A DNA stretch of 64,000 nt from Callorhinchus milii (lineage: Eukaryota). The notes beneath the pieces are model-generated. The model was not told the DNA's origin. It searched no databases and saw nothing but the letters and a program-made list of their open reading frames with translations. The stretch is from the NCBI RefSeq assembly GCF_018977255.1, contig NW_024704742.1:98396001-98460000 (forward strand), given 5' to 3'. Below, piece by piece: positions 1 through 64,000 of this stretch (the stretch's first letter is position 1; every line of letters begins with the position of its first letter). The position numbers were made by a program, and so were the translations under genes.

Positions 1-39
1 TTAAAATAAATCTCTTGTTTGACAGCAGTGATATAGTGA

Positions 40-300
40 TATAGAGTGTCAACATGACCAGCACAAATTGACATGAGTTGCACACTACAGATTAGCAATT
101 GCACTCAGTTAGGGCACTAGTGCCAGAGGAGGTTCACTTCCAAGATTGATGTAATGAACATTGTTGGGGCAAAAGGGATGAAACTTTCTCCGCATCTAAC
201 TGTGCTAAAGGTCACCTGTGAGTGCTTGATGTTGCCATTGGGCGACCATAATGTAAAAGTACTCCTATTTCTCGACAGATATATCGCATTTTAACAAATA
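40..300 (+). mobile_element. LF-SINE-like element, 3' two-thirds, highly diverged
   Basis: agaggaggttcacttccaagattgatgtaatgaacattgttggggcaaaagggatgaaactttctccgcatctaactgtgct resembles the remembered LF-SINE 3' half; homologous to 4150-4290 in reverse orientation. Confidence 0.5.
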
Positions 301-464
301 ATTAGTGCTAACAAGAGTGGATGAGGAACATTAGTGGCTTGGATAACTTTGGCATTCCACCACAGTATTAAACTATTCACCAACCATCACTTGTGTCCTG
401 GGATGTTTACTCTCTAATCTCGGGAATCTGTTGCTTGGAGTCAATTTAGAAGGTAGTCACCAAA

Positions 465-803
465 CTGTCTGCTCCTCACGCTCAGTGGGCTCCATCCTGC
501 TTCACATCCTCCGCCTTCCTTGCCCCACCATTGGAGGGAGAGCCAACAGCCTCTCTGCTCCCACCCTCTAGAACTCCAATCCATATTCCCTCCACCTCAC
601 TCCCTCCCTTGTCTCCTTCATGACCCATCTCAAAACCCTCCTCTTCATGCCTTTGGTCCCCCTCCTATCCCTACCCTCCTCGCCCTCCATCCCTTCTGAA
701 CCCAACCACCAGCTCGGGTGTGGATCCCTGACTGTCCAGCGCTTTGGGACGTCCTTCTCATGTGAAAGGCACTATACAAATGTAATTTTTTGTTACTGTA
801 GTT
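465..803 (+). mobile_element. L2 LINE 3' end (ORF2 C-terminus, 3' UTR, tail)
   Basis: Degenerate ORF2 end (HLKTLLF), then cagcgctttgggacgtccttctcatgtgaaaggcactatacaaatgtaatt and a decayed ttg tail; homologous to 3073-3364 and 35887-36452. Confidence 0.85.
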
Positions 804-1344
804 ATTATAAGCAGTGTGCCAGAAGCAGATTCACCTGACATCACTATGAGTAGGGTCATCTGTAAACCCATACCTTTCGTCTTATAGATTCTCACTCATA
901 GATCTCAGCCTTCAGATGCTGAGTAGAAGGATACTACCTTTGTTTTAAATAAAAATTTAGAGTAGCTGGTATTCGGCTAACTGGCAGTTAAAGCCTAGAG
1001 GATAGTAGGTACACTGAGATGGCAGAGATCATTAGTTTGGCATGTGTGGGGGAGAAAAAAGATCCAACACCAGTACATTTGGTGTGATGAATATCAAACA
1101 TATCGCTAGATTAATCCTAATGGAATCCATCACAACCCAATCGTTAACACGAGTGATCTTTTGTTACCTGTTCACAATAGAAATCTCATTATAAGGACAG
1201 ATCAAAAGGATTGCTGTGTGATAGATTCTTTAGGAAATTTCTGCCACAAGCACTGTGTAAGAAGCAAAAGATAAATGCTTCTTTAGTCCAAGTAAAACAT
1301 CTGGCCTCTTTCCAGTGCACACACATCCCAACTTGAAGACAGTT

Positions 1345-1578
1345 GGAAAGAAATTCCACCTGAGTTTAGATTTATTCTGTTAATCTACCATTACGAAGCA
1401 TCCAGAATTGGGCAGAATGTTCAATTCAGGCTCATCTCTGAAGCCGTTTTTGTAGTTCTTAAGAGAACTCAGAGAAAACCTGCTTCAAAATGAAGGCTGT
1501 ATTTACAAAATCACCAAATTCCAGTTTTGAAATGTTACGTTAATACAGTAAATCTAGATCCAGGTAGAATTTTACCCC
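1345..1578. mobile_element. Palindromic MITE-like element, copy 1
   Basis: Ends gaaattccacctgagtttagattta and taaatctagatccaggtagaatttt are imperfect reverse complements; centre agttcttaagagaact; similar to 6985-7197 and 29066-29303. Confidence 0.75.
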
Positions 1579-2789
1579 TCATGTGTAATAGTATGTAATG
1601 ATTCACAACAAATGTCTGATTTCTTTCTCTGCTAAAGCAAACTTCAATTTGTTTAGCATTCTTATCACAAGCTGACTGCACTCAATGCAAGTTACTCAAC
1701 CTGATCCAAATCAAGCAATCGTTTGGGCCAGTAAACCCCCATGTCACAACACAAACTATATTTCTTGAACTCCAGCATTTAATTTACTCTGATGAGAGAT
1801 TAGAAAGATTTAAAAGACTGTTTGAAACCAGCACAATTCATTTTTGTTTAACAGAAACAAAATCCTCTACTATTAAATGATCCTTACTATTATAATTTAA
1901 AAGACTTTCTGCTTTTTTAACATTGACGCTTCTTAAAAAACCTTCCAACTTATTACCTAACCATTGAACTAAAGTGAGATAAGGGCTTGTTCCTTTGTAC
2001 CTGAATCTATGTTTATCTGCTTGAGTGGACACATTCCAACATAAAGAACAACAGATGTCTTGCGTTTTCAGCGATGATGATATCTTGGGCGTGGGAGTGA
2101 ACGTTTTGCGATGGGAATTGGAATAAAAGACAGAATGCTTTCGGTAACTCTGTACACAGGGGATTGTTCCTTTTCTTTTCCAATACTCATCCAGGACTTT
2201 TCACAGAATACTTATGTTACACTTCAACAAATGACATTGAAATCTCATCAAATGTTAACCCGTTTTTGACAACAGCATCAAAGCATCTGGAAGTTCCATC
2301 AAAGCGTGTCAATGAATTATCGACCCACTGCCTTAGGATTTGAAATGCATTGCTAATGCATTGCTAAACATTGACGTTATTGCAACATTCTCAGTGACAT
2401 AACATATGAAGCAGTTTCACGTAAGTTACCCAATTACAGTAATTTCTGATTTAGACCATCAAACCAAAACAGATACAGGGTTACAATTTAATATATAATG
2501 GGCTGTACTAAAAAATGGTGTTTGCCAGTCAGTGCTTCAGGGTAGTCAGATTGCTGCTGATGTCATTTTCTGTGTGCTGTGCATGTGTATTTTGTGCAGG
2601 AATCAGACCAGTCAACACTGGAAGTTGAAACCCACTTTGGGTATAATGCATATAGATAGGTGTGTTATAAGTTATCCATGATATAGCAGCAATGGAAAGA
2701 GTACAGCTTAGTTTAATGTGGATAATAACAGGGCTGGCAGGTTACTGCTATCATTATTGACTGGATACATTGGGCCTTTTTTCACTAGA

Positions 2790-3050
2790 CAAGAGATGTT
2801 TAAGTGGCATCTGGTAGAAGCGTTTAAAATTATAAAAAGGTTCAATAAGGTTAACATAAATAGGCTGTTTCCACTGCTGGGGAATCTGTAATAACAAATA
2901 TAAGATAGCGATGAGAGGATCTAAAAAACAATTTTGGAGGAACCACTTCATTCAGAAGGTAGTGAAATTAAGGAACTTGTGTACTTGCATTGCTGCCAGA
3001 ACATCAGGAGAATGTGGTTTGAATTGGATTTAGCACAAATCTGAAGTAAA
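2790..3050 (+). mobile_element. CR1 LINE ORF2 C-terminal fragment, decayed
   Basis: Degenerate FKIIKRFNKV...LFPL and HFIQKVV-type motifs, similar to the CR1 fragment at 57710-57995. Confidence 0.6.
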
Positions 3051-3072
3051 TGATTTAAAAATGTGGAATATA

Positions 3073-3364
3073 TTCATGTCTCCTGCCTGACCCGCCCTAC
3101 CATCGGTGGCCGAGCTTTCAGCCTCTCTGTCCCCACACTCTGGAACTCCATCCCCCGCTCCCTTCGCCTCGCTTCCTCCCTTGCCTCCTTCAAGGCCGGT
3201 CTAAAGACCCTTCTCTTCGATCATGTCTTTGGTTGCCCTCCCACCTCTCTGCCTTTCCTCACCCCTACAACACCCCTCCCCCCATGCTCAGCTGACTGTT
3301 CAGCGCTTTGGGATGTCCTCCCAACATGAAAGGCGCTCTATAAATGTAATTTTGTTGTTGTTGT
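3073..3364 (+). mobile_element. L2 LINE 3' end
   Basis: ORF 3063-3329 contains RPTIGGRAFSLSVPTLWNSIPRSLRLASSLASFKAGLKTLLF (L2 ORF2 C-terminus); 3' stem-loop and (ttg)n tail. Confidence 0.92.
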
Positions 3365-3386
3365 ATAAAAATTGGTGTGCCGCCTA

Positions 3387-3720
3387 ATGATAATTATAGT
3401 AATAATAAATAAATATAATAATCCTTGCATTTGATATAGCGTTTTTCACGTCTTCTAGACATTGCAAAGAGCTTCACAGAATATACTGTAAAGTGAATCG
3501 TCTGTATATTTTGTGTGCCAAACATGGCAGCCAATTCTGCACAGCAGTGTCCCACAAACAGACATGGATTGAGTGACCAAATTATTATTGTTTTTTTTCT
3601 TGAGGAATTATTATCAGGCATGTGGAATAAGGAAACTTGCCAAAGGTTTCATCCTGCCAGGAATCAAACCTAGGTCTCTCGCTTGTGAGGTGAGTGCTCT
3701 AACCGCTGAGCTAATGGACA
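3387..3720 (-). mobile_element. tRNA-Ala-derived SINE (family A), near full length
   Basis: Minus strand has A-box tagctcagcggttagagc, B-box ggtttgattcc, body shared with 10497-10815 and an AT-rich tail. Confidence 0.9.
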
Positions 3721-4149
3721 TGTCCCCTAATAATTAGTTCACTCTGTGTTTCCAGTTAAGAAGCAATAAACAATTATGACTGTGTTAAACCATTCTCGCA
3801 AATGTGAATTGTTCATAACCTGACTAATAGCAAATTGGTTTCCACTCTGGACAAAGTGGGCAGTGAGACTACCTACTGTGTTATCTGAAAATTCTGGCCT
3901 ACATCGCTAATTTATTGTTGCAGATTAACTTAGATTTAACAGGGTTAGATTTCAGTTCATTTCTAAGCATAAAAAGGAAACACATTGTGTTCTTCTGAAC
4001 TTACACTGAGAGTGTCCTAACAGGATAAAGCCTTGTGGGAGAGGTATTGTTGCTCACATACAATATATATTATGTAAAAAGCACTGTCACTTGATATTAT
4101 TTTAACCTCTTAAAAAATAGTTTTCCCCTTACTCACCGAGAGATGAGAG

Positions 4150-4290
4150 AAGTCATTGTTGGTATATGAAACACTCCCAGATCAGATATAGCGCATTAGA
4201 TGCAGAGTGAGGTTCATTTACTCTGCTCCAAACAGTGCCACCTTAATACAACCTCAGAAAAGCAAATTTTATTGCGTCAGTTCCGAACAA
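4150..4290 (-). mobile_element. LF-SINE-like 3' fragment
   Basis: Minus strand ctcactctgcatctaatgcgctatatctgatctgggagtgttt is homologous to 185-230. Confidence 0.5.
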
Positions 4291-5705
4291 GTCCCTAAGA
4301 GGAAGGGTAGGGAATTCTTCAAATATTGGGCTCTTCTTTGTCTATAGTCTAAATTCAAAATAATTCAACCATTTTTGGCTGCGATTTGTCATAAGTAGCA
4401 CACTATAAATCTTCTGTGTCTTACATGTTACATGGAAAAGCATTATTTCTATCATTATTACCAGCCACTAATGATGCCTATTGCATACCACCAACTAGCC
4501 ATGCGTGCTGTCAAATTACACAATGCCTTGTTGCCTTTCAGCTGAGTTTCTATCATAATATTAATAATAAATAATCCTTACATTTGATATAACTCCTTTC
4601 ACGTCAGGAGGATGTTTAAAAGCACCTCACAGTTTATACTTATTTTGCAGGTGAATGCGTAGCCATAACATTTAACTTCATGCAAATATTTAGATTTCCT
4701 GCGTTAATTTGCCTGATAATTAAGGAGCAAAGCATGTGATGATGCAATGTTGGGAGAGGGTTAGGATTTCAGAAAAATCTGAATGAATTATAATCATTTT
4801 AATATTTATAATGTTCTTGTAAAATAACAATAATGCTTACATTTGATATAGCGCCATTCACATCGGGAGGATGTCTCAAAGCGCTTCAAAGGATATACTG
4901 TAAAGTGGAGTGACTGTGTCATGGGTGACTGTTACAGTAGAATATTAGACACTTAATAATCCTGCTCCTTTTGTTGCAAAGTTCTAATTTCCAAAAAAGA
5001 CTTATGTCTTATTTTATTACTGTCAGGTTATGAGTATTTTTCTTTTCTTTCAAATTACATTTGTGTCTGCATGATTCTCTGATGCAGAACATTGAAAGTA
5101 ATCTCAGGAAGGCATATACATGTCAGATGTGCATTTGTTTGGGGTGGGGTTTAACATTCATTCATAACCAATGAGAAACCCTTCCATCTGTCTATCTCTC
5201 ATCTGACACTCTCTCACACTAGCTGAAAAACGCTAAGGTTTGGAGGAGGGACATCTGGACCTGTGGTGTCCATACTTACATCAAACTAACACTGTCACAA
5301 TAATTACCTATTACAATATTACCAGCACCTACCTGTTTGTTATAGGGCAAAGAGGCACTTCCTAATCATTAGGAGACACCTTCGAATCATAACCAAAGTT
5401 TGACAGAAGAATCTCAATGATTTTTTTCAGTCCTGCAACTTCCTATGATCCTGTTGACATTTCCAATAATCAATACAGGTCATAATCAAGAAAAATACAG
5501 ATTAACAAACTGCTGCATAATGTATTGATGGGGTAAGAATATAGAGTAAAAATGTGCTGGGATGTTAAAATTACTATCTTAGTTAAATAGTGAGCTTTTT
5601 TAAAATCTATAAATTCATTTAAGGTATGAGATCAGGAGTTCCATATGACAAGGTCACTAATGCTCTTGGTGTTTATTGTTGGTACATATTCCAGCTGAAG
5701 TTCAT

Positions 5706-6030
5706 TAATAATAATGATAATCCTTCCATTTGATATTGTGCCTTTCACATCAGGAGGACATCCCAAAGTGCTTCAAAGAAGATACTGTAAAGTGTAGTGA
5801 CCATGTATTTTGCAGGTGAACTTGGCAGCCAATTTGCGCATTGCCATGTTTCACAAATAGCCACAAAGTAAGCAAATGATAAATTTTATTGGGGGATTGT
5901 TGGTCAGGGCAAACCTGGAAAAACTGCTTTCTCTTTTCAAATAATGCCATGGGATCTTTAAAATCCACCTGAACAAGCAGATGGGGTTTTGGTTTAACAT
6001 CTTATCCAAAGGACAGCACACAATGCAGCA
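5706..6030 (-). mobile_element. Deu-domain SINE (family B), 5'-truncated
   Basis: Minus strand ctgcttgttcaggtggattttaaagatcccatggcattatttgaaaagagaa (Deu core) and L2-type tail. Confidence 0.85.
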
Positions 6031-6984
6031 ACTTGAGATAAATCAATTTGTCTGATGATAAACCTCAAAGTGTTGTTGTGAACATTCTACAAGAAGCCTC
6101 TCTGATTTAGGTAGTGATACAGCAGGCCTGGGAATATAGCAAACACAGTTTGTAATTTAATAATCTTTCTGCTGCTATTTTCACTCTTTTTAAAAAATCC
6201 AAAATTCCTGCATAATTGTATCAGATCTGTCAGTTAAATCCCAAAAGATCACAAATGCTTGTCAAGTTTCACGCAAAAGAATTTTTCAGGCAAGAACTCA
6301 GTCTCAGTCATCTGATACGATATCAGAAAGATATACACTATACAAATTAAGACAAAACATTTGGAAGAATTAATCATCAGTCTACCATGACTCAAGGTTA
6401 ACCATTCAAAAACAGCACATGAATGAGTAAATCTGCTTTTGATATATACAGTATATATAACCTGGTAATAATTACCAGGGCTAGCTGCTAAATCATGAAA
6501 CACTACAAGAAGGAGAAAGATTGCATGGTACGCAAGTTTTCAAAAGTGAGATTCATTTGACAAGAGACAATTATTGCAAATCATGAATTTACAATTAATT
6601 TTGCACAGATGATTCACCCTGGATTGAATGCACTGGATGATATTTCTATCACTTTGATTGCAATCGGCCAATGTTGATCATCAGCCCTGAGTGAAGAACT
6701 TCTGAAGTGCAGTAAAGCTGGTCTGAGGAAGGGCAGTTTTGTTCATTTCAACACAAACAAAAACTCACTGAATTACTGCAATAGAACAGGTTCCCAATGG
6801 TTGCAAAGTTTGAGAAATGACCAATGTTTGCAAAGTCTGAGAATAAACAGAGTTACAAGTTTCATCACTTTCGGAAGTTGAAATTTATGATTCATGGCCC
6901 ATAAAGTTTGCAAACTGGAGGATACAATCAACACAATAAATCCAATTTGTAAGTATCTCAAATTAGACCCCAATGTGCAGCAGT

Positions 6985-7197
6985 GGGGAGAAGCTCTACC
7001 TAGGTTTAGATTTATTCTATGTAGCACCTCAGAGCATCCAGAATTTGACAAATTCTTTAATGCAACCTTAATTTTGGAGCCTTTTTTTATTACAAACTGC
7101 AGAACACCAACTTTAAATTTAAGACTGAATTCAACAATTTACCAAATTCTGGACTCTAAAATGCTACATAAATCTAGACCTAGCTGGCATCTCCCCC
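6985..7197. mobile_element. Palindromic MITE-like element, copy 2
   Basis: ctaggtttagatttat ... ataaatctagacctag inverted; internal ccagaatttg / caaattctgg. Confidence 0.7.
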
Positions 7198-8282
7198 AAA
7201 CGAATACACCATGGAGATTGTTAGTAGTAGCCAGCAAGGTTCAAGAAACAATAGATCACTTCTCATAGAATCAATGAAATTCTTTAAGGAGGAAACTAAG
7301 TTAATGGACTGGGATAATCTGGTGGAAGTAATTCATTTTCATTTTTCACAAGAAATTCAATAAAGTTCAGAACCCAATGCTTTATACTTTGTTTATACTT
7401 TGTTTCTGGAGGTAACTTGCTGTAATTGTGGCAGCAATTTGCTGTCAAACATGCATTATAAATAGGGTTTCAGACAGCATCAATCATGCTGGAGTTATAC
7501 CCCTGATACCATCTGGAGGAAGTGGATTCACGAGCAATGTAATTTGTACCCAAACATTATCAATGTGGCAGGTGTGAATCTCAATGGGTTCACTCCCTCA
7601 GAGACTTTCAATGGAATAGTTTGACATTACTAAAGCCCAGTGTATCATTGCTGAAACTTTAACAATATTAAAAAACACAAACATCCAGTTTTCACGTTTT
7701 GTGCCCATATAACTTTGCACAAGTGAAGAACACAATTATTGGGTATTGTATTTTTTTTCCATCTGAAGACATCAATTGAAGACAAGAAACAGCCCCCAAA
7801 AACTGATATTATCTTATTAATAGACAGCTGAAGGCAGTGATAAATGACTGGGGATAACCAGTGAAGTTTGTTGTGTAGCTGTTCTGAATTGTCTGCTATT
7901 GTACACTATTCACAATGATGTAGAACAGAGCACATCTTTGCAATGTTATGAAATTTGCTTCTGAAATTAGGCTACTTGGTCCGGTAATCGACACAAGGAA
8001 GATTGATTGTATTTAAAGAGATCTAAACAAATAAAGCAGAATTAATTCAAATTTCTAAAGAAGAACAAGCCATCTGAATGTGGATTGTTTATTCAAGATA
8101 AGGATGGAAAATAATTATGCCTTATTTTGCTTTTGTTGTGTATCTGGACAAGTGTAGCTCAATGTTAGATACAGATTTTTTTTACACTCACTTTTTTTTA
8201 ACTTTTACTCCTGTGAAAGATTACTGATGCATGCTGTGAAATCAGTAATAATATATATATATTGTGGTCGGGGGGGGGGGGA

Positions 8283-8362
8283 GGAGTCATCCAGGTGGCT
8301 GGCGTATGGAGAAACCCATCCCCATGCTAAGGAGTATCCAAAGCAAACTTAGAGTTCCATCT
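8283..8362 (-). repeat. Unclassified repeat family X fragment
   Basis: gaaacccatccccatgctaaggagtatccaaagcaaacttagagttcca matches 9095-9143. Confidence 0.6.
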
Positions 8363-9061
8363 ATAGGTTACGCTCTATATGCTCTGGGATGCTACCCTGT
8401 GAGAGTGGTGCTATATAAATGGAAGTTATTGTTGTACATGAATATCTATATGATGGGTAATTTACAGATGTAGAACATTTCGTTTACAAAATAGATACTA
8501 CACTCTACAATACATTCTGTGAAGCACCTTGAGACATTTCAACTACATGGTAAGACACAATATCAAGTGCAAAGATTACTATTATACCAAATGTAAGGAA
8601 TATTGATTGATTGATTTACTTATTTAACAACGTTAATACCCTAACAAAATAGTTAAACTGAATAAATTTAAATAAGCTTATCTTCAGTAAGAATATTATT
8701 AAAAATAAAAATGACTATTGAATCAGCCTAGGACTAGCAAAATGAGTTAAAGTTCTGGGTTTAATCATCGTTTTATTAATTTAGGTGCAAAATATATTAG
8801 TTCTTAGCAAATTGGAAAGAATATTTAATTCCCCCATTCTTTCTTGACCTTTTAGGAAAAACAGCTTAAGACATTTTTGTCAGATCTCAGGATGCCTATT
8901 TGCAGCCCCATCTTCCTCTTTTAGCTGTGAGAACCAGAGCTTGAGCTGCTCCCTTCAATAGCACTGTCATTCATTGTTATTTTACCTTTTTATTGCTTCT
9001 GAAACTGTCCTGGAAAGTTATAAACCAGTTTTGCCAAAAATCAAGAATAAAATGAATACTA

Positions 9062-9180
9062 TTTTTTTGATCAGCAAGGTGTCTGACACATGTAGAAACT
9101 CATCACCATACTTAAGAGTATCCAAACCAAGCTGAGAATTCCATGCCTCCCACCTACACCTTTTGGAAATTCCAGAAAAA
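9062..9180 (-). repeat. Unclassified repeat family X, 3' portion with T-run
   Basis: Reverse complement of 19900-20018. Confidence 0.75.
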
Positions 9181-9339
9181 ACAAACAGCTATTATAGTAT
9201 ATTGTGCGTTTCAAATATAAAAATGTTTCAAAACACTTTACAAAGACCAAGTGGAAGCTCAAACTGTTTGGGATATGGGAGAGGAGGGAGAGATAGCCAA
9301 AAGCACAGATAAGGAGATAGATTTTTAGAAAGATAGAAT

Positions 9340-9700
9340 TCACAATTTTTAGGATTTTATAATGTTCAAACATCTCAACGTGCTTGACATTAACTGTCAA
9401 GTGTAGTGACTGTTTTGGTAGACAAACACAGAAGCCTTTTGCTCCACTAACAGTCATCTGTGAATAAGCAATTTATCTGCAGCATTGTTGGCCAGAACAC
9501 CCGATAAACTCTCTCCTATTTCCCTTTGGTGTCATGGGGTCTTTATGCCCACCTGATCAGGCAGATAGGACCTGAATTTAATATCTCACCTGAAAGATAG
9601 CATTGTTGATAATGCAGCACCCCTCACTAGAGGATAGCCTAACCTGTGAGCAAAGAGTCCTAATGTGGAGTTTGGACTCAACCATCTTAAATAGCACAGT
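9340..9700 (-). mobile_element. Deu-domain SINE (family B), old
   Basis: tgttggccagaacac...cacctgatcaggcagataggacctgaatttaatatctcacctgaaaga is the reverse of the Deu core. Confidence 0.7.
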
Positions 9701-10429
9701 TGATGGTCCGAATGATATTTTCTTTTTCCATACATAATTTTGTTCATACTTCTTCAACACATCTTTATGAGCATAATGATTTACTTGCTTCTTTCTACTG
9801 TTAGTAAAATGGCCTTTAACATTAAATCAGCTTGACTATAGAACATGGAGAAAAATCAAAAGATTTCAGGGTTGGTAGTCAATGTGCTTAAAATTAAGGC
9901 AAGGAAAAGCAATTGGTAGCATTATAATGAACAGTTAATGAAGTCATTAATGCATATAAGAAACAAATTGGCATTGAGTCTATAGCACTCTGAAATACAG
10001 TGGAAATAGCTAAGAGGCAGACAAAATCCGCATAATTTACTGAAGTTTTAATAATTGTAGAAGAAATAATGCAGAGGAGGCCACACACATATGAATCACA
10101 ATTACTATGATTTTTGCATTACAATATGATTTGTTGTCTATGCACATTTATTTCATTGTTATTGTTATATGGTTGCTGTAGTGAAGTTGAGGAGGCTACT
10201 ATTTAATTAGTTCTCCATGGACAGCTGATTGGAGATGTTGGTTCATGTGGAGGATCATAACCAAGCAGTGAAAGTGATGCATGGGGTTTGGAGGAACATG
10301 TAATCATTTGCTCTGAGAAATAAAGAGTCTGTCAGGAATGCCAAGATTCAGATATTGGAAGCATTTTAGTTTAATTTCCCCTTCGCTGTTAAAGGCTGAT
10401 GCAGGCCTTCAATGTCCATCGAGTTATCA

Positions 10430-10496
10430 TGGTTCAGAGCCTTGGGACATCCTCCTGATGTGAAAGGTGCTGTACAAATGTCATTTTATTGTTGTT
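10430..10496 (+). mobile_element. L2 3' tail-only insertion
   Basis: ccttgggacatcctcctgatgtgaaaggtgctgtacaaatg followed by (ttg)n. Confidence 0.75.
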
Positions 10497-10815
10497 GTGG
10501 AGTCCTGTAGCTCAGTGGTTAGAGCACTCGCCTTGCAAGTGAGACACCTGGGTTCAATTCCAGCCAGGGCGAAACCTTGGGCAAGTTTCCTTACTCCATA
10601 CACCTAATAAAATCCCTCCAAAACCAAGCAATAATAAATGGTCATTTTTAATCCACGACTGTTTGTGGTACACTGCTGTGCACAATTGGCTGCCACGTTT
10701 TGCCCACAAATATACAGTCAATTCACTTTACAGCATATTCTGTGAAGCGCTTTGAGACATCTAGAAGACGTAAAAAGCGCTATATCAAATGCAAGGATTA
10801 TTATTATTATTATTA
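10497..10815 (+). mobile_element. tRNA-Ala-derived SINE (family A), full length
   Basis: gtggagtcctgtagctcagtggttagagcactcgccttgcaagtgaga...ggttcaattcc (Pol III A/B boxes), body, stem-loop tail, (att)n. Confidence 0.95.
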
Positions 10816-10861
10816 ATGTTGGTCTTCATCAATGTTGAGTCTGATTTCTCTGTGGAACATG

Positions 10862-11300
10862 GGTCAGCCTGGCTCAATTGGCTATACTTTTGCCTCTAAA
10901 TCAATCAAGCACCATTTTGTGTTCATGCACCATTTGGGGATTTGGAACCATATAGGCTGACACTCCAGTGTTGTGCTGGGGATGTGCTGTGTAGTTGGTA
11001 GTGCTGTCACTTGGATGAGATGTTAAAATGAGGTCCCGCCTACCTGTTCAGGTTGACGCTGAAGATCCCCACAACACTATTCAAAAAGAGAAGGGAGTTT
11101 CTCCCAGTGTCCTGGCCAGCAATCTCTCAGATAAAATTAGTTACTCATTTCATGGCTGTTTGTGGCACATTGTTGTCTACAAATTGGCTGTCGTGTTCAC
11201 ACACAAAACACGCACAGTCAAACCGCTTTACAGTAAATCCTGTGAAGCGCTTTAAGATGGCTCGATGGCATGATAAGGCAGCATACCATATGCAAGTTTT
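10862..11300 (+). mobile_element. Deu-domain SINE (family B), full length
   Basis: tRNA-like head tggctcaattgg, Deu core gatgagatgttaaaatgaggtccc...aagatccc...aagggagtttctcccagtgtcctggcca. Confidence 0.85.
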
Positions 11301-12039
11301 ATATGCAAATAGTTTAGACAACTAGAATATTGATTAATCCACCAGAAAGGGATATGAGGAAAGAGCTAGAAAATGGGAGAAATAAAAAAAGGGTGAATCG
11401 GAAAACAGGTAACACTAGCACAGACATGTGGGCTGAATGATTTTCCTCTGTTGATGAAATGTTCAATGATTCCAGGATATTAAATGATCTTCCTCATGCC
11501 TTCCTAAATCTCCTTTCTGCTGCTGTCTGAGTATTGACTTGTGGAAGAGTCGAGTAGCCAGTGCCACACATGATTCATCATCCTTGGATCCTCTCCTCAT
11601 TAGTGAAGGTGGTCACAAAACTTGAATTGTATAAAGGAGTCATGCATTGAATCAGGGAAATGTGCTGTCGCATACATAATCATTCAACGTGCATCACATA
11701 CCAAACTGCACATTGATGGATTGGAATCCAACTTGCTGAGGTATGCCATTATGTTCACTGTTGAATCTCTTTGCGCCACGTATAATTGAACTGTTATTTC
11801 TCTACCTGACTGACATATTCTCTGTGGAAGTGGATAAAAATCCTGACACTCTCAGAGCAAGCTTCTGTCATCTATTGACGTGGATCTTTGGCTGATGTGA
11901 GCTGGATACCCAGAAACATTATTAAACAAATCTATTTTAAAGAGGTTTGGGACTATAATGATCTTCATGGCTACGAGGTGAGTGATCTGGGCTGCTGAGA
12001 AATGGGTTGGAGAAAGTATAGTGTACAATACTTTCAGAA

Positions 12040-12262
12040 ATGCCTTGGGAGCAGAACAAGAGGTCACAGGTCCAGGATTGTGAAGGGCAAGTTTGGAAAG
12101 ATATCAAGAAATATTATTTTACACCGACAGTAATCAACTGTTGAAATGGATTACCAGAATACAACGTGACGCTGTAATGGAAAGATGATAGGGTTGGTAT
12201 TTTGGGAGGAGACATTCAAATATAATAAAGGCCTTCTTCATCTGAACCTTTCAGGTTATCTC
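12040..12262 (+). mobile_element. CR1 LINE 3' fragment
   Basis: Translates as RTRGHRSRIVKGKFGKDIKKYYFTPTVINC, the CR1 ORF2 C-terminal motif. Confidence 0.65.
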
Positions 12263-12579
12263 ATTAATATCGACAGCTCCTTTGTCAGTAAATAGTAACT
12301 TTGTACCGTTGTTTTAACGAGAGAATCAGCATCCATTGACACTACTTCTTGATGGGGTTCAGTTTGAATAGTCTGAGGTTGCAGACCATTTCCTATGGAT
12401 AGGTCTTTTCATGACCCTAATTTCCTCCTCAGATAATACAATAGTACCTACAATTGGAGCAAAGATCTTTCCCTAATGCATTCTTGTCCATTCACTCTAC
12501 CAGAGTTGCAGCAATCTGTGAACAGCTCAAAAACTTGACATATTCTTGGATGTGTGTTAAGCCTGCAGATTTCCTGGTT

Positions 12580-12780
12580 TACAACAACAACAAAATTACA
12601 TTTGTGTAGGGCCTTTCATGTCAGGAGGATGTCCCAAGGTGCTGGACAATCAGTGTTTCGGACCTGAGCTGCGGATCCTATTTTTAAGGATAGGAGTGAT
12701 GACGGTTGTTTTTAAAGATGTGAGAAGAGTAGACAGAGAGAGGCTTATAATGTCTGTGAGTAGGGGGGGGCAAGGAGGTT
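12580..12780 (-). mobile_element. L2 tail plus short L2-like fragment
   Basis: (caa)n aattacatttgtgtagggcctttcatgtcaggaggatgtcccaagg. Confidence 0.65.
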
Positions 12781-12889
12781 TAATTGTCTTCCAATATGAA
12801 GTCAGGATGTTTTGGCAATTGCTTTGTTAACTAGTATTTGTTACTTTTTGCACTAAGAGAAAACATTCAACTTTCATTTAAATCTCATG

Positions 12890-13302
12890 AAATAATCCTT
12901 GCGTTTGATATAGTACCTTCTCACGTCATTGAGACAATGAGCTGTACAGAATAGATACACTATAAATTGACTGCATTTTGTGGGCGAAATGTGGCAGCCA
13001 TTTGCGCACAGCAATTTCTCACAATCAGCCAGGGAGTTAGTGACCAATATTGTTTGGGGGATTGTTGGCCAGGACACCGGCAGAAGCTCCCATCTCTTTT
13101 CATATATCGCCATGGTATCTTTAACATGCACCTGAACAGGCAGATAGGATCCCGGTTTAATGCCTCATCTGAAGGACAGCACAGCCAACAATGCAACCCA
13201 CTTCCCCAGCACTGCATTGGAGTGGCAGTTGATGTGATTCCTGACGTGGGGCTTGGACCCACAACCTTCTGACTCAGAGACAAGAGTGCTACCACTGCAC
13301 CA
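12890..13302 (-). mobile_element. Deu-domain SINE (family B), full length, well preserved
   Basis: Minus strand tggtgcagtggtagcactcttgtctctgagtcagaaggttgtgggtccaagccccac head, complete Deu core and tail. Confidence 0.92.
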
Positions 13303-13554
13303 AAAATTTCCATTATAAAGAAGCTCCAAATTTCTTCCGGTTATTAGTCATGTGTAAATTTGCCAACGGAAAGAAAATTAACCTTGAATGCTTCTCGGCA
13401 AAATGTCTATTTAAGCTTATGATGTTTTCAGAAAACAAGAAACTTCATAGATCAAAATTAATCAGTACACACTAAGCTGAAACAAATGATGAAAAATGTA
13501 CAGTTTTGTAGTAATAATAATTTTACCGTTCCTAAATCTTTTAAATTAGCATGT

Positions 13555-13995
13555 TACCTTGGCTCAGTTGCTAATTCTCTCACCCTTGGTTAAGAAGTCA
13601 GGAGTTCAAACACTATGACGGAACTTGAGCTCAAAACAATCTCAGCTTACACTAGTATGCAATACTGAGGGAATGCTACATTATCAGAGGTGTGGCCCTT
13701 CAGATGAAGTGTTAAACCAAATTTCCCTTTGTCTGTTAAGATGAATATTAAAGGCATCATGATACTATTCAATTGGAGAAGGGACAATAATCTTATTTTC
13801 TGGGCACCAATTGTCTGCATAAATTAGTACTCACTTACGTTATTGTTTCTTGGGGGACTCTGCAAAACCCAAATGATTGGTATTGTTTGACTACAAATGC
13901 AGTCACTACACTTAACAGTAATTCTCTGCTATTTACACTTTTTGCTTTGAAACATTTTGAACTAATAAGCATTATATCAAATGCAAGATTGTTGC
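13555..13995 (+). mobile_element. Deu-domain SINE (family B), old
   Basis: tggctcagttg head; atactgagggaatgctacattatcagaggtg...cagatgaagtgttaaacc core. Confidence 0.75.
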
Positions 13996-14179
13996 AAATG
14001 CTGCTGCTTAAAATGTTTTATGAGTGTAGTCAATTAAATTCTGTATTAAATCAAGCATTATCTGCATCAATAGCTTCAAATGCCTTTAATTATATTTGTT
14101 AGTCAAATTTACATTTGAGTTAGCAGCTGGACTTATGATGACACAGAAAGTGGCATTTGTGGAGGAATGTTTTAGATTT

Positions 14180-14410
14180 TAAAACGTTTTGAATGAGTTG
14201 GATTTTGTGAATAATGGAGCTGGAGAGTCCGATGAGGATATCATTTGAATAGTTGAAGTGGGAGGTGACAAAAGGGTGAATGAGGGTTTCAGCTGTATTG
14301 GGTGTGAGGTAAGGTCGGAGCCGGGCAATGTGACAAAGGTGGAGGAAAGTGTTCCTGGTTAGGGATTGGATGTGGGGTAGGAAGGACAGCTGTGGATCAA
14401 ATCTGATTGT
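14180..14410 (-). mobile_element. L2 ORF2 internal fragment
   Basis: ORF 14120-14437: FDPQLSFLPHIQSLTRNTFLHLCHIARLRPYLTPNTAETLIHPFVTSHFNYSN...IQLIQN. Confidence 0.85.
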
Positions 14411-15334
14411 AACATTTGAAGAGAAAGTATGCCACACTCTTTGGTTCCCATTAGCATCTTCTCTCCTGCAGTTGTTTTTTTAATTGTGAGACTTCTCTGG
14501 TAATTCTGCCTTGTGCAGAATAGCCCAAGGTGCAATATGAATATGGCAATATGGCGTGTGTTCCCAACCTGAATTCTGAAAAGTTCCATCAGAATAGTTA
14601 TAGTTTCGGTTCTTTCCAATGTTATTTAAACCTCTGGGATTGTTTCCATTATATACATCTATATATTTATACAAATATATATAATCTATTGGGTTTCCTG
14701 ATCATTACCTTAGGGTTTGTTTGCATTCTTCAGGCTACACATACCTGTTTTAACACTTTTTCTTTTTGGGTTGCTATGTTTGGCTGTTTGTGGGACATTG
14801 CTTTGTGAAATTGAGCTGATACATTTGACTACAAATACACAGTCACTTCACAGTAAATCCTGTGAAGTTCTTTCTTTGAAACAGGCTCCTGATGTAAAAG
14901 GTACTGTACAACAATGACAACAACCAATTAGATTTGTATACTGCCTTTCAAGTCGGGAGGATGGCCCAAGTTGCTGGGACGTTATCCCAACATGTCTACA
15001 AATGTAAAGATTATGTTGCTATTTGTTTCTTCTTACTCTCCTAAGATAGTTGTTCCACTTTTCCAACTATAAATACGTAAGTAAATTTGCTGCTGTCAGT
15101 TGACTGGTTGTATGATATTTGTTATTCCTAAAACACATGTTGGCACTTAGTCACTTTGTTGTGCCTTTCAGAGAGTCGGACTCTCACTGTGAGATTCCGA
15201 CATTGTGGTGACTGTGGGGTAAGTCCTCTTAAATTGGTGTGCAATTGCCAGTGAATAGGAGCACGGATCATTGTTTTCCCCTTGCATTGCGGGAACAGAA
15301 CTGTTTAGCTGGAGTCAGAATTTATTTGATAAAC

Positions 15335-15690
15335 TACAGCAACAACGTGCTTTATTTATATAGTGCCCTTCACATAAGAAAACATTCTTAACATCCTGAA
15401 GCATTTTGCAGAGATGGTGCTAGACACCAAACAGGGAGGAATTGGAGAGGGGGGAGGACTGAGTTGATCATAGGCTTGGCCAGTGAGGTAAGTTTTTAGA
15501 TAGCTATGGAAGATAAGGAGGGACAAGGAGGGTTTAAGGGAGGGAGTTCTAGATATTGGGGGCCTAATAGTGGCTGAAGACTTGGCCATTGATGATGGGG
15601 CAGAAGGTGGAAATTGACGTGCTTCAGGCCTGAGTTTGCTAAACAGAGCGCGTGAGTACAAGGGTGAGCTCTTGAACCTGTAAAACATTC
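15335..15690 (-). mobile_element. Old L2 3' fragment
   Basis: FHSYLKTYL motif on the minus strand and an L2-type tail. Confidence 0.65.
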
Positions 15691-17269
15691 TCCACTCTCT
15701 CCGTATCTGTTTTGGGAAAGGGATTTCCGTTGAAAGGAGAGGCCACCTCACCTCTACCAGATGGACTTTGGATCCTGGGATCTGAAATTAGATACTGTTT
15801 CCTACAAGTCACTGCTGCTTACAAGGCTCCTTGAGGACATTTTCCTTTCTGTGGATATTTTCACTCTCAAATTCACTTTATCTCCATTTCATCTGAGCAT
15901 GTGACTGTCTGTATGTTTTCATTGGCTGTCTTTCATTTTGTTCCCAGTTGTCTCCTGTTGTGGACACTACAGAGTTTATCCACAGATTTTGATTATTATA
16001 GTTGTGCAAGTCCTTTTCTCCATGCACTACTTTGTGGTTCATAGAATATTTACTCTTGTAGAGCACCAGGGGTATAGCTCTGCTATAGCCCCATGTAGAT
16101 TTACAGTAACACAAACCACTTACTTAAACTGCATTGCCAATCATTGGGATCCAAATCACAATATTTATGAAGTGAATTTATTGCATTAATCAAAAATACT
16201 GGTTTGCGAATATCAGATTGCATTTCAGTTCTCATATTAGGTTCTGTACTGTTTGCACTTTATTTGTTTATGCACAGGTGTGGAAATATCTTACAGCTAC
16301 GGAAAAGTTACTTTATTTGCAAAATCGCTTTGCCATAAAAACATTTTGAAAGGAACTAAGCTTGCCTCAGCAAATTTGTTCCTCTGCTTGAATCATTGTC
16401 TGTTTCTTGATGTACCATTCATTCCTTGCCTTCTGACTGTTCTTTTATTATTTACTTATTTCTGCACTATGTCTCCTGGATTCTGCTCCATGTTCATCAA
16501 CTGCTTATTCATGTGACAAAGCCTACAGCTGCTTATCTGGGCTACATAGTAAAACTGCTGCATGGAGAATGAATAAGAAAGAGGAGGCCAAGTTAGAAGA
16601 AAGGGAATGAGAGACACAGACTGAATATGGGGAACATGGGTTGGGGGGAGGGCGGGTTTGAGGAAAAAAGAGGATCAGTAAGTTACAAATGAAACAAAGG
16701 AAAAGTATCAATCAACAACAACAGCTTGCATTTATATAGCGCCCTTCACAAGCACTTAAGAGAGACAGAAAGTACAGGGCAGAAAGAGTTACAGTAACCA
16801 GCCCACAATTTCTTGTAGCCTTAGCCTTAAAACAACAACAACAAAATTACATTTGTATAGCGCCTTTCACATCGGGAGGATGTCCCAAGGTTCTGGACAG
16901 GGTACAGCATTTCAGACCATTGTTTTAAAACTTAGAAATTTTGAAAAAATTCTTGAAGTTAGTCTTAATTTTGAAGCCATTTTCTGCAGTTGTTTAAGAA
17001 AAGGAATCTCTTGTGATCAACAGTCAGAGAGAGCAAGGAGCTACATACCCGAAAATACAAACTCAGTGTCACTAAGCTATTTGTAGAGATGCAGTCAGAA
17101 CTGGTTATGGATCCTAACTTGTAAGGAGTATGTTTTTAATTAAGGAATTAAAAATACATAAAAATTGTAACTGTAATTTGAATTCTCTTCAATGTTGCAG
17201 GCCGTACACTTTATCAATCACATAATGGCCCATTGCTCTTATCAGCCTGTATTTATTACTTTCCAAGAT

Positions 17270-17477
17270 TAATAACAATAATAATAATTCTTGCATTTGA
17301 TATAGCGCTTTTCACATCTTCTAGATGTCTTAAAGCGCTTCACAGAATAGACTGTAAAGTGAACTGACTGTATATTTGTGAGCGACATGCGGCAGCCAAT
17401 TGCACACAGCAGTGTCCCACAAACAGTCGTGGATTGAAATGAACAATTTTTTGTTTTTTGAGGGATTATTATCAGGT
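17270..17477 (-). mobile_element. SINE family A, 5'-truncated
   Basis: 3' 200 bp closely matches other family A copies. Confidence 0.9.
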
Positions 17478-18097
17478 AAACAAGGTGCATCTTTCCAGAG
17501 ACAGAGTTTGCATTCCATTCCAGACACACAGAAATTTCCATGCAGAATTGATATGCAAGTATGACTTGGTCTGGTGATAGGTTTCTGCCAAAAAATCCAG
17601 AATTAAACAAATGTGTTCATTGTCTGTTGAATTAAAATTTAGGATCTATGGAAGTGGAATGTGATTTTTTGGTAATATAATCAGCAAAAGGTGAAAACAA
17701 CAATACAATATAAATGTACATTTATATAGCACCTTTCACATCAGAAGGGCATTCCAAAGAACTTAACGGAATTAGCTGGGCACGCGAGTTGGTGGTGGGA
17801 GCCAAAGGGGTGGGGAGGAGAATGGTGGCTTAAAGTGCAGTCAAAGCAGATCTTGTGACAGCAAAGGATGGTTATAGTATCTTAAGGATCTGTGAAAAGC
17901 TAGGAGACCAAGATGATTAAGAATACCTTTCACCTGTGATATAATTGTAAATTCTATTTTCTAATTTAATTATGATATTGCAAAACATCTGTGCTTACTC
18001 ATATTCAAGATTGAAGTGGCATTATTGATATCAATTGGTGTGTTTCCGGGTTGAGTGTCAAAAAATTAACCTGATCTTTAATTGCCTTAAAATAAAA

Positions 18098-18690
18098 AAA
18101 TCATGCCTGTAAAATAAATTATATTTTATTATTGCTTGGAAATTGCATTAAAATAAAAACGACAAAGGGTCAATTAATATCTCATTTCAATGGAAAGCTA
18201 TTAGAATGAAATCACTGTCTATTCAGTCAATGATACAACACAGTTCAAGCAATGTTTGAAACACATGGGTTCAGATTATGTGACAACAATCAAATTGAAC
18301 ACATTAATTATCTAACGTAATTAAACTAAACGTGGCACATTATGTGATGTTCCTAAATACATATTCTGAATAGATTTTCGTTGTAGTTTTGTAAAAGTAC
18401 CTATTGGAAATCTAACCTAATTTTATAAATGTGCTGCCTTTAAAATAAAATCTAGAAATGTGGCAGCATTGTTGTGTGAGGCTGTTAATGTGATTAGAAA
18501 TGAAATCATCTTTACCATTAGGAAAGGGGAAGATATGTTCTGCAGGTACCTTTAATCACAAAATTTGACAGCAATCAATCATATTCTCATGGAAAGGTAA
18601 AATCAGTCTGGCTGAGTCTTACATAGACAGAAGCCCTTATCTATATCATGAAGCAATAATAAAATATAATTTATTTTACAGGCATGATTT
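18098..18690. repeat. Perfect 40-bp inverted repeat with 513-bp unique spacer
   Basis: 18098-18137 aaatcatgcctgtaaaataaattatattttattattgctt is the exact reverse complement of 18651-18690. Confidence 0.95.
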
Positions 18691-19744
18691 CCATTTTCAC
18701 TGACCACAAGGTCAAAGTCACAGTTATGTGAAATCACAAATGAAAGTCAGCAGTAATGAAAGGTTCTAATTTTTATTTGTATCTATAGTACTGTGCAACG
18801 AGCATACCAGACGCTAAAAAGTGTCTGTTGGAAAAAAATGGCAGCGTAAATTGTGCCTCATGCAGGAAAACACATCTTTTAATGGAAAGTGTATCATCTG
18901 CAAGAAATTACGGGCCTTGTTACAACTGCAGTTTCGTGACGGAATTTGGTATGTAACATCATGTAATTCATCTTAAAATCATTGCAATATTCTTTTGTGT
19001 GATGTAAAAGTACTGTATCTGCATCATTACCATGAAAGCTTTAATTGGCCATGATTAATGGGTGAGATTCAGACTTATGGTTAGTTTACTTGTTAAATTC
19101 CATAATTTTTGACTGTTTCAAGACAATTCCTGATTTAGGTCTGATATTTGTTGGTGTAAAAAGCATGAAAGGACCAGCATGGCAGATTGCAGGGAACACA
19201 TCTTTCCACAACATTTTGGTGATGAGATAAGATGCTGTATCAAATGCAACAATTATTATTATTATTAAGTAAAACTTTATTTGACATTTCCTAATCAGCA
19301 ACAAATATCTGTGTCTTAGATGAAGGTCAAGCCTGTGACATTTGGTACAGCATCTTTTACTAGATCTTCCTTTACCTAGAGAGCTTTTTGTACAAAGGTA
19401 TACATCCCACACATACTTCAGTTGCATTATGAAAGGGGGAGGCCTTGCCTAGAGAGGAAATACATGACATCCAATGGGTATTATTGATAAGGAAGTTATT
19501 GGTCTCAAGAATGTACTGCATTACTTATGAGATATTTAGTTCACTACACATTCACTGGGGCACTGCTGATGGCAGCACACGAGCCTGGCTCATTGGCAGG
19601 ACCTGGAAGGGCAGACCAGTTACTGGAGTTAGGGAGTCTTCCCCTCAGTTTCTGTTAACCCTGCAAGCCAAAGCCCTAACGGGTAGGATGGTCCTAGCTG
19701 GACAAGCAGCGGGAAAAGCTTGCATGACAGCAATATCAATGGCA

Positions 19745-20018
19745 ACCTATGCGGTTTTAGCTTTTTAGACTCCAGCAGTACCCCAACACCCACTCTGGGG
19801 TCCCCAGACCTTGATTTTTGCCATCCTGTGCCTAATACTTTCCAGAATTAGGTAAGCATGATGCGTCCCTCCAGGGAGAGAGTGCACATTCCATTGCTAT
19901 ATCTCTGGAATTTCCGTGTGTATTTGAGAGGCATAGAATTTTAAGTTTGGTTTGGATACTCTTGAGCATAGTAATGAGTTTCAGCATGTGTCAGACACTT
20001 GGCTGACCAGAAAAAAAC
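19745..20018 (+). repeat. Unclassified repeat family X, longest uninterrupted copy, A-run at 3' end
   Basis: Colinear with 35762-35886 plus 36453-36570; ends ggctgaccagaaaaaaa. Confidence 0.8.
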
Positions 20019-21156
20019 ACATTCTTAATACACGTAGTTTCCATGGGAGACCATTTTTAAGAAGACATGTTTACAGAACAGAGCAGCGCATCTATTTCTG
20101 CATAAAATGATCTGTTTAGACACAAAAGCATCTGTTCAAAATGCCTGAATTTCAGCAAAGGGGCAGGTGAGCATCAGACTGGAGGTGGAATGGTTCCATG
20201 CAGCATGGAGGAAGCTATGGCATAAATTGTATCTGTTTAGTGGAGCTTAGAAGGTCATGAATAATGTCAACTACAACCTGAAGCTTATTAAGATTACAAA
20301 GTATCTAAAATACCCCCCTCCCCCCATCCCACTCATTAGTATGGACTTGTCTATTTGAGTTACAACCATCTTCACAGTTCAATTAATTCAGACTTCAGAA
20401 AGATTGGACATTGCTTCATGGCTCCTGTGGCAAATTTGCAGCTGCTAAAAACATCTTCTATAAGCTTTTCTTGCAGAAAGAGGGGAAAAGTACATCTTCA
20501 AAGTACTGCGAACAGGTCAACAGATTCCTTTTATACTGATAGTGACAGCAGCAATTGCCTAATGCCTACTAATGTGTCAATTCTTAAAATGCTTGTGGTC
20601 ATTAATTGGGTCATGTTTATATTTGTGTGGTTGTTTAGAATCTACTTGGTTATGCTTTCTAGTAATGTAGACGTGGGCTGCATTGTTTTTAATGGCATTA
20701 GTTACTATTTATTCTTTGTATGCCATAATTTGACTTTAGATTAAAATGTTCCACTGTCATTGACTCAAGGACAATGACTAAGTTCTTTCACACCACACAT
20801 TGAATCAGTCCTTTGAAGCTGTTTAGATCAAAGAGTTTTGCCGAATGAAGGGAGAAGGACACAATTGTTTATCTGAAGATGCCTTGAGAGCCAGTCCTGA
20901 ACATCGGACACAAGGAACTGAGAGAGAGAAACATCTGTCTGTCTGTTTGTTTTTGTATTGTGAAGAAAAGTATTGTTTTGTAAAGTATAATGTTTGTAAA
21001 AACATTCTTTTTGTCTTGAATTATTTTACTGACTGCTTTTAAAGTCTGTGTATGTGAATATGTACAGATGTAAATGTATAATATTCAATTAGTATTTGGA
21101 ATTAAAGGCTAATTCTTTAACTGGCAAAGGAGCTGGTGTGATTGTTGATATATCTT

Positions 21157-21291
21157 AATTGGCTGCCGTGTTTCGTCGACAAAATACAGAGTCAATCTAC
21201 TTTACAATATATTCTGTGAAGCGCTTTGAGACGTCTCAAAAACATGATGAGTTGCTATATCAAATGCAAGGATTATTATTATTGTTATTAT
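21157..21291 (+). mobile_element. SINE 3' fragment
   Basis: aattggctgccgtgtttc...gtgaagcgctttgagacgtc...atcaaatgcaaggattattatt. Confidence 0.85.
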
Positions 21292-22465
21292 TTTCGTTCT
21301 TCTTGGAGTATTGTGTTGTTGAATGTCGGCCTGGGTTAGTTTAAGCTTGATTGTTTGCGCCTATATAATCAGTTGCTGTCATAGAATAAACTCAGAAGGA
21401 TCAATGCGTGTGCAGCTGAAATTTGTACTAAGGGGTTACTTAGGTTATTTGATAAGAGATAGGCACATAGTGATAAACCTGTGACACCCCATCTCAAATG
21501 CTGTGTTATTTGTCAGGCATGTGGATCATTCTCTGCTCCAGCCTTGGGTAGCTCCTTCCATTTGCCTGCTAGCTAGGGGATGTGACCTTGCTTAGCTCCC
21601 TAACCACCTTGTCACCTGCATGGCAGGCTTGAATTGCTTGCTTTGTTCCCACTGGCAAGAAATTCTACGAGAGATATGCACCTCTCCTGGAATATCTCAA
21701 CACAATTGAAACAGTACAAATAAAATACAAACTGGCATTAATGCTTTCAACATTAATCTCCAGGAATTTTGATCTCCGTATACCCACCATGCCGACTTGC
21801 AAGACCTTGGCTCCAACCTGAAATTATAGGTCTTGCAAGTAAATTTTCTGCAGGATATGTACTTTATATCCCAAGCTGCTACTTTGTAGATCAAGGCACA
21901 ATTTATGCTACTGTTTTCCTGATGAGTGTTTTTTAAACACTGATGTCTTTAAAATATCATGAATATAATTTTTTTATGTTTCTTTCTGTGAAAAAATCCA
22001 TTTTGAAGACTTGCACTTTCTCTTTTTCCTCTCACTTTGCATGTAATAGGCATCTTGCTCCTTGCTGTTCCTTGGTTGGGACCTGTCAATCACCCAGATT
22101 CATCCATGTGGACTCGCCCCCTGGATCAAGTTGTCAATAGTGCCCAATAAAAGATTATTCACTGAGATGTTGTTTTGAGACAGAGGGTGGACTGCAATAT
22201 GCCTGAGGTATTAAAGCAACATTGTGGTCAATAATGAGTTTCTACAACATGTTGGATATTATGTGCAGATTTGTGAATACTTAATATATGTTCTATGCTT
22301 GGGACAAGAACTCCAATAAATATGTGATGCTTAGGTCATAAGAACAGCTTGTGATTACAAATGTGAATGTTACCTTCCACGGAAGTGTTTTTATTAATTT
22401 AGGTTAGTATTCCACTAACCCGTAGTCCAATACCATCTAATATGCAGCACAGTCATCTTCTGACC

Positions 22466-23132
22466 ACAACAACAACTTGCATTTATATCGCGCCCTTCAC
22501 ACAAGGTAGCGTCCCAGTGTGCTTGTCAGTGGCAGAGCACAACGTTGAGCTGGGGAATGGGGGGGAGGTGACACTAGGCACGGTTGAAGAGGAAGGTTTT
22601 CAGGCGTGACCTGAAGATGGGGAAGGAAGGGGCAAGGCAGAGGGATAGAGGAAGAGTGTTCCAGAGTTTTGTGGTGTAGTGACTGAAAGTGCAGCCACTG
22701 ATGGTGAAACGCAGGGCATGAGGGACATGCAGAAGGCCGGAGCCAGTCAAGTGGAGGCAGCGGGTTGTGGGTTGGGGGGTAAGCAGGTTGGAGAGGTAGA
22801 GAGGTGTCAGGGCATGAAGGGATTTGAAAACGAGTGTGAGGATCCTGAAATCGAACTGTTAAGCGATAGTGAGCTGTTGTAACCTGACGAGGACTGGTGT
22901 GATGGAGTTTAGTGCGGGGGAGGATGCGGGCGGCGGAGTTTGGGATTAGCTAGATTCTGTGAATGGTGGAGTTGGGGAGCCAGGCAAAGAGGACATTTGA
23001 AAAGTCAAGTCGGGAGGTGACGAAAGCATGGATGAGTGTTTTGACTGCGTCTGGAGTAAATTACAGTGGAAGGTAGGCAATGTGGCAGAGGTGGACGAAG
23101 CTGGTCTTGGTCAGGGACTGGATGTGGGAAAG

Positions 23133-23172
<40 letters not shown>

Positions 23173-24180
23173 CCTTGCATTTGATATAGCGCTTTTCACG
23201 TCGGGAGGACGTCCCAAAGCGCTTCACAGAACACACTGTAAAGTGAATTGACTGTATATTTGTGGGCGAACGCGGCAGCCAATTGCGCACAGCAGTGTCC
23301 CACAAACAGTCGTAGATTGAAAATGACCAATTTATTATTGTTTGGGGTTTTTGGAGGGATTATTATTAGGCACTGTGTGGAGTAAGGAAACTTGCCCAAG
23401 GTTTCGCCCTCTGCCTGGAATTGAACTCAGGTCTCTCGCTTGCAAAGCGAGTGCTCTAACCACTGAGCTACAGGACTCCACATGACAGCTGTGACAGCTG
23501 TGGGTCGAACCTGACGCCAAGGTTGTGCACTGGTTTGGTAAGTCTGAAGGATAGACCGACGAGGTTGAGGAGGTCAGAGTCTCAGGATACAAGACGTTGA
23601 TGGGAACCACTGAGTATGGCTTCCGTATTGTCAATATTTAGTTGTAGGAAGTTTTGCTCATCTAGGCCCTGATGTCTGCCAGATAAGGCAAGAGAACATC
23701 AGCGGACCTGGAATTGCAACTGGCAAAGGAGAAGTAGATTTGTATGTCATCCTTATATATGTGGAAGTTTACCCCGTATCTGCAGATGACATCGCCAAGA
23801 GGGAGCATATCAATGAGAAAGAGGAGGGGCCCAAGAATGGAGCTTGGGCAGAATTGGGAGGAAAAACTGTTTGAAGAGATAAAGTGAAGGCGATTTGTTA
23901 GGTAGGACTCAAACCAGGCTAGTGTGGTCCCACTAAGGTGGAATTGGGAGGAGAGGAAGGCAATGGTCTGAGATGGCCTTGTCTGTGATGAACTGATTGG
24001 AGATGTCAAGGTCATGAGTGATAACGAGATCGAGGGGATGGACACGCTTGTGAGTCAGCGAGTTTATGTGGAGGGTGAGGTTTAGTGTGGAGAGTAGGGT
24101 AGTGAGGTCAGAGGAGATGGGGCAAGGGGAGCTTAGATAAAGTTTGATGTTCTTGTCTAGGATGAGGTCATGGATCATGA
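22466..24180 (-). mobile_element. L2 LINE remnant with endonuclease, RT and 3' end, internally deleted and interrupted by a SINE
   Basis: LDLVIT...ISDH endonuclease motif (ORF 23933-24253); LAWFESYL...SILGPLLF...HIYKDDIQIY RT motif (ORF 23662-24045); (caa)n tail at 22466. Confidence 0.9.
23134..23481 (-). mobile_element. SINE family A, young full-length copy nested in L2
   Basis: Intact A/B boxes, long (att)n tail, near-identical to 43264-43599 and 45921-46242. Confidence 0.95.
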
Positions 24181-24544
24181 GGGCTTTGTTTGAGTGGATC
24201 AATGGACCACAACCATTGACAAGGTTGTTGGTGGGGTGTGTCATCTCCAGCACAACTAGGAACCAATCGATGTATTAATGATCATCAGGTCAATGTACAC
24301 CAACATTAATACATCAAACATCACAATTTTTACCCTAGTATTATTAAAATCAGATTACCTATATATGTATATCTATATTTATAAATTATGAATCAATACT
24401 ATACAACTTTAGTGTAATACTATAATAGTCAATGGGCAATAATAAAGCAAACACGACAATGTTAGTAAGCAAAATGTTTCAGGTGAAGAAAATATTCATC
24501 CTCAAATGTCCAACAGTCCAGTACAGTGTAGTCGCTGAATAGTT

Positions 24545-24668
24545 TACATTTCACCCACAAAAAATACAGAATCCACTTAACAGTATATTCTGTGAAGCAC
24601 TTTGAGACTTCTAGAAGACATGATAAGCCCTATACCAAATGCCAGGATTACTATTATTATTATTGTTA
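24545..24668 (+). mobile_element. SINE 3' fragment
   Basis: cagtatattctgtgaagcactttgagacttctagaagacatga...ggattactattattat. Confidence 0.8.
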
Positions 24669-25644
24669 TGCATTAAACATATTCGTAAGTGTGTCAATGT
24701 GTAAAGCAGAAACATGTCAGGTTGACAGTAATGGCATGTTGGAATGGTTTTATATTATGAAATTTGATAATATACAATCTACTCTATTATCTCCAAAGTG
24801 GAAGAATAAAGTGCTTTGAAATGTGTTTGTGCTATAAAGTGACTTAGTACAATAAACAAATTCATGTAGCATGTATTGAACATAACAAAAGTGAAGAGCA
24901 TTTTCGAACACCTTGGTTATTGTAATTATACAGAGCAATTGGGGCTTACATATCCCAAACAATATTGTTCTCCCATTAGTCAGACCAGAGAGTATGGATG
25001 AATGTACCATGCTTTTAAGAATTATAATTTTCAGTACTATTTTTGTATTCATTAAATTAATAGGTGCTAGTCCTGAAGAGAAGAGGCTATTTTTCACTTG
25101 GTACTCAGTGACAGTATGCCAAGATTAGAAATGGGACTCATAATTTGCAATGCCATACTACCTTATTTTTTATAAACATGCACCTTCATACACGGATATT
25201 AATATTTACATATTAGTACAATAACATGATGTTTTTATTCTCTCCTATAATGTATCTGATAGTTTACGTTTATGCTTGCTTTTATGAGTGGAAAAATGTG
25301 ATATTTTTAACACCAGTGATAATTATTATAGAGACCAAAAATGCTGTCATAGTTATCACTAGCTGGGAATGGGGGTGAGGGTGGGGGTAAGATGGTGTGG
25401 GGGGCGGAGTTCACCTCTGAATTCAGTGCTAACTATTGACTGGTTTTGACTATAATTCTAGCCGATGTGGTAATATCACATGCCCTTCCCCCTTATTTTA
25501 TTGAATATTTTACCATCAAACTCCTAGGTTTCGAGTATCTTCTTATTAATGTGTAACCTGAAGAATACTTTTCTAGTCTGGGCAGCCAGGTCAGTATCAA
25601 GCGCTCTAGTCAAATATGAAATAAGGAGTCTTAAATTCTTCATA

Positions 25645-26025
25645 TAATCCGTGATTTTTAATGTAGCTCCTTATCACATCGTCCAGGTGTCCCAAAGTGC
25701 TTCAGAGAATTTTACAGTGAAATATAGCGACTGTAGCCAATTGTGCGCACAACAATGTCTTACAAACAGCCTTGAAATTAATGAAATTAAGGAACTATCT
25801 GGGGAATTGGCCAGGACACAGGGAGAAACTCCATTCTGTTTTCCAATAGTGCTATCAGATCTTTAATGTCTATCTGAAGAGGCAAATTGGGACTGTTTAG
25901 CATCTTATGTGAAGTATGGGAACTTTGACAATGTAGTGCTAGACTGAGTTTAAAGTCCTGATGTCAGGTTTGAATCCCCAACCTTCTGACTAAGAGCTGA
26001 GAGAGTGACACCAACCAAACCAGGC
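25645..26025 (-). mobile_element. Deu-domain SINE (family B)
   Basis: ttggccaggacacagggagaaactcc...caaccttctgactaagagctgagagagtg (reverse core and head). Confidence 0.8.
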
Positions 26026-26514
26026 GGACACTTAATGTGTATGGGGGGCAGGGGAAAGGTCCAAAAGGTGTAATTACACACTATTTTAAATCTTGCTGAA
26101 AGAATCAATTCTGCCTCTGAATAGGGTTGTGTGTTCTTGTCACAAGGTTTGAATGCTCCCTGAGCTATTTTCTCCAGTATTTTGTAAAGCATGTTAATTT
26201 AATGAGTGTTCAATAAGTGTATTTGTAATTAGCATGTGTTAATATTAGTTGTGTCCATCGTGGCAATCAATGGCACTAAAGTTTCTTTGAAATAATTTGC
26301 GACAGTTCAGATGGAGAAATAAAATGTTCCATACAGGATAATTTGCTTTGTCTTTGCACTTAGATGAAAAATGCAACCTGTGGTGTAAAATTGATATATA
26401 TCTGGAGAAAAGGGGTTGAGGAAAGTAATGAGACGGGTGAATGCAGTTAACAGGCAAAATGCTTGAGATGACTCTTTCATGTTCATAAAAAAATCTTGTT
26501 TTGTTGACAAGAAT

Positions 26515-27060
26515 GACAACAACAACTCACACGTCTATGCCTTCCGTACAAGGTAATGTCTAGAAGTGCTTTACAGAGACAGAGTAGGAACTCAAGAAAG
26601 ATGACAAATAATAAGAGTGGAGGAAGAAGGTGACTGAAGGTGTAAAGTGGTAGATTTTTATAAGAATTTGAAAACAGAAGGCAAGGGTATGAAGGTGGGA
26701 GATGTGCAGGAGAATTGCAGGGAACAGTGGTTGAAAGGACAGTAGCAATGGTGGGAAGGGAGGAGGAGGGAATGTGCAGCAGGCGCAAGTTAGCGGAGAG
26801 GAGGGAATGGGACTAGAGAAGTGTAGGTCAGGTGGGGCAAAGGCAGGTAGCCATTTGAAAGTCAGATTGAGAATCTTGAAATTGATCCATTAATGGAACC
26901 TGGTAAGGATGTGGCTGATGTGGAAAAGGCTATGGAGTTCTGGATCATCAAGACATTGCAAAGGATTGAAAGCGAGGAAAGCTTATGTGGAGAACATTAC
27001 AGAAATCAACTGTGGCAGTGAAAGAGTCGGGTGGCATTACAGAGGTGGAAAAACACTGGC
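26515..27060 (-). mobile_element. Old L2 3' fragment
   Basis: caacaacaac tail and purine-rich reverse L2 ORF2 sequence. Confidence 0.6.
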
Positions 27061-27784
27061 TTTTACATCTTATAATGTTAACATTTGAGTTGGAAAGATT
27101 GAAACTGTTATCGTAAAATTTTAATTTGTTCAGAACTTTGAAATTCTACAGCTCTTTTTAAGACTGCGGAAAACCAACCTCAAAGACTCCACTTAAAAAT
27201 TACCCCAAATTGTGCATGATGTTAAATTGTAAGGCTATTAAGATGATTGCTATGAGAAATGTCAAGCTGCAGATATCTCTGATTTAATTTGTTTCTCAGG
27301 TCTATGCCCTTCAGTGCCTTTGAGAACACCAACAATCCTAGTATTGCTCTTCCTCGATCAATTTCAGGGTCATTAGATTTCTGCATATTGATTTAGCAGG
27401 TGTTTTTTTTTCTTTTACCTGTTAACTATGAGGTACTCTTCCAGAACAGAAACTCATTCTTCTGTCCTTTTAATCCTGTTTCCCATTGAGCTAAGACACT
27501 GATTTGCAATCATAATAGTGTTCGTGCCTTCATCAATTCTGCTACTGAGTGCCTGAAGTGAAATTACAAATCAGATAGCAGCTAACAGGCTCTGGTTGGA
27601 TGTGGACACACAAACTTGTCCAGTGACTAACATTGTGTAACTTCACCAGAACTAACAAATGTAAAGAGAATATATTCACTAGGAGGTTAAAGACATGTTA
27701 AAAATTGATGTGTGTGTTTGTGTGTCAAAAATAATGGCCAAATTATTCAGTAATTTTTGTGACCAACTCAGTTCCCCCCCGGTT

Positions 27785-28225
27785 TGTCGGCCTGCTCAGT
27801 TGACAACACTTTTGCCTCTCAGTCAGAAGGTTGTCAGTTCCAGTCCCACATCAGGACTCGGAATTTATAAAGTCTAAAATGACACTCCAATGCATTGCTC
27901 GGGGTATGCTGCATTGTTGTAGGTGCTGCCCTTTGGGTGAAATCTTAAACAAAAGCTCCATTTACCTGTTCAATTGCCATTAAAGATCCCATCTTATTGA
28001 AAAAGAGAAGGGAGTTTCTCCTGAGGTCCTGGCCAACAACCCCCCCCAAAAAAAATTGGTCATTCACTCCATGGCTGTTTTGGACACATTTCTGTGTGCT
28101 AATTGCTAATTGTCTGCCTCAATTGCCCACACAACACACAGTTACTGCACTTTATACTGTGAGTACTTTGGGATGCCTTCCTGATGGGAAAAGGGTATAC
28201 CAAATGTAAGAATTATTATTATTAT
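27785..28225 (+). mobile_element. Deu-domain SINE (family B), full length
   Basis: gctcagttgacaacacttttgcctctcagtcagaaggttg head, Deu core, (att)n tail. Confidence 0.88.
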
Positions 28226-28395
28226 CGCTATAACATTCATTCAGAATCAGCAGATAGATCTCCAGCTTTTGTTAGAAGGATGTGAGCAAATTTGTCAAAG
28301 AGCCTTCTTCATCCAAACCAATTTTGTAATTTTGACTGAATTGGAAGTAACTTAGCAGTTAGTAGCACTAACTATTTTTGCTGTACCACTAGAGG

Positions 28396-28445
28396 GGTGT
28401 GTGTGTGTGTGTGTGGTTTGGGTGGTCGGGGGGTGGGGGGGGGTT
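28396..28445. repeat. (GT)n microsatellite followed by G-tracts
   Basis: gtgtgtgtgtgtgtgtgtggtttgggtggtcggggggtggggggggg. Confidence 0.9.
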
Positions 28446-29065
28446 GGAGAAGAGAAGGGTATTCTTCCAATGTCTAGTTTCACTTCAGTCTTGTTCATTT
28501 TGAGAAATACTACTTAGTAGCACAGTGCACTGAATGCTTATGTCTGATAGCACCACACTGTCAAAGTGCTCTTGGACACTATCCTGCATGAGGGGCGCTA
28601 TATAAATACAAATTGTTGTTGTTGTCAAAACCCTGCACAGTCTGTCTCCTTTTGGCTTCTTTTTAGTAGAATATAGTTATAAAACCTGTTTGATTGTTCC
28701 AGTATATGTGATACTGAGCATGAAAGAGACTTCCACAGGCTCAGAATGTAAAGCTTTTTACACTTATGTCATACTTACCAAGATCCAATTGTATCCCAGG
28801 GTACACAGATTAATGCTGCCTTAACGTTCCCACTGGCAATTTTATAATTACAGATTATTTGCTGTTTGAATGCATCTCTAATGCAATTAATAGCGGATGG
28901 ATTTGTGTATATGTGGTATATAACTCAAAATTATGCAAATTGTTAAATGTTTCCTCTAAGTTTTCAAAACTGAAAGTACGGCACTCTGACTCACACTTAG
29001 ATTGTTTCGGAGTGATTTGTGAATTGGTGTGACACACTTCTAGATTCATTCATTGAGGAATACTC

Positions 29066-29303
29066 GGAGAGAAAATTCACCGGGGTCCAGATTTACTCCA
29101 TTTATCTAGCATTTTGGAGCATCCAGAGTTTGGCAAATTGTTCAATTCAATCGTAACTTTGAAGTAAGTTTTCTGTAGTTCTTTAAGAACTCCCAGAAAA
29201 CCAGCTTCAAAATTAAGGCTCTATTTAGGAATTTGCATAATGCTTGACTCTCTGAAATGCTACATAAACAAAATAAATCTGGATCAAGGTGGAATTTTTC
29301 TCT
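29066..29303. mobile_element. Palindromic MITE-like element, copy 3
   Basis: agagaaaattcacc...ccagattta / taaatctgg...ggtggaatttttctct; centre agttctttaagaact. Confidence 0.8.
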
Positions 29304-30189
29304 AATTGGTTGAAATATCTAAGGCTCAATAAATGGGATTGTATTGCTCAAGTCATTTTTGTTTTACAAAATATCTGATAAATCTGCAAGTTACCCTTAT
29401 AAATTTGTATCCCTCCCATTCACTCTCTCTCATTCTCAAATACACACAGTCACACGTGCAAGTGCTTTGTTCTAATTTGTCCTCACTGAGCAGTTCCTAC
29501 AGATATCAACCTTGAGATTGGGAACTAAGTAAAGTATATAGGAGTCAAAGGAACGGCATCACATCCTACAAGTCTAGTGCAGAAAGTTTCTGCACCAATT
29601 TCCCAAGTTTCCATGTCACCCTAAATAGATATAGCTATCCAATCTGAATCTATCATTCATTGTGGTAAAAATACTAAACATAATAAAAAATATTTATTTG
29701 GATCATTTGTTCCATTTTCCTCTAGTCTAATACTCACAGATCCCCTAATTTGACTTTTGTTTAACTTTCAATTATCAATGCTTTCTGTTGCCTTCTATCT
29801 CCTAAAATAATTGGTCACAGCATTTAGGCTATTCATATCTTCTTTACACCTCATCACTCAGCCGCTGTAGTCGTTTACTTGCCAAATTCTGTCTTTTTTC
29901 TCAAGGGAATGTGCTTCCTCTTCTCATCCATTCATGTTATCTGAGCAAGTTAAATTTTTTTCCTGATCATTTTATATTGTAGTCTTGACTCCAACTAATC
30001 CCTTGAATGCTGTCAGTTCTGTGGAGATCCCTGTCCCTTGGGCCACTATCCTGTACATTTTCAGCTCACATATTGTGACATTGAAAAACTATTGATATTA
30101 CAGCAACAAAACTACTCAACAGTAGGATACCTTTATTACTGTAATATTATCCTAATTGCTAAAATAAAGTCACTTTTTCCTTTTATTGT

Positions 30190-30318
30190 TTTATTTCTTC
30201 CTTATTCTTCCTTGTCTCTTCATTTTTCTATGTTATTTCTTCCTTATTTTTCCTGTCTCATCATTTTTCGGTGTTATTTCTTCCTTATTCTTCCTTGTTT
30301 CATTATTTTTCTTTGTTT
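30190..30318. repeat. Minisatellite, about 3 copies of a ~42-bp pyrimidine-rich unit
   Basis: Unit approximately ttatttcttccttattcttccttgtctcatcatttttctgtg. Confidence 0.85.
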
Positions 30319-30374
30319 AAAATGTTGTCTTCATTGTTACCTTTTATTTATTCCACCACTTTTCTACCCAATCT

Positions 30375-30706
30375 ATAATAATAATAATCCTTGCATTTGA
30401 TACAGCACCTTATCACGTCTTCGAGACGTTTCAAAGCGCTTCACAGAATATGTACTGTAAAATGAATTGACTGTATTTTGTAGGTGAAACGTGGCAGTCA
30501 ATTGTGCACAGCCGTGTCCCACAAACAGTTGTGAATTAAAGTGACCAATTTGTTATTTTTTTAAGGAATTATTACCGCCGGAAAAGCTTGGTAAACAGAG
30601 GCATGTGGAGTAAGGAAACTTGCCCAACATTTGGCCCTGCCAGGCATCGAACCCAAATCTCTTGCTTGTGAGGCGAGTGCTCTAACCATTGAGCTACAGA
30701 ACTCCA
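30375..30706 (-). mobile_element. SINE family A with part of the extra internal segment
   Basis: Family A head and tail plus ccggaaaagcttggtaaacagaggcatg. Confidence 0.92.
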
Positions 30707-31149
30707 ATAACTTGCATTTATATAACTCCTTTTATGTAACAATAAATTTCTCAAAGCATTTTGCAGAATAGAACTGATCAGAAATTAAATTAATCTTGTT
30801 ATATAGGTTTCAGCTAATCTTTGCCAGCAATGTGAGATATACAGCAATGAGAGAATGAGCAGCTAAGTAAATCGAATGTGGGAATACAACTATATTGAGT
30901 GAGGAATATAAACCAGGTTAACCGAATGAAAGCCACCAGGTTTCTTTCAAATAGCAATAGCACAGCAATACCTTTAACGCCCATCTGAATCACAAGGTAG
31001 ACTAACCCAAATTCTAATGACACAATTAAAGAATGGGATGATTTCACTAAAATAATAAATAATAAAGTTATGTACAAAATAGGAGGTCATTGTTCAGGTA
31101 AACTGTTGCTAATCTGCACCAGCAACGTCCCACAAACAAGTGAAATTCA

Positions 31150-31526
31150 AATAATAATAATAATCCTTGCATTTAATATAGCGCCATATCATGTCTTCAA
31201 GATGTCTCAAAGCACTTCACAGAATATGCTGTAAAGTGAATTGACTGTATATTCTGTAGGCGAAAAGCGGCAGCCAATTGCGCACAGCAGTGTCCCACAA
31301 ACAGTTGTGGATTGAAGTGACCAGTTTATTATTATTTTTTTGAAGGAACTATTATCCCGGAAAAGCGATCCGCCAATCAACTAACAACCGGGTTCCTCCT
31401 TACTGCTAGATAAACAGGGGAGTGTGGAGTAAAGAAACTTGCCCAACATTTCGCCCTGCCGGGAATCAAACCCAGGTCACTTGCTTGCGAGGCGGGTGCT
31501 CTAACCATTGAGTTACAGGACTCCAC
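31150..31526 (-). mobile_element. SINE family A, long subfamily
   Basis: Family A plus an internal segment of about 65 bp shared with 38100-38165. Confidence 0.93.
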
Positions 31527-32414
31527 AAAAGGACTAACTTTATCCTCTCTTTCTACCAATTTCTAAATATAAATGTAGCTTGTTTTGCTTGCTCCCTGTT
31601 CTAATGTTCATTTTAAAGATGGGAGTAATTTTTAAAAAAAAGTGAATTTCAACAACCACAAAATAACTTCAATGGGGTAGAGTCTCGGAGATCTTCAAAC
31701 TTTCATTGAGTTAGAGCTAGCCTGACAGGTCGGCTTTGCAACCTTTGAAAAGGTAAAAGATCAGAGATAGACAGAGCACAAACATAAATGTGACTGTCAA
31801 ACTCTGAGGAATGTTTAAAAGTGCTTAATTGTGATATACAACAGTGACTGAAGCACATGTTACAAAGGATAAATATGTTAATACAGTTTAAAGACTTTAT
31901 TTAGTGCTCACTAGAATGCCTCTCTTAGCTCCAACATTTACTGTGTCAAAAGTCTTAGATTCACCAGGTCAACTTGGATTTTATCCGTTTCTCACTAATG
32001 TGAAACATATATATGAGGATAAAGGGTTCATTTAGATCTGACTTCTGACCCTAACTTCTGATTATATTAAATTGATATCAGTCACGTATTTCAAAGAAGA
32101 GTATAGGGCTAATCTCTTCTCAGTAAATTTACCAACCTTTGGTAGTAAGTGTCTACGTATTTTTTCTTTGCTGGTAAAATTACTGAGTTTTGATGGTGTT
32201 TTCTCATGACCATTATTAACGTAAATGTGCCAATAAGAGGTGACAACTCCCTAAATCTGATCCTTATTCCATTTGGTTCAGATACACTGAACTCTAAAAT
32301 GTAACCAATTGCTCCTACATTAGGGAACAGAAATCCCTTTCCCGTATTGCATCTATGGAGCTATCATACACTTAGATTTTAAGCTAGTTGCACACCAAAC
32401 TTTAGATGTCACAC

Positions 32415-32424
32415 TGGCTCAGTT

Positions 32425-32457
<33 letters not shown>

Positions 32458-32850
32458 AGGTTCAAGCCCCACATCAGGACTTTGAGCTCACATAATCTAG
32501 GTTTACTCTCGATTGATTTGCTGCAGGAGTTCCGTGTTGTTGGAGGTGCTGTACTTCAGATGAGATATTAAACTGAGGCTCTGTCTATATGTTCAATTGC
32601 CTGTTAAAGATCTCATGACACTATTTGAAAAAAGAAGGGAGTTTCTCCTGGTCTCCTAGTCTACATTCCCACAGATAAAATTGATCATTTATGTTTTGGC
32701 TGCTTGTGAGGTATTATTGTACTTAAATTGGTTACTTATATTCGCCTATGCATAAAGTCATTACACTTTACAGTAAATCCTATGACACCATATGACACCT
32801 TTTGATGCTGTGATAAGATACTGTACCAAGTGAATGAATTATAATTATTA
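32415..32850 (+). mobile_element. Deu-domain SINE (family B), full length
   Basis: tggctcagttggtagcactcttgcctctgagtcagaaggttataggttcaagccccac head and Deu core. Confidence 0.9.
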
Positions 32851-33619
32851 TAGATTTGCATCTAAAGAATGGTACAAATGGTTTGAATCAAAACATCCAA
32901 ATTTATTTTTCCTCATCTAAATTTCTGTTGTAGTGCTGAATAGTGTCTCTATTGAAAGATATATAAATAATATCCATCTTCAATGCACTGCTGTAATCTT
33001 TTGATGCACCATGCAGTAATAGGAGAATGTATATTGGTGCTCCAAGTGTTAAACATGGTGCATTACCTTTGTGCCTTGCTCCAGTTTTCCATCATCTTGT
33101 GGCTTAATGCCTTGAGTTTTTGTTGGCTTCCAGCAGAATTTACTGAGAATAGTTTGAGGCAGGAGTCAAACTGTGTGGAACAACTTGCAAGGAGCATCCA
33201 GAAAGGAATATGAGCAAAACCTCATTTATCACATGTAGAATAGGTTATGGTATAAGGATATAACTTGCCTTGGGTCCTCTCACAGTTAAATGAGTGCTGG
33301 ATAAGGGATGTGCTTTTGAAAATGCAATTACTGGCTCTCATACTATAATAATAATGAAAATTACTGCATAATCATATCATACATGAGAAATGCATTAATG
33401 CTTTTCCTCCCTAAAGCCAGTCTCTCCACTGAGTGAAAATACAAAAGAATTTTAAAATCTTTAGTAATTAATATGTACCGTGCACTGTTGTCATTCTCTT
33501 TAGAGCTGTTTAATGAAAGTGACCTCTGGTAAAAAATATGTATTTTGGGGTTTTTTTCTTTACAGATTTTTAAAAAAATGATTTTGAAGGCAAAAATGAT
33601 AATCCTTGGAAGTAATGAG

Positions 33620-34060
33620 ACTGGGTTGTGCAGAGGTTTACAGTTTGTAATATTTTCCCTTCTGGGACTTGGGTTGTCTATGTGCGGCTGATGAGATGAA
33701 AGACTTTTCTTTTTCAGGGCTATTATGTGAAAATGAGCTTGGCCATTTTTAACCCATGTCCCATATGGATGACGAGTCCACTAAACAAAACTGCTGATAA
33801 TTCGATCTTAATTGGCACTAACTGGGTAATCTCAGTCAGAGAGAGCCCGCAAGGAGGCTTGCTATTAGAAACAGAAATATGGTACCACCTTGGTGTAGGT
33901 ATGTGAGGTTGGGTTTAAGGTAGCTAACCTTCACGTTAAGCCTCATATAACACGAGCCAACTAATTCTAATGCTGCTAATCCTGACTACAAAAGTAAATC
34001 TTTCACTACACAGCTTGAGTATCCCTCAGTTTAATGCACTCAAAGTTCACAAATTAATAA
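33620..34060 (+). mobile_element. LF-SINE-like element, near full length, diverged
   Basis: tatgtgaaaatgagcttgg...gtccactaaacaaaac...taattggcactaactgggtaatctcagtcagagagagcc follows the remembered LF-SINE central domain. Confidence 0.6.
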
Positions 34061-35761
34061 TAATTTTCAGCTGCAGAGAAACAAAGTAATCAGAAATAAT
34101 AATATTAATGAATAATAATAAATGAGACCCAAGTCAGAAAAAAAACATGTTGTTTTCAAAATATATTGAAAATGTGATTGTGTGAAAGAAACAAAGAGGA
34201 AAAAGTCTCCAGAGAGAAAAGCACAGATCATCAATAAAATATAAATTATTTTGGCAATTTGACCAACAACAGATCAGATAAATTACATATTTTTAAAGGT
34301 GGTCTCCCCGCTTTAGCTAAAACAAAGCAAGTATTCTAAAGAACACACATTATACCCTACTTACTAAACTCAGTGAAATCTTACTTTTTAAAAAGTCACA
34401 TTTTTCTAAGGAATGTACAGCATGGGAAAAGACCATTGCATTCCATTGCATGCCGATCGCAAAGTCAAAAAATAAATAAGCCTACTCTACTTTATCTCTC
34501 ACAGTAGTACTCTTATTGTAATGTAGCCCCAAGTACATGAATAATTCACCAATCTGGCAATTTGTGAGTCAGTCACAAACTGTAGTGACACAGTGCCCGA
34601 AATATGATCCTTACTGAGCACGATGTCAGTGGCACATTGAGTATGATGGGGTCAAGTTAGCTGCTGTTGTTCCATAGTGCTGTGCTTAGAATGGTGCTCT
34701 AGCATGAACCACCAGTGAATTGTCATTTGTTGCAAATGATCCTGGCAGAGAGATTCTCCTGTATTATGCCCAGGGTTTGCTTTTAAATGACTAAAATAAT
34801 GATTTAAATGTCTCCTCTTTTGTGAAGGAATGCTCCTTTAATATTGGTTTCAATTCCAAATGTGTCCTTATTAAGATATAGGTTGGCGTGATCCAGCCCA
34901 TAATAAAAGAATCTACTTATCATTATGGTTATTTTTGCAGGAATTCTATTTTTGGCAGAAATTCTGCAAATTATTGAACTAAACCCAGCCTCACTGGATT
35001 ATTGCACAATGACTAAATATCAAATAAACCACTAATTAAGGGACTGGTTCGTTTCTTATTTGTTACATGTGTTACTTGCTGTAGGTCACATTGAGGTGGA
35101 GTTTAACGGCTCCTTGTTGTCACATGAGAACAAGAGGAAACTGCTCAGCTCATCAATCTTGCTCTTTCCACAAACCATGTGCAGTCCTTTCGTGGGCTCT
35201 GCACCATCTATTTAATAACTCATGTTAAAGTCATACATAAATACTTCATAACCCTTAGATAGAATACCAAACTAACCAACTTCATATCTCTGCTATTCAA
35301 TTCTGGATGACCACCCTACCCAGGTAACACTTCTCAGGTCACAGATCAGTGTTAATTGTGGAATATTTGAGCAATTTAGGCTATTCTGCCTATCACAACC
35401 ATCAATCCAAATCAGATATTGAACCGTCTTTATTTATAAAAACCTGCTTTTATTGGTATTCTGTATCACATATCCATTATTCAAAGGGAGAAAACTATCT
35501 TTTAATTTCTAATTTTGCCTGAGGTGTGTTCATTTTGAACCATGCTCTCCAATTCAATCCCCTGAGCTCAAGTTATTTTACATTGCCTATGATCCTCAGC
35601 ACTTTAAAGATCTGGATCATACATCACCTCAATTGCTTCTCCAATAAAAATAAGTTCAGCTCAGCACAACCTTTCTTTATAACTTAACAACACATTTTAT
35701 ATCATGGGTTTTCAAGTCATTTTTTTCTTATTCATTACAATACTATTATGTTATGTTATGC

Positions 35762-36570
35762 AAGTTATGTGGTTTTAACTGACTCCAGCAGTACTCCCAA
35801 CACAGCCTCTGGGGTCACCAAATCGTGGCTCTTGCCAACCTGAGTCTAATACTCCCTGGAATTAGCTAAGCAGGATGCATCCCTTCAACAACAACAACAA
35901 GATTCCATTTATAAAGCGCCTTTCACGTCAGGAGGACGTCCCAAGGCGCTGCACAGTTGGGTCAGGACCCAAGCAGGGGGGAAATGGTCAGGGGAGGGGA
36001 GGGAGCGAGGAGGGGGGAAATGGTCAGGGTGAGGGGAGGGAAGGGAGGGAGCGAGGAGGGGAAGAGAGTCGAGAGGGGAGCTGAAGGCTCGGTCAAAGAG
36101 AAAGGTTTTGAGACCGGCCTAGAAGGAGGAGAGGGAGGAAGCAAGGTGAAGGCACTGTGGGATGGAGTTCCAGAGCCTGGGGGCTGAGAGGCTGAAGGCC
36201 CGACCACCGATGGTAGGGCGATTGGGGCGGGGGACGTGGAGCAGACCAGAGCCAGAGGAACGGAGGGTACGGGCGGGTAGGTAGGGGGATAGTAGGTTGG
36301 AGAGGTAGGAGGGAGCAAGGCCGTGAATGGCCTTGTAGGTGAGGATGAGGATCTTGAAATCAATCCTCAGGGGGATGGGGAGCCAATGGAGGCGAGCGAG
36401 GGTGGGTGTGATGTGGTCCCGAAGCCTGGTGCGGGACAGTACACGAGAAAGTACAGGGAAAGAGTGTGGGTTCCATTCCAATAAATATCTCTGGAATTTC
36501 CATGTATAGATGGGATGCATAGAACTCTCAGTTTGGTTTGGATACTCTTAAGCGTGGTGATGGGTTTATT
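35762..36570 (+). repeat. Family X copy split by a young L2 insertion
   Basis: 35762-35886 and 36453-36570 join to match 19745-19985. Confidence 0.8.
35887..36452 (-). mobile_element. Young 5'-truncated L2 LINE
   Basis: RDHITPTLARLHWLPIPLRIDFKILILTYKAIHGLAPSYL...GGRAFSLSAPRLWNSIP; CpG-rich; one nonsense codon at 36119; (ttg)n tail. Confidence 0.96.
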
Positions 36571-37164
36571 AAGTAAATTATAAAAGTAAAGTTTCCTTAC
36601 ATTGGTATCGCATTTAACAGCACTTCATGTCCAAGCCCATTATGGGGTTTAATCATTTTGTTGGAATTTATTATCTGACCTCGCTGACTGCATTTATCAA
36701 TGTTTTATTACTGGTGATAATTATTACATCTGAAGTCACACTTTTCATGCTATGGTCAGTGAGGACTGATCAGACAATGAATAAGACCTTCCTCCTTTTA
36801 GTTGGCCTTTATAATATCTAGGACCCTCTTTTAAACCCTATTAGTGCAGGTCTTTAGATATAGTGACAAATCTGACGTACTTGCAAATACCACTACATAT
36901 GTAAACTATTATAATTTTTGGAGGGATTTGGACTTCACATCCCTCGTTTGATGAATTGCAGAACAACTGTTCTGTATCCAACTTGTTTTGGATTATTCTG
37001 CTCAGGCAAGTCAATGTCTACACAATTACAGGCCAAAGGTGAAGAGCTAGGAGAATAAAGTGCAGCAAGTGTACTGAAGCATTTCACATGTTGACAATGT
37101 TCCTTTTTCAAGCTTTAATTAGAAATGAGGCAAAATAATAATATAAACACCTTTTAATTTAATA

Positions 37165-37370
37165 AGTGAGTTTCTCCCAGTGTCCTGGCCAACAATCCAC
37201 CAAATAACATTGATCCACTTATGGTTGTTTGTGGGACATTGCCTTGGGCAAATTGACTGCTGGATTCCCCTACAAAATACATAGTCATTACACTATATAA
37301 TAAACCCTGCGAAACATATTGAGACTCCTCCCAACGTGAGATGTTGGGTCAAATGTAATGATCATCATTA
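37165..37370 (+). mobile_element. Deu-domain SINE 3' half
   Basis: gagtttctcccagtgtcctggccaacaatcc...tgtttgtgggacattgc. Confidence 0.8.
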
Positions 37371-38042
37371 ACTTTAAAAATGGATAAAATATAGTAATTG
37401 ATTTATACTAATGTTTTACAGGGCATGAGTACAGATTAGTAGGTATTTTATGTACTGAAAGTCATGATTGTAATCCCCTCCCCTTTTTAATAAAGAATAT
37501 TTAAAGGATTAACCAGTGCAAGGATATTCCTCAGGGTTAGTCACTGAATGTAGTGGTGTATAACTGCTGCAGCCAGCCTGCCATTCTAACATCTGAACGG
37601 TGACAACTCTAAGCTGTTTCGGAACCAGTACATTGTTGAGCAATTCATTGTGTTCAGTTAACTAAGCCTACCAACTTGTATACTGTAATGCAAAGATCTA
37701 ACCTTTCGTAGAGCATCAAATATGCTCTTAGTGCCTCATGCCCTTGGGTACGTCCTGTCTTCTGTTGTTTCAAAACATTGGTTAAGGGACTATGGAGACA
37801 ATTCTAGACATCAGTAGCGGATGTGTCCCTTCATGTTTCTCTACAACTCCTCCTTTCTGAAATGGTCCTGTGGAGGATTCTGCCACCAAGTTGACATCCT
37901 TCGCATGTGTTCTTTGAGTTGCCCCTTGGATGTTGTGTCAATGGTATCCATCTCTTTCTATTTCTCCATTGCTTGTTTGTCTTTAACCCTCCTCCTTAAA
38001 CTAAATGCTGGCATTTTCTTTTGAGGAATCATTCTATAATCT

Positions 38043-38360
38043 CCTGGGTTTGATTCCCGGCAGGGCAAAATGTTGGGCAAGTATCCTTGCTCCGCATGCC
38101 TCTGTTTACCAGCAGGAAGGAGGAACCCGGTTGTTAGCCGATTGGAGGATCGCTTTTCTGAGGGTAATAATTCCTTAAAAAAATAAATTGATCACTTCAA
38201 TCCATGACTGTTTGTGAGACACAGCTGTGCACAATTGGCTGCCGCGTTTCATCCACAAAATATACAATCAATTCACTTTGCAATATATTTTGTGAAGCGC
38301 TTTGAGATGTCTAGAAGACATGAAAAGCACTATATCAAATGCAAGGATTATTTATTATAA
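38043..38360 (+). mobile_element. SINE family A, long subfamily, head truncated
   Basis: Starts at B-box cctgggtttgattcccggcagggc; carries the extra internal segment. Confidence 0.92.
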
Positions 38361-40399
38361 TCCAGACCGCTCTATAGAATTACTGCTTATTAATTCCAAC
38401 ACTAGATCTAACTAACCCACAAGCAACATCCTAATATTACACAATGCTGATACACGTTCTAAATATGTCTGGGCCTTAACCATTTTAAGCTGTAGATAAA
38501 AGAACATATTCATTCTGACTGTGATTGATACTCATCCTTTTAATTTTATTGACTTATCACAATATGTTCTGAAGCAAATAATTTTGTTGAATTGCTTCAT
38601 TCCAAGTCTATCGTCCACTCAGGCACAATTCATTTATTAATTTTCTATACAGTACAACTCAATAGAGTTGAAAAATACAGAACGAGAAGAGTACAAGAGT
38701 GAACAAGTAGGAGAAGAAAGGGCACCTTTAGGAAAATAATGATCAATTGGCTGTTTAGGAACATATATTGCAGTGGTTATAATACAGTGAACAATAATCA
38801 ATAATCTAAATTAATGGCAATATATAAGATCTAAGGTTTATGTATCTTGTTCAATAGATATTATTACTGTTAAAGATGAATCCACGGGTTATTGCTTCAG
38901 CTATTACTTAATTTTAAGTGCAAAATATGATATCAATTCATTACTATTCACTGAGAGGTAAAGTGACTTTGCCGAAAACAAGCCCTTAAATGATTTGAAA
39001 AAAACAATCTTAATCCTAGTTGTTTGAGACAGCAGAGGGGAACAGACAATTGATATACTGTGCCATCAAGGCCCCCAAAGCTAAATTTATATTAATGCAA
39101 ACAGATTAACATTAATCCCAACCAAATGTAAAATTACAAATACAAGTCCTTTTGGAGCTCCAAATTGATATAAATGATGAATTGACTGGAATTAATTCCA
39201 TCTAAATTAGAAATTATTTTTACATTATATTTTTGCATGGTTGAGAACATTTACTTGCGTTTCATTGAAAATAATCTTTCAACCAGCAATGCTTGGGGTC
39301 CCTATTGTTTTACATAAATGCAATCCTTGGACAAACTTTATCTTTTGAGTATGGTATCAAGGAAAACTGCAAGCTTGTTTTAGCAAATTTAGGATTAAGT
39401 GATATTTCCTGAACTTGGTGTTACCCTGAATCATGGGGATTTAAAGCAAATCAAGGTCATTTATCGGCTGCTGTTAACACTCATGTCAATTATGTTTTGC
39501 CCTCCATCTGAAGCAGTCAGAAACACTTAGCGCAGAAGCAGAGATGTGACCTGGAGCACATGCATAGGGACATGGGAACAGCACCACCATCCATTCTTTA
39601 TACTGACTGCCAATGCAAATGTGCACCTTTTACAGCCAAAGCTGGTGTTAGGTAGTACAATATTAGCTGCTATTGTTTTATCCTTTTGGACTTCTGGCAA
39701 GCATGTATTGAATAAAATAGACAGCACATACACAGCAAATTAAAGTGTGGAAATAGTTTGGTCAAAAGTTTCATCCACAAAATACATAAATACACGAAGT
39801 ATATCCTGTGACGTGGTTTGAGGCATCTTGACGACATAATAAAATATGAAACAAAATTCTCAAACATTGCAAAATGTAAAAAACAAACACAACATGTTCA
39901 TATGTAGAAACCTTGATTAGAAGATTCTAATGACATGACAGCTAATTCAATGATTGCACGGAATCAGTCATAAAGAACACTAATAATGATAATATATTAT
40001 TATTATTTAGTTCATGTGAAAGGAAAATATGTTGCTGATGTACTCACGTCAACTTTTTTCTAATAATTATTACTGACAATTGTCATCTTCTGTCAGTTGG
40101 GTTTAATTGGACTTACTGAGTTCCAAACGGAGAACAAGTGGGACCTTCTCTGAATTTAACATGAATAAAGCTATCTACTTCAAGAACAGTTTGCACCAAG
40201 TTGCACCAAAGGAAACTTGAAACCTGCTGAGGTCTTGAATTCTGCATTAGATTTTGGGTACTGTGAAAAATCAGGTTGCATATTTGACTACATTTTCTAA
40301 AACTCTTCACTATCTTACATTGTAAAACAATGGTTTTAATCCTAAATACGTGAGATCTTAAACATATTCAAGTATCAAATTTCCTTTATCTAAGAGTGT

Positions 40400-40690
40400 A
40401 CAACAATAACAACTTGTGTTGTAATAGAGGCGCTATATCAAATGCAAGGATTATTATTATAGAGCCCTTCAGACTGGATAGTGTCTGGACTGTACAGCGG
40501 CAGGTTGATCCACTGTACATTTTGTAACAGTAGTAGGACACCGAGTAAGGGAAAAGGACGAGGGGAGGTGATCATAGGTGTGGTCAATGAGGTAAGTCTT
40601 CAGGTAGGAATTAAAGACAAATACAAAGGGGGAAAGGCAATGCTGGGGATTGAGGGAAGGAATTCCATCTGGAAAACAAATTCTGAACAA
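40400..40690 (-). mobile_element. Old L2 3' fragment with a short SINE tail inserted near 40428-40460
   Basis: FNSYLKTYLIDH motif on the minus strand; gcgctatatcaaatgcaaggattattattat on +. Confidence 0.65.
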
Positions 40691-41499
40691 AAGGCAAGAT
40701 TGTAGGAGTTCTCTTTACCAATGAATTGTTAGCAATGAATTGAAGCTAAATTAATTTCTTAGTTCAAAAGATAATGACGCATTCTCCTTGGCACAAGTAA
40801 TGGAGGATAAGGGAGTAAAAGAATGAACAGATCTTGGAAAGATAACCTGGAATGTGTGCACCCTTGGCATGTATGGAAGAATTTTAAAAAGCCTATCTGA
40901 TGACATTATGGAACATCCTTTCTTGTGAGGAGATTTTATGAGTTGCTCTGCTGGTTGGAAAGGACTAAAAGCACTGAGAGCCTGGAAGAACAACAATGAA
41001 AAGTCATTTGATAACTAATATACTTTGACCTCCAACTGAGTTTTGTCAGTTGAATTAGGAAAACCCTTTGGTTCAGTAAAATTCCTGGTGTATTTTTAAG
41101 TATTTTCCAGTTTGTAAAGCAGTGTGCCAAGTTTGTATCTGGCTACAATTACCACAGCTCTGAGACAATCCAGAGCCAAGCTCTACAGATGCGATTGCAG
41201 CTTAGGTCAGACGTGCACCAGTCTGCTGGTTAAGTTCATAGTATTGACAACTCAAGAAGAGGCATAACTGTGTTAATTGGGGATAAGCTTCCAAAGAACT
41301 GTGAAGATAATTTAATCCCACTCTTCAAACTGAGACTTCAGTTTCCTGCCAGTAAAATCTCTATGATGTATAAGGAGTTGAACAGTGACATCAGAGAAGT
41401 TACAGTTGTTAACAAAGGAAGCACAAGTCTGACTTTAGTGGAAGTAGCCATACTCCTGGGCTCCCGTCAACAGCTTACCAACCAACCCAGCCTTATCCC

Positions 41500-42210
41500 T
41501 AAGATTTACTGAACTCCACCTAGGCATCAGGTTCGATCCCCAGCTTTCCTTCCTATCCCACATCAGATCCCTAATCAGGACCACTTTCCTCCACCGCCAT
41601 CACATTGTCAGCCACTGACCGTACTTCATACCTAATGTAGCCAAAACCCTTGTCCACATCTTTATCACCACCCACCTCGACTATTGAAATGGCCTTCTCA
41701 CCGGTCTCCCAGATCCACAATCCACAAATTGCAACTGCTCTAAAACTCCCCCGCCCATGTACTCAGCCACTTTAAACTCCACACCCCCATCAAACCAGTC
41801 CCCATTGCACTCCACTGGCTCCTTATCACAGATCCTCACAATCGTCTACAGCTGCCTTCACACCCTGACACTTCCCTACCATTCCAACCTGCTATCTCCC
41901 AACTCCACTACCTGCTGCCTCTCCTCGGATGGTTCTGGTCCCTGCTTGTCCTGCATCCCCTCCATTCCACCATCAGCATCCCAGCCTTCAGCCACTATGC
42001 CCTGATACTCTGGAACTCTCTCCCTGAATCCCTACCCTTCCCTCTCCTTCTCCATTTTCAGAATACACCTCAAGACCTTCCTCTTTGACCGTGCCTACAG
42101 TCACTACCCCCTTCCCCTGGGTCGACAACAGGCTCCACCACTGTTAAGCACACTGAGACACTACCCTGTGTAAAGGGCAGTATATAAATGCAAGTTATTA
42201 TAGTTGTTAT
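41500..42210 (+). mobile_element. L2 LINE 3' portion, decayed
   Basis: Degenerate ORF2 (RFDPQLSF, AKTLVHIFITTHLDY, LHWL, LWNSLP, LKTFLF) and tail tatataaatgcaagttatt. Confidence 0.88.
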
Positions 42211-43263
42211 TGAATGTAACCTAATGCTTAAGCAGCAGGTTTGAATGAATAAGATCCAGGTGTTATTTTATGAAGGTCAGTCAGTCTCCAGAAGGAGGTT
42301 GCCCCAGCAAAGTGTCTCAGAGATGTGTTCAATCTTTTCATCATCCACTTGGGAATGTAGGGAATCCATACAATTAGTTTAGCATCTTAACATAAAGAAA
42401 TAATTTGCTTTTTATCACATTAAAGCACCTCAAAGCATTTTGAGCACTTACCTTGACTGATACAAAAGACTAAAGAAATGACTTGGAGGGTATATTCACT
42501 CCCCTGGAAAGAAAAGTAAGTGGTCCCACAATGTCCAATTCTACTCTTTAAGATGGCCCATGGATTATTGGCTAAGACTGAAACCTTGCTGTTATGCAGT
42601 CCCCCGATTTTCCCATTTTGTGACACAGTCACGTGAGTGCAATAATGCGACACATCACTTACAGCACAGAGTGCTGGAGGATCCTCCTTCCGATACGTTG
42701 TATTTCTAAGTGACCAGAGCAATGGACATTGTACATACATCTCATTAATTTATCTTAGTCATTTTCTAATTTACTAGCAGAACAACAATAAATTACATTC
42801 GTATAGTGCCTTTCACGTCAGGAAGTCCCAAGATGCTGGAACAGCTAACCCATCCCCAACTTGGGCTGCTAGCCATCTCTGTGAAGAGCTTTGAGGTGTC
42901 CTCACCATTTCAATGTCATTACATAATATAAAATTGTTGTTAATGCAGCACCACAATGTTCTTGTATTTTTTTCAAAAAGGCCACTCGGACAGGTGGCTC
43001 TCAGCTCTTATATTAGAGCTGAGGTGGCTCCATGAGGCAACCTGAATGTTTATCATGTGAGTCAATGATGCTTAACAATAACAACAACAATGACTTGCAT
43101 TTAAATAGCACCCCTCATGTAGGGTAATGTCCTAGAATGTTTATTGTAGGGGAGTTGACCGTAAGCATGATTGAAGAGGAAGGTCTTCAGGCACAACCTG
43201 CAGATGGGGAAGGAGGGGGCAAGGCGGAAGGAATGAAGGAGAGTGTTCCAGAGTTTTGGGGCG

Positions 43264-43599
43264 TAGTAATAATAATAATAATAATAATCCTTGCATTTGA
43301 TATAGCGCTTTTCACGTCGGGAGGACGTCCCAAAGCGCTTCACAGAACACACTGCAAAGTGAATTGACTGTATATTTCTGGGCGAACGCGGCAGCCAATT
43401 GCGCAAAGCAATGTCCCACAAACAGTTGTAGATTGAAAATGACCAATTTATTATTGTTTTTGGTTTCGGAGGGATTATTATTAGGCTCTGTGTGGAGTAA
43501 GGAAACTTGCCCAAGGTTTCGCCCTGACCTGCCGGGGATTGAACTCAGGTCTCTCACTTGCAAAGCGAGTGCTCTAACCACTGAGCTACAGGACTCCAC
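43264..43599 (-). mobile_element. SINE family A, young full-length copy
   Basis: Near-identical to 23134-23481. Confidence 0.95.
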
Positions 43600-43691
43600 A
43601 AGTGTGGGTGAAAGCACAGCCACTGAGGGCAAGAAGGACAAGCAGGAGGCCAGAGCCAGTTGGATTGGGGAGTAAGCAGGTCGGAGAGGTA

Positions 43692-43999
43692 GGAGTCCTG
43701 TAGCTCAGTGGTTAGAGCACTCGCCTCGCAAGCGAGAGACCTGGGTTTGATTCCTGGCAGGGCGAAATCTTGGGCAAGTTTCCTTACTCCGCACACCTGA
43801 TAATAATCCTTCAAGGAGAAAAAAACAATAATAAAATTGGTCACTTCAAATCCATGACTGTTTGTGGGACACTGCTCTTCGCAATTGGCTGCCGAGTTTC
43901 GCCCACAAATATACAGTCAACTCACTTAGCAGTGTATTCTGTGAAGCACTTTGAGACGTCTAGAAGATGTGAAACATGCTATATCAAATGCAAGGATTA
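43692..43999 (+). mobile_element. SINE family A, full length
   Basis: ggagtcctgtagctcagtggttagagcactcgcctcgcaagcgagagacctgggtttgattcc head and tail. Confidence 0.95.
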
Positions 44000-44678
44000 A
44001 GTGCCAGTGCATGAAGGGATTTGAAGATGAGCAGAGTACATAAAACCTTGCAAAAAAAACAAATGGCAATAATTACAGCAATTGCAAGACCATGCAATTT
44101 GAAATAAATATAATAAAGTGGATAACACACTGCAGTGTCAGAATTGCTTTTATTTTTATTATCTCAAGAGAAGTAAGAAGTAAAACAGGAGATAAAATCC
44201 TAACAAGACAGATTTGGCAAAACTGCTCTGAGGGAAGATATTTTTATGATTCATGAACTAAAATTGCAGGAAAGAAAAATCACCTGTTAACATAACATTT
44301 AGACAACGCTGACTCCACAGAGGTATAAAACTGCAAATCTCTTTTTAGGTTCCAATTATAAATTTACAATATTCTGAGATGCATAAAATGGCAAAAGTCT
44401 GCTTGAATGGCAAGATGCTTGCTAGACAACTCTTGTTTGGATCCAAATAAGTGGGTAGAAAGAAAGGTATGTGTATTAAAGGAAGTTAAAGGGGCCTGTA
44501 ATAATTTCTGCATTATAACTTTAATATATTAGCTGTCTCAATCCTGTTGTTAGGATAAACTGTGGGGAGGTTTGGATTTATACTCTTTCCTGGTTCCAAA
44601 TCATCTTTACCCGGCTCGAGCTAAACCTAGCTTCTGAATCAAGGCCAGGTTACTTTATACAACATAAAAGTGCACGAT

Positions 44679-45601
44679 GTGGCACAGCAATGATGTCTGA
44701 ATCACACCAATCTAATGTCGTGTAACTATGCAGAAGTCGCCAGGGGAGATCAGCATTAATGCAGCTCCATTGTCTTCGACAAGAGCACTTGGGAAACATT
44801 CCTACAGTCTGCCAGTGCATGTTGAGTCAATTCCCTCATGATCTTGTGCTTTTAGTTACCACTTGCTTCTGTATGGGCTCTATAGTGTTGTGACAGCTTT
44901 GGGAGGAGAGAAGCTTGCAGGAAGCTGGAACCAGCTTTTATTTGCTACACATCATTGTGCTTTGGCAGCCATGTGTTTAGAAGCATTTATTTGAGCTATA
45001 TGACGTAACATTTAATATCATCCATATATGAAAAATACCTTTAAAATATCTAACGTTTAAGACTTATTTTAAACATATTGAACATCTGGCCATGCTGATC
45101 TGGGCACTGCTGTGGTCTGAGTCAGTGTTATGTAACCGTGGACATTGGATGGATTTTATGGACAGCCTGTAAAGCTGGAGCTTGTAAAAATGTAATGACA
45201 TTTAAAATAATTTTGTGCACAGAATGCATACATTGCATAATGTAAATTTTTTTGGAGCACAGTACGTGGGTGTAAGTTATGTGTGCACATCTTTGCCATT
45301 GTTGACCAGCTGATTGGCACTTTCCTAGAAGATTCAGAAGCTATATTTTTCAGGAATGTCCATGCAACAACAACAAAATTACATTTGTAAAGCGCCTTTC
45401 ACGTCGGACCTGGTGCCGGCCGGAGCCTGCTGAGCGGAGGAAGCGGACAGGTTGATAGGGGGTCAGAAGGTCAGAGATGTAGGAGGGGGCAAGGTCGTGG
45501 AGGGCCTTGAAAATGAGGACGAGGATTTATTCTCCCCTGGCGACTTCTGGATAGTTATATGACATTAGATTGGTGTGAGTCAGCCGTCATTGCTCTACCA
45601 C
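44679..45601. repeat. 71-bp imperfect inverted repeat (63/71) with ~780-bp spacer
   Basis: 44679-44749 versus 45531-45601, aligned by hand without gaps. Confidence 0.92.
45365..45528 (-). mobile_element. Short internally deleted L2 insertion
   Basis: (caa)n tail and half of the stem-loop joined directly to an ORF2 segment homologous to 36240-36355. Confidence 0.8.
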
Positions 45602-45784
45602 ATGGTCCACATTCAATGCACCATTAACTGCTCTTGGTAGACAGTGCCACATAGCCACTGCTCTATTGGAGGGAAATTCTTCTCATCTCTTGTCCTACAA
45701 CAAAACTATTTTGCCTTGTTACTTGTCTCCCTGACAACATAAAAATAGCTTTTTGATCCTACCTCAGGACATGCCTGAGGTATT

Positions 45785-46380
45785 AGCCTAGCTCTGTTCA
45801 TAGCAATGTTGCTCTGAGTCAGAAGAACATGGTTCAAGCCACCTGGTGGAGATGCTGTCTAGTTAAACTAAGATAGAAATTATAAAATATCTCCTCTGCC
45901 TGTTCAGATGGTCATTAAACATAATAATAATAATAGTCCTTGCATTTGATATAGCGCTTTTCACGTCAGGAGGACGTCCCAAAGCGCTTCACAGAACACA
46001 CTGTAAAGTGAATTGACTGTATATTTATGGGCGAACGCGGCAGCCAATTGCGCACAGCAATGTCCCACAAACAGTCGTAGATTGCAAATGACCAATTTAA
46101 TTATTGTTTTTGTTTTTTGGAGGGATTATTATTAGGCGTGTGGAGTAAGGAAACTTCCCCAAGGTTTTGCCCTGCCTGGAATTGAACTCAGGTCTTTCAC
46201 TTGCAAAGCGAGTGCTCTAACCACTGAGCTATAGGACTCCACGGCATCCCACGGCACTATTCGAAAAATGAAGGGAATTTTTCCTGGTGTCTTGGCCAAC
46301 AGTCCCCCAAATAAATTAATCATTCACTTCATGACTGTGTAGAAACCTGCTGCGTTCAACTACAAATAGTCATTCACTCA
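45785..46380 (+). mobile_element. Deu-domain SINE interrupted by a family A SINE
   Basis: cctgttcagatggtcattaaa [insert] atcccacggcactattcgaaaaatgaagggaat. Confidence 0.8.
45921..46242 (-). mobile_element. SINE family A, young full-length copy
   Basis: Near-identical to 23134-23481. Confidence 0.95.
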
Positions 46381-48941
46381 GTGAATTTAATGTCAAGTGT
46401 AAAGTGATATACTCGTCAATTTGTCTAACAAAAGTTGTAAATTGAAATGAAACATTGTCCGTCTTTTCACTGTTAAACTAAAAATACCATAGCAAAAATC
46501 CTAACAATCCACCTTAAGAGCAAGTTACAAAAAAAACTGTGTTCTTCTCTAAAATTCCTTTTCTTGCGAATGTAACTTTCCTTTGTTAATAATCAAACTA
46601 GGAATTAACTTATTGGTATTAACCAGGACTTTTTTCAGTATGGTAGCCTGGAAATTACATTCTGGTAATGTGTACAGCCTAAAGTAAACTTTATGAGACA
46701 GCTAATTTTGAAAGAAAACAATTTGTGCGTTTATTGAAGTGAGAGGATGTATCTTTCTATTTTCAATTTGCTTGATTGGCTTGTTTACACAATTGAAAGC
46801 TTCTGTTCAGTGATTGTGGGTTGTTAATTTATAATTAATTAGGAAAACACCATAATAAAAGGTGCAAGGCCATGTCACCACAATCCACAATCGCTGAGAA
46901 AATGTCTTTGCAATCCAAACAGAAAATGAATGTCAATAAAATAATGGAGAACAAAGCCTGTTGCAGAACTCTGAAGTGCTTGAGGAAAGGAGTTGCAGAA
47001 AAAACCAACACAATCAAAGTATTAAACAATGTAACCCTTGAATGCAATAAAGATCCATTAATTTACAAATGCTGACAAAACCCATGGGTACCAAAGCAAC
47101 ATCTGTGTTATGCCTCCAGGTTTTCTCTTACATATGAAAATTTGTAATGTTGTTTTGTATAGATTTTAACTTATGTTGTACATTAATGGACTAAAGTCTA
47201 ATAAAGGCTGATTTATGTTTATATTTTAGAAGGTGTACAAAACACCCTAGTAGCACATCTCATATTGGGAATTTGTTGAAGTGTTTGTATGTTTCATGCA
47301 GTATTGAATAATTCAGTGCCTCACGACAGTAATTAGCTTTACATAGCGTTATTTTTTAATTTAAAAAAAAGTACAAGATGAAAGTTTATAATACAGATGT
47401 TACTAAGTTTAAAAAGAACAAGAGAAAAAGTAAGGTAAGTAAAGAATTACTGGTTAGAGATGCAAGTTTGTGTTTTGAAACTCTGGATATTGCAGGAGGG
47501 CAGTAAGACTGAGGTAGATAAAGAGATCTACAGTCTTGAATTTCTTGGAAAATATGTGCTTAAATATGAGACTTGGTAATGATCCTTACATTTTCTGTCA
47601 TTCTCCTGTATAGGAGAATGAAGCATTGTTCAAATGCACCAAAAGACAAACAAATGAACAGTGTAGTATTTGTGTTGACCATGACACAAGCAATGGTACC
47701 ACCCAACCACTGATTTCATCTTTCCTCTTGCCCTTTTGTTCTGAAGTAATCCAGAAGAAAACCCTTTGCTCATTGCATAGATAACTATGTAGAAGGCTGG
47801 AACAACCCAATATGATCCATGATCTGGATGGTCCCAAAGTGCAGTGAATAGAACGTGGCCTTTCATTGAGGTTTCACAAATGTAAAAACAACTCCCCATT
47901 GACAAATTTCCTGGTTAATTTGAATTGTACACAAATAACAGAAGTTTGTATTTACTTCTGCAGTAAAAATACATGTATCACACACCTCTTTATCAGCCAC
48001 TGAGTGGAAGCATTCTTATTTCTGATTCTGCAGGTGTTCAGTGCATGGCTAAGTGGGACAGTGAACTAAACCTAAGTTGTTGGGGAAATCCAGCTGCAGG
48101 AAAGAAATCTTTCTTGATTCTTATATCCTGCTGGAGTTTGGATGGGGAATTGATATATCCAGTGACTGAGAAGAGAAGTGACAGTACATCAGCTCCCTGA
48201 TACCTTGTAAATGTTTTTTCTGAGTGTATAGGAAGTTAAGCACATCAATGAGAATGTATTATGGGCTTGGGCTCTTCACCAAGGTTTCTGAAATACTGTG
48301 TAAAACATAGTTTGCCTCGAACAAATATCTTGTTGAATTTGAATTGTATATATAAATGAATCAATTGCATCTGGACCTGGGGAAGTTTCTACATACAGCT
48401 GTGATAACATTAAATGTATCACACACACCTCTTCAGAGTTCAATGAGTGGAATGAGGCCGTCTTAGGGAAAATAAATTGTTTGAGGCACTCATCCAGTTT
48501 CTCGAATGAGGTTATCTGGAGACTGGCCAAATAATGGGGATTAGGGCTGGGGAGGAATGGAGATCTTTGTAAAACTATACAAAATATAGTAAGGCACTTC
48601 ATTCTCTCAATGCACATGTATATGTTAATTCATTCTCCAATGACACTAAATGTGAACTTTTCATCGATGGGGGCAAGACTTCAGTGTATTGAATACGGGT
48701 GAGAGTGATCCACATACATCAGCAGTTGAGGAAAATAAATCTTGAAATAATCTTTGTAACTGTTACACAATCACAATCTGAGTGCAGTTATCTGAACTGC
48801 AAAGTATTCCAATGCATTACATAAAAAATAAAGAACAGGAGAAGGCCATTTAACCATGGAGCATGGTCCAACATAAAACGTTCCATGGCATTACATGCTG
48901 TCAGCAGGTCAAAGTCTCAAAATACTCTTAAACACAAACTG

Positions 48942-49020
48942 TTGAAGAACATTGTTAGATTTAGAAGATTTGAAGAATGTTGTTAGATTTAGAAGATTTG
49001 AAGAATGTTGTTAGATTTAG
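48942..49020. repeat. Tandem repeat, about 2.8 copies of 28 bp
   Basis: Unit gaagaatgttgttagatttagaagattt. Confidence 0.92.
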
Positions 49021-50224
49021 TTTTGGAATCATCTACCTCCCCCTAATATTTGAATGTGACGTTTGAGAAGGAGTCCAACCCTGCCACTCTACAGTGATCC
49101 GAAACACCATTCTGAATGAAAGGGTGCTATATAAATGCAAGTAGTAATGCCCAAACTAGGCTGAAAATCCTGGGAACTCCCATTTTTGATTTCTGCTTAA
49201 AAAGGCTGCTGCTCTTGGCCGCAGACTTTGAGATGCTGCTTAACAGGATGTTGATTCAGTTAAGCTGCTATCATGCAAAGTGGCTGTGAACCCAGAAATT
49301 AATTCCTGGCTGAAAAAAACTTCAAGAATCATCCAGGATCATTATAGTCGTCTGCGGAACTCAGTATATTTACATGCTGTGCCGCCGGGATTCCGTCTTG
49401 TTGAAATACCTGCTAGAGTTGACGGTTTGGTGCTAGCATTATTCAGAAGCTGAGGGTGGGGTATTTCAATATGCATTTCAATGATGTTCCTTAAATAAGG
49501 AACCACACGTGTTTAAGAGTTACACAATTCTGACCCTGTCACTTCCCATAATTCTATTTTCCAACTTTGTTCCATATCCCTTACTATTTCTACTTCCCAA
49601 AGTATCTATCCATCTCCTTCTTGAATGAAGAAATCAATCAGTTTTGCATCTGAGGCTTCATGAAGCAACACATTCCGACATCATATTAATCGAGCATTCA
49701 AACGTTTATATAAAAGAATTGTGTACCACAAAGCAATTTTCCCTGGAGATACACTTTAAATCTCTGTGGAGTGTATTCCCAAACAGCACTCTTAGGGACT
49801 CTCATGAAGCACTTACTCCCTGTGGAAGTGACTGCAGCAATTAAATACGTGGCAGAAGAAAAATCCCCAGTTGAATTGCTTTCAGAGTTCTACACCCTAA
49901 TGTCAGAGAACACAGCCACTTTGATCTTCAGTACTTTTAATGAGATATGGGGGATGGGGATAATAGCAGAAACTATTAGTGCCGTGCCAATTTCTGAACT
50001 CCCAAAAGGAGAAAAAGAATTATTGTGTCTCAGATACTCATATCTTACTGATGTATTTTGACTGTAAATTCTTGATGGAAATTCTGGTGAAAGAATCCCT
50101 GATGTCCCCCTGGTCAAAGGCACCACTGGCTGCAGCCCTAAGACATACAGGCGAGAAGGCAGCAGACTCCATCCCTAATTTGTGCTGCCATGGCTGATCT
50201 CAACAAAGCAACAGTATGTTTTTA

Positions 50225-50615
50225 GTGTTTTATCATATCAAAATGTTGAGCAGCACAGGTAATTGCTATTGTGTATTGACCATTTTTTGTTGGTAAATGT
50301 AACAACAACTCACATCGAGAGGACGTACCAAGACACGAGATGCAGTGGCCATTTGTGCCAGCAACATCCCACAAAACGTCATTACTCTGTAGGATTGTTG
50401 GCCACTGGGAGAGAAACTCCCTTTTCATTTAAGTTGTGTCACAGGATTTTTTGGAGGTTAGCCAGGTGTCGGACACATGTGGAAATCTATTACCATTCTT
50501 CAGATTCTCCAAACCAAACTACCAAGTGTTTAAAATAAGCATGGTTTCTGTTTCAGTGATGGCAACTCCAACAATGCAGCAATCTCCCACTACTGCAATG
50601 GAGTGTCATCCTTGG
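50225..50615 (-). mobile_element. Old Deu-domain SINE carrying a family X fragment (about 50446-50530)
   Basis: ttgttggccactgggagagaaactccc ... [agccaggtgtcggacacatgtggaaatc...ccaaaccaaact] ... ctccaacaatgcagca...ggagtgtca. Confidence 0.65.
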
Positions 50616-50926
50616 AGGACATGGATTGGGTGGACATACTAATGTGTGGCTGCAACCCATGGAGAGGGGAGAAAAGTGAAAAAGATCATCTGTCTTGCTT
50701 CCCAAGGTGCCAGACTGTGGTCATTGTGGCTCTTTTAGCATCAGCTCAATAAACTCCGCAAACAGTGCCTGTCATACGCGGTTCAGACAAAACTGAAGCC
50801 TTCCCACTTGTTCCCTAATTGTTTACATTGCTCAATGAATTGCTCCGATGGAGCTCCCAAAAGCCAACTCCATAACCTGCTCATCTGAAAACTTCCTTGC
50901 TTCACTACTTCTCACATTCCCCTCTG

Positions 50927-51320
50927 TAACAAAAGGAAAAATACTGCAGATGCTGGAAATCTGAAATAAAGGCAGAAGACGCTGGGAACATTGAGCAGAT
51001 CAGGCAGCCTCTATGAAGAGAGGAAAGTGATTTCATGTTTCAGGTTGATGACTTTTCATCAGAACTGGGGGATGTTGGAAGCGAGTAGTTTAGAAGGACA
51101 AAGAGAGAAGGGGCATGGGAAAGAAAGACAAAGGAAAACATTAGGTGGAGGACAGTAGATGATGAGATCAGATGTGATAATGTTGCAAGACAAAAGAAGG
51201 CAATAGTGAAAAGATGTGTCTGAGGCCCAGAGATGTGGATGGTTATAGAAGAAAGGGAGGTGAGAGGCAAGGTACAGAGAAGAATGGAGCCGTGTTTAAA
51301 GTCTAAAGTGGTTACAATCA
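50927..51320 (-). mobile_element. Penelope-like element terminal region, decayed
   Basis: aatactgcagatgctggaaatctgaaataaaggcagaagacgctgg...tttcaggttgatgacttttcatcagaactg matches a remembered chondrichthyan Penelope-type end; minus strand has CTGATGA...GAAAC. Confidence 0.65.
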
Positions 51321-51334
51321 ATGTAAAATCAATC

Positions 51335-51618
51335 AATGAGCCGCCATTGGTGGTTGGTCCTTCAACTTTTATCTTCCCATCTCTGGAACTCCATCGCAGA
51401 GCCCCTACACCTAGCTCATTCCCTGTGCATCCTTCAAGGTCCGTCTCAAGACCTTCCTCTTTGACCGTGCCTTCAGTCATCTTTCCACCCTCAAAACCCC
51501 TGCTCTCCACCACTCTTGAATTCAACCCCAGCTCGGGTAAAACCCTTGACTGTCCAGTGCCTTGGGACGTCCTCCCAATGAAAAAAAGCACATAGAAGTG
51601 CAATTTATTATTGTTGTT
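51335..51618 (+). mobile_element. L2 3' end
   Basis: LWNS and FKVRLKTFLF motifs; ccttgggacgtcctcccaatgaaa tail. Confidence 0.82.
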
Positions 51619-51982
51619 AAAAAAAATTCTTGCTTCTTTCTTCAGGGTTTTATGTCTGTTTCTTGTTGGTACTGTTATTTCTGTCACCTAGTACACTCGC
51701 TTTCAGGAAACACAGAGCAATGTGCTTTTCTAGGTGCTGCTATCTAAGGTGCTTGTAAGCCTGAATGATCTGAATATTCGTATTATTATCTGTTACCAGT
51801 ATTTACCGCACTGCTATTTAATAAAATTCAGAATTGCTTTTTTTTGTTTTCAATGCACTGCTGTCACCTTCATTAGTTCTGGCAAGACAAGATACAGTAG
51901 CTAGGAGCATCTGACTCTCCAAATTCAATGTCAATGCTTTGCTTGAGTCAGATTGCATTCACTTTTTGGGAGGAAATGCAGG

Positions 51983-52104
51983 AGGGTGCAAATTTCACCT
52001 GGAACTACATTTTCTCTGTTGAGAAGACTGAATTCAAAAATTTGCCAAATCCTGAAATCTGAAACACCGATTTAATAGAGTAAATGTAGGTGGATTTTCA
52101 CCCT
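51983..52104. mobile_element. Palindromic MITE-like element, internally deleted copy 4
   Basis: agggtgcaaatttcacct ... aggtggattttcaccct; aagactgaattcaaaaatttgccaaat shared with 7121-7150. Confidence 0.65.
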
Positions 52105-52119
52105 GGAGATATAATTATC

Positions 52120-52495
52120 ATCAATGATAATAATCCTTGCATTTTAAATATTGCTGATCATATCATCAAAGCATCTTAAAGCAATTCACAGTTTTACTAT
52201 AAGTGTAGTGACTATGTATTTGGTAGAGAAATGCAGCAGCCAATTTGTGTGCAATCATATTCCCCAATCGGAAATGAAGTGAATGACTAATTTTTTTTCT
52301 GGAGGATTTTTGACCAGACACATCTTTTTTGAATAGTGCCATGGGATCCTTAATGTTCATCTGACCAGGCAGAAAGGACCTTGGTTTAACATCTCATCAC
52401 ACCTCTGATAAGGCAGCTCTCCTCTAGCACAGCTTGGAGTGTCAGCACAGACCATGAGTCTAAAGTTCAAGTATGCTACCAACTGAGCCAGGCTG
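52120..52495 (-). mobile_element. Deu-domain SINE (family B)
   Basis: aatagtgccatgggatccttaatgttcatctgaccaggcaga...ctaccaactgagcca. Confidence 0.85.
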
Positions 52496-53599
52496 AAACG
52501 TTGATAGCCTTATATCATACTGCATTTTCCATCACATATTGCATTTAGAGATGTTTTGGATACCTTGTTCTTTTGTTTCATTGCTGAAGCAAATGGAAAG
52601 TAAAAATTGCAATCATCTTATAGAAACAAGCAGGAATGTAATGATGTGGGACTGATTTGTGGAATTGAAAACCTTTACGTGGATGTTTGTTAGCTTGATT
52701 AATTGCATGCTACTAACTGTCTGATAAAATACCAGTTACCGTGCAAGGCATGTTGCTACTGTTTACTTACGTGGGAATTAGGTACGCCAGAATGGCAAAG
52801 ACACAAAAGCACAAATATACCATATGGCACACTATAAATAATAACAGTATCTATCTACAACTGAAGAATAGTGCAACGCACATTCAACAACAACAAAATT
52901 AAATTTATATAGTGCCTTTCACATCAGAAGGACATCCGAAGAAACAACAAACGCACACACAAAAATTCAGAAGCAACACAAAAGGAAATAACAGTTTGTT
53001 GTCTTTCAGAACCTACTCTTGTCTAATCAGATTCAGCTCAATGACTGTCGCCGAGAATGCAGGTTTACCAGTCACTGCTATGAAACTGGTGAGGGTTACA
53101 CATTTAGCATTTACTTAAACACTCAGGGCTGAATTTTATTATCAGCACCAGTGGGATGCTAATAGCTTTTTCCTCACGCCCCAGTGAAACCATGCTACTG
53201 TTTGGTGATGCGCTCCAAGATACAGCACCGCTGGTTAAATATGCAAATGTTTGTTTAAATCAAGCTCAGGTTTACTCACTGCAGACATCCTATTTTGTTG
53301 TGAAGATTCGGAAGGGGTGATAAATTTGTGAGCAATCCAAATTTGTACTATGAGTGTTGCCAGATATACTTGAATAACACAACACATGTAACTTTGGACC
53401 CAAGGTCCATCAGGAATATGATGATTTTTAATACACAAGAATGTTAGTGCTGTAGTTCAATGGAGGATACTATACCACAGTGGTGGGTGTTAGACCTTGT
53501 TGTTGGGTGACAGACCTCAATGATAGGTGATAGACATTAGTGGTGTGTGATATGCCTCTGTCCTGGAGCGTACATTTCCATGTTACTATAAAGTGCAAG

Positions 53600-53920
53600 C
53601 AATGTTGCTAGCCCTACGTTGGGACTTTGTACTCATTTACTAGGCTGATACTCAAATGTAATACTGGGGAAGTGCTGCAATGTTGGAGATGCCGTGCTTC
53701 AGTTGAGGCATTAAACTGAGATCCAGATATCTGGTCAGGTAAATGTTAAAGGTTTCATGGTTGTTTTTGAAAATTAGTTTCTCCCATTATCCTGGTCAAC
53801 AATCCTCCAGATGAAATTTGGTCATTGACTTCATGGATTTTTTTTGGTACATTGCTGTGCATGTTTTGAGACATTTTGACCATGTGATAAAGTGCAATAT
53901 CAAATACAATAATTATTATT
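53600..53920 (+). mobile_element. Deu-domain SINE (family B), old
   Basis: taggctgatactc...atactggggaagtgctgcaatgttggag...cctggtcaacaatcc. Confidence 0.78.
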
Positions 53921-56108
53921 TAAGAGAATGCTTATTAATATTTTTTTAATTTAAACATACATCATATTAATCTTGTTGCAAAAGAATGGCATTCCACTTG
54001 TATTATTTTTTACCAAATTATCATTAAACTTATTCCAAATTCCTAAATTGACGACTTTTAGAAATTGGTTAAATAAACTGAATTATTTTGTATTGGGAGC
54101 TATAATATTTTTTAAAAATAGTATTTTTAAGATCTTTTAAAAAATAAACTAAAAAATCTTTATAGAGCTGGTTTACTCTGAGAAACGTCCTATTAGGTTT
54201 ACTCTGAGATATATCTCTCAGTTATTGTAATATTTTATATTATTTGAAATAGTATCTGAATAATCAAGGAAAATAGGATTACCTTTACATAGGTGACGAG
54301 ATTATTTGTTGTGGAGAAGGAAGACGAAAATGTAAAAATACAACATTTTTGCTGAAGAACAGCAGCTGAAGTTCCGTATATGAAACAGCTGAACTCAGGA
54401 TTCTTTTGTTTAAACAGTGGACCGTTTCTATGTTGCATGTAGCATGCTTGCTGACAGAGTACTTAGAGTGTCCCCAACGCTGGCCTGCACGCTTTAGCAC
54501 TAAAATCTTAATGTATCTATTAATTTTTTACGTTTGATCTTAAAAGAGGCTCAAAGCACATTTTAAAACAGGATTGTGCTGCTTTAGTGCCGAGTAAGAA
54601 AGATTGTGGGGCTGATTTGAGCCTCTGGAGGCTAGCTGGCTGCCTGGCAGCGTTCACGCTCATGGATTTGACTATAATCTGTGATGATTTAAATTAATTC
54701 ATCTCAGCAGTTGGCCAAGCTCAGACATAAAACTGAAATGTCAGAAGGTGGTAGCTTAAGCAATAAATCTTTAAAATCTTAAAAGGCAGTCCTGCCAGTG
54801 AACTGAACAGACATTGGGAGTATGCCGATCACTTAAGAATATTTGAGTTGTAATCGGCTGTAACAGTAGATCATACAATGGTGGCTTTGTTAATTTTTTT
54901 TGTTAATCTAGCACCTTTAATAATGTAACAATTTTAAAATTCACTTTGTTGACTTTGCTCTCTACCCCCCTCTCCTCTCCACCCACCCGCACCCCCTCAC
55001 CACACGTAATTGCCTTAAAAAGCATATTAATATTCTGTGGCCAGATTATCTTACTGTGGTGCCTTGATCTATGGTTTTCATGTTTTCTTTTGATTGTTAT
55101 GTGAAACATTCCTTCAAATAAGTTGTTTGTGCTGTGAATGACTGCAGCAGTCTTAAGACAACACAAATAGGACAGGGTACTTGGCTTTTAATGGATAAAA
55201 AGGGTAGTTGTTACCAATGGTTTGAACTCAACTAACCCTTGTACATATGGGATGGTTGGATCACGTGAGTAAATAAATGGTGACATTGAATCAAACAATT
55301 AAAATTAATTATAATTAATAATTATATACCTTGCACTATAACACAGCCATGTGCCATTTGAGTTTTTCTCTGCAGTGCAAGAGGTAGGTGTGGAGGGATT
55401 TGGTGACACCTTTTCTTGGAGCTTTGCCTTTGCAGCTCTTGGACCAGACATGTGGATATATCTCAATTACCCTGGTACAAAAGTCCTATTGAAGCAATGC
55501 TTCAGGTATACGTCATCAAGCTGTGGGATCAGTTTTAAGGCAATGTAAAAATGGTCCAGGACTCTGGATGTATTTAAAAAACACAGTTTGATGCTGTGAT
55601 GAGAAGATAGTTGGATGGGTAAGGACTTTCTTCATCCAAACCAATCTTGTTATCATGTGATTGCTTCGGCCTTCATTAAAACCCATCTCTCTGCTAACAC
55701 TGGCAATGTAAACTCCAGCAGTTCACTCACTGACTGTGCTGCAGTCCTCCCTTGCTCCCCAGTGGGATGTTTAAACAACAGTCTGGTAATCGTAGAGATG
55801 CACACGTAGAGATTTAATTGCAACGAATGTGCTTTAGTATTACAGCAGAAGAGTTACGCCATTTTAAAAAGTAATTAAATTCTACTGTGAATGCACATTT
55901 TTAATGCTGCTTGCATTATGTGCGAGTCAAAATGAATGGTAGACACCCCCTGTGGTGCATGTTCATGAATCCGCCAATATACAGTGGACAGGAAGTGAGA
56001 TTAGAACCAATCTCATAGTACAGTGAGATAGGGTCTTGTTTGTAGCTAGTGTAAACACATTAGAAGTGGTTTCAATTTGTTTCAGAAAAACTTCTTTACA
56101 AGGATTCA

Positions 56109-56324
56109 GGGGGCTGATATTCCACCTCGTCTTTGCTCCATGTAAACCCATTTTGCCTTAAAATTTAAGACTGCTCAGAATTGTGTAAAAAAATGTTTCT
56201 TTTCAAGAACTGCAGTAAAGCAGCTTCTAAATTCAAACTGAATTAAGCATTTTCCACAGTTTAGTGCAATCTTAAATTTTAAGACAAGATTGCCTTACGA
56301 AGACTAGGTGGAATTTTGGACCTC
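56109..56324. mobile_element. Palindromic MITE-like element, divergent copy 5
   Basis: attccacct.gtctt / aagactaggtggaat; cttaaaatttaaga / tcttaaattttaag. Confidence 0.65.
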
Positions 56325-56439
56325 CGTGATGCCTTAATCCTGGTTCAGAATTCAGAAATGTGCTACCTCATTTATTGGAGCTTTTATGTTTCTGCTGGTA
56401 GGTGGCTCTGCAGAAGAGCTGTCCCTCTTTTGTCCTTTC

Positions 56440-56840
56440 GATAACTGTGAATATTTGTATCTTTATTTCTTGGGTAGCCAATTTGCACACAGCAATGTCC
56501 CACAAACAGTCATGAAATGAGTAATCATTTTTTGTCTGTGAGATTGTTGACCAGGACACTGGGAGAAACTCCAACCTCTTTTATTATAGTACTATGGGAT
56601 TCTTAATGTCTATTTTGATAGGCCAACAGTTTAACATTTGATATTTAATATCTCATATCTGAAGTTTTAATATCTTATTCCAAGGACAGCACCTCCAACA
56701 ATTAGCCCCTCTACCCCCTCTATCCAGCACTGTATTGGAGTGTCAGTCTAGACTATGTAAGTTCCAAATACCGACATATGGCTTAAGCCCACAACTTTCT
56801 GACTTGGAGAGCAAGTGGGCTATCAACTGAGCCAGACTGA
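56440..56840 (-). mobile_element. Deu-domain SINE (family B)
   Basis: gaccaggacactgggagaaactcc...ggagtgtcagtctaga...tatcaactgagcca. Confidence 0.85.
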
Positions 56841-57709
56841 ATTTAGATCACGTAATTCACATCAGATTTAACCTCAAGAGTTTTATATCATGAAAAGCAC
56901 GGTATAAATTTGACAGAGAATGTTTTTATTTCCTATATCCCTTCCCCCCCACAATGTGTATTGGGTTGACATTTCTCCTGTGTACATTTCTTTATCAATC
57001 TGGCTGACTCTCATATTGTAAAGCCTGCTTCGTGCTTCGGAGGAATTAGCATTCCGAGTTCAACGTAAATCTAATTTGCAAGCAACGATGCGCTGATGGA
57101 ATATCAATCTCAGGTGGAGAAATGTGAATCTTGAAAACAAAATACCTGACAAATGTGATTTTTGTTTGTGAGCTATCCTGATTCTGATCCTTCAAAGGGA
57201 ATAATCAAGTTTGAGTACCGTAGCTTCACTGCTCATTCCAAGGCTGAGAAATGCAAGCTCCACATCACAATCGACCTATCTGACCTGCGAGCACTCTATG
57301 CTGTTTCTTGCTTGGAAGCTAATAGGGAGCAACAATTATTGCAAAGTGTATAAATATTTAAATACTTACCATTTCCCTAGCATTCTTCAACACATTTCCT
57401 TTTCCACTGAGCAATCTAAAATCTCACAGGATATAAACAATTCAAGTATGGTCTAATTTGTGTAATCCTATGCGTCTGCATCGGTTTTAATATATGTCGT
57501 TCAAATACTTCAGCATTATCTTCTACTTTGCATTGGTTTATGCAGTAAGAATTAGCCAGATCCTAAAGTTATTGCTGCAAGTATAGCAATTGCAAGATTC
57601 TCCCATATGAACCTGTAATATATTCTGAAATAGGATCATGGGAATTTACAGAATGCACACTTTGGTCTATTTGACCAGTCCCAAAGTAGAATAAACAAAT
57701 AATCCTATA

Positions 57710-57995
57710 TTACTCTATCTCTCATACCTTTCAATTAATTTCTTCAGCAAACAAACATCTTGTTCCCTCTTGAATTTACTAACACAATCTGCCTCCACCA
57801 CTTTTCTAGGGAGCCCCTTCGGTATATGCACCACTGTCTGTGTAAAGTAATTAATTTTGAACTCTCTGTTCACCTTGCGTCTTCTACGTTTGAGTCTGTG
57901 TTCCCTTGTTGTAGATTTTTTGACCATGTTCAAAATATTATTAAGGCTTATGATCAATTTGTCTACGTCCTTTAGGATCTTGAATATTTCAATAT
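57710..57995 (-). mobile_element. CR1 LINE ORF2 C-terminal fragment
   Basis: ORF 57715-57999: IEIFKILKDVDK...TTREHRLK...NYFTQTVVHIPKGLPRKVVEADCVSKFKREQD. Confidence 0.85.
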
Positions 57996-59004
57996 TCACC
58001 CCACTGAGTGAATATTGCAGCTACCGTAGGCAATAGTTTGTGCTCCAAAGCTCCTCAATAGTGCCATGTTTAAGGAGGATGTTCGTTAATGTTACAATCA
58101 GTGTGTTAGTGACTAATTGTCCAGTTACATTTTATTGAGAAAAATTGTGTTTCTCCTATGGTGCATGGTGATAAATTCATAACCTAGCATTATTTTTTTC
58201 CATTTATTCACCAGAAATATAAAGAGTCCCCAGACTGAACATTGGCTGCCAGAAGTACAGAGCTAATTATTGCAATTCTAATTTTAGATTCTAATTTTCC
58301 TTCCAATTAGAATGAAAGAGCATATATAAGCAGGGTGAAAGCCCTGGTGTTTGGTATATAAACAAATCAGGAAATGAAACACAATGGTTGTCTTAAAAAA
58401 CATTGTGAATTTGTAAGAAAAAAATATGTTCATGTTTGATATTTATTAAGTAAATAAGCAATTGAAATTGAAATATATGAATACAGCCGATCATTAAGCA
58501 GAACAGCTTTTAAGAGCAAATATAAAAGAGATTCTATTAAAGGAGAAACAGATAATGTATCTGATATTGGGCCTACACTGTAGGCTTGTCTCATGTTACT
58601 CACAATGTAGACTGACATTTCCTTTTTTAGATACCCTTTCCTTTTTTTCTTACATTAGGCTTTAAACGATCAAATGGCTAACGGTGGGTTCAAATTGAGT
58701 CAGAGAACTGAACATAACCAAATTTGCTCTGCTTGGTTGAACCAATGTCATGCTTAACATGCATCAGCCGAAATGTCCGGTTCAATAAGATATCACACAA
58801 CCCAGCAGGGTAGCACTGCACATTCTCACACAAGCAGAGGGAGTCACTGCACTCCAGGACTGGCTGTTTGTTTGCCCTCTGAGAGATATAATCTTTCAGA
58901 GAATTAAATATCTGTACATCTGAGGCACTGTAAATAAAATGCCCTTTCACTAGCTCATTTTCCATCGTATTCACTAAAAATATAGAATATCTTTAGGATT
59001 TCTT

Positions 59005-59116
59005 TATTTTGCCCATAAAATATACAGTCAATTCACCGTTACCGTGTATTTTGTGAAGCGTTTTGAGACGTCTCAATGACATGATAAGGTGCTACATCAA
59101 ATGTGAAGATTATTAA
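59005..59116 (+). mobile_element. SINE 3' fragment
   Basis: atatacagtcaattcac...gtgaagcgttttgagacgtctcaatgacatgataagg. Confidence 0.8.
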
Positions 59117-59689
59117 TAGAATTAAAACTTATTAGAGATAGAAGCAAAACCATGGTTTTAATTAGAGTGATAGGCATCCAGATTAGATAGGGAAAACGTA
59201 GCTAGGATTCCAATTAAGTAATGACCAATATTAACCAACTCCTGCCTGATGTGCTTGTGTGAGTATTTATGGGGGATGGACATTTATTGGTCCAGTAGAC
59301 TACTTGATCTTGGTGAGGAATGCTTTTAATAGGATTCTTTGCACTGCTGAAAAAAATATGCTTTAAGTTTTCATTTGAAACTACCAGATTACAAATTAAT
59401 AAATGTCCAGGGCAAGATGTCTGAAGGCTTGCCCACTGATGGTGGGGCAGAGGCATGGAGCAGGCCAGCATTAAAAAAAAGCAGAGTGGGCTGGGGAATA
59501 GGAGGAGGAGATCGCAGTGAATGGATTTCATGTGTGAGCAGATTGTGCCTCTCCTGGTGGATTGTAAGAAGACCTTGCTTTATATTGACAGTGAAAGAGT
59601 AGGAGTTCTCTTTAATTATATGTCTCTATTGTGAGTGAATTTATGACAGCTTGTCTTGAAACTGTAATGGCATCTTTCACACAGTTAAA

Positions 59690-59955
59690 TGCCTCAACAA
59701 TTGAACACTCAGAAATAGGCTGGGAGCCCAAACAGGGTGTGGGTAAGAGAGAGACGACTGAAGGTGAAATCAGATAAGAAAGGGTTTCAAAGCAGAGAGA
59801 GAGGGTGAAAGGGAAAGGGATTTAGGGAGAGAGCTCCAGAGAGTGGCGGCAAGGTGGCTAAAGGGTAGCTTTTTGATGATGGGAGATGGGACATGGGACT
59901 TGAAGCAGGCCAGAGTTAGCAGAGCAGAAGAAATGAGCAGGGGGATAGGATTCAG
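59690..59955 (-). mobile_element. Old L2 3' fragment
   Basis: gggatttagggagagagctccagagagtggcggcaagg is the reverse of an LWSSLP-type motif. Confidence 0.55.
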
Positions 59956-61199
59956 GAAATTACAGTCAATCCACTGGGAGATGGAGAGCTAGTGGAGCCT
60001 TTCAGTGGAACTAGACTAATTTTGTTCATTTTCTTTTTTTTAAAAAAAGTCTTTCCTTTTAACCTGTACTGTTCTACAAGAGAAGCTTCTTGACAGCTTG
60101 TTGCATAAACCTCAAATTTCTGGAACGTGTGATTTGTGCATTCACCCTGCTGACCTCTGCACTTTGCTTCCTTGTCTCTGTATGTTTGTTTGCCAGGCAC
60201 CCAGCAGTGAAGAGCTGAGGTCAACAACAAGTTCCAAAAACATTTTATTTACACAAAACACACAGGGGCTGTACAAATTTACCTCATTTTTTACTTGCCT
60301 TAAAATCCTATTGTTTTTCCCTTGAGATTTGAAAGGCTGTGGTTTGTAGAGACTCTCCAGATGCATTTTAATGTGTGAAGGCACTGATATTTTCTCTACT
60401 CTTTCTTCATAAACTAATGTGGTTGAGCAGCAGAAACAAGGCTGAGAAAAAAGCATCTCTGATTGTGACCATTTGTGATCCATTTCATAAGATCATAAGA
60501 AAACATGGAATGTGGAACAATGCCATAACAATGCCATAACATGGCATTCACCCCAACCACTTTATCACCTGAGGTAAAACATTGTAAAACTTCATCCTAA
60601 AGTTCAAAGAAAATTAAGTAAAACAACAACAACAAGATTATTCACCCACCCGTCTGCACATTTCTAATATTCAACCATGATGTATTTTAGGCTTCTGCAG
60701 ACAACATTTCCTCCATCTTTCACTCTATCCGTCCCTTGAACAGCACAGAGTACATTGAGATGAAACATGTGATATTTGATGTCACTAATGATATCTCTGT
60801 TATTACCACTAATTCTAGTGATAATTATGATATCAGATTTTTATTAAATATTGAAACTTCAACAAATAGTTTTGCTAAAACTATTTGGATCAGTCATTGA
60901 TTCAGCCTGTGACATATTTAAATCTGCACATTGCAATACTTCACAGCCAACGAGCAAAATATCTGCTTAATAATAATCAAGGTTTGAAGCTGACTCTGAA
61001 AACTCTGGCCATCTCTTGGGATTCAGAACTTTGTTGCTACTTCCTGAGATAACATTTTAATTTTAATGAAATGACCCCATACAAGACTGAATCCCACATT
61101 AGACTGGACCCCAATACTCCAATAGTCTGTCGTCTCAGGCCCAATCCTGGAAGAGAATTCTTTTTGTTCCAGGGTGACATTTACTATTTCCCACATTAA

Positions 61200-61392
61200 C
61201 CACCCTGTAGCTCTGGAGTGAGATTATGCATGTAGTACCAGACCATGGACAATTTTATTCTACAAAAATCTTTCTTCATTAAAATCTGGGTTGAGATTGG
61301 CCAAACACTCACCACCCCTGCAGCCAGAGGACAGCCAGAGAGACAGAAGAGGCTTTCGTTTCATCAGTCTGGGCTGGATTGAAACCAAGGAA
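61200..61392 (-). mobile_element. LF-SINE-like 5' fragment
   Basis: Minus strand ggtttcaatccagcccagactgatgaaacgaaag...ggccaatctcaaccca resembles the LF-SINE head and 33670-33760. Confidence 0.5.
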
Positions 61393-61409
61393 TCAAACAT
61401 GTGTCCTGG

Positions 61410-61710
61410 ATAATAATATTCCTTGCATTTGACATAGGTGCCTTGAAGTGCCTCATCACCTCATGGAGACATCTCAAAATACTTCACAGGATTTACTGTA
61501 GATTGTAATACTGTGTATTTTGTAGGCGAATGTATCAGTCAATTTGCAATTTGGTGGTTCATCTGAAGGATAGCACCTCTGACAATGCAACACTTCCCCT
61601 AGCAATGGAATGTCAGCCAGTTTATGAGCTCAGAGTCCCAATAAGGGGGGAGGGGGGACTTGAACTCACAACTTTCTGCCTCAGAGGGTACTAACTGAGC
61701 CAGGTTGACA
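61410..61710 (-). mobile_element. Deu-domain SINE, internally deleted
   Basis: Tail plus catctgaaggatagcacctctgacaatgcaacac...ctaactgagcca. Confidence 0.78.
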
Positions 61711-62359
61711 CCATCTGGTGTTAAAGGCCAATGTGCTATCACATCCATTCTCCCCTATTTTATTTATTAAAATATTCTTGTTTTGTGTGTGGAGGTCATT
61801 TGGGTTGCAAAACATTCAAACATTCAATCATATATCCAAACAATCCTTAGATGTTAGTACATGTGTTTAAATATAATTCCCTTTTCACACCTGACTTTGT
61901 GGAAAGGCTCAGACATAAGGGGCTTGAACTCCATAATGCTAGCCTTCAAATTGGCAGCTACTTTCCCCTGTAATTTTCATGTAACATTAATAGAATTTAA
62001 TTTGTTAATATATTTCAATGAGGACGGTAAATGGAAATGAGGGGGAGGTCTGTGTCACATCTGATCTCTGTCATGCCTGATATAGTCGTGTTTGATCTGT
62101 CAATGAATGCACAGCGGAACATGCTTCATTTCCCCCCAGTGTTTGAATCCTTGATTCTGCACCAAAATAAAAATGCACCAGTCAATAAGATCTCTTGGGT
62201 CTCATAGAGACTTCTTCCCCAATGGACTTAATTCAAATTTTTAAGCAAATGTAAACAAGAAAGTATTTTCATGTTCCCTAGCAATCATATTGAAGGATGT
62301 ATTATTATTTTAGTGTGAAAGAAAAATTAGGGACTGTAATACTGGGGGAAATTAAACAT

Positions 62360-62600
62360 GTTCCTTATGCATTCATTGACAGATCAAGGGAGTTTCTCCT
62401 TGTGTCCTGGTCAACAATCGCTCCAGATAAAATTGATTATTCACTTCATGGCTGTTACTGGGACATTGTTGTGTGCAAATTGGTTGCTTCATTTGCCTAC
62501 AAATAAACAAACACTGCAGTTTACAGTAAATGCTGTGACACACTTTGACATGTTTGGATGAGGTGATAAGAAGCTAGAGCAAATGCAAGGTTTATTATTA
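62360..62600 (+). mobile_element. Deu-domain SINE 3' half
   Basis: aagggagtttctccttgtgtcctggtcaacaat...caaatgcaaggtttattatt. Confidence 0.8.
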
Positions 62601-63189
62601 ATCTTAAATTCAAACTAACACTTATAAAACACATCCATTTATTTTCACTCATTTTGCTAGATTCTACTTCTACTGTTGCCTTTGATTGTATTCTTTTTCA
62701 AAGTTCTACTAAACTTTACATGCAGACTTGTTGCTTATGTCCTAAATGAAGGTGATAAGAGAATAGAATGCCCACAGCTAGATCCAAAATAGAAACAGGT
62801 CTATTACATTTTGAAAATGTTCCTTTGAGTCTGGTTATGAAACTAATTTGAAGCCAGCACAGATGTCATCTGCGATAAATGTATAAGTTCATTGAAGCTC
62901 AGAAACTGATGAGGACTTGTTATACGTGCTGATTCTCAATCCCTAATGACAAGGCCTACCGACACTCCCCGGGTGCCATAATACATCGACTGAATTTTCA
63001 ACTGAAGCAAACTATCCCTTTCAAGGGGCTCTCATAGATTGTATTTCAAAGGTCTCTTTAGCAGGTTAGCTTTCTCCGAAAGGCTCCTGCTTTTATATAA
63101 GAAATGCAATGAAGAAATGTGGAAGTCTCTTATTACTATTGTCAATTCCATTAAGTAGGCTATAAGATAAATATAACATTTTGAAAAGT

Positions 63190-63470
63190 ACATTAAAGAG
63201 CTGAAAATGCACAGCAGAAGTATAAACCAATGCAGTCATTCAATAATGGAAGTAGAATTAATAGCATTGAAAAATGTCCCAAATCAGGTGAAAGTAAACT
63301 GAGCACAGAATATAAAGCTAAAGAGGTGATGCTTATAAGTTATTGATTAGATGGTAGAAATTTGCAGGAGTATGAGAAAAAGGAAAGTAAGTGAGACTGA
63401 ATGTCTCAAAGATCAAATGGCCTTGGACCAAATGGACTGAGTAGCCTTCTTCTATCTGCAAAGTTCTAAA
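63190..63470 (+). mobile_element. CR1 3' fragments, heavily decayed
   Basis: agaatataaagctaaagaggtgatgct and a caaatggactgagtagccttcttct-type CR1 3' end. Confidence 0.5.
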
Positions 63471-63837
63471 TAGCTGCACAACCATTCCATCTTATTATGT
63501 CTTATTACATCTGTTTATGGATTACATCTTCTGTGCCTGAACATTAGAGGAACAACTTTCATTGCACTGTGTTGTTTCACTTCCCACCCCTATATCCTAT
63601 ATCCTCTTCAAGCTGGTTTACCATATTACTGTTAATTTGTATTGAATTGTGGACTATTTTGTGATGTGAAACCACCTTCTGAGGAACAGAGGTGAAAATT
63701 GCAGTGTGTGTGATGTGTTAATTAACATCAGTGGTGCCTATTAACATATATAATTTGAAAAGCAAGCAAATGATAATTAACGCATTAATTCCTGAGTATG
63801 GACTAATTTCTGGATGTGCTGGAGATGCACTAATCTC

Positions 63838-64000
63838 CAACAACAACAACTTGCTTTTGTATAGCAGCTTTTAGGTAAGATAATGTCTCAGAGTGCTTCA
63901 CAAAAATCAGGTCGGATGCCAAGCAAGATGGATGGGAAAGGGAGGCGTTGACCATAAGTGCATTTAAAGGGGTAGGAGAGATCTAGGAGGGATTTAAAGA
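63838..64000 (-). mobile_element. L2 3' end running off the window
   Basis: (caa)n ttgcttttgtatagcagc tail. Confidence 0.7.

Follow-up and report, generated by a model that had tools for sequence, protein, structure and literature searches.

Locally templated insertions in other systems

Several described kinds of insertion resemble an inverted repeat pair found in Callorhinchus milii, in a stretch of 64,000 nucleotides that was analyzed as a whole and is called the window here. The first are flank-templated inserts, for which a limit of 250 bp was used in the available text of two studies cited jointly (Schimmel et al., 2017, PMC5730883; Schimmel et al., 2021, PMC8355091). As described there, in-cis templated tandem duplications at protruding-end breaks combine a short duplicated target, a local insert between the two copies, and minimal microhomology, and the same combination is seen at this locus. 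In contrast to those duplications, the template here lies 513 bp away, beyond the 250-bp limit, and the enzyme can be named here only as a candidate. For inserts attributed to polymerase theta, the distance of the template from the junction peaks within 20 bp and most inserts are shorter than 10 bp, according to the available text (PMC11541566). The fold-back insertions among them share with this locus an inverted copy of flanking DNA that is itself retained, and 1–3 nt of microhomology at one junction. Unlike those inserts, the copy here is 40 bp long, its template is about 510 bp away, and the target is duplicated rather than deleted. A short template close to the junction is thus not what is found (40 bp at 513 bp), and against the 2–3 bp of microhomology associated with polymerase theta, the left junction has 1 nt (at most 3 with slippage) and the right junction has 0 unless the linker is itself templated.

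A perfect inverted repeat can also arise in one switch-and-return, without selection, as in the four-point model of short-range template switching (Loytynoja and Goldman, 2017, PMC5453318). The locus has both a reverse-complemented fragment and a return to the original strand. It differs from the events seen in the part of that study drawn on here in the order of the switches: the strand returns at a point before that of its departure, which leaves a direct duplication. Finally, templated sequence insertion polymorphisms (TSIPs, classes 1 and 2) consist of host sequence other than a transposon inserted at a new site, and their class 1 carries a target-site duplication (Onozawa and Aplan, 2016, PMC5110952); both features recur here. 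Class 1 TSIPs are described in the available text as LINE-1-mediated, whereas this locus has no poly(A) and no 5'-TTTT/A motif, and its template is local rather than distant.

Geometry and copy number of the repeat pair

Sequence comparison across the 64-kb window confirmed the exact pair that a sequence-only reading had reported: the arms match as reverse complements at 40/40 positions across a 513-nt spacer (Table 1). The match ends sharply and does not extend past 40 bases on either side. Chance alone would yield about 4e-15 such pairs at a distance of up to 1 kb in a sequence of 64 kb. The same reading had seen no further copy of the arm in the window, which also held, the next best match having 13 mismatches; an exact match to the arm was not found in metagenome contigs. 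Two longer perfect inverted matches (43 bp each) are present in the window, between interspersed SINE copies that lie 12–32 kb apart.

Table 1. Features of the repeat pair and of the duplicated target, in window coordinates
Feature	Position	Strand	Description
First target copy, 19 bp	18080..18098	+	Last base common to the left arm; 18/19 against 18141-18159
Left arm	18098..18137	+	Likely inserted copy; reverse complement of 18651-18690, 40/40
Linker GGA, 3 nt	18138..18140	+	Separates the left arm from the second target copy
Second target copy, 19 bp	18141..18159	+	Same orientation as the first copy
Spacer	18138..18650		513 nt, single-copy; no coding or RNA-family match
Right arm	18651..18690	+	Likely template, the original sequence; no flanking direct repeat

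The left arm alone is bracketed by a 19-bp direct repeat, identical at 18/19 positions with 42 bases between its copies, so that the elements run in the order target, inverted copy, 3-nt linker, target. A search for the 19-mer on both strands of the window, allowing up to 3 mismatches, returned these two sites only. Among 1500 randomly drawn 40-bp segments a score this high was reached once, by a segment in a tandem array; among AT-rich random segments, none of 131 scored as well. No such direct repeat was found at the right arm or around the whole unit. A search for a target duplication of the whole 593-bp unit, of 2–12 bp or longer, returned only a trivial AT inside the arms. The earlier statement that no target-site duplication is present therefore stands for the whole unit and fails for the left arm. 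That only one arm is bracketed gives the direction of copying, from the right arm as template to the left arm as insert; the left arm is thus likely a 42-bp insertion, a reverse copy of the right arm set within a duplicated target site. In the random control, the three highest scores came from degenerate short tandem arrays at 30181-30317 and 48942-49020.

The two junctions of the insert differ. At the left, 1 base is common to target and arm (up to 3 given slippage in an A-run), and at the right, microhomology is absent unless the linker itself is templated. The GGA linker is either untemplated or the product of a second short copying round. The 7-mer at 18137-18143 is the reverse complement of 18687-18693, at the end of the template, a coincidence expected at about 0.003 by composition for 40 places; however, the same 7-mer recurs at 18405 and 17534, within 2.8 kb, so the match is suggestive of a second templated round and may be fortuitous.

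The pair was followed into sequencing runs through assembled contigs. Of 24 runs listed, 7 contained the stretch and 4 were used (X1, X2, X3, and X5, with X4, X6, and X7 left out); these come from at most two studies, and X1 is possibly the source sample of the window. Their contigs were aligned to the region at 80% likeness. The contig evidence comprises 28 of the 166 pieces and 18 of the 91 loose ends listed, and contigs can lose rare alleles as well as rare or diverged copies. All four arm junctions were present in 4/4 runs, which excludes an assembly artifact. The contigs broke as expected of a true two-copy 40-mer in all four (the left flank running to 18127, the spacer covering 18108-18680, and the right flank starting at 18661), and the spacer was recovered each time as one 573-nt contig (18108-18680) at single-copy depth. 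Depth over the arms was 1.3–2.1 times that of single-copy sequence (measured on its own contig in X1, calculated from bins in X2, X3, and X5); in X1 the left arm formed a separate 40-nt contig at 2.1 times single-copy depth. The depth bin over the right arm was wholly accounted for by two unique contigs in 4/4 runs. In the three large runs, no paralogous contigs were seen on the arms or spacer at 80% likeness among those listed. At the same setting the SINE relic at 17786-17846, serving as positive control, drew dozens of paralogous contigs, so the contig test is able to detect repeat families.

The block from about 17850 to 19215 had near single-copy depth in 4/4 runs, in keeping with the sequence-only reading, which had placed the pair in about 1.3 kb free of a recognizable transposon. 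Its description of old, decayed repeats nearby was likewise borne out, with 23/211 aligned positions differing between the closest SINE relic and a young copy. Two of the pitfalls it had named, a young MITE and an assembly artifact, were tested, and neither was encountered, copy number being low and the junctions present in every run used. Across the four runs, 6 variant sites were listed over 1436 bases and 0 of these lay in the arms, an outcome expected with P = 0.71 for 80 arm bases. An allele without the insertion was not found among the contigs of the four runs. Contigs built from 31-mers cannot show the orientation of the spacer between 40-bp arms; in the window, the spacer contains the second target copy in direct orientation and hence has not been flipped relative to the event. 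A staggered-end inversion was rejected by argument, as it would leave an inverted rather than a direct target copy. Slight rises in depth at 18836-18883 and 19076-19123, seen at 80% likeness in two or three of the large runs, suggest that other parts of the genome contain short matches to these segments.

Origin of the left arm and competing explanations

We consider it probable that the left arm is a templated insertion made during repair of a staggered DNA break, with duplication of the target, and that it then likely spread by drift. The explanation sets out from what is observed, namely the geometry, the low copy number, and the presence in every run used. The site would have been opened by one nick in each strand, the two about 19 bases apart. 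A free 3' end would then have primed on inverted sequence about 510 bases away, either by folding back on its own strand or on the opposite strand, and copied 40 bases before disengaging. A/T microhomology of 1–3 bases could have mediated rejoining, and the target would have been duplicated as the overhangs were filled in, after which the insertion allele likely spread by drift. The leading candidate for the enzyme is polymerase theta-type end joining. Two marks that repair of this kind should leave are found at the locus: an insert identical to nearby DNA (40/40, inverted) and a duplicated target on both sides of it (18/19). The pair is real and two-copy, and probably a neutral scar of templated repair, a known kind of event. 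Among the origins that the sequence-only reading had offered, a recent template-switch event gained support, and its specifics can now be given as the left arm for the copy, the right arm for the template, and a duplicated target.

Several points count against break repair. The ancestral empty site was not seen among the four runs, the 19-mer is AT-rich, microhomology is missing from one junction if the linker is untemplated, and the template is farther away and the insert longer than in typical polymerase theta inserts. The order of the switches, with the return point before the departure point, also belongs to a class absent from the human-chimp short template switches in the available text of that survey (PMC5453318).

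The age of the duplication bears on the perfect identity of the arms. Across the duplicated bases of arm and target together there is 1 mismatch in 58, which gives P(0 of 40) = 0.50; a perfect 40-mer is therefore an outcome expected about half the time at this divergence, and selection is not needed to explain it. The sequence-only reading had held that zero mismatches stand out against the decayed repeats nearby. The much older SINEs are the wrong yardstick for such a comparison. Its proposal of arm-to-arm conversion is not needed either, since mismatches in the arms (0/40) and the target (1/19) do not differ (Fisher p = 0.32). At a substitution rate of about 1.07e-9 per site per year, taken from the available text of PMC5499810, the age would be about 8 million years (95% range 0.2–45); at 1.8e-10, near the slower rate given in the same text, it would be about 48 million years. 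An older local inverted pair at 44667-44749 and 45531-45613 (83 bp, 72/83 identical or 87%, 781 nt apart) was probably made by the same kind of event and has decayed as a neutral pair would; no flanking direct repeat was found at it.

A different trigger would be an abortive retrotransposition, in which a LINE or Penelope-type endonuclease made the staggered cut and local DNA or a local transcript, instead of the element, was then copied by the element's reverse transcriptase or by host repair. The clean target duplication at an AT-rich site would suit such a cut, and breaks made by L1 ORF2p are described, in the available text of PMC11702581, as leaving insertion sites with duplications, inversions, and templated insertions of genomic sequence. 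We nevertheless regard it as unlikely: the insert carries no poly(A), SINE tail, or element sequence, the L1 cut motif 5'-TTTT/A is unmatched at both target ends, and a long target duplication is present in 0/8 of the tRNA-headed SINE copies of the window, where the best are 7–11 nt with a mismatch. A literature search on target duplications of L2/CR1 gave no match. Were this origin the true one, the result would be the same neutral scar. A replication template switch without a break (four-point or FoSTeS-like) would involve a jump of about 510 bases, the copying of 40 bases, and a return 19 bases behind the point of departure. The geometry fits, and the four-point model formally yields inverted plus direct repeats (PMC5453318, available text). 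Such an origin is distinctly improbable, in that return-before-departure events numbered 0 among 794 human-chimp and 90 human-human events in that text, although its method starts from clusters of mutations in alignments and, as we infer, may under-call insertions. The pair could also be read as a non-autonomous DNA transposon (MITE) of a single-copy or extinct family, with the arms as terminal inverted repeats; the 593-bp length, the inverted termini, and the short interior devoid of coding capacity are all of that form. This reading is largely refuted, and we give it almost no weight. The unit has no target duplication of 2–12 bp around it, its arms and spacer drew no paralogous contigs at 80% likeness among those listed in the three large runs, where the SINE control drew dozens, and the direct repeat straddling the left arm would be left unexplained.

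The remaining alternative is that the pair has been kept by selection as a long-range RNA duplex, for folding of a transcript (RNA looping, ADAR recruitment, or the hiding of an acceptor-like site). The predicted stem has a free energy of -51.4 kcal/mol on either strand and a mean pair probability of 0.98 on the + strand, values that are automatic for any perfect 40-mer, and its z score was -6.6 against 20 shuffles. The 6 variant sites listed among the four runs all fall outside the arms, an acceptor-like site is present in the right arm, and the + strand has a mild excess of G over C that is compatible with transcription or replication bias. On the other side, the absence of variants is no more than expected for 80 bases (P = 0.71, as above), the identity is as perfect as the age predicts, Pfam gave no match for any of the 111 nearby ORFs and Rfam gave none, and mismatches that leave bases unpaired are accumulating in a comparable inverted pair of the window. 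Maintenance as a duplex is very improbable on these grounds. The earlier suggestion of selection for a pre-mRNA duplex thus found no support, the perfect identity being expected from the age of the duplicated target (P of about 0.5) and no host gene having been found in the Pfam searches. The acceptor-like site, at 18670-18681, is made up of a pyrimidine tract and an AG whose last base is 18681. It is 1 of 33 such sites in the window under a rule set after the site had been seen, and all three frames downstream of it stop within 15 codons. More doubtful still is the specific version in which the inserted arm would act as an antisense switch that has been kept, pairing with 18670-18681 and hiding it from a putative + strand non-coding or poison exon. 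If that were so, a single mutation would have silenced or tuned that exon in a host transcript, and if the pair masks a real splice acceptor, a splicing switch would have been born in one step. With templated repair as the preferred origin, pairing of the arms would still be predicted in any transcript of the region, as an incidental consequence.

Significance and genomic setting

As it stands, the locus matters little, being a further germline case, found in nature, of an inverted insertion with a local template. It is of value as a clean specimen, with junctions that are unusually readable and a target duplication that gives the direction of copying; the switch order is also one that the human-chimp survey of short template switches, in its available text, did not find (PMC5453318). 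If such insertions are common in the genome, new RNA stems would arise from them in countable numbers, and claims that a duplex is under selection could be judged against them as a neutral baseline.

The window is AT-rich, CpG-depleted, and dense in tRNA-headed SINEs and other repeat fragments. The tRNA-headed SINEs, compared by description rather than by consensus alignment, fit families described for the elephant shark in the available text of PMC5499810. Among 124 ORFs selected across the whole window (of 953, at least 30 aa, outside repeats), Pfam gave two matches below the cut-off, which were treated as chance. Between 15000 and 22400, 0/111 ORFs (at least 28 aa, outside repeats) matched, in a search that short or non-coding exons would escape. 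Rfam gave no match at E up to 1 in 17500-19500, and the only RNA-family matches in the window are 8 tRNA-like SINE heads.

Other arrangements of repeats were seen in the window. At 43149-43999, two young tRNA-headed SINEs lie head to head, with 33-bp perfect inverted matches (43565-43597 and 43692-43724) 94 nt apart, and the second of them shows 85% complementarity, over 207 nt, to a third SINE copy at 45921-46242. Faint direct similarity links 47902-48009 with 48321-48452, about 420–440 nt apart (72–86% over 28–71 bp, E 0.08–0.3), possibly the trace of an old local duplication. In unmasked sequence, 8001-32000 has a + strand skew of G over C of 0.07–0.11 with little skew of T over A, for which transcription, replication, or unmasked LINE relics may be the source. 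Directly to the right of the template arm, 18691-18960 is unique and relatively CpG-rich; the hexamers at its start bear what we take to be a resemblance to nuclear-receptor half-sites, and this segment could be a regulatory element.
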